DNA of 64,000 nt from Glaucostegus cemiculus (taxonomy: Eukaryota), in NCBI GenBank assembly GCA_976551045.1, contig CDPCPM010000014.1, forward strand, positions 7,998,001 through 8,062,000. Direction: 5' to 3'. The stretch's first letter is position 1. Every line of letters starts with the position of its first letter. Made by a program: the position numbers and the translations under genes. Of this stretch, positions 1-64,000 are shown piece by piece. Under the pieces are notes generated by a model that saw only the letters and a list, made by a program, of their open reading frames with translations, searched no databases and was not told the origin of the DNA.

Positions 1-473
1 CAGAAATATTTGGTGATTTATTGATCTATTACCCAGTGTGAAGGGCAATGTACATAATTGCTTTAGTAAGCAAAAAATTGTCTTTTTAACCGTTACTTTA
101 GAAACTTCCTCTTTTCTGTTTGGCTAGCAGTTTGACCGCTCGCCACATCTACTCTTAGGAGTACAGAATGTAGGACATAGAACACAAGAACATACCTAAG
201 ATTTTTTTTTAATGTTTCCGGAGTTTCAATGGCTTCATAAATGCAATTTTTATTCTAATTACCCCGCTGGACAAATATGGGTCTCTAATTCAGAGATAAT
301 TTGTTTCATTTTGGGATCTATCTGCGCTGTTGTAGAGTTTCAAAGGACATCTTCCACGCCTTCTCATTACACAACAGGGATCTCAGTTTAAGACTCTTCA
401 CTGTCGACTTAAATCAGTAATGCGGAAACCTGTCCTTGGACAGTGTTTCACGGAGAATAAGTCTGACCTTGAA

Positions 474-474
474 C

Positions 475-515
<41 letters not shown>

Positions 516-651
516 TCGGCGGCACACAGACAAAAAGAGCAAGATCTAGAAACAGTGAATAACGCCGAGAGGGAGATTGACACAGAGAGAACGACAGACG
601 GAAAGAAATATATGCCCGTGTGTGTGTGTTTGTTTGTGTGTGTGTGGTGTG

Positions 652-690
<39 letters not shown>
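474..690. repeat. (GA)n / (GT)n / (GA)n microsatellite cluster
   Basis: GA runs at ~474-514 and ~655-690, GT run at ~618-653. Confidence 0.9.
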
Positions 691-691
<1 letters not shown>

Positions 692-3600
692 AGAACCAGA
701 GAGATGAAAAGTGCAGCTTGATCCACCCGGTTTAAACAAGAATGGGCGTTTTTTTTTGCCGGAAGTGATTAGATGGATGTTCTGGGCTGTGCTGTGCCCG
801 GCTCCAGCTTGCTCGGAGCAGTAAGCTAAGGCTGGAGGTTCTAACAGGCACCTGACTTGGTTCTGGGAAGCAGTTGTAGTAAGCTATTAATAGGAGCATC
901 CTGAAGGTGTCTCTGTTTGGTGAATTGTCTTTCTAGCCAGCTTTTAGTCTTCTGGACATGTTTCAGCCCCTTGTGGAGGTTCCCAGCTCTGCTTCCACTG
1001 TCAGAAATAAACATTTTTAAAAAAGGGAATTAAAGTTACTACTATGCAAGTCTCGCCATGAATATAATCAGGTTATTGACCACTCTACATTTCCTTTTTT
1101 TGACTGAATATGTTCAAGGTATTTGTCAACCATTATTCATGTGGGTGATCTGTTTTGAATGGGAACGGTGGGCTGGTTGTTTTTGTGCCGTCGTCTCCCC
1201 TTATCACTTTTCCTCTTTATTAGCTATCTGTTTCATTCCTTTTTTCATTCCCTTTCTTCGTCTCTTTCACATCCCCTCGACCAGGTTCTGTCTTTCTGTA
1301 TCTGTTTTTCTGTTACAGAAGTCCTTTCCCTCCTTGTACAGGAATCTAGTCCACCACCATGTTCAGGACCAAGGACAGAATATCATCCCTGCTGATAGTG
1401 GAAGTCCGGGCTAACTGTACTAAATCAATGCCCACGATTGGGCAAAAGGCCAACATTAACAGGATATTTCAGACTGTCGCTCAAATTAGCACCACTTTGC
1501 TGTCAACAGCGTAGACAAACACATAGGATGCAGATTTCAATAATATTTTTTTTAAAAAGAAACTCAGAGAGACAAAACTAACAAGAAGTGACCGGATTTC
1601 GTGGGTGACGAAAAACTGCCATCTTATAGGAAAAACACACATAAGCAGAGAGAAGAATGGCGGGAAAGAATGTGTTTACAATTAGGAAACCCTTTTCTAA
1701 AAGTAAAAGGCAATCAAAAAGATTGAAACGCAATAATGATGGTCATTTTTGTCGCTTATGTATGTTGCTGCTTCACGTAATGCACGCCCATTCCTTACCA
1801 GCATCAGTTCCCCATGCTTTTTTGACTCACTAAAATTAAAACTCTACATATTTCCATTCCTTTATTCGTTACATTTTATTTTAAACCTTTATCTTCGATT
1901 ATTTAACTACACTGGAACGGTGTGAGATTTAGGGAAGGGGAATATCATCATCAACAACTATAATAAGAGCAACCTGCAATTATATAAATCAATCTTTCTA
2001 AACGCTTACTAGGTAAAGCCGTTCGTGCACAAAACTATGTAAAGCATGTGTCAGGGATAAGAATAAGTAGGACATTCAATCTTTCTTTATTTTTCGTGAA
2101 AGGCTTGCGTTGTCCTATTCACCCCAGCAATGTGAGATGGTGTTTGCAAGGTATTCCATAACTAGGATCTGAAGGTGTGGGGGTTATAGCTGGAAATGTA
2201 CGGTGTATCCCATTATTCCACAAGACAGCACAATGGTCATTGGTCACTGGTCAGGTGATGTACGATGCTGGTTAATTCTTTAGGAAACTTTTTTACCTAC
2301 CTTCTATGACGAATGCATTGGTAACGTGTCGCCTTGGTCAAAACCTTGCTTGCAACGCAGTTAATTTCTGTGATGATTTGAGTATAATAGTTAATTGTGA
2401 CCATAGTTCTTTTTAAAGAAAAGTTTATCTCTTTTTGTCCCTTCCCGGATATATATTCGGTCTCGTTTGATGCTAAGAATTAAAACAGAAAATGAAATTT
2501 TATATTTGGCAATGGTTTCCCAAAGACAGTCCTCCATAGAGTTGACTTGATAACATGTTTTCTAAGAGAACTCACGTGGAATTTTATTATTCTAATTAAG
2601 CAAGTAGATGAAATGTACAAAATAAATCTTAATGGCAAAAAGTTTGTTCTGGCCTTCCCTTTATAGGATACATTTCCAAGACACAGCTGGAGTTTAGAGA
2701 ACCACATGACGATTCTCCTGGGATTAACTGTCATAATAACTTCGAGTATATCCCACCCTGACATAGTATTGTTATTTTTTTCATGATTCTCTCCCAAAAT
2801 TTTTTAGTCTGCTGACAAACGAAAATCGCATTGAAACTGTAACTGGGCGAAAGTGTTTTACAGAATCATTTCAAATGGAAAACACCTTTGCACACAAAAT
2901 AATTGGCGTAGTGGTGGTGGGATAGTGGGAGTGGGACGGGAAACTTGCACTTAAAACTGCATCACATCCCTCAGAAATGTCCCCGAACTTCCCACAGACA
3001 ACGTATTACTTTGAAGACTGATGTTATGTACATAGTTTTAATATAGTAGAAATAATATATAACCCGGTCTGTCCTTTGACTATTTTGGTGTATCGACGCT
3101 TACAGTGTATTAAGGCTTTCCCTGTCACTGAACGGTATTCCGATCTATTTTCCATAGTCCTGCAACTATTTTGTGTCTTGCCCCTCGTTTATGGCGTCGT
3201 TCTCCTTAAACTCTCAGTTTCTGCACGTCCTTTCAACCTCTGTTGTCTTCCCAACCCCATCCTCATTTTTCCAAATTTTGCCCTGGCTGCTTTAGTTCTC
3301 TCTTTGTATTTCTGCTTGTTCTCTGATATTACAGACGTCTCAACGACCCCCCCCCCCCCCCCACCGTAAGCTTTGGTCATTGACGCCTGTGTCCGATATG
3401 TATAGGCAAAGGTTAAAAAATCCAGACGACCGAGTGGCATAAAATAAAGAGCTTTAGAAACATTAAAATCAAAATATTAATAATTGTAACACCGAACTGA
3501 CAGAAATAATTCTACATAATAATAAAAAAAGAAAATAATTGATTCTCAATGGCAAAGCAGAAGTCAAATCAGGTTATAACAGTAACATTTTTGAAGCAAA

Positions 3601-4455
3601 TACAACCAGTTAAGGTACCTCAGGCGAAACATTTCCCTACGTTCTGGACCTGGAAGTGCATCACTTCAATTATTTGCTGCTATTTTTTTCAGAATAAAAG
3701 TTTAACAAAACTTGATTATTGCATTTACTTCTTTAATTTTTTTTTGCGATGACAATACAAATGTTAGGGCTCAGGTGTATTATCACAACCAATAGATCGG
3801 CAAACTCGAAATAAGAAAGTTCTTTCCTACCCCCTCAAGGAACTTGCTGTGTTCTGGAAGTGGCTATTGTGCAAGTGATTAACTTGATATTTCATTGTTA
3901 GGAAAATTATTGAGCGATAACAGTTTTTAGCGCAAAACACAAATATACTTAAAACACGTTATACATCCCAGTGTGTAGATACCCACACACGAATACACAC
4001 AGGTGTACTAGCACATAAGAAGGGTTATGTAGTCAATCGCCTGTGGATAGAACGAGGCCACCAGGAACTGGCGCCAGTTGACTGGGAACTATCCTGTCAA
4101 CCGCCCTCAAAATCCTATCTGTTTAGATAAGATAACCTGTCATTCTTATATATTCCAGGGGATGTAGGCCCATTCACACTAACGTTCAAATCAGTGCTGC
4201 TCATCAAATTTCCTCAAATATTACTAACAAGAGAACTAAAGTTTTTATTGTCTTTAGAATTAGACGAACGTTTTTCTACTTCTTGTTCCAATAGAACATA
4301 GAATTCTGTTCAGACAATTGATCATATATGGCAGATTAAAATGATTGGAGTTAACTCTCTCATCAAATTCTGTCTGCGACCTCATTCCGTTTTTTCCCCA
4401 ATATTGTGCTCAATCTCAAGTAACGCTCTCAATATTTTTCTCTTTTGGTTTTTAA

Positions 4456-4695
<240 letters not shown>

Positions 4696-5159
4696 TAATT
4701 GACCCTCAACCTTCATAACACGACGGCCTCAAGCCGTTTGTTTTAAAATTTACGAACGATATTTGGAGGAAGTAGGCAAGAGGATAAAAAAAAACTCTGA
4801 ATACTTAACATTTAAAAGTAATATATAGTTTCCTTCATGTTGTTTTCTAAAGAGTTGGACCCCTAACCATGGGGCAGCCCTCTAAGTGCAGGACAAATCC
4901 AATCTCCCGCTGGAGCAATTATTCCTGAGGCTGTGACCCCTTTGATCAGTCATTGACCTCTGTTTTTACTATGTTCCTTTTTCCTAAGAAACCTCTTTCT
5001 CTCATCCCCTAATCTTTTGGCTCTTTTTCTGCTACGTTTATCAGCTTCCTTCAAATTGACTGCTTTTAATGTACCATATCTGGATCATTATTTCATAATC
5101 TATCTCCTGCTGTTCATTTTGGAGATAATAAAATGTAGTTCTTTTAATTCTTTATCTGC

Positions 5160-5805
5160 TCCTCTTCCAACCTGGTCTACTGTATTCAGTGGTCACAATG
5201 TAGCCTCCTCTACATAGGTGAAACCAAGTGTAGACTAAGTGACTGTTTTTGCAGAGTACCTGTGCTCTGTTCAGACAACCATCTCGAGCTTCCATTGCAT
5301 GTCTGTTCAACTCCCCTTCCCACTTTCACACTGACCTGTCTGTCCCCGGCCTTCTCCATTGCCACAGTGAGGCCAAATGCAAATGTAGCATCTCATTTTC
5401 CACTTGGGTAGCTTAAAACCCAATGGTACAAGCAAGAATTTTCCAATCCCAGGTAACTCATACCCATGGTGTTGATCTCCCACACATGCTCACCTGTTCA
5501 TCTAGGTTTCTCCTGCCTTTGTTCACCCTTCCCATTCCCTCTGACTCCACTCCCCCACCTGGTTCTATCTGCCCACCATCTGGAGCCTCATCTAGTTCCA
5601 CTAATCACCTATCTGCCTCTATCCCACCCCTCCCTTGTACTTATATCTACTGGCAATCTTTTCTCTCCCCTCACCTGTTGTAGGATCTTGACCTGAAGCA
5701 TCTACATGCACCTTTTGTCTCCACAGATGCTGCTTGACCCATTGAGTTCTTCCAGTGTTCTGTGTTTTGTTCCAGATTCAAGCATCTGCAGTCTCTTTTG
5801 TCTTC
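5160..5805 (+). mobile_element. Penelope-like element (Neptune-type) 3' fragment: decayed GIY-YIG endonuclease plus 3' tail
   Basis: Translates SSNLVYCIQWSQCSLLYIGETKCRLSDCF/AEYLCSV (VY..YIGET..R GIY-YIG motif). Followed by a C/T-rich spacer, a hammerhead-like remnant (~5674-5705) and the CAGATGCTGC..GAGTTCTTCCAG..AGCATCTGCAGTCTC tail. Confidence 0.8.
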
Positions 5806-6329
5806 AACTGGATTTTCCCCATCTTGAACATTTGGTTTCATGCATTACCCTTATTCACATATATGGCCAAATTATCAGACAGGACTTCAGATGGAACACT
5901 TACTTCTCTTGCTCAATTGGTTCCAAGACTAGTTTATCTTCTTATGACATTTTCTCATCAATTGCTCTTCATTCATGATTGCCTGTATTTGTTTAGTGAA
6001 TCAAATACTGCTCCAAAAGCCTCTCGTCATTCTCTCCCCATTAGCCATAAATGTTTCTCTATTTTATTCAAACAACTGAGAGAAGTTACTCCCTACTTCA
6101 GTGGTGTAAAAAGACCATCTTGATACCCTTTAACCTGTCTGAATTTGCACTGTTTTGAAATTAAAAATATATAATAGTTTATTTCTCCAAACAATTCCTT
6201 TAGTTTCTCAAAACAATAAAGTTGTTACATTTCTCCTACTTTTCTCCTTTTATATCTATCACTTTCAAAATCCTAGTTCAGGATCACTAATTTTAATTTC
6301 AATGCTTCTGTGCATTTTCTATACCTCTT

Positions 6330-6510
6330 TGCCTCATTTTTTGTTCTTCACTTTTAAGATCCTCCTTAAAAGTCACCCCTTTAACCAACCAGCCCTTACC
6401 TCATCATACGTTTTAGCACCTTTTCTTGTTTTATTGCACTTCATGAGTGCCTTGGAGGATTTTTATTGATGTCTGAGGTGTGATATACAGTAAATGCAAA
6501 TCATTGTTGA
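6330..6510 (+). mobile_element. Old LINE (L2-like) 3' end remnant
   Basis: CTCCTTAAAA..CCTTTAACCAA ... AAATGCAAAT..GTTG tail; similar remnant at ~28260-28380. Confidence 0.4.
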
Positions 6511-7419
6511 GTTGACCTGTTCTATGGAGTCAGCTTCTACATTTTTTATTCTCGGTTTGAAGAAGTAATAATCTGCAGAAGGAAAACAACGGTATTTATA
6601 GTGCATTTTTGACAAAGACCTTAGAGCAACTTAGATGGAGAAATCCTAGCAATCACCGTCATATTCTAAAATGTTGTATTGAATAACTTTTTTTTTCCTA
6701 TCCCAGGACAAATGAGATCAAATGTAATGCCTGCCTTGTTTACCTTCACTAATTCAGAACAAGGGATTAAAGCAGGGACCTAACCCAACTCTGATCATAA
6801 TTGCTTCCTGTTTTAGACGTCTATTACAATTTGATGTGCTAAACTGACAGGCACCTCAAGCTAGGCTTTTCCTTTCACTGAAATGATGATCTACACCAAC
6901 ATGAAGAGTTCTTAATGAAATTAAAGGTTTTACATTTGTAACAGATATGAAAAATGTAGCCATCCGAAATGCACTATGCTAGACAATGAATCTACCAGAA
7001 ACTTTACATCAGTTGAATGTCATTAAAAAAGTGTTGAAGCAGTTGAATACAAACAGGCAGAACACATATTGAAGGTAAATCCCAAACGTGATTCACTGAT
7101 GAAAGGAGGAGTATTTTCATTGCTGTAGCATTTTTCAGTATCAGTGGCCGCTGTGATTTAGTTTCATTAATTGAATAAGTGCTACATTATTCAGCAGCAT
7201 TAATAGGCCATGCTTTGTAATGTGCTGATTACAAAACTTGTCTGCACATCAAATTGTAATAAACCTTTTACTATTAAAAAAGTAACATCAAATTGCATCT
7301 CTTTTTAAAAGGCAAACATCTATTGCATATTTTTTGAAATCCTGGATTTGGAGCAGCGAGTTCCCCAAACCCCCCAAAAGAGTAAACTCATTAAAAAAAC
7401 ACCTGATTTGTGCATTCCT

Positions 7420-7740
7420 AGCAAGGTGAGCAATTATTGTCCTTTCCTAATAGCCTTTGAGAAGGTGGTGGTAACTTGCTTCCTGAACCACGCCAGTTCT
7501 TCTGAAGAAGCTCTTTTCACAATGATATTGTGAGAGAGTTCCATAATTTAGACCCAGCACCAGCGAAGGGCCAGCAATATATTCCCAATCAGGATGTGGT
7601 GTGACTTAGAAGGCAACATGCAGGTGGTGGTGTTCCCATGCTCCTGCTGCCCTTTTCCTTCTTGGTGTTGGGGGTTGCAGATTTAGGAGGTGCTGTGGGA
7701 GTAGCCTAGGCAAGTGACTGCAGTGCATCCTGTAGATAAG
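7420..7740 (-). mobile_element. LINE 3' fragment (same family as 17745-17940 and 49760-50630)
   Basis: GCCTTTGAGAAGGTGGTGGT..CTTCCTGAACC..GAGAGTTCCATAATTTAGACCCAGC matches the reverse complement of 17745-17940. Confidence 0.6.
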
Positions 7741-7934
7741 GACTGTATACCACAGAGATCAATAGCTTGGATCAATGTATCTCACAATTAGGTTATCCCC
7801 AACCTTAAGAGACGCTCAAGAAATAATGTCGCAGTGTTTACATTGAGGGTTAGAACCTTGGATCAGTGGTATTACAGTTGATTCTGAAACTGTTTATTGG
7901 CTTCTGAACCACTCCAATATTTGAGCACGGAAGG

Positions 7935-9870
7935 ATCTTAGAAATAGGGGCAGGAGTAGGCTAGGGCCTCTCATGCATATTCCCTGATTCAATGAGTTAA
8001 TGATCGAAGTGATCTTGGCTTAAACTCCACCAATGCTCAGTTCCTCTAAGGTTTAAAAATCTATCCAAGTTCTTGATTCCCCCACTAGAGAAATCATTCT
8101 CCTGGTATCTATACTGTGAAGCCCCTTCAGAATCTCATTTCCTTCTAAGTTCCAGAGTTCAGTTCTAATTCATTTTTTCTCATAATCTCTCTTCTTTACA
8201 TGGAATCAATCTAGTTAACATTCTCTGCTCTGCTTCCACAACAAGCATAGTCTTACTTATGCAGTGTTCCAGGTATGGCATCAGTACCTATGTACTGCAT
8301 CCTCCTTGTGAAAAAGGTCAACATCCCAATTTGGAAATTAAATCTCAATGAGCACCAGTATTCAAGAATAAGATTACTTGACTAATACTCTGCTTTTTCT
8401 ACCACAGTAAAGAACTTTTAATTTCTCCACATTTTACACTATTTGCCATGGCATTTATAGAGTCATAGAATCCTACAGCATGGAAATAGGGCTTTCAGCC
8501 CAGCAAGTCTGCACTGATCATCAAGCATCCATTTACACTAATCCCATTTTATTTTCCCATATTCCTATTAATTTCCCCAGATTCTACCAGCCACCTACAC
8601 TAGGTGCAGTTTCTGGTGGCCAATTCAATTATCACCCTGCACATCTTTGGGATGTTGGAGGAAATCGGAGCACTCAGAACAAACCTGTGCAGTCACATGG
8701 AGAATGTGCAAACTGCACACAGACAGCATCTGAGGTCAGGATTGAACCTGGGTCACTGGAGATGTGGGGTAGTAATTCCACTTGCTGCACTACTGTGTTG
8801 CCCATTTGGTCTTTGTAAACTCTTAATGTTCTTTTCACAATTTAATTTCCATCCACCTTTGTAACATCAGAAATTTTTGATACAATGTATCCAATCCCCT
8901 TGTCTATTCTTTAATATAAATTGTAAATAGATGAAAATCCAACATTGATTCCCTGTAGTTATAATTTGCCAACCTAAAATTGAATGGTATCCCTCCTCTT
9001 TGCTTTCTGTCAGTTAACTTAACTCCTATCCTTACTAATGTATTGCTGCCAGTACCACAAGCCCATACATTGTGCAGTAACTTCATGAATATCTTTTGGA
9101 AACTTAAGTACGCTACATCCACTGGCTCCCAAAGTCCATCCTGCAATGAACTCAACTAAATTTATCAAACATAGTTTCTATTTCATAAAAATGTGTTTTC
9201 TGTGCCTAATCAAGTAAATTCCTAATTATCTGTTTACTAGTTTTCTAATAATAGATTTCAGCAATTTTTTTAATAGCAGATAATAAGGCTGTAGATGATA
9301 ATCCTACTTTCTCTCTCCTTCCTTCCTTGGATATATTATTATATTTCTAGTTATCCAATCTATTGGGACCTTTCCTAATCCAGGGAATTTATGAAGCTTC
9401 TAGCCAATGCATCCACAACCTTTACAGTCAACTCCATTATAATCCTACAATGCAGGCCATCAGGACTGGGGCACTTGTCAGGATTTAGACCTATTAGTTT
9501 GTCTAGTACTTTTTCTCTAGTGATGATGATGCTTTAATTTATTGCCTTCTGTTTAATTCTGATATTTCTTTTAATTTTTGGCAACTTTTCATTATCAATC
9601 CTGAAAGCAGATACAAAATACTTATTTACCATCTCTGCTATTTTCCCATCTCCCATTATTAATTCACCCATCCCACTGTCTAAGAGGCCAATGTTTATTT
9701 TTGCTCATTGCTTCCTTTTTAAATACCTGTAGAAGCTCTTGTAATGCTTTTACTTTTCTTGATAGTTTACTCTGATATTTTACTTTTTGCACCTTTACAA
9801 AATTTTTAATTAACTTTTGCTGGTTTCTTATAATTTTCCCAATCATCTGGTCTACCAGTATTTTTCACAT
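7935..9870 (-). mobile_element. Old, degraded CR1-type LINE fragment, interrupted by a SINE at 8457-8803
   Basis: Minus-strand CR1 ORF2-like peptides (EPVDVAYLSFQKIF, 8904-9155 ORF) and a CR1-type 3' end near 7940-8000. Confidence 0.6.
8457..8803 (-). mobile_element. HE1-type tRNA-derived V-SINE
   Basis: Reverse strand begins GGGCAACACAGTAGTGCAGC, has a GACCCAGGTTCAATCC B box and the V-domain TTTCCTCCAACATCCCAAAGATGTGC, and ends in the CR1-shared tail GGGCTGAAAGCCCTATTTCCATGCTGTAGGATTCTATGACTCTA. Confidence 0.85.
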
Positions 9871-10307
9871 TGTAAGAAATATAACCTCAACTGTTATTTC
9901 AGTGCACCAGATGAAACAAGCAAAATTGATTTGCCTCTTTTGAAATGATCTTAAAAGATCCATGGACTTTTTGTGACCAAAACCTTGTGGTTCCCTTGGC
10001 AGACTGACCAACATTCATATTTTAACTCTACAGAAAACAATTAATTCCATTTCTTGTTTGTGGACTCAGTAAGAGTGCAAAATGCTGCTGGATTTACTTA
10101 CATTACAAGAGTGACTACATTTGAAAAATACTTCATTCATTTTCCGGCACCATGAAGATATGAAAGACTTTTCTCTAGTAGTCAACTAACCCTTACTCAC
10201 CCTTTAGAACTAGCTCAAAAGTACTGAAGTTAGGAGCCTGTGATTGGATAGACTCTATCGGCTGTTGCATGATTTGGGGTTAAAAACACCTTTTTAATTT
10301 TATTCAG

Positions 10308-10372
10308 GATTATTCGGACAAAGGTGCAGCAGCCTCCAAATCAGCAATCGCCAGTCTCGTCCCATACTATAG
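10308..10372 (+). CDS. pax5: Pax5 coding exon (exon 4 equivalent)
   Basis: ttttattcag|G ... ACTATAG|gtaaga; 65 bp; phase-compatible with the previous exon. Translates (R)IIRTKVQQPPNQQSPVSSHTI; QQPPNQ is Pax5-specific. Confidence 0.96.
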
Positions 10373-12720
10373 GTAAGAGTCATTGCTAAACTGTTGTTTC
10401 ACTTATGTAAAACATACTTTGCTCTAAATCTTGAAGAAATGGCATTTAATCTGAGGACTAACTGCATCAGAACGTCTGATATGAGTAGAAGTTAAATTTT
10501 GCTCTCTCTGCCAATGCCTTCCTGAACTGTTATTTGTGATTTCCCAACCTGTTACCCCTCTGCTCCTACCCATATTCCTGTCCTTTCTCATTATAGGTTG
10601 GGGTTTGTGGAGGGTGCCCATTCTTCACATGAAAGTTAGGCTGCTCTTAAGGGTTAGATTTTTTTTCTGGGGAAATTGTGAGCAGATCTGTAGACCCTTT
10701 GACACCTCAAATGTTCATTGTTGTGTATGTCACAGACTTTGTTCTCTTTGTTCAGTTGCAATGATAATATCGTGAATGTAATTGATTCTTAGTGAACTGA
10801 GCTTAGCATTTGATTCTTTCCAATGTTTGTATGATTGAGATATTATATCTGATCCAGCATAAGAATGCTTTTACCCCACCCTTAAAATACCACTTTGATT
10901 CCCTTCTAGAGCTGATAACTTTAAATCTATCCAAATATCAAAGGGTCACATCTTTTAATATACTTACTAAACAAAGAGAGCACGAAATAATTTGGTTAAC
11001 CTCATCTCCTGCTCCTGGGCATGCCATGCTTTTATATGAATATACATCAGGCCGCTATTATATTCAATCTTGATCAGTTTATAGCTGAGCTCAAACAGGA
11101 TAGAGGATTAACCTCTAATTAGTTACCACTCATCTGGGCAATAACTGTAATGTAATCTGATTGTTATTACTGTTGGGTTTTTCTGGCTAACAATCAAAAT
11201 GCTTCAACTTCTCCACTGCCTCAGTGTTTCTAAGCAACTTATAGTTCAAATGCAATTCACCAAAATAACTGGGGTTCTGAAGTCTGACGATTATTTCGAT
11301 AAAAAGATTTCACATTGTAATACAAAATTGAAATCCAAAATTTAAAGTGGCAATAGAATGGCCATAGAATGTGATGTAATTAAAGTAATACATCCATAAA
11401 GGAAACTATATTACATTTTCTGCATCGTTAAGCACTAAGGAGTTATGAAAGTTTTATTCTTTTCTTTTAATTCCCCTTTCTCAGTTTCTTTCAGTGTTGA
11501 TTGTGCCTTTGCAATTTGCACTATGTGATTTAAGTTTCCACCAAAATTGAACTTTTCCTTTAAATTAACCTTTATTTTAAGTATAACTCTCAGTGCTTGT
11601 GTATGTTTATATCTACAGCACAGATGGGCAACTGATTATTCTGCTAAAGTAAAGATTCTGGTCACTGTGTGTTTGAAAGCAGTGAAGATTTCATTGAAGG
11701 ACTTCCTCTTTGCATCTGGATTATGATAATATGCAAAACAGAGGCAAAATTCATAGCACCATTAGTAAGAGTGGTTGAAAGCTCATTCCTTCTTGACCTG
11801 TTTGGTACCTTCTTACACCCTGTTCTTTCAGTGCTGGGGTGCAGTTCCACCAGTAGTAGCATAACCAGTATGCCTATCTTTTATATGTCATCTCAGACAG
11901 TAAGCTTCAGCAGATTATTTTTGTACAGGTTGCATCACACTACGTTATTGACTTGGGGTATTTCGTTCCTATCAATAGATTCTCAGGTGGTCAAAGAATC
12001 AACTTCTGTATGTTTTTTAGGGGTTCAGTGGGCAAATATCAAAAGGCTTCTTTTGGATTCAATGAACTAATACTCACAGAGTTCTGATAGATTCATTCAA
12101 CCAATACCCACTGGTTTGTGATGAGTTCAGCCAATACCCACAGATTTCCAATATTCATTGGACAAATAGCCACAGTTTTTTAATACTTTCAATTGACTAT
12201 GCTGGGTTTTGTGTTCAATTAGGTGAAATGATGGAATGTAAACATTACTGTAGTGACCAAACAGAGATATGGGGACAAAGGTAAAAAAGCTGCAGATTTT
12301 GGTACCAAAATATATGTATGGGGACTACAGAGACACTTAGTTAATTCTTTGACTTTCAGGTATGTTCTTTCGGGTGGTTTGTCTGCTGCATCATTGAGGT
12401 GAGAAAATGTGTTCTATGATGCATGGCCAGTGAACCAGTCACAAGTGTTAAGGGTCATTCATACCCTTTGGCTTTGAACTTCGAAGAGACACATTTCTCC
12501 TTACTGAAGACTTAGTGTGCAAGAAAGGATAGATTCTTTACAAACACCAACTTCTTTGGATATAGCAACCTTAATATGACAGAATGTCCCAATGTACTTG
12601 ACTGACTGTACACCGTGAACCAATAAATAATTTGGTTAGAATTGAAATTGCCTATATGGCTGCAGTTCAGAGTTACTCCTTCCCTCCCCTAGTGTTGAAC
12701 ATTCACAGTCCTAGTCAGGA

Positions 12721-12748
12721 ATTAATTATGATCACGCCAAGCGTGACA
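12721..12748. promoter_or_regulatory. Candidate homeodomain plus Pax2/5/8 paired-domain composite site
   Basis: ATTAATTATGATCACGCCAAGCGTGACA: TAATTA next to GCCAAGCGTGAC (Pax5 consensus core). Confidence 0.5.
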
Positions 12749-12903
12749 AATGAATTTGTGTGGTCCTTGTCCTTGAAACTCAATCTTTCTTGGAAAGCCA
12801 GCAATGACAGATCCAAATTGATTTTTCCACAGGAGAATGTTTTGCATCTTGGTTTACAATGTCCTCTAAACTAACTAATCCTAGTTGTTGTTGACACCCA
12901 TAG

Positions 12904-13035
12904 CACCAAGCACTGTGCCAGTGACTCCAGTTCCTTCTGCCGCCACAGATTCAGCGGGATCTTCCTACTCCATCAGTGGGATTCTGGGAATCACACCATC
13001 TAATAATGAGAATAACAAGAGAAAACGCAATGAAG
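12904..13035 (+). CDS. pax5: Pax5 coding exon (exon 5 equivalent), octapeptide and basic NLS
   Basis: cccatag|CA ... AATGAAG|gtaagt; 132 bp. Translates [44 protein letters not shown](G); octapeptide YSISGILG is Pax5-type; KRKR NLS. Confidence 0.93.
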
Positions 13036-13127
13036 GTAAGTGCAAATGTGATGGATTAAAAGAAGATGCACTTTATGGGAATCTAGAAGCATGTGTCAGT
13101 AATCAGTGAAAGAAAAACAAACACTTT

Positions 13128-13460
13128 GGGGTGGCACAATGGTGCAGCTAGTGGAGCTGCTTCCCCAAAGCTCCTGGTTCAAACCTGACCCCTGGTGCAC
13201 CTGCTTATTATCCATGTGATTGCATGGGTTTCCTCTGCTGTTCTGGTTTTCTTCCATATTCCAAAGATGTGCGGGTCAGTAGGTTAATTCACCACTGTAT
13301 ATTACTCCTAGTGTGGTGAGTGGTAGAATCTGTGGGGAGTTGATGGGAATGTGGTGAGAATAAAAATGAAATTAATGTAAGATCAGTGTAAGTAATGAGC
13401 TTGATGGTTGGTGCGGTCTCAGTCGCTGAAGGGCCTGTTTCTATACTGTATGACTCTCTG
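13128..13460 (+). mobile_element. HE1-type V-SINE ~90 bp downstream of the exon 5 donor
   Basis: GGGGTGGCACAATGGTGCAGC (A box), GGTTCAAACC (B box), CCATATTCCAAAGATGTGCGGG, tail GCTGAAGGGCCTGTTTCTATACTGTATGACTCT. Confidence 0.85.
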
Positions 13461-13624
13461 CTAAAACTTCTATTTTATCAATGAATCCAAACTCATTGGA
13501 CTAACATCTGCGTACATGATGTTGACATTGCCAAAATATAACAAAGTGGAAATTAATGTTCAAATTTCTTGTAATTTATAAACAACAATTCAAAATCCAA
13601 TCCAACAATCCAAACAAAGATCCA

Positions 13625-15090
13625 AAATTGACTTGGTCATAGAAGACAGACTATAGTGGTGGAGGGGTGTTTCTCTAACAGGAGCTCTGTGACCAGTGGT
13701 GTTCTGCATGGATCAGTGGTGGGACCTCTGTTGTTTGTGATAAGTATAAAGGATCTGGATGAAAATGTAGGTGTGCTGATTGGTGAGTTTGCAGATAACA
13801 CAGAAATTGGTGGAGTTGTGAATAGTGAGTAAGGTTGTCAAAGGATACAGCAAGATATAGATCATTTGGAAATTTGGGGTGGAGAAATGGCACATAGTGC
13901 TTGCTCCAGCTGTGTCAAGTGTTGTACGTTGGGAGGTCAAAGGTAAGAGGAAAGTATACAGTAAATGGCATGGCCCACAGGAGCACTGATGTTCAGAGGG
14001 ATCTTGGAGTGCAAGTCCATGGCTCCCTGAAGGTGTCTACACAAGTAGATAGGATGGTAAGGAAGGCATACGTCATGCTTGCCTTCATCAGTTGGGGCAT
14101 AAAATATAAAAGTTGGGAAGTCATGTTGTAACTGTATAAAATTTTGGTTAGGCCACATTTGGATTAGTGTGTGCAGTTTTGGTCACTGCACTATAGGAAG
14201 GATGTGGAGGCTCTGGAGAGGGTTAGGGTTAGGAGAGGTTCACCACCAATCACCTATCTTTACTCTTACCCCTTCCCTTCTCTACCCAGCTCCATCTGCC
14301 TATTTTTTTTTCCTTACGTGTTTTCACACATCACCTACAAGTCTCTGTCTCCCCTCTTCCTCTCCCCACCTGGCTCCATCTACCCCTCATCCAACCTCAT
14401 CTGGTTCCAGCTATCACCACCTGGCCTCTTGTCTCATCCCTCCTTCTCATTTCTATATACTGGCTATCTTCTCTCTACATTCTCAGTATTGATGCAAAGT
14501 TTGACTCAAGATGTTGATCATCCCTTTACCTCCACAGATGTTGCTTGACCCACTGAATTCTTCCAGTCGTTTGTTTTTTTTTGCTCCATGTTCTAGAACC
14601 TGCAGTCTCTTGTGTCCTATTCACCAGGATGTTGCCTGGATTGGAGAGTGTTAGCGATAAGAAGAGGTTGAACAAACTTGGGTTGTTTTCTCTGGAGCAT
14701 CAGAGGCTGAGGGATGACCTGATAGAAGTTTATAAGGTTATAGGTGGCATAGAAAGGGTAGATAGACAGAGTCTTTTTCCCCAGGCTGTAAATATCAAAT
14801 ACTAGAGGGCATAGGTTTAAGGTGAGAGGGGGAAAGCTTAAAGAAAATTTATGAGGCAAGTGTTTTACACAGGGTGTGGTAGGTTCATGGGATGCGTTGC
14901 CAGGGGAGGTGGTATAATCAGATATGATGGTATAGTTCAAGAGACATTTGTACAGACACATTAACAGACAGGGATTGGACAGATACAGATCTTGTGCAGG
15001 CAGATGGGACTAGATTAGACTGACATCATGGTCAGTACAGGCATGGTGGGATGAAGGGCCTGTTCAGGTGATGTATTGTTCTATGTTCTA
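13625..15090 (+). mobile_element. CR1/HER1-type LINE 3' fragment (decayed RT), split by an insertion at 14246-14619
   Basis: RT peptides QRDLGVQVHGSLKVSTQVDRMVRKAY and FTRMLPGLESVSDKKRLNKLGLFSLE; ends GAAGGGCCTGTT...TTGTTCTATGTTCTA. Confidence 0.9.
14246..14619 (+). mobile_element. Penelope 3'-tail-derived non-coding insertion with a 7-bp target-site duplication
   Basis: Flanked by TTCACCA at 14239-14245 and 14620-14626. C/T-rich body, hammerhead-like remnant at ~14484-14520, and the same tail as 5705-5805. Confidence 0.75.
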
Positions 15091-17324
15091 GCAGACAGAT
15101 TATGTAAAGGACTGATGTGACAGACTCAAATTGGTGGTGCCGATTTGGAGTGCCTTTAGAACAAACTGGCCTCCTGGCACACACACGTGGTGAATCATAT
15201 CAGATGCCATTATGATGAATGTGTATGCAATTAAGTATTCAGCATAAGCAGGCAGTGTATTCATCAGTTTACTATAGTGATCTGAAGTCAGTGCCAGCTT
15301 TTTAGTGCTCAACAGCACAGCTACAACTAATGCCCTTCCTTAGCCTCACAAGCCTAATTATGCTTTTAGCAACCGGAACATACCCTCTAACACCCCACCC
15401 CAACCGCCCCCCCCCCCACCAAATCCCTCTCCCCTGCAAATTTCATACCTCACCAGTTGAGTTTATGAGGATCATCAGATACTTGCTGCTTAGTTAGTGG
15501 TCTATTTCTTTCTGGCTGCTGTCCTTACAATTCTACATGTGTCTGGTGTTTCTGGAGTCATTTCAAGTTGCAAAACTCTGTAGATGTGTGGCAAGCACTG
15601 ATGGACACCGCTGACTGCACAAGTCAGTTGCTGCCAAGTATTGGTGCAATAGTAGGCATTTGCCATGCAATTAGTCATGATTGGGAGAATGAGTGGCATG
15701 GATAGTTGGACAAGGCACTGGAAATAGGGAGGAGGATTTGAGTATTAGAGTCTTCAGCAGCAGTCCGTAACTGCCTTTGTGTTTAGGGAATTGTTGTTTC
15801 ACCTGAATCTGAGGCAAGGATAAAAGAGTGAACATCAGTGTAGATATCTTTACAAAAATCTTTCATCAGTTGCAGTTACACTTTGACCTTGGAGCAATGT
15901 GTCACCACATTGCTCTTGACTTCAAGATGAATGGGATCGAAGGACTTCTGCTCAAAGCATCTTGCTCCTGCCAGGCTGGGACTGGAGATATTTGCAAAAT
16001 CTCATAGTTCTCCACCTGCTGATATGTAAAGAAGGCCAGCAACACTCTCTTGGAAATAATTACATTTAATTTGTTCTTATAAGACACCAGTAGACAGAGG
16101 GAGCATACTTCTGCAAATTACAGCAATTAATACACTTTTCTGCAATTTTACCTGCCCCGTCTACAACTCAGCCAGCATTTTTAGAACTTCATTCCACACT
16201 TTAGATGGGCCATTACTTTATATTTTATTTGATTTTCATTACACATCAGAAATTACTTGGTTTAGTGAGCCTGATGACATTTCTCATAATTGGTTGTCTA
16301 TTGGAGCTAGAATGAAATCCGAATGTTCTGGCTATAGAGCTTTTTAAAATTATATTGTTTTATTATTGATGTACCAAAGCAAATGGTTTTCCATGCCCCT
16401 ACATTTCCTTTTGCAGTTTGCTTTTTGTATGAGATTTTGTAGTCTGGAAAGTTTGCGAAGTATTTTGCCATAACAGATGTGTATGCCTGGGTATATTCAT
16501 TGTGACATTGTTTGCATTAGCAGTTAATTGACAGACTGCTGTAGAGCAGGAGTGAATAGGGTGATAGCAATGACAAGCTAGAGACCTGTAGTTGTTAGCC
16601 TGTTTACTGAATTGTTCAAGACTGGGAGTGGGAAGGTGATACGCAATTCAGTTCCAATTCATATTAGAATGATTATCATTTTACAGAGTATATGCAGTGT
16701 GTGATATTTTTCTGACATTCAGCTTTTGTATATTTCTGTTACCAAACTGTATTTAGCCATTGTGTTGTGTACTCTACGCTATCAGTGGATGTCATAATGC
16801 TTGGCACTGCACTATTCAGAAATCTAATACATTATTTCTCCAAAATAGTCTTCCACCTAGATATTTCAGGTAAAGGTTGCTTGACTATTGAATAATTCTC
16901 TTTATATTTTGTTGTGCTGGATAATCAGAATATGGAGTACTGTCCAACATGATCTATAACAAGGACTGGTACATATTTTCTAATAACATTGTAATTGTAT
17001 CCCAATAACCTGAATACCAAATACCCTCTCTCAAAAGAGTCACCTAACACTATTTTAGCCATACAATTAGATTGCATATATAATTACAGTCTCTCACAAA
17101 CACGTTGCTTAAAAAAGTACAATTTCACAGTGGTATGGTTGAAGTTTAATTGTGCTTGAATTGAAAGGAAGGGATTTATAATCCTTTAATAATATTTACT
17201 ACATACGCTGCTGCTGTTCTGGGTCAGGGGCTTAGTTTTGTGTATTTTCACCATTTTAATAGCATTCTAAACAACCTTTTCATGGTTTCTTTACCATAAA
17301 AATATATTACTATCAATATTCAAA

Positions 17325-17720
17325 AGCAAAGGAATTTATGGTATCTTACATAACCTCAGGTCACCCAAAAGTATTTTACATCTAATAAAGTACTTTCAAA
17401 ATGTAGGCAATATTGTTATGTAAGAAATAATTTACAGATAACATGGACCTTCAACAAGCAATTGGACAATGACCGAATAATATTTTTAAGTAGTTTGAGG
17501 GATGCATATTGTCAGAATAACAGGAATAATAACCCTAGTTTTCTTCAGACTGTGATCATATATACACATAACAGAGAAGTCAGGTCCTTGGTTTTAGCAT
17601 TTCATCAAGACATCAGGATTCAACAACACTGCAGTGATATCCTTGATTTATGCGCTCGCCTTGTGGGATTGGGACTTGAATCCACAAGCTAGTATTCAGG
17701 ATAAGTGTGTTAGCACGTGG
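17325..17720 (-). mobile_element. Deu-domain-type tRNA SINE (degraded)
   Basis: Reverse-complement similarity to 21040-21500, including the tRNA head GGATTCAAGTCCCA. Confidence 0.55.
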
Positions 17721-17744
17721 ACCTGCAGGTTCTTCACCAAATCA

Positions 17745-17940
17745 CACACATTATCGTGACTTGTAAATATATCACTGTCTTTTTATTGTTGCTGATCTAA
17801 ATCCTGGAACTCTCCAACCAACGTGACTGGGGAGTACCATCACCAGAATGATTGCAGCCGTTCAAGAAGAAAACACCTTTTCAAAGACAATTAGGGTTGA
17901 GCACTAAGTTCTGGCCTTGCCAACAACCCTCACATCCTGA
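17745..17940 (+). mobile_element. LINE 3' end fragment
   Basis: AAATCCTGGAACTC...GCAGCCGTTCAAGAAG...CTGGCCTTGCCAACAACCCTCACATCC; tail shared with the SINE at 53490-53820. Confidence 0.6.
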
Positions 17941-18944
17941 AACTAAAGCCAAAGATGTTTGGCTTCCAAATGGCTTAAAGAGGGTCACTTAACAGCAATG
18001 AATGTGCAAAAAAGAAATTTACTGTTTATGAAGTATGTCTGAAGAATTGGAAATTATCTAATGTTATCTCTCTCCGCTCAGTGTATGTATAATCATTGTT
18101 GGTTAGGTCAGGAATTCTAACTTGAGAAGTATGAGATTTGTGTGAAAGAATGAATATTGTTATTATTTTCCCAAAAAACTTTCCCCCTAATTGTCTCCAC
18201 TTCTCTTGTTTGAAAGCTGTTGACTACTGATAGGAAAGGTTTGGTGGTTGGGGTGGGTGGAGATGGGTGGCAGGGGTGACTGTGGTAAAGTGGATGGGGT
18301 AATTCCACAGCAGCTTTGCACTAATGGCACCTCTCTAAAGTTGTATCCCTCACCAAGAGTGAACCTGGAAAGTGAATGATTCTGCCCATTGCTCCGACGA
18401 GAAGCACTGAGGTCTTTAAAATGTCATATAAATACCATATTTTCTTCAGGATACAGCAGATGAGTGAACAAAGAGTTGTGCTTTCAGATCAGCCTTTTAT
18501 TGGTAAATAAAAATGATGCTAAATTTAAGAAGTTGTAGCAAGATGATGATAAAAATCACGACTGTGTTACCTCAAAGGCTGATGTTCAGGAAGGAATTTG
18601 AGAGATGGTTTTCAAGGCTATTTAAGTGCTGTTGTGCACTTAAATATGGGCTGTTTCATTTTTTGAGACTATGTCCTATAGCCTTTGCTTAAATAAATAA
18701 AAACAACCCAGTCCTCCAATTATAAATAAATATGTGTTTGGGTATGTACATGTACCACTCATATTTGTATATGCACCTGTCTGTATGTGTGATGTGGATT
18801 GCAGGTATAGAATAGGGTGGAATTATGATACCCAGTGTGACCAAATTGCCTATAAAATACCCTGTTCGTTATGTTATTTAAACGATGGGAAACAGAAGGA
18901 GGTGCACAGGGTGACCATCCATTAAGCCCCTCCCTGAATAAGAA

Positions 18945-19400
18945 TCAGCGCAGTCAGGGGACATGAAGCGCCTTCAGGGATGGCTGCAGAGAGCGTCAGC
19001 ACCTTCAAGGGGTGGGAGAGGAAGTCAACAGCTTCAGGAACTGCAGGAGAGAGTCAGTGCCTTTGGCACACAGGAGAGAGAGTCAGCACTTTCACGGAGT
19101 GGAAGACCGGGTCAGCACCTTCAGTAGTTGGAGAGAGGGATAATATCTACAGGAATAAGAGTGAGTGAGATTAAGGAAGTAGAGGGTAGGATGGGGTGGA
19201 TTCAGCACCTTAAGGGTAAGGGAGAGAGTGTCAGCACCTTTAGTGATGGGCCAGGTAATCAATAGTTTCATGGATTTGAGAGAGGGTCTGCAGCTTCAGG
19301 GGATGGGAGAGAGTGCCTACACCTTCAGGGTTATAATAGAGTCTAAAGGGGAAGGGAGAGGATGTCACTTTTAGGGAGAATGAGTAAATTAGCATCTTGA
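18945..19400 (+). repeat. Degenerate 29-bp purine-rich minisatellite
   Basis: Consecutive 29-nt units GTCAGCACCTTCAAGGGGTGGGAGAGGAA / GTCAACAGCTTCAGGAACTGCAGGAGAGA / GTCAGTGCCTTTGGCACACAGGAGAGAGA / GTCAGCACTTTCACGGAGTGGAAGACCGG / GTCAGCACCTTCAGTAGTTGGAGAGAGGG. Confidence 0.85.
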
Positions 19401-19409
19401 AGGACTATG

Positions 19410-19612
19410 CAGGCAATGCTATAAAAACTCAACAGTTCAGGCAGCATCTATGCAGATGGAAGCTGAGTTAATGTTTCAGACTGATGAGCTTTCCTCAGAA
19501 CCATTAACACCTGAAGTATTAACTCTCCACAGATGCTACCTGACTTGCTTTGTATTTCCAGCATGTTCCGCTTTAATTCAGATTTCCAGCCTCTGCAGTG
19601 TTTTGCTTTTGG
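19410..19612. mobile_element. Foldback element built from two inverted Penelope-type tails
   Basis: AACTCAACAGTTCAGGCAGCATCT ... AGATGCTACCTGACTTGCT inverted arms around a CTGATGAG / CCTGAAG core. Confidence 0.65.
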
Positions 19613-20124
19613 AGCATCTTCAGGAAATTGGAAGAAAGGGAACTTCATCACCATTAGGGGAGAGGAGAGAGAGCCATCTCCTTTGGGAGAGGGTGGAGGA
19701 GACCAGAGGTTGAATCTTGCTGGTTGAAAGTTTTAATGGGCTCAGATTAATGAGCAGTGAGAATTAAAGCTCATGTTTGATCAAATAAGTCAGTCTCAAT
19801 TTATTCAACTCTGTTTTACAGAGTAGGATTTCTTACTTATAAGTTTCTTCATATATACATGGACTTTATAAGAGAAGGTATGAGAATTTAATTAACTTTT
19901 TTATCGTCAGCTTAGATAGCTTCACAGTATCAGTGAGTAACATTTAAGAAAGATTGCAGGCATTGAGTCCAGTATATAGTAAAAGCAGGCTGTGATCTAA
20001 ATAGCTTCAGGGACCCCAACACTCCTGTAAAGTATAATAAGCTCATAGCTCATTAAACATTGCATATAAAATCTGCCCTTAAATTTGTTACATGTGAACT
20101 TCAAATGTCTATTTTCAAAAGAAG

Positions 20125-21030
20125 AACAGAGCGATAGGATTAGGTCATTCAGCCCTTTGAACCCAATTCCTCATTCAGGTACATCATGGCTGAAATGTAT
20201 TTCAGCACCATATTGTTTACTTTTACCCAACAAAAATCTATCAGTCTCAGTTCTATAAACTCTGATTGTCCCTGTTAGATTACAAAGCCTTTAGAGGGTA
20301 GAGAATGTCAGCTTCCAATATTCTTTTGTGCAAAAAAGTATTTTCACAATCCCCTCCCAAATGGTTTGGGAGATGACCTCCCTTGTTCTTGCTTCCTTCA
20401 ATGGGGGATGTTTTCTTTCTATGTACCCTAACTGAGTCCTTTTTATGTTTAAACTCTTTTACATGCTCAATTTTATACAAGAATCTAAATTGTATACCTC
20501 TCAGATGATCAGAGTTGTACCCCTGCAAGGCTAGCCACAGGCATCGGGATGAGGTATCATCAAGCCTCATTACAACTGAAGCATAACTTCTACTCTTGAG
20601 ATAAAGGTTGACATTCAACTAGGTATCTAACTGCAATTTGCATTTGGCTATAGGCTTTAAATAATTTATGTCTTTGGACTCCCAAGTTTTTATTTACTCT
20701 TGTGCAATCCCTAATTTTTTTTTTACAGATTAGAAAATCTTCCAATTTATCTTTTTTTGGGTCTAAAGTGCAGTTGTTATTGTTAAATCACTTATGGAGA
20801 TTTTGTGCATCATTTAATATGTATATTCCCTTTGCAACTTCCTGTTCTCATCTACACATATCATTATTTATTTTAACTTAATGCCACCTATAAACTATGA
20901 TAAACAATGGTCAATTCATTTATTCACACAATTCATAACAGGTGACATGATGAGTCTGCAGAACAGATCCTTTGAAGCACCATGTCACACTCAACCAATC
21001 AGAATAGCTACCCTTTCACCTCAACCATTG
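20125..21030 (-). mobile_element. Old degraded CR1-type LINE fragment
   Basis: CR1-type 3' end (reverse) at GGTCATTCAGCCCTTTGAACC..ATCATGGCTGA; ACAGATCCTTTGAAGCACC resembles the reverse of the GVPQGSV region. Confidence 0.5.
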
Positions 21031-21039
21031 CCTCCTTGG

Positions 21040-21500
21040 TATCAAATGTGCCTCAGTTGGTAGCACATTTATGCTTGAGTTGGAAGGTTATGGGGTCAAA
21101 TGCTACATGAGAGACTTGAGCAAAAAAGGCCAGTACTCCAGTGCAGTGCAGACGGAATGGTACACTGTTGGAGGTACTGCCTTTTTGGATGAGATTATAA
21201 ATTGAGGTCTGTCCAGTCTCAAGTGGTTGTGACATGTCTTTTGGCATTACTGTTTTTTGAGCAATGGGAGTGAATTAAGCCTGATGCCCTGGCTAATATT
21301 TATCTCTTAACCAACGTCACTGAATAAAATTATTTGGTCATTAATACTTTGTTATTTGTGGGAGCTTCCTGAATGCAAATTATTTGCTGTATTCCTTTCA
21401 TTATACAGCACATCAGAGAAGTATTCATTTTTTGCATTTTTCCAAAACTGTAACATGCTTTTGGACATTGTAAAAGGTGCTATTTAAATGCAAATTTTTC
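21040..21500 (+). mobile_element. Deu-domain-type tRNA SINE
   Basis: tRNA head GCCTCAGTTGGTAGCAC..GGGTCAAATGC; Deu core CACTGTTGGAGGTACTGCCTTTTTGGATGAGA and CCTGGCTAATATTTATCTCTTAACCAAC; tail AAAGGTGCTATTTAAATGCAA. Confidence 0.7.
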
Positions 21501-22629
21501 TGTTGAACGCTTCTTTGTTGCTGATCTCTTCCTTTCCCAACTGAATCAAAATATACTGTAAGTCAAAGCCTATTTCCTATTTTGTTCACTTTCATTGGTT
21601 CCTAGACTTTAGAAAGTATACAACATGTACACATAGTAGTATAAGCAATAAAATAAAACAATAATAATAACAATGATTTAAAAAGGAGAAATTTTATTTG
21701 TAATGTAGATTTTGTTATCTCAAACATTGCAAAGCTCATTACAGTCAATAAAAAAAAACTTCTGAAGTGTAGTCCCTTGTAGGAATGAAAAGCTGCATGG
21801 TGCTGTGCTGCTGGATGTGTAAGCAGAGGATTGAATGGACTGAGTTGGCTGATCCAGTTAGGGAAATGATGGGGATCATTATAATTTAATCTGATGGGAA
21901 TGAGAAACCCTCACCAGTATTTCCATTCTTGCATCACTTTCCAGTGGAGCCCTTCTGGAAAATGAATTTATCCAGATACTCTGAAGACAGGATTAGGGCT
22001 TTCATAGTTGAAAAGGTAGCTCGTTCTCACATGAGGACTGGGTGGATGGAAATGGAAGTGGAGACTGCAGTTGCCTGGCAGGAGTTACCAGATCCAGGAG
22101 ACTGAAGCAAGGCAGAGGAGTGAAAGGGTGTCTGTGAGTTGGAGGATTTTGCTTTAATAGCTAATGATGTCTGAAAATCTAAGATTCCTGTTTGATGCTG
22201 ACTGTTTTTTTATTCATTCTCTAATAGCCTGCTTATATACATCTTTAATGTTTAATGTTAATCCTGATTTCCCAATGTGCTTGCAGGAAATGTTGGTGTG
22301 CATGGCAAGTCCTTGATGTGTTGCTTAATTCACAGGAGGTTAATAATGTCTTGTGATGCCAGTGTTGTAGATTTATCAAGGAATAATCTGCAGCTGACTA
22401 CAAAGAAATTCAGTATCCATTATAGATGTATATTGTTCTGCATTGGGAATAACAAAAATGTAGAAAGCAGAATCCTGATGAATTGCTTGATTGTCAAAGG
22501 AAGTGAAAATTTTATATTGTTGTCCTTGTGAGTGGGTGTATTGATTTGATTTGCATATTTTATGTTCAACATAGTTGGTTCTGTTACTGCAGCTCAACTC
22601 AATGATAACACCTTCAGTTCTGTTGCAGA

Positions 22630-22925
22630 GCTACTCCAGATTCAGGGCACAGCCTTCTGGACACTGCTGACGGAATGTGACATTGCTGGAGGCACTATTG
22701 TTTGAAGAGATCATAAACTGTAGTCCTCCTCAGGTGGACATAAAAGATCCCTGTTACAATCCAAAGTGCAGGTTTTTTTCTCTAGTGTCCTGAGCAATAG
22801 TGATTCCTCAACAAACATTGCTGTACCATATTACACTGCTGTTTTGGCCATATTGGCAACTGCCTTATGACAGCGACTATACTTTCAAGTATAGGTGATA
22901 GGTGATACGTAAATACAAGGTCCTT
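22630..22925 (+). mobile_element. Deu-type SINE fragment
   Basis: CTCAGGTGGACATAAAAGATCCC...GTGTCCTGAGCAATAGTGATTCCTCAAC core and a TATAAATACAAG-like tail. Confidence 0.5.
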
Positions 22926-24694
22926 TTTCCAAGGGATATTAAATTGAGGTTCCATCTCCCCTGTCAGATATTTGTAAAAGTCACCTTGGCATGATTTTAA
23001 AGAATAACAGATGAAGCGGTGATGTATCATATTGCCTTTAATTGCAGTGTTATTGCCAGCAATCTGCCTATAAGATGTTCTTAGAAAATGATTTGATGAA
23101 GGTCTTGGGAAAGTGAAGGAGGTGGATGGAACTATATGAATGGAGGTTTTTCTATTACAGACCTGAGATATACTTCAGCAATTGTTTTGCTTCTGGACTT
23201 TGTAATTTGACTTTTGCGATAGTTCAACTAAGTGTCACCTACACTAGTGCTAGCTGTATATTCTCTCAGTGTATCGATTTCCCCAGTTCCATCTGACCTG
23301 CAGAATCTGTTTATTCCTGCCCCATGTGGCTTAACCCGAAGGGTTCAAAAAACAATCTACTGTTCTTTCCGTATTAACTTGCATTTGATTGTTAGGACAT
23401 TAGCTTCATGTTTAACCTAGTGGGTCACAGAACACTGGTTGACAGGGATAAATGGAAGCAATGTCTGTAGGGTTTATGCATGAGTTAGAGAGCCGTTTTT
23501 CTTCCTCCATTTCTTGGACTAAATGGACTTGCAGCAGATGTTGTGCCTTGGTGGGAGGTATATTGCTGAGTCTTAGTGTGAGTACATCTGTTGTGGATTG
23601 TTATACAAAGGAGGGAGCCTTAACCCCTTGTCTCACAGTTTAGGAGTGACTTTGGAATTGCTTGAAGGAGCTATCTACAGATTAATGCAGGCAATTTACC
23701 CCTGACTATTTGGGTGACCATAGGCGTTCCCTCTTCTACACTTCAATGTAATTAATATAGCAGCATGACTAGAAACACTTTGGTTAAAGAGTCCCATTTG
23801 CATTCTTTGATAACAGAGGCTCTAGCCCCCACTGAAAGTTTATTTTACTAAAAAACATGCAAGTGCCTTTGACTTTGAATAGGGTCCCTGCCGTATGCAA
23901 AAGGCTTATCGTTGCATTGAATTCAGTCTCATTGTATCCACTCTCCCCAACAAGTTTTCAGTTTTCATTTCAGTCACAAGAGGCTTGGAGGTGAAGCTGT
24001 TAATCACCTGCTGTGTGAAATACTGGGATACACACAAGGACAACGTGGACTGCAGGCCAGAAATGCCTTGCTTTGACTTAGCAAAGCTGGCCAGAGCTTC
24101 TGAATAGAGTTTTGTTTGCCTCAGAGTCTGGATTTGTAAAGGACTGATTAATGGAAGTTTTGGGTGATAGAAACATTGGCGGTAACCCATTCATTGTTCA
24201 AGATCCGGGCCTGCTGCATGAACAACTGGGTGGCAGACTATGTTCTCACTGTCAGTCGTGCTGTTGTTACTTTGATCTCCCTAAGTGCTTGCTTCCACTC
24301 ACTGATGCTGCCAGGTCAGTCAGGCAGCACTTTCTTGAAAGACCAAAAGACAACTGAATCCTCTTCACTGAGGAATTGGCATTTGTTTGAGACACCGTCT
24401 ATTCTGGGGCAGCATTTGAAATGTTTAACTTCAGTGATTTTTGCTATGTTTTGTATTTTAATCTGGGTTTGTTAGAATGATACTGACTCCTCATAAAATC
24501 CTCACCACATCCTACCGTCCAGTGTTGCTAGTCCCACCAAAATGCTACAAATATTCTTCCTGCTTTTTAATGAAACAGAATTGTCTGCAAACTGTGCTCT
24601 CATTTGATGGCTTAAGAAAGTTGTTGTTGCTTTTTGAAGGCATAAAGGTACGTAATAAGGATTACATCAAACATACAGATTTTCATGAGGAAAA

Positions 24695-25110
24695 GAAAAG
24701 CAATAACTTGCATTTACAAAGTGCTTTAAGTGATCTCAGTACATCCCAAAGTACTTTAGAGCTAATTAAGTACTTCTTTGATATGTAGTCACTGTTGAAA
24801 TGGAAAGTCAATTTGCACACAGCAAGCTCGACAAATGAGATAGTGAATAGTTAGTCTGTTTAAGTGATAGTGTAGGAGGGGGAAGCATTGGCAAAGCTAC
24901 TATGGAGAATTCCCTTTCCCTTCTTCAAATAGTGCTTTAGAGATTTTTACATCTCTCTAAGAGATCAGATGGGGCCTCAGTTTAATAAAGCAAACCACCC
25001 TTGTCAGAACACCAGTCCCTCTGCAAAGCACTGTTGTGAAAGACCGGATTATGTGGTGGAACTTTAAGCTAAAATCTTCTGAAATCAGATGAGGGAGTCA
25101 CTGGAGCCAA
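24695..25110 (-). mobile_element. Deu-type SINE (degraded)
   Basis: AACTTGCATTTACAAAGTGCTTT (reverse tail), CATCCCAAAGTACTTT and CAGATGGGGCCTCAGTTTAA. Confidence 0.6.
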
Positions 25111-25257
25111 CAACATCGTACGAATTTAGCTCCTTTTTCTCTCTGGAAAAAAAACACATCAAGGTTTTGAAAATTCTAAAAGATATTAAGAAAACTAATT
25201 AAAACAAACTGCTTAGCACGTTATCATACATTAAGAGACAGGAGACCAAAGTGAGAA

Positions 25258-25415
25258 ATGAAAGCAGACAATGCTGGAAGTGCTCAGATGAACCGATGAA
25301 AAGTCCTTGACCTGAACCATTGATTCTGTTTCTCCCCCCACAGATACTGCCTGACCTGTATTCTGCATCTTTTGTTTTTGTTTGGACTTCCAGCATCTGC
25401 AGTTTTTTTGATTTG
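25258..25415 (+). mobile_element. Penelope-tail-derived short element with hammerhead-like remnant
   Basis: CCGATGAAAAGTCCTTGACCTGAACCATTGA followed by CACAGATACTGCCTGACCTG...TTCCAGCATCTGCAG; short inverted arm AATGCTGGAAGTGCTCAG in front. Confidence 0.65.
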
Positions 25416-25849
25416 ATACAAATGAAGAAGCTAGGGAAGGAATTTTACATTCAAAGGGTGATAGAACATTGGGTAATTATTCAGGATGGTCTCTGAAGCA
25501 CACTGGTATATGTGGACTCAAGGAATAATTAATTACAATTCTGGAAAGGGATCAGATGAGAAGGTGGGTGAGGTAATATGTCAGAGAATCATAAATCATG
25601 CAACACTGGAGGTTTTTTGATCCATCATGTTTGTGCTGGCTCTTTGAAAAGAACTATTCAATTAGTTCCTTTCCCCTTGTTCTTACTCCATAAACAGTGC
25701 CATTCCAATGAAGACTTTTGTTTTTGTTTAACGTCTACATCTGATTCCAGTGATCCTAACTTAAAAGGGCCCCAATTAATCCTCTGCACCTCTAGAGAGC
25801 AGTGCAGGTCTGCCCTCACCACCAAGATGACCTCACATCTGACAGCAAA

Positions 25850-26150
25850 GAATAGAGGGTGTGCATTTAAGGTGGGGAGGGGTAAGTTCAAAAGAGATGT
25901 GCAGGGCAAGTTTTTCACACAGTGGGTGCCTGGAATGCGCTGCCAGGGGTGGTAGTGGAAGCAAATACGATAGAGGTGCTTAAGAGCTCTTAGGCATATG
26001 AACGTGCAGAGAATGGAGGGATATGGACTTGTGTAGGCAGAAAGGATTAGTTTAGTTAGGTGTTTAATTACTAGTTTAATTAGTTTTCCACAACATCATG
26101 GGCTGAAGGGCCTGTTCCTGTGCTGTTTTGTTCTATCTCCTATGTTCTGT
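25850..26150 (+). mobile_element. CR1-type LINE 3' terminus
   Basis: RGCAFKVGRGKFKRDVQGKFFTQ peptide; ends GGGCTGAAGGGCCTGTTCCTGTGCTG..TTCTAT. Confidence 0.85.
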
Positions 26151-28419
26151 TTAATAGATCAAAGGAAGTGAATTAGGACCATCCCCTCACCCAACCCCAC
26201 CAACAACTGATAATCATCTTCCAATAGCTAACCCCAGGACCACAAACAGGAGAATAATCTGCGAGCCGCTTTCCTGTTGTTTTTGGTCATATTTCTTTCA
26301 GTGATAGAAATGGCCCTCTGAGTAAAGGGGTCTTGGTTGTCAGATGCCGCAAAATTACACAATCGTTTCAGAAAAAATTCTTTTGCAGGCACACCATTTT
26401 CATATTGGCACCACTACTACGCTAAATTACAAAGCCACAGATCTTGAATCATAAGTGTGGCACAACAGGGTCTGTTCATGCACTGTGCTATCATCCTGTG
26501 GTGGTGTGGGACAGGACCAGCTCCTTTAGTGGGTATGTCAAGTGGCAGCAAATTAAAAAAAGTAATTGCCACTGTGTTCAGCTCCATCTGAATTGACACA
26601 GTGGTCGGCAGCCAATAATTCCACTCTGGAGACAGTCTAGTAATGGCAGAATGCCACGCTTCACAAATTATTTTACTAAAGCATGTGTTTCTGTCCTTAA
26701 TGATGTTGGGGAGATGAACAGACTTTTCCTCTGCAAGTTTAGAAGTATCTTTTGGAATTACTGGGTAGGCGTGAATTGGGAGGGAAATGAGGGGATGTCC
26801 CTTTAAATTTCCTGCACTATGTGTAGCAATTCCAACCGTGCATATGACAAAAAGTAAAGGCAGTTGTTGATTTGTTTGAGCATTCATACAATGGTACTGA
26901 TCTTCAACTTTTGTCTGGTATTCACCATGCCTGCACTATTCATAATTACTTGTTCAAGTGTGAGTAACATTGATTCAACTGGTTCTGGAAATCTACCTCT
27001 ATACTTTATTGGCCCCTTCAACACAATGCACTTAATAATCAGAAAGAAGCTGAATCACTTTCTCTTCAATCAAATAGATATACACTTATGCATTGGGAAT
27101 GTAAAGTGAGAACAAAAGTGGTGCCTATTGTTTGCAGATGATCTAGCTGTTCTTTCAGAAATTGGTGGCATATTATTTGAATTACACATCTTAAGGAGAG
27201 TGTGATTGTTAAACAGGTTTTTGTGAAGCTGGAAGTTTAAATAGAACACTTGCCATTTGGTACCATTTTATTCTCAAGTTGCTTCAGTTCCTTACTCGTG
27301 TGCTACTGCTGAGTATACTGAAACTGGGACATCTTTTATTTTATATCTCTGTGTAAACCACATGCTTTTCCGATGAATCACATAATTGAAGTTGAAGTTC
27401 AACAGTGCTATTGTCATCATTTCCCTGTAAATACTGGGAATCAGAAAAATTACAAAATTGCATTATATTCCCATGGTTCAGAGAATGAATGGTCATGAGA
27501 AAAATTTTAGAAAACACTGATATTTTTTGTTTATTCTTTGCACAGATTTTTAGTTTGTGAAGGAACTAGTCCATATTTGTCTTTGACAAGTGTTCCTTGG
27601 GTTTCTACCTCTGAGAACAAAGCTACACAATGAATCAAAATTGCCAATGTGTGTGCATGTTTTGTTTTCAGTGTTCTTTGTGGCTGTACTTCTGTTCTTA
27701 GTTTTCTTCCAGATTGGTTGTATTTAAGTCCCTGCTTTCTCCATTTATATTGCTCATTTCCTCCACTTACACACTGCAGAAAACTCGCTCTTTCTAAATT
27801 ACTTGTTTTCTTGCAATTGCACACAACCAAAAATATTCACATTACAGCAGAACACATTTTTCAGAGAGAGTACAACAGCAGGATCATCACCATCAAATGC
27901 AGCACAGAATAAACACATGAGAAAAGAAAATCAGCAGCAATAAAATATTACACTTGTTCCAACAGCACGGTGCACTGCACAGGAACCCTGAAAGTGCTAT
28001 GCATTCCTAACCTGTGCTGCTTTTTACTGTACCCTAGCCAGTAGAATTCCCATGGTTAGAAGAGTCCAACAAAATGCATGAGCTCAGGATTCTGGTTCTG
28101 GTGTAAAAACACTGCAATTTCAATAAGTTGATATATAGTCCTCCTTCTTGCACAGTCAGATCGTTGGTCAGCTGTTTATTCTCCTGAATAGGTCTTTATC
28201 TGTCCAGGATACTAGCTTTGAAATTTCTCCATAAACCTCACCACTTCTGTAATTCTCTCTTTCTTTCAAGGTGCTCCATAAAACTTACCTCTTTAACCAA
28301 ACATCGGCCTTAATTTTTTCCTTTGTGGCTCATATTGAATTTTGTGATAATGCTTCTGTGATGTGCTTTGGGCAGTTATAGTATGATGGTGATTGTAGAG
28401 GGTTATCTATATGATTACT

Positions 28420-31400
28420 CTTCCTGTCCTTCCATTGATTGGCTTTTGATTGCTGTTCTGTTGTTGCCTGTTCTCTGATTGTTGTTGCTTCACCCTGCCC
28501 TCCAGTTGGTGCTCCATTTACTGATCTCTGATGCTTGCTCATTTAGTCAATTGCCTGTTCTAGGAGCACTGTCTGCAATCTGCTTTTTATTCCCTTGCCC
28601 AAGACTCTGCTTTGTGCTCCCTTCCATCCTATTTTTCCATGGCTCACTCTTCTGACTGCTGTTTCATTGCCTCCCCTCCCTGACTCTTGTTCAACTGCTT
28701 GTTCTCTGGACATTGTCTCGTCAGCTCTGAAGCATACTCTGTTGCTTCAACACTGTCTGTTACATTGATTCTCTCTATTTGTTGCTGCATTGCTCAATGT
28801 CTCTGAATATTTCCACACTGCAATTTTTCCTCTCATATTTACTAACATGCACACTCTTGGCATGCTGTGTGGTTACTTGCTCTTTTGTTGGTTCTTTTAA
28901 TTGATTGTTGCTCTGTTACCCATTCTTTGATTGTTCGTTTGATGTTCACTCACATAATTGTTGCTCTGTCTTCTCATGTTATGCCTTTTCCTGATTTCTG
29001 ATAATTGATCCAGTCAGTCCTTTCTTTGCTTGTTGTTCCACTACCCTCCACCACTGATTATTGCTTCATTACTAGCTATATCTCACTGTTGCTACATTGT
29101 ACACTCATTCTAATTGTTACTATTTTGCTGGCTGTTTAGACTTGTTTCTTTGCCCATTTGTTGCCTGTTTTTCAAACGTTGCTTCATTGAGAACTCTCTC
29201 ATTGTTCTTTTGCCTGATGCCTCTGATTACTGCTCCACTGTATACTCTGTCATTGTTGTTCCATTACTCACTCTGTTATCTTGCTGCATTCGTTGATGTC
29301 TTCATTATTGTCCCTTCTTTCTGATTTGTTGATTGTACGTTCTCTCCTATTTATTGATGGACTCAATCTCATTATTGGTTTCATTGTCCAGTCAGTCTGA
29401 CTGTTGCATCACCACAATGCTTCCTGTTTCTAATTCTATTCCATATTCTCCCTGATTGTTGCTATCTTTCAGATTCCTTTTACTTTGCATAGTACCTCTA
29501 TTTATTCCTTTGCCTCTTTTCTCTCCTTGTTTCTTCATTATCCTCTATTTGATTGTCGCTTCACTGTCCACTCTCTGAAGGTGCATTTCTCACTCTGATT
29601 GCTGTAATGTCTGCTGTAACATTGCTGAGCCACCCTTAATGTTGCTCCAGTGACTGAATGCTCAGAAGTGTTGTTCAGTTGTCCATACCCCTATTGTTCA
29701 GCCTCCCTAATTGTTCCTCCAATATCTATGCTGTTTGTCATTTGCTGTATTAATATCTCTCCTTGATTGCTATTGTATGAACCACTCTCTGTTTAATTGT
29801 TCATGCCCTCTCTAATTTTAGTTACATTGCTTGTTCTTTCTCAGTGTTACTCTGTTGCCCTATGTTCTTGTTTTTGCTCTGTAGTCCATACCCTCTCATT
29901 GCTGATCATAATGGCACTTTGGTTGTTGGGCTGTTACTCATTCACAGATCTTGTTCTAATATTGCTACCTGACTTTACATTTCAAGTTCATAAGTCCTTA
30001 TTCACTGCATTCCTTCTCTGATAGTTTCTCCACTAACATCTCTTAATGTTGAATTGATTAACAGTCCCTTCATTTATTGGTTTATTCCTTCTGCTCTAGC
30101 TGATGATCCATTGCCTGTATTCTGACAGTTGATCCATTGCTACTGCTCATTGACTGTTGCACTATTGCTTGCTTTCTAGGACTGTTGCTCTATGGCAGGC
30201 TCACTGATTTCTGCTCCATTGCCTGGTCTCTGATGTCACTCTGTTTCTGTTATCTGGTTTTGGTTCCATTGTCCCCTGACTGATTGTTGCCCAGTTGTCT
30301 GCTTTCCATTTGTTGCTATTTTTCTCAATCCTCGTTTGTTATTTCATCGCTGCTTTTGGATTATGTTCTCTTTCTCAGTCATACTTGTTCACTGATTGTT
30401 TTGCTAAGGCATGTTCACTGGTTGTTACCACATTGCTTGTTCACTGGTTGTTGCTCCACTGTATGTCCATTGCCTTCTAACCAATTGTTGCTCTGCTGTC
30501 TGCTTTCTGATTGATATTATTTTTCTAGCTATCTGATTGTCATTTGTTTGCACACTCCTTCTTTGCAGTTCTTTCTTTCATTCTCACTGATTTTTGCTTC
30601 AGTGCCTGCTGTCTGTGTCACTGCATCACACACCATCATTGATTACTGCTGTGCTGTTATGTTCTGTCTCAGTGTTACTTATCTACCTGGAAAATAGGGT
30701 TATTGTCCCACTGTGCACTTTGTCACCCTCTCACCAATTGTTTTGCCACTTCCTATGCTGAGTAATTGTTGCTGTGTTACTGACACTGAATGATTTTTGT
30801 TTGTTGCCATTCTCTGTTGTCCCTCTGATATCTGATACCTGCTCTGATTGTTGCTCTGCTGCCTGGTCTCTGATTGTCACTTGAGATCTGTTCTCTGATT
30901 GTTACTCTGTAGCCTTGTCTCCAATTGTAGCCTTGTCTGATTGTTACTCTGAAGCCTGCTCTCTGATTGTGGCTCTGTTGCCTGTTCTATGATTGTCACT
31001 GTGAAGTCTGTTTTCTGTTTGCTATTCCATAGACTGCTGTCTGATTCATTACTCTGAAGCTGTTCTGATTGTTGTTCCATTTTCTATACTTCCATTGTTC
31101 TTCTGAAATTTGCCCTCTATTTTTTAAATTGTTGCTGCTGTGTGCACTCAGTTTAATGCTCTGAAACCTGCTTTCTACTTGTTCTTCCATTGCCTGTACT
31201 CTGATTCTAGCTCTGAACCCTGCTGTTTACTGTTCCACTGTTTGCACTTTTATTATTACACGGGAACCTGCTCTCTCATAGTTTCTCTGAAATCTACTGG
31301 TTGATTATTTCATTAGAACATAGAACATTACAGCAAAGTACAGGCCCTTCAGCTCTTGATATTGTGCCGACATTTTATCCTGCTCTAAGATCTACCTAAC

Positions 31401-34400
31401 CCTTCCCTCCCACATTGCCCTCCATTTTTCTATCATTCATGTGGCTATCTAAATGTCTCTTAAATGACTCTAATGTAACTGCCTCCACCACCTCCATCTG
31501 CAGTGCGTTCCACACACCCACACACCAACAAACTTACCTCTGACATCCTCCCTGTAACTTCCTCCAATCACCTTAAAATTATTCCCCCTCATGTTAGCCA
31601 TTTTCACCCTGGGAAAAAGTCGCTGACTGTCCACTCAATTTATTCCTCTTATCATCTTGTACACCTCTATAAAGTCACCTCTCATCCTCCTTCGCTGCAA
31701 AGAGAAAAGCCCTAGCTCACTCAACCTATCCTCATAAGACATGCTCTCCAATCCAGGCAGCATCCTGGTAAATCTCCTCTGCACCCTCTCTAAGGCTTCT
31801 ACATCCTTCCTATAATGAGGCGACCAGAACTGAGCACAATACTCCAAGTGTAGTCTAACCAGAGTTCTATAGAGCTGTGACATTACCTCGTGGCTCTTGA
31901 AGTCAATACCCCGACTAATGAAGGCCAACACACCGTACGCCTTCTTAACAACCCTATCGACCTGTGCAGCAACCTTGAGGGATTTATGGATGTGGACCCC
32001 AAGATCCCTCTGTTCCTCCACACTGCTAAGAGTCCTGCCATTAACCTTGTAACCTTGTAATTCTTCCTTCAAATTTGATCTTCCAAAGTGTATCACTTCA
32101 CACTTTTCTGAGTTGAATTCCATCTGCCACTTACCATTCCAGCTCTGTATCCTATCAATGTCCTGTTGTAACCTACAGCAACCTTCTACACTATCCACAA
32201 CACCACCAACCTTACTGTCATCAGCAAACTTACTAACCCACCCTTCCACATCCTCATACAAGTCATTTATAAAAATCACAAAGAGCAGGGGTCTCAGAAC
32301 AGATCCCTGCTTAACACCACTGGTCACTGACCTCCAGTCAGAATACGCTCCATCTACCACCACCCCCTGTCTTCTATGGGCGAGCTAATTTTGAATCCAC
32401 ACAGCCAAGTTTCCCTGGATCCCATGTCTCCTGACTTTCTAAATGAGTCTTCCATGAGGAACCTTATCAAATGCCTTTCTAAAATCTGTGTATACCACAA
32501 CCACTGCTCTACTTTCATCAATGTGCTTTGTCACATCCTCAAAGAGTCTACACTTTGAGTCTCCTCAAATTGTCTACACTTCCATTGTCACTTTGAAAGC
32601 TACACTCTGATTGTTGCTCTATTGTCCGTTGACTGTTGTGTTGAAGCCCTTGCACTCGTTATGGCCCTGATGCCTGCTCTCTGATTGTTGTTCCATTGGC
32701 TGCTCTGATTATTGCTCCATTGCCAGCTGTCTGATTATTGTGTGACTGTCTGCTCTGATTGTTGTTTATTGCCTGCTCTCTCATTGTTCCATCATCCACT
32801 CTCTGATTATTGTTCCGGTGCCTGCTCTAAGTGTTGCTCCAATGCCTGCTCTCTGATGGTTGGTCTATTATCTGTCTTCTCATTGTTTTTGCTTCGCTTG
32901 CTCTGATCCTTGTTCGGCTGCCTGCTCTCTAGTTGTTACTCTGAATTTGCTCTCTGTTTATTGCTCTGAAACCTGCTTAGGTTGTTGACCCATTTTCTGC
33001 ACTCTCAGTATTGCACTGAAATCTGCTCTTCAAGTGTTCGATTTTCTGTTCTCTGATTGTTGCTTTGAAATCTGCTCTCACAATTTTGTCCTTGTGCCTG
33101 CTTTCTGATTGTTGCCCTGTTACCCACTCTGATTGTTGCACAATCATTCACTCACAGATTGCTACTTCAGTGCCTGTTGTCTCTGCTTGTGCTCTATTAG
33201 CTGTTCTCTTTGTTTCTTGCTCTAATCCTTGCTGTCTAATGCCATTCCATTTTCTGCCTTCTAATTATTGCTACAATGCTACTTTCTGGTTGTTCTCCAC
33301 ATCCTCCTCACTAGTTGTGTACACTTGCTGGTTTTTGCTGTTTTCATTGATTATGTTCTTTGCCTGCTTCTGGTTCTTCGAAGTATTCAACAAAATATTG
33401 CCCAGATTAGTTCCTCTCTGCCCAGTCTAATTCTGACTCTATTGCCTACTTTGAATATCATTCCATTACACTCTGTCTATTGTTCTATTGCCCACGTTGG
33501 TACTCTTCCAGTTACCTATCCTCTTTTATTCTTCTTCCATTGCCTGCACTCTGTTGTTCCACTGCCTGCTCTCTCTCTCTCTCTCTCTCTGACTCTTGCA
33601 CCGCTATCATCTATTTGATTGTTCCTGTGTTGTTATTCTCTGATTGATGTTCTTCTACTGATTTCCAGGTTTTTAGCTTGTGCCTGCTCTTTCCACTTGT
33701 TATTTCATTTCCAGATAATGGACTCCAGTTCTCTGATTCCATTACCCATTCTCAAATTATTTTCTCATTGCCTATATCCATATTGACACTATATTACCTG
33801 CTTTTATAATATTGATCCATTTCCTGTTCTCATATTGTTTGGGCCATCACCTACTTTCTTGTTTCTGTGTTTCCTGCTCTGATATTGTTTAAGTCTATTG
33901 CCTGCTCTTTGTTTCCATTGTCTGTTATCTTATTGTTACACCGTTGTCCGCCCTCTGATTGTTATTCAAGTACTAGTTTCACCGATTTCTCACTCCGTTG
34001 CCCATACTTTCTGATTGTTGTCTTAAAGATAATTTGCTGATTGTTGCTCCATGGCACTTGGTTTTTATTGTTCCAAGGGTGCTGTGGCTAACTGTTGTTC
34101 CATTGGCCACTTCTGATAGCTGTTCCAATGCTGGCCTTGCTGAATGTTGCTTTATTGCCTTTGCTTTCTTACTGTAGCCCCATTGTTGTCTATTTATTAC
34201 TTGAGCACCTACTAATTGTTACCTTGTGGCATACTCTCTCAATTTTATTCCATTGTTCACTTCCCAATTCTAATTTATGGAATCAAAATCATTATGGTAC
34301 CAATGGCTCATCAAACTCATGTTGGTAATGTTCTCTCTGACTGCTCCTGGATTAGGCATTCTCTCTGATTCTGCTTGTAATAACTATGTAAAAATAGCTG

Positions 34401-35740
34401 GTAAATGGTACTTTCGTCACTTGTGCAAAGAATTCAGTTGAATTGATTCCTTATCATAGGGGTGACTTGAGGACATGGCAGTTGTCATTGTCTTCGGTTG
34501 CTTGCACCGTTGCCTGTTCTCTAAGAATCACACCATTGCCTAGTGTCCACTGATAGTGCTGTGTTCTGTTCTGTAGTTCTCCCTTGGCATTCTCTGATAT
34601 TGTTGCCTTTCACTTGATTATTGTACCCTTGCCCATTTTCTGCTGGTTGCACCATTTTCTGTTCTCTGATGATTGCCCCATTAACCATTCTCTGATTGTT
34701 TCACCATTGCCTGATTGTTGTATCACTATCTGTTTTCTGCTCTCAGATGGCCACAACACTGCTTGTTCTCTGATTGTTGTCTGGTCTTCAGATTTTACTG
34801 TAACTGCTGTTTCTAAATCACATTGTTTTGTTCACTCTCCGATGATTGCTAAATTGCCCTTTGTCTGTGACTGTTGCTCTATTCCCTACACTGTTTTTTG
34901 CTCTTTCCCCTGCTCTCTGATTGTTGTTCTGTGCCTGCATTTTGAATCTTAATCCATTGCCTGCTGTCTCAGATTGTTGCTGCAATGCATGTCCCTTGAT
35001 TGTTCAGTTTTTAGTCTCTGATGTTTGCTAAGTTGTTGGCCTTTCCTGTTATTTCACTGCATTTTTTTTGTTTCCTCTTTTCCAATTTGTTTCTTTTTGC
35101 CTGCTCTTCAACTGGTGCTCTTTAACTTGGATTCTATTTGTTGCTTTATTTTCTTCTCTCTAATTTTTCCTTCTTTGTACATGCTCTTTGTTCTGTTTCC
35201 CTCTTCCATTGATTATTGTACTGTTGCCTGTTCTCTAGTTGTTTGTTTTCTGATTGTTGTGTATCTCTCATTCGTTGATAGGTGTTTGTATTAGCCACTC
35301 CTCAACTGCTGCACATGGTTCATCCTCTGAATTTCCTAAGTTGTTCAATCAGTCTGATCATTGCTGTTTCCATTCTCTATCTAATGTTAGTTTATTACCT
35401 GTCACTCTTTTGCCCACTCTCCCTAATTAATGCTCCTTCCCACACAGACTCTAATTATTAATGTGTTGTCCTGTCTGTCAGACTGTGCTTTTGATTTGTT
35501 AATCTTTTGCTCATGCTCCTATATGTTGAGCCTTTACCCACAATCTGATTGGTCATCAGTTACACACTCTCCCTGATAGTTGATCCTTTTACCATTCTCT
35601 GCTTGGTGACCAGTTGCTTGGTCTCTGATTGTTGATGCTTTTCCCATTATCTAGTGATCTTTGACTATTGTTCCATTCTTCCCTCTCATGTGCTGTTTCT
35701 CCATCAGCTATGCACTTCATTGCATTAGTCTTCTACTCTC
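28420..35740 (+). repeat. ~7-kb degenerate satellite, unit ~24-26 bp (CTCTGATTGTTGCTCYRTTGCCTGCT), interrupted by a CR1
   Basis: Recurrent CTCTGATTGTT / TTGCCTGCT motifs throughout, best preserved at ~30840-31250 and ~32600-33150; plus strand is strongly T/C-rich and A-poor. Confidence 0.85.
31314..32545 (-). mobile_element. 5'-truncated CR1/HER1-type LINE with a relatively intact RT fragment
   Basis: ORF 31635-32363 (242 aa): SGVKQGSVLRPLLFVIFINDL...SKFADD...RLHLEYCAQFWSPHYRKD; 3' end ..AATGTTCTATGTTCTA at 31314. Confidence 0.95.
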
Positions 35741-38700
35741 TTGGACTGTTCCTTTGGACCACAGAAGGCATAATGAAAAAAAGAAAGCAAAAAGGTACAT
35801 ATATTTTAGGATAAAGCAGAATAAGTGGAGCATAAAATAGGAGTGTGAAATCCAGTTGAAAAGATAAAATTGACGAGTGACAAACAGTGAGAGTGAAAAA
35901 GTATACAGAAGAAAAGGAGAAACTATGGGAATTTTGAGTGAAATGTGGGTCTTTGCAACTGTGGATCTGCTTCAGAACACTCAGAAATATAGTAAGCATT
36001 AGGGCCTGGATTTTCAATGGAAAAATGCAGCTTTCTTTATTTTATGTGAAGGTTGGAAGCCAGCAGAGAAATGAAAGCTGTTGTGCATCACTTTATTTAC
36101 TATGAGAAAGAAAGGAAAGGTGTGCAACAGAGAAATAGACGAATTCTTCAAGTTTTTGTTGCACTCAATTGCACTTAAGTTTCGGAGAAAAAGAGAAATA
36201 ACAAAACTTTGTGAAAGGAAGTGAGTGACAGGATGATGAGATCGTGGGAGCAAGAACCCACTTCCTGCCCATCTCACTTTTGAGCACTGTGGATCAGATC
36301 ACCTGAGCTGGTACCCTTTGGGGCAAAGGATGGGCAATAATGCAAAGAGAAAACTAATTCCTTGTGATTGGCCTCTCATATCCAAATGGATTAAAGTACC
36401 ATGTTGACAGTAGACCTTGTTAATTAGATTTGGAGAAGACCAGGGTCTGGCAGTATGATCACCTTCTGAGCCATAACAGTTCTATGATTCTGTAACTATG
36501 TGGAGCCAATCTGCACTGCTGTGCTAATTCTTCAGTATTAGCTGTGATGGAATGTGGCAGATTGTTGAAGATCCTTTCCTTGCTGAGCTCTGGAGCAGTC
36601 TAAACACCAAACCTTACAAATGCAGAGGCAGCTGCTCGGCTTCACTAATGTGTATTTGTGCAATAAGTAATAAAACTTGGAAAATAACCATGGAAACAAA
36701 GAGTATTATAAAAGTATTATAAAAATTACATGAAATGTGTAGAGAAACCAGATGTCAAGGAAAATAAGTTGAAAATACCAAGGAGCAATAGAAATTGGAA
36801 AGAAAAACAAAACCACAGAATGTAGCAATCAGGAATGTATTCCATGAATTATGGAGAAATATATAAGTGAATGAGGAAAAATAGAGGAATAACTTTTCAA
36901 TAATGATACCTCAAACACCCAATACCAGACAATTAGTTTAAAAAAGTGTTCCACAGCACATGCTAAGCTGTTGCAGTGATAGTAGTAGATGGCATGATCT
37001 GTGATCGGTCAGCATATTCAGGCAGACTCTTGATGGAGGAAACACCATCTAAAAACAGATGAGTTATTCCTTGAATTAGGTGCGATCTAAGCCTTAGCTT
37101 CAGTAAAGAACAAGTTAATGAAAGAGACACTGGACAGTTCAACATCCATCACCAGAGTTCAGCTCCTTTCCTTAAGGAGGAGGACAGTCTCATTAGCTCC
37201 AACAAAATTTGACTGATGTTGGTAATGACAATGCTGATAATGACATTTTGATAATAGCTCTGCTTTACTGGACTGGATTAAATGATAAAACATTTAGTTA
37301 CTTTTTGGCTGTATTTTGCTAACAATCATTTGAAAATAACAGTTGGAAAAGCCGTCAACACTAGTTTCAGCAGTACTTCATTAATCTGTACAGACAGATA
37401 TACAGTAGAGAGAAGGGGAAATGGGGGGAAATTATGAGGTCTGTGAATTGATAGAATTCTACATAACAAGACCTTGTAAAATCCAGTTTGTAGATGGAGT
37501 GAAGAGCCTTGTGACTCAGTGTTTAACATAGGATCACATAGAAGGATTTCACTGCAGTTTATTGTATATAGTCTTCTATATTTGTGTCCTGATTCCATTG
37601 TATGCAACAAATGCTATGATGTTAGCATTTGAGATTATTGACCCTATGATGTGTTTTGACATAAATACATCTATGTGACTATTGACCACACAATGGGATA
37701 AGAGCAGGGGAATTACAAGCAATAATCTAATCAAGGGATCAGAGGGCATTCATAAACAACAAGAGTGAAGTGAGACCAGTTCAGGAACATAATCTGCACC
37801 TGCAGATTGGATTATAGTTTTGACCTGTCATGCATTGATGTTTCTGTCTTGTATCTTTACTGAAATTTTAAAGTAGGTACAGTGAGATTGCTTATGGTTT
37901 GTACTGTATGACTGTATGTTCTGGGGTAGGAGAAAAGGCAAGACTTTAACATCCACTTGGAATCCTCTGCCTTGGAGCCTTATAAAAGTTTGTGTCCTAT
38001 ATTTATTTATTGTAATGTTTTCCCAGTCCATACTCACAAGATAAGGGATGAATTAAATTCAGAAAAGCAGGTGAAGGGTCATCACCAAGGTTGAAAAAGA
38101 ATAGAAGAAAAGATGAAGGATCCCAAGAGACAGTGATTAGGAAATTGTAAGAGTGGGTTTGAAAAATTATAAAGACTGGACTGTGACTTACTTAAAAAGC
38201 CCACAATCACTCTGAATCCACAAGATTGCTGATGGGTGCATGGTGTAAAATTTTACCGGAACATTAAACAATTTGCAGAGATCAGTTGTTGCTTGCTCAG
38301 TGTTGGTAACACCACTTGGAAACATTAGCACTGGGTGTGGGTGATTTCAAAAGGCAAGATATTTACGTAAGAAAAATTAAGTAGATTGCATAGATATTTA
38401 TTTTTTTCCTTTGTTACCCAGGTCACTTCTGAGGGCAGGGAATTTTTGGTTAGTCAGCTAATAGGAAGTAACTTTTGGCCACAGTACAGTAGCAATCACT
38501 GCTGAATGTTGTATCATTTAAAATGCAGCTAGATGTAATAAGTGGAGCCATGTTCAGCGAGTGGAGTGGTAGTATCTTGTTCAGCCTTTTCATCTGAATT
38601 GAAAGAGCTTTGAAAAATATCGATATATACAGCATGCTTGCTGAGTTTTCATCAGGAGCATTCCAAGGCAAAATAATGGACAGCCCAGATTTCTACTCTG

Positions 38701-41700
38701 GTTGCAGCTGGCACACATGCTACAGCTACAAAAAAACACGTATGTCTTCACAGAGGATAACCCAATTCACTAGTTCTGAAAAAAACTCAGTTGGCTGGCT
38801 TATGATTTATTTCTGTATTGTCCAAATCTCACATAGGTTTGTCAATTTCAATATTACTTTCTTAATGCAATGGAAATTCACCATCAATCACTACTAGAAT
38901 TTCCATATTTGACCTCTTCAGGTTGCAATTGTCACCGAGGCCCCAGAATCACACAGTTGTTACCTTGGTTTATGACGGGAACCAATAAAGTGGCTGGTGC
39001 TCACCTGTTGAATTCGAATGAGTCCCTGATGATGGTGGGCACCCAGCTTTGAACCCTCCATGGTGTACCTCTGTAGCCTATTCCTCTGGGACCACTGCCA
39101 AAGTATTGAGATTATAGGACTGTAGAATAATATAACACAAAAAGAGGTTATTCTGCGCATTGCACTGCACTGGCTCTTTGAAGGACTGACCGCCCTGCAC
39201 TTTCTTTAGTGTTCTGCATTTTTTTCCCAAAAGAGATCTAATTCTCTTTTGAAAGTTGCTATTTAATTTGTTTCCAACACCCTTTCAGATGGTGCTGTTT
39301 GATCTTTACAATGCATCAACTAAAAGAAATTCACACTTTTGTATGCCCATTGATTTTCTTATCAACAAAGATAAATTCTCTGGAAATGTCTATAGCAACT
39401 TCGGATAATCTCCTGTAATATGAGTTGATTGTTTGTTAATATAAATTGTTTAAAGCATAGGTTTGCTATATCATAAACAATTTAAGTTCTGCTCCAGGAA
39501 AATGAAATGTATCTTCCTTGTTGCTTTCTATTTCCAAAATGTTAATCAAGTGAAAGAAATAATTCTTGTTCCAAGGAATTGTGAGTAAACTGGAATCCTA
39601 AAACTAGCTAATGATATTTCCATTTTCAGGACGAGTTGGCCCTTTTTGCTTGTCATATTCTGTTTTAATTGGGTGATAGTTGGTGAAAAAAGTGCAGTTC
39701 TTTGAAATTAAAACCAAATTAAGGCCTAGCCTGAAACGTGCAAAAATAAAGGCTGTGTGAGTATTTGAAGGGTGACTTCATATGACATCTTTGATAATGC
39801 TGGCTCTTACATTGTAGGTATTGGGGGAGGGGTTGGATATTGTTGGAAATCTTCTGAGCCTGCGCCCAGATGCCCAGCATTCCAGTATGCAGTGACTATT
39901 TTTAAACCAGCTGGTTCCTTTACAGGCCCTTGCTTCAATCTGCCTGATTTGCCAATATCTGCTGTGTTTAGGCAGAGACCCAGGAGAAACTCCTTGTAAA
40001 AATATTGCTGACTAGCCTACCATCAAATGATGGTGACTGTCTTCTCAGCATGACAAGCTGTTGCTTTGAGAGCTCAATGACCTAAACCACATATGTCACT
40101 TGAAAGGCAGCAAGAGTCTTGAGCATAAGTAAAAGATGTGAGACAGTGAATCAGTAACCCTCCCGATACTCCACATGATTTCCCTTTCCAATAGATTTGA
40201 GAACATCAGCAAAAGAAATGGAGTTCATGTGAACAGTGAGAGCAGATTGATTATGGAGGGGAGCACTGTAAAGTTAGTGAATGGGCTTGGAAAAGAGTAA
40301 TGATCAAGTGAAGCAAGGTTGGAAGGGAACACTGAGGGGTTGCTATAGAAAGGAAGGGAGGGGACAAAAAATATATAAGTTGGGCTGTCTGATGGGGTAG
40401 TGGTTACCCAAGGCAGAAGTGAGCTTGGTTGCATGTTTACATCACTTGAGATACACAGAGAAAAAGTTCTGTGTTTGCATGAATAATATGCAACGCAGTG
40501 ATTTGTGACATTTATAGCATGGCTCTGAATGCTGAGATTTAGTCAAGCTATGCAGAATATGTCACTTGAGTCAGACTGTCCCCAAGAGCTGATAGTATAA
40601 GGTAGCCCAGATTTTGTGGGGCATTAGCAGCAATTACCCAAACTTCCACAATTACTGTCGGATATTGTGGTGATTTTCAAGGATGCACGTTGATTTTGGA
40701 CTCCTCACAAAACCTAGCTCTGGAGTGTGGATTTGTATGCATTCATCAGCACTTACACAGAGAAATCTGGCTCAGTAAACTGTGCCAGGTTAGACCCAGT
40801 GCAGGAATGAGTGGCTAGAAATGCAACCCCGGATGGTGACACAAAACACACTGCACACTCGCTATACGTTGTACTCTGCCTCCAAAACCTGTTCCATGGT
40901 CTTCAATCGAATGAGTATAATGTGCTAATGCTACATATATATAGTGTTATTAATTTGTGTGTCAGCTTTTTCAATGAGCAGAAGGTGGGTGATGCTTGTA
41001 ATATAAGGGATAATTGACAAGAACCAGGTGCAGGTGAGAATTTTCCTTACATGGTGAGCTTTTAGGAACTGGATCCCAATTCTTGAAAAGGCAGTAGAAG
41101 CAGATTTAAACTAGTAATGGATACATAATTGATGATGAAATGTTTGTAAAGCTGTATGCAAGCTAACCCAGGGACAATGGCTGAACAACCACCTTCTGTG
41201 TCACTGTCAATCTGTGGTTTGGATGATTTTATTTTAATGGGCAACATGCACAGGAAGAATTGTCATAAAAATATAAAAGGAATTTAATGAGGCATCGAGC
41301 TACAAGTGAGCACCATCTGGATTTACAATTCTGGATCTATTGATCAACTTATATTTGTATTTTGTGACGCTCCAGGCCATATTGATGATTTGTTTAATAT
41401 GATCTAGGATTTATGTCTTTGCAAAACAATATTGTTTGAAATTTTTTACAGGTATTCAAATTATATGTTGAAATGATTTTAAGCCTTTTAACTTCTGAAC
41501 ATACAAGTTTAATTTTTGGTCCCAATAAAGGTGTCAAATTAAATTAGAATGTATTAAAAGATCAAAGAATTCAGTTTTGGAGCAAAAATCCAGATAATGT
41601 TAAAAATAATGACTTGGAAATTAAATTTAATATTGTGTTGACTACTAGACCCTAAGCAACTTGACAAGATAAAATGGTTTTTTTTAAGCTGACATTTGCT

Positions 41701-42940
41701 TCCTGTGGGAATTTAGTTTCACAAGGTAATGTCAATAAACTGGTAGCACACTACAAACCAATTAGTAAAAGCTTTATGTCAGGATTGTGACTGTAGAAAA
41801 GATTTTTTAAATGCCAACGGTACAATATCACATTACCTCTTTGGAAGAATTTGCAGTACTTAGGATTATTTGTGCTTGTATATCATGGTTATGATGTTAA
41901 ACTTGGTGAATGAAAAAAATAACTTGCTGACACACATTATGCTCTGGTTCTTGAGTGTCTATGTGCAGAAGCTGCATTTGTTTACTGTTGATTGAATAAT
42001 AACTTCAAAGCAAACAAAAGAAAACAGAACAGAATGATAGTCAGAAAGTGTACATCAGACGTTATGGATAAAGGGAACCATGAAAGATGTAAAATCATTA
42101 AACCAGGAGAGAAATGAAAGAGAATATGATAAAATATAAGTGCATTTAATACAATCACATGAGGCTAGAAATTCTCCAGTGTCTGAAAAAGCACATTAAA
42201 ATGGTTCCACCTGGGTTGGGAGTGGAAAGGGTAGATGCCATCACAATGGTTTTTGTGAGGCTCCAGCATCAAAATTCTATCAAGCACCAAGCCTAAGACT
42301 ATGTATGTGACAGGACAAGCTTTGCACACTTTGTGCACAAAGGCGTTTCCTCTGCTAGCCCCACCATTGTGCAGTTAGCGGAGGAAGTCAATTAGACTGC
42401 GGGATTGTGGAGAGGAGATTGGGAAGGCAGAGGGAGAATTGGGTCAGTGTCAGTGGATCCACAGGTTTGGGAAACATGATGGTCTGGGAAGTAGATTAGA
42501 ATGGACCAGAGTTGTGGGTGGGTTGGTGGGATCAGGCCAATCGGGGTATAGGGGGTTTGGTTGAGTGTCAGGCATAAGACTGAAGATTAAGGGATTTGGA
42601 TACAAATAGGATTGTAGTCTGCAGTTGGTCAGTATGTAGCTGGGATTGGGTATTGGTTTGACATGTAAATGGGAGCCTCGGAGACAGCACAGAGTGGTAG
42701 CTAGCTGTGGGGAGGAGTGGAGAGAATGAACACACAATAAACCACATTAAGTAGGACCTCCCTCTAAAAGATGATGGACACTTTGTACTCCCTGACAATA
42801 CTCGGGAAGGTAGGATTGTCTTAAGTTAATGAAGCAGGCCTCAACTTTCTGACTAAGGCCCACTGAGCTGTTTATAGACCTTCCCAGTGCACAGGACTTT
42901 TGCCACATTGATGTCCAAACTTGCTCTACATGCTATTTAA

Positions 42941-43111
42941 NNNNNNNNNNNNNNNNNNNNNNNNNNNNNNNNNNNNNNNNNNNNNNNNNNNNNNNNNNNN
43001 NNNNNNNNNNNNNNNNNNNNNNNNNNNNNNNNNNNNNNNNNNNNNNNNNNNNNNNNNNNNNNNNNNNNNNNNNNNNNNNNNNNNNNNNNNNNNNNNNNNN
43101 NNNNNNNNNNN
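42941..43111. other. Assembly gap (171 N)
   Basis: Run of n characters ending one base before the ERV 3' LTR. Confidence 1.
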
Positions 43112-43112
43112 T

Positions 43113-43693
43113 TGTTGTGAGAAAATGTTCTTTTGAGGTCTTAAAGGAAAAGGACTCTGGGCACAGTCTTTGGAGTTTTAAAAATGATTTATTCGCAAAG
43201 ACAAATGCAGGAACAGAATGAAGTGGAATGGATGAACACACACACACACACACACACGCATGCACACACACACACACACACACTAACTGGTTACAAATGA
43301 TCGGGGAAAAACAACACAATGCTTGAAGCCCCTGATTCTGTGCAAGCGTTGGCTCTAAACCATCAGGAATCTACTCAGGCTGTTCCTAACCCCTATGGAA
43401 GTGCACACTCCTTCCAATGGTCCCTTCGGTGTGGTTTCGATTCCTGCAGCAATCAGTAAGAGACTGAACCATGTACGTGCAGCATTTTTTATAGTGCTGG
43501 AGAGCTGGGTGGAGCCAGCCCAGGTGATTCAAAAGGTCCAGTAGCTCATGACCAGGTACAAAGGTGTGTACAGAAGCCAATGGTTAAGAGTGTGCACGAA
43601 TGGATGAATGGAGCTAGACCTTGATTGACAGTGGTGTCGGTTTTGACCGGTGCTCAATGGTGTCATGTGACAGCCATGACCTTCCACACTACA
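43113..43693 (-). repeat. 3' LTR (581 bp)
   Basis: Minus strand TGTAGTGTGGAAGG...CACAACA; TATAAAAA at ~43486-43493, AATAAA at 43188-43193, internal (CA)n; aligns with 47059-47644. Confidence 0.92.
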
Positions 43694-43705
43694 TTCCACC
43701 CCTTG
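43694..43705 (-). promoter_or_regulatory. Polypurine tract
   Basis: CAAGGGGTGGAA immediately before the TGT start of the 3' LTR; typical class III ERV PPT. Confidence 0.85.
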
Positions 43706-43775
43706 AAAGTAACACCACTTGCCAATCATAGGAATAACTATCACTAAGCTAAGAACCATGCATCAGTGTGCAGTA

Positions 43776-45006
43776 CTAATGGAAGGCAGAAGTGGTTCTA
43801 ATAATCTGACAAGCACAGCACAAAATACAGATAGCTATAACAATTAGAACGAGGGCAGTGGCTCAGTGGATGACAGTTGCCCACCATCTCCCCAGTGACC
43901 CAAACGGCCACCAGCTTCCCCATGAGGTGTCGTGCTGGAGGAGCTGGTTCCTCACTTTTTGTATTTTAGCCACCCAGTCCTGAATGTGAGCAGCCAGGTT
44001 AGTGATGTTGTTGGACTCATCATGGATAAAGGTAGAGCATCCTTACCAATCACTGTACAGGTGCCATCGTTCACAGGGAGTAGGTAGTCCAGGGCCATCG
44101 ATTCTGCAGGGCGACCAACCTGATGGCCACCAGCTTCACTGCCGTCATCCCCAGGGCATCCTTGGTGTGTTGCAGTGACATCTTCATTTCGTCAGCCAGT
44201 GTCTGGAGCATGCTGGTCATCCGGATGACTTTATGGGACAGTTGGGTCGTGCCATACGTGGGAAAGGCTATCATCCAGAATCTCTCTACCGCTGTGACGG
44301 CTCTTTTGTCCCAATGGCCACTGTACGCTGGGTCCTCCCCAAGGTCATTGAGACCGTGGATGTAGGGCACGACAAACGCTAGAAAACAGCAACCGTACCA
44401 GCTTGTGGGGAGCCACAAAGTAGGCACGGTGGCCACAAATCCAGTGGGTCCCGTTCAAACTCCAGGGGGCCCCCAGTTTAGTGGCCCCGCCGGCCGTGGT
44501 CACTGAGGTCCCTGGGTACCAGTTTCGCTCATAATCACTATGGCCAACTGGAAAGGTGGAGCTGTGCTCATTCTGGAGTCTGCACCACCATTCCCTGGGC
44601 TTACTCAGCGGCTGCGGGATGACTCTGAGGGTCGGGACTCAGGTGGAGGTCAAACTGTAGGAAGGGAAGTACCATCTCCTGAAACACCCACCCCACCGGG
44701 AATCGCTGGGAGGAATGTCCTGTAGTGGTGAGGGGAGTGGTGGGGAACTGCCATCTGGCCCCTCCCCAAACCAAACCTGACAGATGCAAAAAGTCTGTGT
44801 AAGCAGTTCATTTAGAGATCATCCAGGGGGATCGGTGTAAGTGGTAGAGCTTCACCGGCGAATGCTGGGGTTCAGACGCCAGTCCAGCAGTCTGACCGGT
44901 TGGAGGTGTTGGCGAACTCGTAGGCGATTCGGAGGAAGATGTTAGCAGGCGTTCGAATGCCAATTGTTGCAGTGAGCAGAAGGAGTGACTGAAGTAGTGC
45001 CATCAT
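43776..45006 (-). pseudogene. env: Retroviral env (gamma-type TM), disrupted by stops and frameshifts
   Basis: Signal peptide MMALLQSLLLLTATIG, then NIFLRIAYEFANTSNRSDCWT; furin-like WDKR/AV; LQNR-MALDYLL immunosuppressive domain; CTVIGK(E)C(S) CX6CC remnant (both after correcting 1-nt frameshifts); Trp-rich WGSWWPFGSLGRWW; TM ATALVLIVIAICILCC. Confidence 0.88.
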
Positions 45007-45046
45007 CCTGTAGGGTGTGGGGGGGGGGAGGTGTTGAGGAACAAAC

Positions 45047-45441
45047 TCATTCTCGGTGGGTCAGGCGTTGGTTATGAAAGCAGGATAGGTTAGTTTGATC
45101 TGGAATCGCGACCCACCAGGTGTCCCTCGGACCACGCGCAATGACTTCTCCCTTCTGAGGGGTCCCTGTGGCTGTTGGACCTACAGTCTCCCTAAGTCTT
45201 CAGTCTCAGGGGGTTCGGGGTTTTGTAAGTCGGGTGGTGGGGAGTGTGCCAGATGGAGGGATAACGGGGATCCCCCTAGCCCAGTGGGCCGTGTATTTAG
45301 CAGGTTGACGGCCTGCTGTAGCACGTTCTATCACCCCTGCAGTGTGCGGGAAGGCATTAGCGTGAGTATTGTTTCCTCCAGCAGGCCTTTCATTCTTTCA
45401 ATCAGGCCCAATGATTGTGCACCGTAGGGGAGACTGTTTCA
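45047..45441 (-). pseudogene. pol: Integrase C-terminal half (pol remnant)
   Basis: LPYGAQSLGLIERMKGLLEETIL...QG**NVLQQAVNLLNTRPTGLGGSP (core with the catalytic E) and KGEVIARGPRDTWWV (ERV-L/S-type C-terminal domain); stop at 45047-45049. Confidence 0.8.
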
Positions 45442-45471
45442 GGTGGGGGAGGGTGGAGACAGTATCAGTGT

Positions 45472-47013
45472 CTACGGGGGCAGACCACATGGTCCGGCCA
45501 TTGGGGGTGCCCCCGTGTCAGACCTGGACCCAGAGTGACTGTGGGTCTTCCCCCAGCCTGGCTTCCCCCCACAGAGCTCCTTCCATTGTGCGTGGAGAAT
45601 GGGGGTCGGGAGCACACCTATGCTGGCGGGGTCCACCCCTGCGCGCAACAGGTCCAGGTACATCTGTTTGCGTGTGAGATGAGAGGTGGTGTCCCCAGCC
45701 CTCGTCTCTGCTCTACAAACTGGGGTGGGTGCCCCCTACTGCATGTACTCTAGCCTTTCTAGGAGAGTGATGGCTTCCCGTACGGTCTTTCCACTAGCCG
45801 GTCCCATGAGGGGCAGGACCACTGGCCTCAGGTTGGGGCAGTTGGTGGCAACCAGATACCCACCTAACACGCTGGTCGCTGTGGTATTTTCTAACAGCTC
45901 GAGGTCACCAGTCCCCGCATAAATGCCAGTCACTAGTGCCAATTCCCTGATGACACTGGTGCCCTCACTGACTGTGCTCTGCTGTGGCTGCCTATATAGG
46001 TCCCACTTGAGGAGGGTAGGGTACCGGACCCTCATGGTGGTCACTACTCAATCCCACAGGGTAGCGGTGTCTCCGATCCCTTCCGGTGGTGCCCATAGGG
46101 CATTATTAATGCTCTGTTGATCAGACAAGCTCCCCAGGGCGCTTGCTTTCTGGTGAGACAGGCTCACGTTGGGAGCCCCTCACCCCACAGTCGGAGCAGC
46201 CATACAGCCATCTGTTCACCCGACCACTGGCGGTACTGATCCTCCAGCTGGGTAAGCTCTTTAACAGAGAAGTCCAGGGTTTCCGTGGTTGCAGCGGGAC
46301 TGTGCGCATTTTCCCCTACGGAGGTCTCATCCTGACTCCCTTCCCTTCCATGGCGGACCTGGGACCATGTCACGACGGGATGAGCTTGCAGGGGTTTGGG
46401 TGCCTAGGGTGGAAGGCGGGTGTGATGGGACTCAGGCTCTTCGGATGTCCCCTCCTCATCATTATCCATCCGTATGTCGCCATCCTCCAGCCATGCGTCC
46501 AGCTTGTTGCTGCGCTGGACCAAGGCACAGATCTTGAATGGGTCCGCCTGCCAGCCAGACCTGCAGGCTGCCTGCACTTGCTGCAGCTGAATCAGCCTGC
46601 AGGCGATGTCAGTAACCCTGGCCTCGAGGTCGTTGGCCCATGTCTGTGCAGTCTGAATTGCCTCCTGCAGTGTACAGCATTGCTGCTGGAGCACCTCTAT
46701 CTCCCTTTCCTTCTGGAGACATGTACTCTGCAACTGGCTAGTAATCCCCACCTGGCTTCACAGGAGGGACACGAGTAGTCAGAAGGCACCCCCTTGACTC
46801 CCTTTGGCTCTGGGGAACCCCAACTTCTGGAGGAGGGTGACCACGTGGTACCCCAGTTTCTCACCATGTGGATCCAACTGCTCAGCCCAGTCCACTGGTT
46901 TACCGTGGTCTGCCAGCATGCTTGCAAATCCCTCACTCTCATCGATCCACCCGGGAATCCTCTCCTCAGTGCCTGCACTGGCCTTCTTCCCCATTCCAAA
47001 ACATCCTTCCCAT
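45472..47013 (-). pseudogene. gag: Class III retroviral gag, frameshifted
   Basis: MGRMF/GMGKK..IPGW..LADHGKPVDW; coiled coil LQKEREIEVLQQQ..; WLEDGDI; DFSVKELTQLEDQYRQWSGEQMAVWLLRLWGEG; TVSEGTSVIRELAL; MYLDLLRAGVDPASI..PTPILHAQWKEL. These resemble ERV-L/S Gag blocks; no CCHC knuckle seen. Confidence 0.82.
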
Positions 47014-47038
47014 GTCTGTGTCAAGCCAAGACCTTAAG

Positions 47039-47056
47039 ACCCTGCTCGCAGCACCA
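47039..47056 (-). promoter_or_regulatory. Primer-binding site complementary to tRNA-Ser
   Basis: TGGTGCTGCGAGCAGGGT, 2 nt after the 5' LTR; 16/18 match to the recalled vertebrate tRNA-Ser(UGA) 3' end ACCCTGCTCGCTGCGCCA. Confidence 0.8.
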
Positions 47057-47058
47057 AA

Positions 47059-47189
47059 TGTTGTGGGAAAAGGATCTTTGAGGTCTCAAAGGGCAAGGAC
47101 TCTGGGCACAATCTTTGGAGTTTTAAAAATGATTTATTCACAAAGACAAATGCGGGAACAGAATGAATGGGAACTGATGAACACACACA

Positions 47190-47237
<48 letters not shown>

Positions 47238-47644
47238 CACAGAAACTGGTTACAAATTATCAGGGAAAAAATAAAACAATGCCTGAACCCCTGACTCTGT
47301 GTAAGCATCAGCTCTACGCTACCGGGAATCTACTCAGGATGCTCCTAACCCCTATGGAAGTGCACACTGTTTCCAGTGGTCCCTTGGGTGTGGTTTCAAT
47401 TCCTGCAGCAATCAATAAGAGACTGAACCATGCACAAGCAGCATTCTTTATAGTGCTGGAGAGCAGCCCAGGTGATTCAAAAGGTCCAGTAGGTCATGGC
47501 CAGGTTCAAAGGTGTGTACCCTCTTGGCCAAAGGTCAAGAGGGTGCACTAATGGGTGGGTGGAGCTAGACCTTGATTGACAGTGGTGACGCTTTCGACCG
47601 GTGCTCAACGGTGTCACGTGACAGCCATGACCTTTCACACTACA
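47059..47644 (-). repeat. 5' LTR (586 bp)
   Basis: Minus strand TGTAGTGTGAAAGG...CCCACAACA; internal (CA)/(CACG)n; GTCACGTGAC E-box; right flank GGTAT. Confidence 0.92.
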
Positions 47645-48899
47645 GGTATGGATCAAATTTCTGGAAATGCACATCATGGCCTCAAAGGATCTGACTGTTT
47701 AGTGATTGGTTTCACTGGATTCACTGGATGGAGCTGTTCATAAACATGCTGTGTTGCACGTGAGAATTTCTATGCCGTTGAATATAAAGATCAAGTCAAA
47801 TGAACTGCATGTGGAAATTCAAATTGGACAAGTTGATGTGGCAGCCTTTACTGGCACAAGGCAGAAAGATAGTCTAGACTAAATATGCCAGGTTATAATG
47901 TTGACAGGAAGAATTGGTCAAGTGGTAGACAGGACTGACTAGCTTCAGTAACAAAACTGAAAGTGAAAATATATAAAAATGCAAATGTGAGTTCAGGGAA
48001 ATATCCTTGGATGATATATACATAGACTTCCAGAAGACATTTGATAAAATATTGTGGCCCAGATATTCACTGGTGCTGCAGAGTGGATGTTAACAGCTCA
48101 TTAGGTAGTGTGTCAGTGACTGTTTTGGTCACATGCCTACCGCCACAAAATTCAGCTACACCTGAGGCCAAACTGAATGGCCCTTACACACCTTCCTCTG
48201 CATACTGTGCCTTTATGGAACATACAGAGGAAAATATCAGGTAAATTCAGGAGTGGATGTGCATCAGAATCCTGGAATGGGGGATTCAAGGGATAGTGGT
48301 TGAGTCAGGGTCTTGATAGAGGGTCATGAGTCAAATTAGAGCCTTCATCAGATGTTGGATTAGGGATATGGAGGTGCAGAGCTGGGGAATGATTGAGGGT
48401 TCAAATGTCTGAATCAGGAATGACTGAGGGCTCAGTGAGTGGGTGAAAGAGGTCAGTACTGTGATGGTGGGGTGAAAGTGGTGCCTAAAGGAGAACAGGT
48501 GTATAAGGGACCTGTGAGGGGTTTCCAAGCCGTGGGCTGGGATCTGCTCAGGAGCAGTGATATTGAAATATGATTTTAATGAGCCACTTTTAACGTGCAC
48601 AATCATAATTGGACCTCAGAACAACATGACCTAGTTTCCCTGGCAAGGCTCAAGAGGAGGGTTTCACAGGGAATACTTCACTCTATGTGTATCTGATGCA
48701 GAAACTGCATCATCTGGACAAACAGCTTTTATGGCCACAAGTGCCTGGTCAAATTGCTGCAGTGGACAATTTGATATGGAAATTGTTGCAATCACATTCC
48801 ACTCCAGAAATAAATCATTTTTATTTATGTGGTGCTGAAAGAACAGTGGAACATGTACAAAATTCTGGGTCTGATAACTACTGATGCAGTACATGCAAC

Positions 48900-49575
48900 T
48901 GAAAGCAAATAAATGGCTAGGCTGGAAAACAGGCTGAATGGCAGGAGACAGAGAGAAGGGGCAATGGACAGATACAAATGTACAGGTTAGCAAAATGTGA
49001 TCATCTGCAAGGACGTGCTTTGTTTATTAATTACTTAGCTGATGGGATGGAAAACCACAAATTTGCCAATGAGAGTTAGCAAAGACAGAAGCATAAATTA
49101 CAGAGATATTAATAACATGAATGAGTAGAACTGGGGCACATGGATTTCATTGTGGGCAAATGTGATGTCATCTACTACGTACAGACAAAGGATAGAACAG
49201 AGTACGTTCCAAATGGTGAAAAATCAGAAGCAGTGGAGGTCAAAAGATTTCCATGTACAAATGTCATAGACACGCACAGAGATTAAAGGAAATAAAGGAA
49301 AACTGAAAGAGAAGGGAGTAGACATTGTGCTTCAGATATGCAGATCCTGGTTCAGCCACATTTGGAGTATTAATGGAAGTGCTGGACAGAGCTCCTTCGG
49401 AAGTGTATATTGGCTTTGAAGTTAATAGCTCATACATTTATTGGAATGGCATCTGCACACTATAAGTTAAATAACAAATGGGTATTACACAAGGGTTCGA
49501 GGTGTTTTCCCTGGAATCTGGAAGATTAAAGTGCTGACATGATTCACATTTTCAGGATATTAATAGGACTAATAT
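48900..49575 (+). mobile_element. Old degraded CR1-type RT fragment
   Basis: AAATTTGCCAATGA (KFADD-like), CTGGTTCAGCCACATTTGGAGTATT (RPHLEY-like). Confidence 0.55.
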
Positions 49576-49589
49576 GATAGTTTGAGGTC

Positions 49590-49755
49590 CATGTTGTAGA
49601 TACTCAGCAGGCCGGGGGCATCAGTGGAGGGATAAAACAGAATTGACATTTCAAGTTAATGACCTTTCAACAGTTCTGATGCTGCCTGACCAGCTGAGTA
49701 CTTCCAATATTTTCTGTCTTCATTACAGGTTTCCTACACTTGCAGGTTGTTGTTT
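49590..49755. mobile_element. Foldback element of inverted Penelope-type tails
   Basis: ACTCAGCAGGCCGGGGGCATC ... GATGCTGCCTGACCAGCTGAGT inverted arms. Confidence 0.65.
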
Positions 49756-49759
49756 TCCT

Positions 49760-50630
49760 TCCACATTGCTGTTGAGTAGGGAGTTCCAGGTCTTAGGTCC
49801 AGTAGTGCTGGTGAAGGAACAGCGGCGTAATGTCAAATCGGGATTTGTGTGACTTGGAGCGAAACCAGCAGGTGAAGTCATCCTCAGCTGCCTGAAGCTC
49901 ATGTCCTTCTTGGTGATAGAGGTCACAGGTCTGAGAGGTGCAGTCGGGGTAGTCAAGGTGGAAAACTGTAGTGTACTTGCAATTGATACTCACTGAAGCC
50001 GTGGTGCACCAATATGTAGGATAATGGATGAGGTGCCAATCTAGCAGGATGCTTTGTTCTGGTTGATGTCAAGCTTCTTGAGAGTTGTTGGAAATGAACT
50101 CATCCATGCAACTGAAGAGAATTTAAATGCCTGACTTGTGTTTTGTAGACAGTAGAATGGTTTTGGAGTATTAGTAAGTAAGCCACTCACTGCAGGATAT
50201 CCAGTCTCTGACTGGTTCTGGCCACCACAATATTTGTGAGGCCTCTATGGTTGTGTTTCTGGTCAATGCTGATCCCAGGTGATGAGAGATTTGGAAATAA
50301 TAATACAAGTCCTCCCCAGCTTACGAATGCTCGACTTATGAATGGCCCATCTGTATGAACGAGCATCTGGGAGACCAGTGGGATGGACTTGTGGGCTGAT
50401 GTGGGGTTGCAAGCATCTTCTGCTGCCTGGGAACTTGATTGGTGGCCAAATTTCTGATTTGCAAACTGTTTGGGTTATGAACAGCTCACAGGAACAAAAC
50501 CTTCTCGTAACCAGGGGAGGATCTGTATCATTGAATATCCGGGGTAGGTGGTTAGACTCACACTTGTTGGAGATGACCATTGCTTGGTGTTTTGTGATGG
50601 GAACATTACTTGCTGCATCAGTCAGTACAG
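49760..50630 (-). mobile_element. LINE fragment (family of 7420-7740), interrupted by a MITE
   Basis: GTAGGGAGTTCCAGGTCTTAGGTCCAG..GGTGAAGGAACAGCGG matches the 7530-7640 copy; minus-strand peptide TGPKTWNSLLN is a LINE ORF2 C-terminal motif. Confidence 0.6.
50306..50525. mobile_element. Tc1/mariner (pogo/Tigger-like) MITE, 220 bp
   Basis: TA|CAAGTCCTCCCCAGCTTACGA ... TCGTAACCAGGGGAGGATCTG|TA: imperfect ~21-bp TIRs with TA on both sides. Confidence 0.8.
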
Positions 50631-51142
50631 AGTAACTAGACAGGGTAGCTTTTAAGTTTGATCATAAATATAAACTAGTGATTGTGCATAATAGCCATGT
50701 CTTTCATTTATGTCTGGTCTTTGATGTGCATGTCCAAAAGTTTGTGGCTCACTGACACTTAAATGGTTGAAACTGGCACTTCTTTCAGGACAATTGGTAA
50801 TGTCCAGAAAGATGGCCCCATGTTAGATTGGTGAATTATTTAATTGTGACTGTATATATGAGTGCAAATCATTTAGCCTGTGTTTCAGACTGGGACCCCA
50901 TTCCCTCCGAAGAGCTCCCAGGGGATGTTGACATTATTAAATGTCAATCACTCTACTGCATTTGTTTCTTTACTTGAATAATATTTCTGCTGTTGTTTAT
51001 TAATATTTCCTGTAATTTTAAGATTGGTTTTCACTTGACAATTTAATTGTCATGGAATATGTCAAGGAATGTGCAATAAAGTCTCCCTTTCAATAAAACT
51101 GTGCATTTTGTAGCAGCAGTACTCCATGGGACAGCAACATGA

Positions 51143-51508
51143 AGGGCAATGCAGTGGTACAATTAGTAGAGCTGTTTCCTAACAGTGCCAGTGACCCAGG
51201 TTCACTCCTCCAGTGCTGTCTATGTGGACTGAGCTTGTTCTCCCTGTTACCTTCTGGGTTTCGCCTGTGTTCTCTGTGCTCCTTCCACATCCCAAAGACA
51301 TTCAGGCCGGTAGTTAATTAGCCAGTTAAATTTCCTCAGGTGTGTAGCTGAGTGGTCCAACATGGGGGGGGGGGGGGACAGTTGATATGAATGTGGGGGA
51401 AAATAAGAAAGGATTAATGTAGGAGTAATGTAAATTGGTGCTTAATGATTGACATGAACTCAGAAGGCTGAAAGGCCTGTTTCTGTGTATCTCTCTATAT
51501 AACTCTAA
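51143..51508 (+). mobile_element. HE1-type V-SINE
   Basis: GGGCAATGCAGTGGTACA, GACCCAGGTTCA, CCACATCCCAAAGAC, tail GCTGAAAGGCCTGTTTCTGTG. Confidence 0.85.
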
Positions 51509-53489
51509 TTCGCTGGTGAATCCCTACATAGGTGAAATAGGAAAGACATGTTAAAAAAAAACAATGCATCTAAAAGAACCACAATAAACCTCACCTGTTT
51601 CATTGCTTGGACATTACAGATGTATATCACAGTGCAGATATAACTGCATAAGAGAGAGATAGAAATATGATGGTATAGTTAATACAGTATGCAGTGGTGA
51701 TTGTAGACAATAACACAATAATCAATGATTGTAAATAGTTGTATGTTGGTCTCTAAATATGGTGGTCTACTGCTGACTGTATACAATATATTAATGTGTC
51801 TGTGGATATATTGGTGACTTGATATGGCGTTACACTAATGACTGTGTATGATGGTAGAATATTGCTGCATGTGATGGTACAATGTAATTGTCTGTGATGG
51901 TTTATTGGTAATTGTTGTATGATAGTTGTGGAATGGTGGCATTGTTTTAATGCTAGTACCTTTGACTGAGGTGACACTTTGAGAGTGGATGGACACCCAT
52001 AACTATGTGATGGTGATAAATGGTGAGTTAAATGAAATCTGTACTGGCACTGTTTACAATTGAAGCTCAAAGAAAGATTTCCTTTTTTGAAAAAAAAGCA
52101 CTGAATTTATTGCTGTGCATACTCAAACCAAAATAAAAATGACAGTCAAAAATTTGGAAAAGATCTGTAAAACACCTGGAAAAGACTTCAAGCTTGTTTG
52201 CAAAAATAGACAAAAAGATACCAGTCCTAATTTCTGATTCCTTTTATCCATTTGCCACCCTTTTTTGTCACTCAGAAGAAAACATTCTTCTTTCATGAAT
52301 GCAAAAGCTGAGCTAGAATGAAAGCAAGTGACATCAGCATGTCATAGACGTCACTGTAATTGACAGAGAGCTTTGCTTACAACATATTTCTGCCACATGT
52401 CAGGAATCCAATATCAGGACAATGCTTTCAACAACACAAGAAAATGACTGCATAAAAATGTATTATGTACAGAATACAAGTAAAGTGGACAGACATTTCT
52501 CTTTACTTTTTAATTGTGCCATTAGTGTGTCCCAAAGTCTGTGGCAATTTGGGTTTCTATGTGATAAACGAGAAAACAAATAATCTGATTTTTTTTAAAG
52601 ATTAATTGTCTGAGTACTGAACTTTGTTGCCATTTTGCCAAGTGGAACTGGGATATGTATGATTAAAGATGCACTGTTAACTACTTTCATTGTACAGCCA
52701 ATGGGAATAAGTTATAATGTAAAAGGTTTGAAACACATCCGTCACAGTTCAGGCGTCACACTTTGGACATCACACTTTGTCACACATGCAAATCTCTGTG
52801 TCACGCTTAAATCAAAAATAATAAAAATGAAAGACAGCCAGTCATTCTCTGCTGGTTTCCTCTGACCTTGGGATGAGCTTCAGATTTAAAGTACTTCCAC
52901 AACAAAAGAAAATACCCTCCAATGGTGTAGTGTGCTTTGTATTTTCTACATCAGTTATGAAATAATTTGAATTCACCGCACTTTGTACATTCACATTTAG
53001 AGGGTTTAATTTAGCAAAAGTGTGAGAACAGATGCTAAAGGAGTGCTGTGCTAATAAGGCACAACTGTTTGAAAGTCTCAACCCAGCCAACAATTTTGAC
53101 CTTAATTGTTGATTATCATGATTGAAGTAGACTGAAGGTGCTGAAACTGACACCTGCAGATTTAACACTCAGGCATTGATTGGGCACAATTTTCATGGAG
53201 CTTTCATACCACCATGTCCACTGAAGGCATGAACATGTACGTATGCAGTGGTATATTTCAGGATGGTTTGGCAACTGAGTGGGAGGGCAGGGTACCGGGG
53301 AGGAGATGTGCAGGTGATCCTGTACTCACAGGGACAATTGAATTCACCTCACCCAACCCCCCATTTGCCATTCCTTTTGTAACTGGTGGTGCTCACTCTG
53401 GCCTTTTGTTCTCCTCCCTTTCTTTCAAGTAAGAACCCTGGTAAAGTGTCATCAACTCAGTGGTACTTTCCTCCTGCTGATACTGGGTA

Positions 53490-53820
53490 CAGTGGGTGGC
53501 TTAGTAAGTAAATTATTTGACTGGTAATCAAGAACCTGGATGAACAATCCAGAGACCTGAGTTCAAATCCCACCATGGCAGCTGTGTGAATTTAAATTCA
53601 GTTCAGTTAAGTTCATTTTAAAAGTGGGGAAAACCCAACTTATTCTAGTAATGACAATAATAAAATTTTGGATTGTTGTTTAATAACCCATCTGTTCACT
53701 AATATCTGGAGAGGAAATCTGCCATCCTTTCCTGATCTGGGCTATATGTGACTCCAGACTCATCAATTCAAGAGCAATAAATGCTGACTTTGCCAGTGAT
53801 GCCGAATGTGTAGTCCTCAA
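53490..53820 (+). mobile_element. tRNA-derived SINE with LINE-shared tail; a second copy starts at ~63900
   Basis: GAGTTCAAATCCCACCATGGCAG B box; tail GCAATAAATGCTGACTTTGCCAGTGATGCC; same head at 63900-64000. Confidence 0.65.
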
Positions 53821-54649
53821 GAGAATTTCCAGAATAAATGTTGATTTATTGTTGGTGAAGTCTTGGTGAATTGTCCGCAATGGGTTTACAACTCCCCTTC
53901 AAGCCTCCTGTAGCAAGTGAACAGTAAATTGTGATAAACATTTAAAGGTGTTCAAAATCTTCTGCAAAAGATGTTAGATCAAACTTTAGCCTCCAAAATG
54001 TGCTATGAGTTCTTAATCGAGTGATCGGAGGCAATTTAATTCTCAATCCCGAGAGGCCCATGGGACGGTCATTCCAAGTGCAAGCTTAGCCTATTTACCA
54101 AGACAATGTCTTCTACTACATGCAGGTTAAACTGGTGCTTCAATTTGACCTCTTGATGGCAAATTTTGAAGCACTTAAGTACATAAATGGTTTAGGGAAG
54201 ATCATTCCCAAGAGTTTATCAGTCCACCTCACAAAAGGCAGGAGCAAGGTAGTGTGGCTCCTATGATTAAGGGGAGGTGGGAAGGTTATCGCAGAAGGTG
54301 AAAATAGAAAAACACATGACAGTTGTTAAAGTGAAGTCATTGCAGGGTGGGAGGATTATTTAAATATATTAATGAAGTGGCTTGACACTCCACAGTGGGA
54401 TGTTAACGTGTCACAGAACTTACTACTGTGAAAAAAGCAGCAGGCACACATTCAATGGGTTGCAATACATTCTGTGTTTCTCTATATTTTAATCCTCTGA
54501 CACGTTTCCATCAGTCTGAGGTGGGGATGGGATGGTTAATGTCTAGGCCATTGTGTTCAGATACTACGATGAGGCTTTGATTCCACAAGACTAGATATTA
54601 GGCAGCAGGATGTTTTTAAAGGATATGACAGCTTTGAGGGATTGTACTG

Positions 54650-55350
54650 AACATGAACTCAGGATGGATGCAGAATATGCAACAGTCAAAATCAGTGTCA
54701 TTTTTACTGGGGCAGTAACATTTTTAACTGGTCAGTGAGCTTGTAATTAGTGGAGATCAATTTAATGTTGTCACCAGACAAACAAGGGGAGAGTAAGGAA
54801 AAATATCTTTATACAAAGACATTTAGGGATACATTTATGTAGATTACCAAGGACCTATATCATTTAAAATGACTGACAATATGCTGCCCCTTATAGATAG
54901 ACAACCAGTATACAGAGGATTAAATGCTATATGACTGTACAAGGTCCTATGTGGATCACACTTAGTGCATTGTGAGTAGCTCTGGGCCCCATACCTTAAA
55001 GAGGACATAATGGCCTTGGAGGCAGTGCAGTACAGATTTACGACAGTGAAAGCTGAACTGGAATAATAGGATATTATATAAAAGAGAGTTCTGTTCTCTT
55101 GAATTTAGAAGGTTGAAGGTTGATCAAAGTTAAGGGGAACAGATATAATAGAAATGAAATATTTCTGCTGTTTGGGGTCTTGGAGTAAGGAACCTGGCTT
55201 AATAATTACAGATAGGTTGTCTAGGAGCTGAATTAGGAAACACTTCTAAACATAAAGGCTGTAGAAATTTGAAGTACATTAGCAGCAATTAATGTAAGAC
55301 AAACTGTTAATTATTAATCTGATGTCAATAAATTTCTGTTAACCAAAATT
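54650..55350 (+). mobile_element. Old degraded CR1-type fragment
   Basis: CCATACCTTAAAGAGGACATAATGGCCTTGGAGGCAGTGCAG (PYLKEDIMALEAVQ). Confidence 0.6.
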
Positions 55351-55359
55351 ATAAAATCA

Positions 55360-55920
55360 TATAGAGAGTTATGGAGCTGAACAGCACTGAAATGGGCCCT
55401 TCAGCCCAACTTACCCATGCTGACCACGATGCCTATCTAATCCCATTTGCATCCATTAGCCCTGTATCCCTCTTCTTTCCTATCCAAGTACTTATCCAAA
55501 TGCCTTTTAAACACTGCAGTTGTTTCTGTTTCTGTCACCTCCTCTGGAAGTTCATTCCAGCTAACCACCACCCTGTGAATGGAAAAGCTTGCCCCACAGA
55601 CCTCCTTTTAATTTCTTCCCTCTCATCTTAAACCTAGGCCCTCTAGTTGTAGACTCCCCTGCCTTGGGAAAAAGACTTTGACTATTTACTCTATCTATGT
55701 CTCTCATAATCTTATAAACCTCCATAAGGTTACCTCTGAGCCTCCTACATTCCAATGAGAACACATCCAGCCTACCCAATCTCTCCTTGTAACTAAAGCC
55801 CTCCATTCCAGGCAACATCCTTATGAATTTCTTCTGCACTCTTTCTGATGCTACCATATCCTCCCTGTAGTGTGGTGACCAATCCTATACACAATACTCA
55901 GTGTGGCCTTACCAATGTGT
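55360..55920 (-). mobile_element. CR1/HER1-type LINE 3' fragment
   Basis: ORF 55561-55857 ERVQKKFIRMLPGMEGFSYKERLGRLDVFSLE; reverse 3' tail GGGCTGAAGGGCCC. Confidence 0.9.
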
Positions 55921-56587
55921 TGGTACAATGACTGTACAATGAATGCACTGCTTCCAGAAATTGGCACTGAGTGGAGAATTTAAAGGCTAACTGATGGTGA
56001 TAAGTAAGAGAGTAACTTTACAGTGCACAAGTAAGGATCACTCAGATGCTTGAATTTATTTACTGTCAGTGTCTTCAGGTGATTTTGACAGAAATGTGCA
56101 TTTGTTCTGAACTGATAATGGAAGGTCTAGCTCCTGTTAGGGCTGCCTAGGCTGCTGCTTTCAGCAAAGGTCATAGAAGGAGTCTTCAGAGACGAACCAT
56201 GGAGTGTTCTTTTTACAAGAAAGAACATCAGGTTTGCTATAATAAAAGAGTTCAGGGAATACAGATCTGGATTTATTGTAATAATATTAAAATGAGCTTT
56301 ATCTTTGAAATAGTTATGATCAACATGTCTGTTTTAAAAAAAAATTAAACGTATATATTAGGATCAACTGTAACACTGTTAAAAACTTCCATATTCCAGG
56401 AAGACATTGATTAAAACTCTCATTAGGTCCTTGGGGTCTGTGTTTTAAATGCAACTTTAAAGAGCACAACAAAACTATAGAATATAAACATTCCGTTAAG
56501 GGGGCTATGCCAACTACTTTGGGGCTTGGATTCTTTGATCCAAGCTCTCTTTGAGCACCAGGAGAGCAGGATCAATACTTTGAATGT

Positions 56588-56752
56588 CAAAACAAAAATG
56601 CAGGTGCTGGAAATCCAGAATAATAGCAGAAAATGCTGGAAACACTCAGCAGGTCAGGCAAGTTCAGGGTCTCAGACCTGAAATGTTAACTCTGTTTCAC
56701 AGGTAGCATCCTTCCACAGATGCTACCTGATCTGCTGAGTGTTTCAAGGATT
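56588..56752. mobile_element. Foldback element of inverted Penelope-type tails
   Basis: GAAACACTCAGCAGGTCAGGCA ... TACCTGATCTGCTGAGTGTTTC inverted arms; central AGGGTCTCAGACCTGAAATGTTAAC hammerhead-like remnant. Confidence 0.7.
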
Positions 56753-56939
56753 AATTACATAACCTGTTAGACATAGTCTTGATTTTGGCTACTTTGAGTT
56801 GATGAGTTGATTAAAGCAAGACAAGGCAAGATTATCTGGAGCCAAATAGGATCTCATTCAAATTCCTGGTGATGGGTGATTCCACACACCAACCCCCCCA
56901 CCCCTCCCACCAAGGGTGGATCAAAAGTTCTGAGGGGAC

Positions 56940-57265
56940 TTACAGTGTAGATGTCAAGGGGTTATTTCCTTTCACTGGAGAGTACAGAAATAAGAACCAT
57001 AGTCTCACAATGAGAGGTTGGCCACTTAGTAATGAGCTTTATGCAGACTCTTGTAAATCTTTGGAATTCTATGCCTAGGTTACTGTGAATGTTCAGTATT
57101 ATACAGTATACTGAAGGTTGAGATCGATACATTTTTCGACACTAAGGAAATCAGAGGGTGGGGGACTTGGGTGGGAGAATACTTTTGATGCACAGGTTTA
57201 GCCATGACCTGATTGAATGACAGAGTAGCCCCTAAGTAATGTGCAGCCTCCTCCTTTTGTCTATC
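56940..57265 (+). mobile_element. CR1-type 3' fragment
   Basis: VDVKGLFPFTGEYRNKNHSLTMRG peptide; GCCATGACCTGATTGAATG tail. Confidence 0.65.
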
Positions 57266-57413
57266 ATGTTCAAAGGCAGATTGGTCAATCATCAATGATG
57301 CCCTGAAATACAGTGTACTTGCTCGGCTTGGTTATCTCACCACCAGCTATGATATAAAATATTGACTCACTTCCTATTCATCATCAAGTATATTACTGTG
57401 GACCTTGGAACCT

Positions 57414-57525
57414 TGGGCAGCACAATGGCCTCACAGTGCCAGAGACCGGGTTCAGTCCTGACCTCTGGTTCTGTCTGTGTGGAGTTTGCACGTGAGTTTC
57501 CTTTGAGTGCTTGAGTTTCCTCCTC
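57414..57525 (+). mobile_element. Truncated HE1-type SINE head
   Basis: GGGCAGCACAATGG..CAGTGCCAGAGACCGGGTTCAGTCC..TGTGTGGAGTTTGCAC. Confidence 0.75.
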
Positions 57526-57571
57526 TATGACTCTACAACTCCCTGACTCTAGTCCTAACCTCTTTAAACCT

Positions 57572-58692
57572 TGGAGACACAAGAGACTGCAGATGCTGGA
57601 ATCTGGAGCAAATAACAATCTGATGGAGGAACACACACAAACTGCTGGAGGAATTCTGCAGATCAGGCAAGATCTATGGAGGGAAATAAACAGTCAATGT
57701 TTTGGGTCGAGACCCTTCATCGGACTGGAAAGGAAGAGGGAGGAAGCCAGAATAATGTTGGAGGGGGGGATGGAGGAGCACAGGGTAGCAGGTGATAGGT
57801 GAGTCCAGGTGAGAGGGGGAAAGTAGGTGGGTGAGGGAGGGGGATGAAAGGGAGTGATGTAAGAAGCTGAGAGGTGATAGATGGAAGAGGTAAAGGGGTG
57901 AAAAAGAACGAATCTGGTAGGAGAGGGCAATAGACCATGGGAAAAACGGAAGGAAGTGAGGAATAGATGGGCAGGTCATGAGGATGGGGGAAGGGGAAAG
58001 AGCAGGGGTGAGTGGGCCACAGGAATAAGGGAAAACAAAGGGGAGGGGAGAAAAGGGGAGGGGTTACTGGAAATTGGAGAAATTGATGTTGAAGCCATCA
58101 GGTTGGAGACTACCAAGATGGACTATGAGGTGTTGTTCCTCCAACCTGCATCTGGGCTCAATGTGGCAGTAGAGGAGGCCGTGGATAGACATGTCAGTAT
58201 AGGAGTGGGATGTGGAATTGAAGTGGGTGGCCACTGGGAGATCCTGGCTTTTGTGGCAGAAGGAGCGAAGGTGCTTGATGAAGCAGTCACCTAATCTGCA
58301 TCGGGTCTCACCAATGTGAAGGAGGCTACACTGGGAGCACTAGATGCAATAACCTTGAAGGACTGTCTAGGGCCCTGAATGGTGGTGAGGGAGGAGGCAT
58401 AGGGACAGATGTAGCACTTAGTGGGGTTGCAGGGATAAGTGCCAGGAGGGTCATCAGTGGGGAGGGGTGAGTGGACAAGGGTGTCACAGAGAGAGCAATC
58501 CCTATGGAAAGCGGAGGTGGGGGATGGGAGATGTGACTGGTGGTGGGATTCTGTTGGAGGTGGTGGAAGTTGAGGAGAATGATGTGTTGGATGCAGAGGC
58601 TCGTGTCCTGAAGGAACTCAGCAGGTTGAGCAGCAGCTGTGGAGGCAGAGGGATAGTCGACATTTTGGATTGAGATCCTGCATCAGGACCCT
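57572..58692 (-). mobile_element. Penelope-like element fragment in partial-tandem (pseudo-LTR) arrangement
   Basis: Minus strand: tail copy with hammerhead remnant (58605-58690), decayed ORF (IQHIILLNFHHLQQNPTTSH, ..IGETRCRLGDCFIKHLRS GIY-YIG region), C/T-rich spacer, second hammerhead remnant (57691-57727) and full tail. Confidence 0.8.
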
Positions 58693-60605
58693 TCAAACTT
58701 TACTCATCTTCCTCTTTTCCAAGATATAGAGCCACTGGTTGGTCATGAGGCACTCTCACTGTGTGGGTTTATCTCCTTAACCAATGAACAGTAAGGAAGT
58801 GTACTGAAGCCTGGCTGCAACTTCCTGTAAGATATGCAAATATATTATCAACGTTGTTATCATCCCTACCTATCGAACAGAGCTTTCGCTACTTGTACAT
58901 ACTGGGTCTCAGCAACAAATGCTTGTTTCTTAATAAATGAACATTTGTTCAGTGCACTGGTCCCTATGAAAGTCTTAATGTATTGTTGCTGCATTCCTTC
59001 AAGGTGATAGAAGATAGCCAACTTATAATTATCTAGATGTTCAGGAGCAATGTTACTCAATCATTATCAGCAACTTAATCTGGGCCCTCATGAAGGAGTT
59101 TTGACACAGAGAAACCTGTGAGTTTCCTTTTCACTACAATGTTGCAAATGGTTCTTAATTCTGCCCATGTTTTACTCTAAAATGAGTTGAAGCAGCCATT
59201 TTAGTTCATGGCATAGAGGAGAACTGTTTGCTTATATGTCCCATATTCTAAAAGGTTAACTTCTATGGAACATTGGGACTGCTCATTTCATTTGTTGGGA
59301 TGTCATTAACAATTTGCGTATCTCAGTTTCTCATTAAATGCTTTGCATCAAGATGAGCAATGCCTCTTTTGACAGGCTTATCTACAAAACTATTGACAGG
59401 AAAATGGATAGTCTGAGACTCAATGGTACTACGCCAGGATTTCTGAGGGACATCGATCACTCCACGTCACATTTTAGCTTGAATGTTGTTTCTCAGTTAG
59501 TCTCACTGTGGATAAATGTGTTACCCTCACATGTAACCCTGTATACTTTTCCCAGTATTAGACCACATTGAGAAGTGATTGACTCTGAATTGGGATTAAA
59601 TTGGGATGATTGAATCTATGGGTCTGGTTACAGTAGTTCCTTTTGGATGTGTATTTTTTTAATGTGTAGTGTTATACTTCATTTTTTGCAGATGATTCTG
59701 ACTTAGAATATTGTAATTTGCTCTACTTGCTATGAACCTTTTTTAAAAAAGAAAACCACTTGATTTGATATCTTGCATATTTTTGAATATCCATCTTCCC
59801 CTGGATTACCTCAACCTTCAAAGTAATTTTCCATTTATTTGACATCTTAAAGCATTGGCCCTAATGGCATAAATTAAATCTGGTAAGGGTAATCTGTCTT
59901 CACCTTCAAATTTTAAAAGAAATTTGTTCATAAAATTCCCATTGTTTTCCAATTAATCTGCACCCTGTTTTCTCTTTGTCTTAAAACAGAGTGGAATAGC
60001 CCCTGTCTGTAACTGTGATATCCAAGGGTATTCCCACAGCTTGAAGTAAAGATGCAGCCTGTGCCCCCTTCTCTAGATTTTATTACAAAGATTAGTGGCT
60101 GTGTCAAGTAAAATTTCAAGTACTTTCTGAAGTGTTTTAATGGGCATGTCAGTCCTGCTGCAAAGTCTGAGTATCAGATCAGATCCTTTTAACATTGGAT
60201 CCTTTGTGTATAATTAACGAAACCTCATGGGATGATTTTTCCTTTTGCAAAGTAGGTAAGATTTTCATAGGTTAGGGCAAGGACAGACAGAAAGTTGATG
60301 AGTTGACAGACTTAGTGCAGCTTTGGTAAATTGTGAAGCTAATTTAATGCACCGCTTTTGACTACTTTGGAAGAAGTACAGTGCATTAAAAAGTCCATGC
60401 CAATTAGTTAGCTTCAAGTAAATGTACAGTTTAAAGTTTTCAGATTTACTGTGATCCAGATGCATGATTGTATATTGGCAGGCTTGTGATGTGTCATTGG
60501 TGCTACTTCCAAACCAGGATATTTACCCTGGGGTGAGGGGCAAAAGAACATCGTAATGCAACACCTTTGCCACATCACAGTAAAGCTGTCAGTGCAGGCT
60601 GCTAC

Positions 60606-60626
60606 TGTGGTGCTGGGGAAGTGAAA
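60606..60626 (+). promoter_or_regulatory. Candidate RUNX plus PU.1-IRF composite (EICE) site
   Basis: TGTGGTgctggGGAAGTGAAA: RUNX TGTGGT at 60606-60611 and a consensus EICE GGAAGTGAAA at 60617-60626. Confidence 0.35.
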
Positions 60627-61331
60627 ATACCTCTGAGAATTATATTCACTTTGACACTGCCACCTTTTGTAACTTGTTCCTTTTTAGAGTAGATTGCCCT
60701 TCAGTTTTTACTTTTTCTTTTTGGAAATAGCTAAGCATCTTGGCATTTGGTATAACTTCAGCAGGGCTACCAACTTGATGCCAGGGCAGAATGTGGAGTT
60801 CTGTATCTGCACTCTGCAATAATGTGACTGGATCATGTAACTATTACCTGCTGCCTGTGTTTCTCTGCACTGGTAGATCAAAATGTAATAAGAGCACAAA
60901 AATGAAGAATTTTTCCAGCTGGTTCAAGTTTTTTTCTCATTAGCTAAATTTAATCCCGTTGGGGTGGAAATCCAGCAGTTCTGGAAATAGTGATTGTTCA
61001 TCACTCCATGGAACTGTTTAGTTAAGTAACTGCATACAAACATTAAGCACCATTTTAAATACATTTACATCTGTGACCTATTATTTGCATGCAGGACAAA
61101 TTTATGCTGAAAATGTCATCTTAAACAGCTTTATAAGATTTGTAGGGTGGAAAGTCCATGGTATCTCATAGCAACCAGTCAGTTCTATTGATATTACAAC
61201 CCCAAAGTAGGCCACTCCATCCAAACAGTCTATGTCATTGTTTATGATCCACATTATCATCTCCCCTTATTTTATTTGTCATTAAAATTTCAGTTGGTGG
61301 GATATTACTGAAGATTTACGGGCAGTTCCCA

Positions 61332-61550
61332 AACAAACTGCTGGAGGAAATCAAGGGGTTAAGCAGCATAAGAGGGGGAGGAAGGAACTGTTGATGTTTT
61401 GGGTCAAAACCTTTCATGAGTTCTAATGCAGGGTTTCAACCTGAAATGCCGGTAATTCCTTCTTCCCACAGATGCTGCTCGACCTGCTGAGTTCCTCCAG
61501 CAGATTGTTTGTTGCTCCAGATTCCAGCATCTGTGGTCTCCTGTGTCTCC
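61332..61550. mobile_element. Foldback element: two head-to-head Penelope tails joined at their hammerhead-like motifs
   Basis: AACAAACTGCTGGAGGAAATCAAGGGGTTAAGCAGCAT versus the reverse complement of the right arm, AACAATCTGCTGGAGGAACTCAGCAGGTCGAGCAGCAT; symmetry axis ~61420. Confidence 0.8.
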
Positions 61551-63524
61551 ATGATATCAGAAGCAGACTGGATGGTACATTGGGCAAAGGCCACTCTGTT
61601 CCAAGAAGACGTGAGAATGATCACACCCTTAACCATCCTTCATGGCACAGCTGATGAAAGCCAGCTATAACCAGATCATTACACTTTACTGTCCAGAGGA
61701 ATTTTTTGGGGGGTTCCAATGCATTTGGCAAATAAATAAATCATTAGCAGGAAATTAATTATAGAGAGGATTGGCAATGATTTTTAAAATAGCATAAATT
61801 CTCCATCAGCAGAAATTGATTTTTACCATTTAACATTTGATAAAACTCCTAAGATCAACAGGCAGGGAAATAGGGGGCAATAATGTTGGGGGCGGGGGGG
61901 CGGTGGGTGGAGAGCCAGTGATTTGAAACCATGCAGTGAGTCTGTTCATTGGAAGAAAGAAAGAGAGAGAAAACAAAAATTAAATGTAGAAAGATCATCT
62001 GAAACAAAGTAAATAATCATTGCAGCGTGTTGAAGGAAGAATTTTGTCTGATGCAGTCAATACTCATACACTGATATTGTACATTAGTGGAGCTTAAGTA
62101 CATAAATAACTGCAGGAAAGGCTCCCACAAAGATATAGATTTTTCTTTGTGGTATGGAAAAGAAAATAAATCAAATTATGTTGGAACAACATCAAGGGGA
62201 GGGGAAGGAGTTGAGGGTCTGAAGACATTTGCAATTTAATTGATTTTTGAAGGTAGGAAGCCAATCAGTATAAGTAAATTGACGTTATGAGATAAAAATG
62301 ATCTCTTAATGCGATGCCTTCCCCACATTGCAATTTCAGTGCAAATAAATATGGCTGAACCCCCCCGGATCAGTATGACAGCAGTTATTGTACACGGCAC
62401 AGCACTGTCGAGTCAGTGGGGTTCTCTTCATGTTGCAGTTTATTTTTCCTGCAAGTGTCTGCACTCCCTGAGAGAAGGCAATGAACAGTCTCACACTGAT
62501 TGCTGTTTCAGCCAACAGCGGTCAGGAGAATGTAATTAATGACTCTATTTGCTCGAGCACGGCTGAGAACAATTGAGTTTGTTATGGCAACAACTGATGC
62601 CAGCTTCCCTGGGCTCAAGGGATGTGTTTAGTCTGCAGCTACAGCTGGGCAGAGCACCAGATGATCCTCATGCAATGGGAGTGTTTGGCAAATGAAGTGT
62701 CAATAAAGTTAAGTGATTCAGTCCTACATTTTCAAACTGAAGTAGATGAGGAGGTGGAGTGATTTGATGGATTGCCTGTGTAACAGCCCTCATGAGCAGT
62801 ATTTGATCTGTCCACAAATGGGCCTGTAGAAAGCAGGATACAATAAACGAACAGCACAGAGACTGAAAAACAACACTGTAAGCTGAAAAGTAGCATTATT
62901 GGGATTGTAGTGTCTTGTGGTAGTGCAGAGTATGTTGTAATATTTTTAATTGCAGACTGAAGTGATATATCAATGTTCTAGAAGTATGAACAAATTAGCC
63001 TTAATCATTTAAAAAAAATAAAAAGCAAAATATTATTTGCTACCATATTATTAAGTTTACAGCTTCTCTACATTGTGGTAATAGAATAATTGATGGTAGG
63101 TTACAGAGTTAGAAAAAAGGAGCAAGTGGGTTTAGTGAACTGTCGGTTTAGTTTGAAACTTACTCATTCTGAAAATTGATGGGAAAGCTGTCTCCTACAA
63201 GAAATGCAATAGAATTCTTGCTTTTCATTTTAAGCCTACCCTGATAGAAACACACAATGCACTCCTCCCAACAGAGTCTCCTATTATTGGAATAAATTCT
63301 TTAAACTAAGGGAATCAGTCACTCTGTGGACAGAGATTACAGCACTTCATGATTGGATGTGCTGCCTTCCATTGCTGTGTGGGGTTCATTCCATGGGCCA
63401 TTCTGAAATACCAATGAAAGATCAGAATGTGGTAAGATTTTTTATGTGTTGCCCAATGTACATACAAAATAATTGCTTCCGGATACTGGAATCTCTAAAG
63501 TATTGATAAAGAATGAATGAAAGA

Positions 63525-63800
63525 AAGAAAACTATTTATACAATGGCTTTCACCACCTCAGGAGATTTCAAATCATCACAGCCAATAAAATGTGGTTACT
63601 GTTGTAACATAGAAACCAAATTACACACAGAAAGGTCCCATAAAATGGCAATGGCATAAGTGACTACATAAGTCATTTTACTGATGTTGGTTAATGGAGA
63701 AACCTTGGTCAGGACACTGAGGGAACTCCCCTGCTTAATGCCATTACAACCATCTGAGAGAGTTTACAGTCCATTTGAGAGTTTTATGAGGCTATTATTA
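63525..63800 (-). mobile_element. Deu-type SINE fragment
   Basis: GATGTTGGTTAATGGAGAAACCTTGGTCAGGACACTGAGGGAACTCCCCTGCT is the reverse of the Deu core. Confidence 0.55.
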
Positions 63801-64000
63801 TTACTCTTGTATGTCCCCCTGTGAGAGTGAGATGGGAATTTAAAGTGTTTCACATCTGGATCAAGACTCCTTTGGGTGTTGTATGGTAAAGTGGCCTGTG
63901 ATGATATGGTTTAGTGCTTATGTAACGGAACTAGTAATCCAGAGGTCTGGACTAATAACCCTGAAATATGAGTTCAATTTCCATTGTGGCAGCTAGGAAA

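Follow-up and report, generated by a model that had tools for sequence, protein, structure and literature searches.

XtERV-S of Xenopus tropicalis combines a class III gag-pol with an env of class I TM type and a tRNA-Ser primer binding site (PBS). Its LTRs end in TGT/ACA, a 5-bp target duplication flanks them, an in-frame stop separates gag from pol, and the reverse transcriptase (RT) carries YIDD; a Cys-His box is absent, CWIC lies near the start of SU, env is short, and deleted copies occur in the host (PMC8278194). The element is young and intact and harbors a dUTPase-like segment after the integrase; sharks, skates and cartilaginous fish are unmentioned in the accessible main text of its description (PMC8278194). 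For the mammalian HERV-S/HSERVIII, the accessible part of the published description gives a class III Pol without zinc finger and dUTPase, and a class I env related to PABL/PRIMA41 (PMC4724089). In six chondrichthyan genomes 2,843 clade III RT loci were counted, where they form the majority (PMC11089739); the assumption of the original prediction that class III is mostly a tetrapod matter is thus overstated.

Some retroviral elements persist as deleted forms. According to the accessible parts of the respective accounts, mouse IAP 1-delta-1, ETn/MusD and the bovine ERVK C and D types are copied in trans by complete members, IAP 1-delta-1 carries an in-frame deletion yielding a fusion protein that acts in cis, and helper and defective genomes recombine in the mouse and bovine systems (PMC6466679, PMC10924933). 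MaLR elements are described there as class III and likewise non-autonomous (PMC4724089, PMC6466679).

The window, i.e. the whole stretch of 64,000 nucleotides of Glaucostegus cemiculus analysed here, harbors a provirus on the minus strand (43113..47644) with an interior of ~3.36 kb. Its 5' LTR (47059..47644, 586 bp, minus strand) and 3' LTR (43113..43693, 581 bp, minus strand) both run from TGT to ACA; the former contains TATAAA at 47452, AATAAA at 47138 and a TG/TGCG microsatellite. The pair is identical in 503 of 566 aligned columns (88.9%, K2P 0.12), corresponding to ~120 My at a rate of 0.5e-9 (assumed in PMC10699275) or ~275 My at 2.2e-10 (assumed in PMC4422223), a dating too loose for use. 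A probable 5-bp target-site duplication, its length taken from sister copies, occupies 47645..47649 on the 5' side; the left one is N-masked except for base 43112, whose letter is consistent with the 5-mer on the right. The PBS (TGGTGCTGCGAGCAGGGT, 47039..47056, minus strand) is complementary at 17 of 18 positions to the 3' end plus CCA of the host tRNA-Ser(CGA/TGA). The corresponding tRNA pattern matched the host genome 149 times (control, 0), and all ten matches checked were tRNA-Ser CGA or TGA. The PPT (CAAGGGGTGGAA, 43694..43705, minus strand) was read directly.

The genes, likewise on the minus strand, are all broken by stops and frameshifts. The ERV-L/Fv1-like gag (45432..47013) is devoid of a zinc knuckle and has lost its ~35 last codons; tblastn to a stingray class III Gag covers 46988-45562, WLLRLW lies at 46202, and identity amounts to 58% to stingray P0002 over 196 aa and 27-30% to stingray P0164/P0168. 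A deletion junction (45426..45431) is followed by an integrase C-terminal remnant (45007..45431, the integrase tail itself reading at 45432-45050) that retains the C-terminal end of the core alone and shows 53-54% identity to stingray and XtERV-S-type integrase and 40% to mouse ERV-L; no dUTPase comes after it. The env (43776..45006, ~410 codons) encodes a gamma-type (class I) TM and is 68-72% identical to stingray P0203/P0204. At curated cut-offs, Pfam scored no piece of the 14 stop-to-stop frames of the provirus; its genes were assigned by comparison with sister copies and with homologues that bear a name. An Rfam search of the window returned no matches. The paired LTRs, PBS, PPT and gag/integrase/env interior of ~3.4 kb proposed originally were all confirmed by direct reading and homologue matches. 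The window also carries a CR1 element whose best matches are sharks (73%); with stingrays providing the best named RT and Env matches, the proposed cartilaginous-fish host is borne out.

The closest named proteins belong to class III ERVs of stingrays and electric rays (Hemitrygon XP_072911374 and XP_072891825, Hypanus P0203 and P0204, Narcine XP_069782200), whose Env is 75% identical to that of the family; these are automatic gene models only, and no family description was found for them. Many short pieces of the family, mostly 90-95% alike, occur in sequencing runs of three other organisms. Sequence comparison supports an elasmobranch family that joins a class III gag-pol (ERV-L/ERV-S/XtERV-S type) to an env of class I type. 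As the window provirus has no RT, that of sister copy L043 served as query and scored 191 and 139 bits on stingray proteins, 126 bits on mouse ERV-L and 115 bits on XtERV-S-type Pol versus 44 on MLV and 28 on foamy virus. Its weakest match is 7sr6 (24 bits), which we take to be HERV-K. All 16 PDB matches of the RT at E<=0.001 are retroviral judging by name, and a viral contig scan with the RT query gave no match. In the RT tree, stingray P0002 is nested within the family (SH-aLRT 100); this quick search omitted L035, P0006 and P0063 (short coverage) as well as class I, class II, snakehead-like and gypsy outgroups, so that the class assignment rests on scores and motifs. RT scores, PBS and motifs agree with the class III, tRNA-Ser-primed element predicted.

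The expected absence of a CCHC knuckle alongside a WLLRLW capsid also holds: six frames of 38 loci yielded a single CCHC match, on the non-coding strand of L035, and none in the window provirus. The stop separating gag from pro-pol is TAG in 10 of 38 loci and TGA in 4 (one duplicated group); both frames adjoin in L043, and HYIDD occurs in several copies, all within the region deleted from the window provirus. Among eight sister copies with both ends, six show at least four of five matching bases in the flanking 5-mers (two at an offset of 1-2 bases). Sister env genes encode CWIC, a furin site (RDKR), an immunosuppressive domain (LQNRMALDYLL) and CX6CC, which are degraded in the window provirus; they reach 44-45 bits for TLV_coat, their best solved-structure match is syncytin-1, and the best named Env match is annotated as PABLB-like. 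The related stingray Gag cluster bears the NCBI name Fv1-like. The family has an env, and nothing in it matches the dUTPase region of mouse ERV-L; in both respects it differs from ERV-L proper, which has a dUTPase after the integrase and no env. A Ty3/gypsy grouping, named beforehand as an alternative, is contradicted by the retroviral PDB matches, tether plus RNase H, and the gamma-type env.

The family shares with XtERV-S every feature listed above up to the deleted host copies, and its RT is 41-59% identical to P0163, which, from its length and motif spacing, is probably the XtERV-S Pol. In contrast to the young XtERV-S with its dUTPase-like segment, it is old and broken, with only 444 nt between the integrase core motif and the env start. 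It resembles HERV-S/HSERVIII in its class III Pol, in lacking zinc finger and dUTPase, and in its class I env with a PABLB-like best match, but differs from this mammalian group in its host.

At the junction of the window provirus ~2.75-2.85 kb are missing, comprising the gag tail, protease, RT, tether, RNase H and most of the integrase. Sister copies fill this gap: 11 of 37 fetched stretches, including the copy used as ruler (L044), cover 97% or more of its length, and Pfam recognises protease, RT (plus tether), RNase H and integrase in the filling DNA. The pol-containing partners envisaged originally hence exist in the host genome. The junction is out of frame and coincides with a microhomology of 6 bases; in most of the 15 sisters compared, this hexamer, or one closely resembling it, borders the missing piece on either side. 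In a whole-interior genome search the window provirus was the sole spanning copy among the best 40 scored loci, while the rest break at 1628-1633. With the junction as query, none of the 39 non-self loci spans it, all matches being one-sided; the best 40 of 759 candidates were scored, so that a few diverged copies with this junction could escape, and the same type of search with another junction, as positive control, found that junction spanned in nearly all of the 40 loci scored. When allowed two mismatches, a 23-nt pattern taken across the junction of the window provirus matched the window and one further place in the genome, the chance level given by its control (1); on inspection, that second match (C76) was not an element. 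The out-of-frame position, the microhomology and the absence from the 39 other loci argue for a one-off deletion.

A different deleted form, type L056, is amplified elsewhere in the genome. Of its 41 loci examined, ~34 remain once duplicates are removed, and several have their own 5-bp target duplications. Junctions J1, J2 and J4 are present in 31, 36 and 34 of the 41 loci, respectively, and in none of 14 controls; J3 was seen by alignment, whereas an ungapped test found it in 1/41, the reference copy having an indel there. The junctions are base-exact between loci and preserve a single reading frame that passes from protease across the RT scraps and enters an env that has lost its start and signal peptide. 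Exact motif matches numbered 30 for the derivative versus 23 for RT-bearing copies. An apparent gag deletion common to the derivative turned out to be an insertion in L044. With junctions in common and separate insertion sites, type L056 is a true non-autonomous lineage. It would have kept gag and protease and lost RT, RNase H and integrase over several steps; as integration without outside help requires RT and integrase, it was presumably copied by the enzymes of complete family members. The trans-mobilisation idea of the original prediction therefore applies to this form, which lacks the env start, and fails for the window provirus.

That the window provirus itself belongs to a trans-mobilised gag+env family is very unlikely. 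It does retain both LTRs, PBS, PPT, gag and env, and a trans-mobilised deleted lineage exists in the same family, but its out-of-frame junction recurs in none of the 39 other scored loci and its pattern count is at chance level. The window provirus lacks all four junctions that mark the amplified lineage, falls outside this lineage in the trees, and clusters with pol-bearing copies in both the gag and the env tree. An assembly error collapsing a repeat, conceivable in a multi-copy family with copies 77-86% alike, is extremely improbable: a short-read contig, from a run that may be the assembly's own sample, crosses 45227-45553 without a single difference and extends 199 bases to one side of the junction and 122 to the other, and the break sits on a microhomology also found in sisters. 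A snakehead-retrovirus-like (ERV4) or class I family is suggested by the class I type of env and by the snakehead-like and epsilon-like lineages of the elephant shark (PMC4422223). This is highly improbable in view of RT scores on mouse ERV-L and XtERV-S-type Pol far above MLV, the Fv1-like name of the related stingray Gag, the 5-bp target duplication and the missing zinc knuckle. The window provirus is very probably a class III family copy that lost pol in a single, private step and then decayed without detectable offspring. Two copies of the 6-base microhomology would have been joined with loss of ~2.8 kb, either by a template jump during the reverse transcription that made the copy or after integration.

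For the derivative, an origin from a single old deletion spread by segmental duplication instead of retrotransposition is unlikely. Thirteen near-identical locus pairs occur among the 41, the fetched stretch holds no LTR pair for 23 of them, and a short-branched tree group may be duplicates, so that this process probably contributed part of the locus count. However, 15 loci have LTR pairs >400 nt, and only two pairs among these 15 have common flanks. Target duplications at recognisable LTR ends, counted in only five loci, match at 5/5 bases in L106 and L113 and at 4/5, which may be chance given the many offsets scanned, in L056, L098 and L101; all differ, refuting duplication for at least five loci. 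Variants with only some of the junctions (L061) point to stepwise loss.

The amplified lineage, and not the window provirus, resembles IAP 1-delta-1. As far as the accounts go, the fusion there is gag-pol, whereas the frame here leads from protease through RT scraps to env, and the mouse IAP, ETn/MusD and bovine ERVK elements are mammalian and class II, type L056 being class III and elasmobranch. MaLR elements show mere traces of retroviral homology, while the derivative retains protease and most of env; the window provirus, by comparison, is single. Pairwise dN/dS of the derivative is 0.39-0.45 in env and 5' gag and reaches 0.62-0.69 in 3' gag and the protease end/RT scraps, a contrast not taken as proof of function because filtering of columns depresses dN and the derivative env is polyphyletic in the tree. 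Tentatively, and with somewhat less than even confidence, the derivative may be about as numerous as the RT-bearing copies and may have arisen by four successive frame-keeping deletions, with selection for a translated frame or Gag-Pro-Env fusion that would aid RNA packaging or escape from decay as in IAP 1-delta-1. It might then represent a parallel at fish level, a route towards MaLR-like elements caught in the act, whose env was swapped with different helpers by recombination.

Taken alone, the window provirus, a decayed copy with a private deletion, has little weight. With its class III core, class I envelope and serine primer, the family brings the architecture of XtERV-S and HERV-S to sharks and rays, whose class III loci are counted in the literature; no description at the level of family structure was found. 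The derivative brings parasite-of-a-parasite behavior, known mainly from class I/II elements of mouse, cattle and koala, to class III and to a jawed vertebrate that branched off early, and its frame-keeping deletions provide a testable case for translation mattering in non-autonomous spread.

The provirus at 43113..47644 lies on the minus strand, where the paired LTRs, primer binding site (PBS), polypurine tract (PPT) and interior of gag, part of integrase and env recognized originally were all recovered. The 5' LTR (47059-47644) and the 3' LTR (43113-43693) both show TGT...ACA ends and share 88.9% identity (K2P 0.12); the PBS (47039-47056) and PPT (43694-43705) stand as first read, and the interior runs from gag through an integrase tail to env, with stops and frameshifts in each. 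Since the left flank is masked, only a single base of the target duplication can be compared. A short-read contig from a run that may represent the assembly's own sample crosses the gag-integrase junction with 0 differences, so an assembly slip is ruled out as the source of the missing pol. Elsewhere in the window, positions 28000-36000 show strong T- and C-skew with degenerate 24-26-base tandem arrays. A CR1-type LINE reverse transcriptase (RT) piece (31635-32384, minus strand) has its best matches, at 73%, in gene models of zebra shark and bamboo shark; two CR1 matches labelled Proteus mirabilis look like contamination.

The host genome (2.85 Gb, 1,511 contigs) was searched with the window interior, yielding 46 matches at the best 40 of 2,279 candidate loci. 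Among these, the whole query is spanned by the window copy only, and most other loci match either query positions 1-1633 or 1628-3364. The spacing between the two halves in these sister copies is 2,745-2,847 bases in seven of 15 and ranges over 1,946-4,021 in the others. Of 37 fetched stretches, 11 (one being the reference copy, L044) retain 97% or more of the segment that the window copy lacks, and this segment encodes Pfam domains for protease, RT, tether, RNase H and integrase. In the sisters, gag and pro-pol form one frame with a stop between them, and Env carries CWIC, a furin site, an immunosuppressive domain and CX6CC, scores 44-45 bits against TLV_coat and has syncytin-1 as its best solved match. 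A dUTPase was looked for in the family copies and none was seen. The tRNA-Ser pattern fitting the PBS has 149 host matches (control 0), and all ten checked are tRNA-Ser CGA or TGA, in agreement with the proposed primer; many of the 149 lie in inverted pairs about 6 kb apart. Every family copy looked at is broken. The eight copies with both ends show LTR divergences of 0.08-0.20, and six of them 5-bp target duplications. Search counts overstate insertions, since copies were multiplied by segmental or tandem duplication (L046 and L065-L067 on C67, L059-L060 on C108, pairs on C408, C162 and C246). At locus L053 (C54:11300500-11310000), the gag half runs in the opposite orientation to pol-env.

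With one RT query, bit scores are 191 and 139 for stingray proteins, 126 for a mouse protein and 115 for the Pol protein P0163, compared with 44 for MLV, 28 for foamy virus and 24 for the weakest PDB match. The cluster of the mouse protein consists of Mus members, and the protein is taken to be ERV-L, in keeping with its dUTPase. P0163 is probably the XtERV-S Pol, since its length and motif spacing fit those in Table 2 of PMC8278194. The bit scores uphold class III membership. A quick RT tree of 52 rows, with three others omitted and with classes I and II, snakehead and gypsy elements unrepresented, unites the family with stingray P0002 in one clade (SH-aLRT 100). By sequence comparison, the family combines a class III core with a class I envelope, as XtERV-S and HERV-S do. 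The most similar named proteins to its RT and Env are stingray models (67% and 75%), which, with the shark CR1 matches, support an elasmobranch host. A second stingray class III lineage (Hemitrygon P0164 and P0006) has long open gag-pol frames; over 139 residues the RT of P0006 shares 74% identity with the XtERV-S-type Pol, unusually close for ray versus frog.

Class III, tRNA-Ser priming and the elasmobranch host therefore stand; the further proposal, that the window copy belongs to a non-autonomous gag+env family mobilized in trans, does not. With a 300-base junction query, all 39 non-self matches among the best 40 of 759 candidates are one-sided, and the gag and env trees group the window copy with pol-bearing copies. 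The same kind of search with the junction region of a differently deleted form (L056 type) gives spanning matches at nearly all of the best 40 loci, so the test detects shared junctions where present. A junction pattern allowing two mismatches occurs in the window and one other place (control 1); the latter is not an element and was rejected as a family copy. The break falls on a hexamer that, identical or almost so, flanks the missing piece on either side in most sisters, and it leaves integrase out of frame with gag. Most likely, a microhomology-guided template jump or a later deletion would have removed this piece once, and the window copy is very probably an ordinary one-off deletion.

An amplified pol-less derivative does exist outside the window. 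L056, L057 and L061 align across deletions of their own, distinct from the window's, and with L098-L135 (e.g. C73:10510985-10515500) make up 41 loci, picked by junction search and not a random sample. Gag and protease are retained, RT is reduced to short patches, and RNase H and integrase are lost. Three of the four junctions, J1, J2 and J4, occur in 31, 36 and 34 of the 41 loci and in none of 14 controls; alignment shows J3 to be base-exact, and the env start is missing in 41/41 and present in 14/14 controls. Thirteen near-identical pairs reduce the set to about 34. LTR pairs above 400 nt occur in 15 of 41, flanks are common to only two pairs, five loci have distinct target duplications at recognizable LTR ends, and 23 show no LTR pair within the fetched stretch. 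Exact 21-nt motifs match the deleted form 30 times and the RT-bearing form 23 times, with no control matches, a rough ratio only. Being without RT or integrase, these copies must presumably have used the enzymes of complete members. Their env is polyphyletic, as expected under recombination with helpers: the env tree scatters the copies over a number of clades, and one of these adjoins pol-bearing L038, L064 and L043, whereas their gag-protease is nearer L044, L045 and L047. This mixed placement likely reflects recombination with different helpers. Pol-bearing L035 and derivative L057, about 0.7 Mb apart on C430, have nearly identical env (branches 0.004-0.005), pointing to gene conversion or local duplication.

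In the literature, XtERV-S (PMC8278194) and HERV-S, with class I env and no dUTPase (PMC4724089), are described; six chondrichthyan genomes hold 2,843 clade III RT loci, the majority there (PMC11089739), clade Huo is present across all major vertebrate lineages (PMC6001957), the elephant shark has snakehead-like and epsilon-like lineages (PMC4422223), and gamma-type env ERVs occur in six cartilaginous fish (bioRxiv 2021.11.23.469661). Trans-complemented deleted forms are known, including IAP 1-delta-1, an in-frame fusion acting in cis (PMC6466679, PMC10924933). The accessible text of PMC10699275 and PMC10435555 holds nothing on this family, and literature covering few subscription journals contains no description of family or derivative; supplements of bioRxiv 2021.11.23.469661 may list the family. 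Judged by this literature, the family is an apparently undescribed member of the known XtERV-S/HERV-S-type design.

Clear calls place J1, J2 and J4 in frame in 13/14, 27/28 and 23/23 cases (14, 4 and 6 ambiguous), and J3 in two of four direct calls; L105 and L110 have natural stop-free frames through all four junctions. Four of four in frame would arise by chance about once in 81 if frames were random. Two other deletions, in L052 (2432-2935, minus strand) and L061, also join pol to env apparently in frame, so some of the bias may stem from mechanism. On the boldest reading, put forward tentatively and at somewhat less than even confidence, selection may have favoured frame-keeping in a non-autonomous class III lineage.
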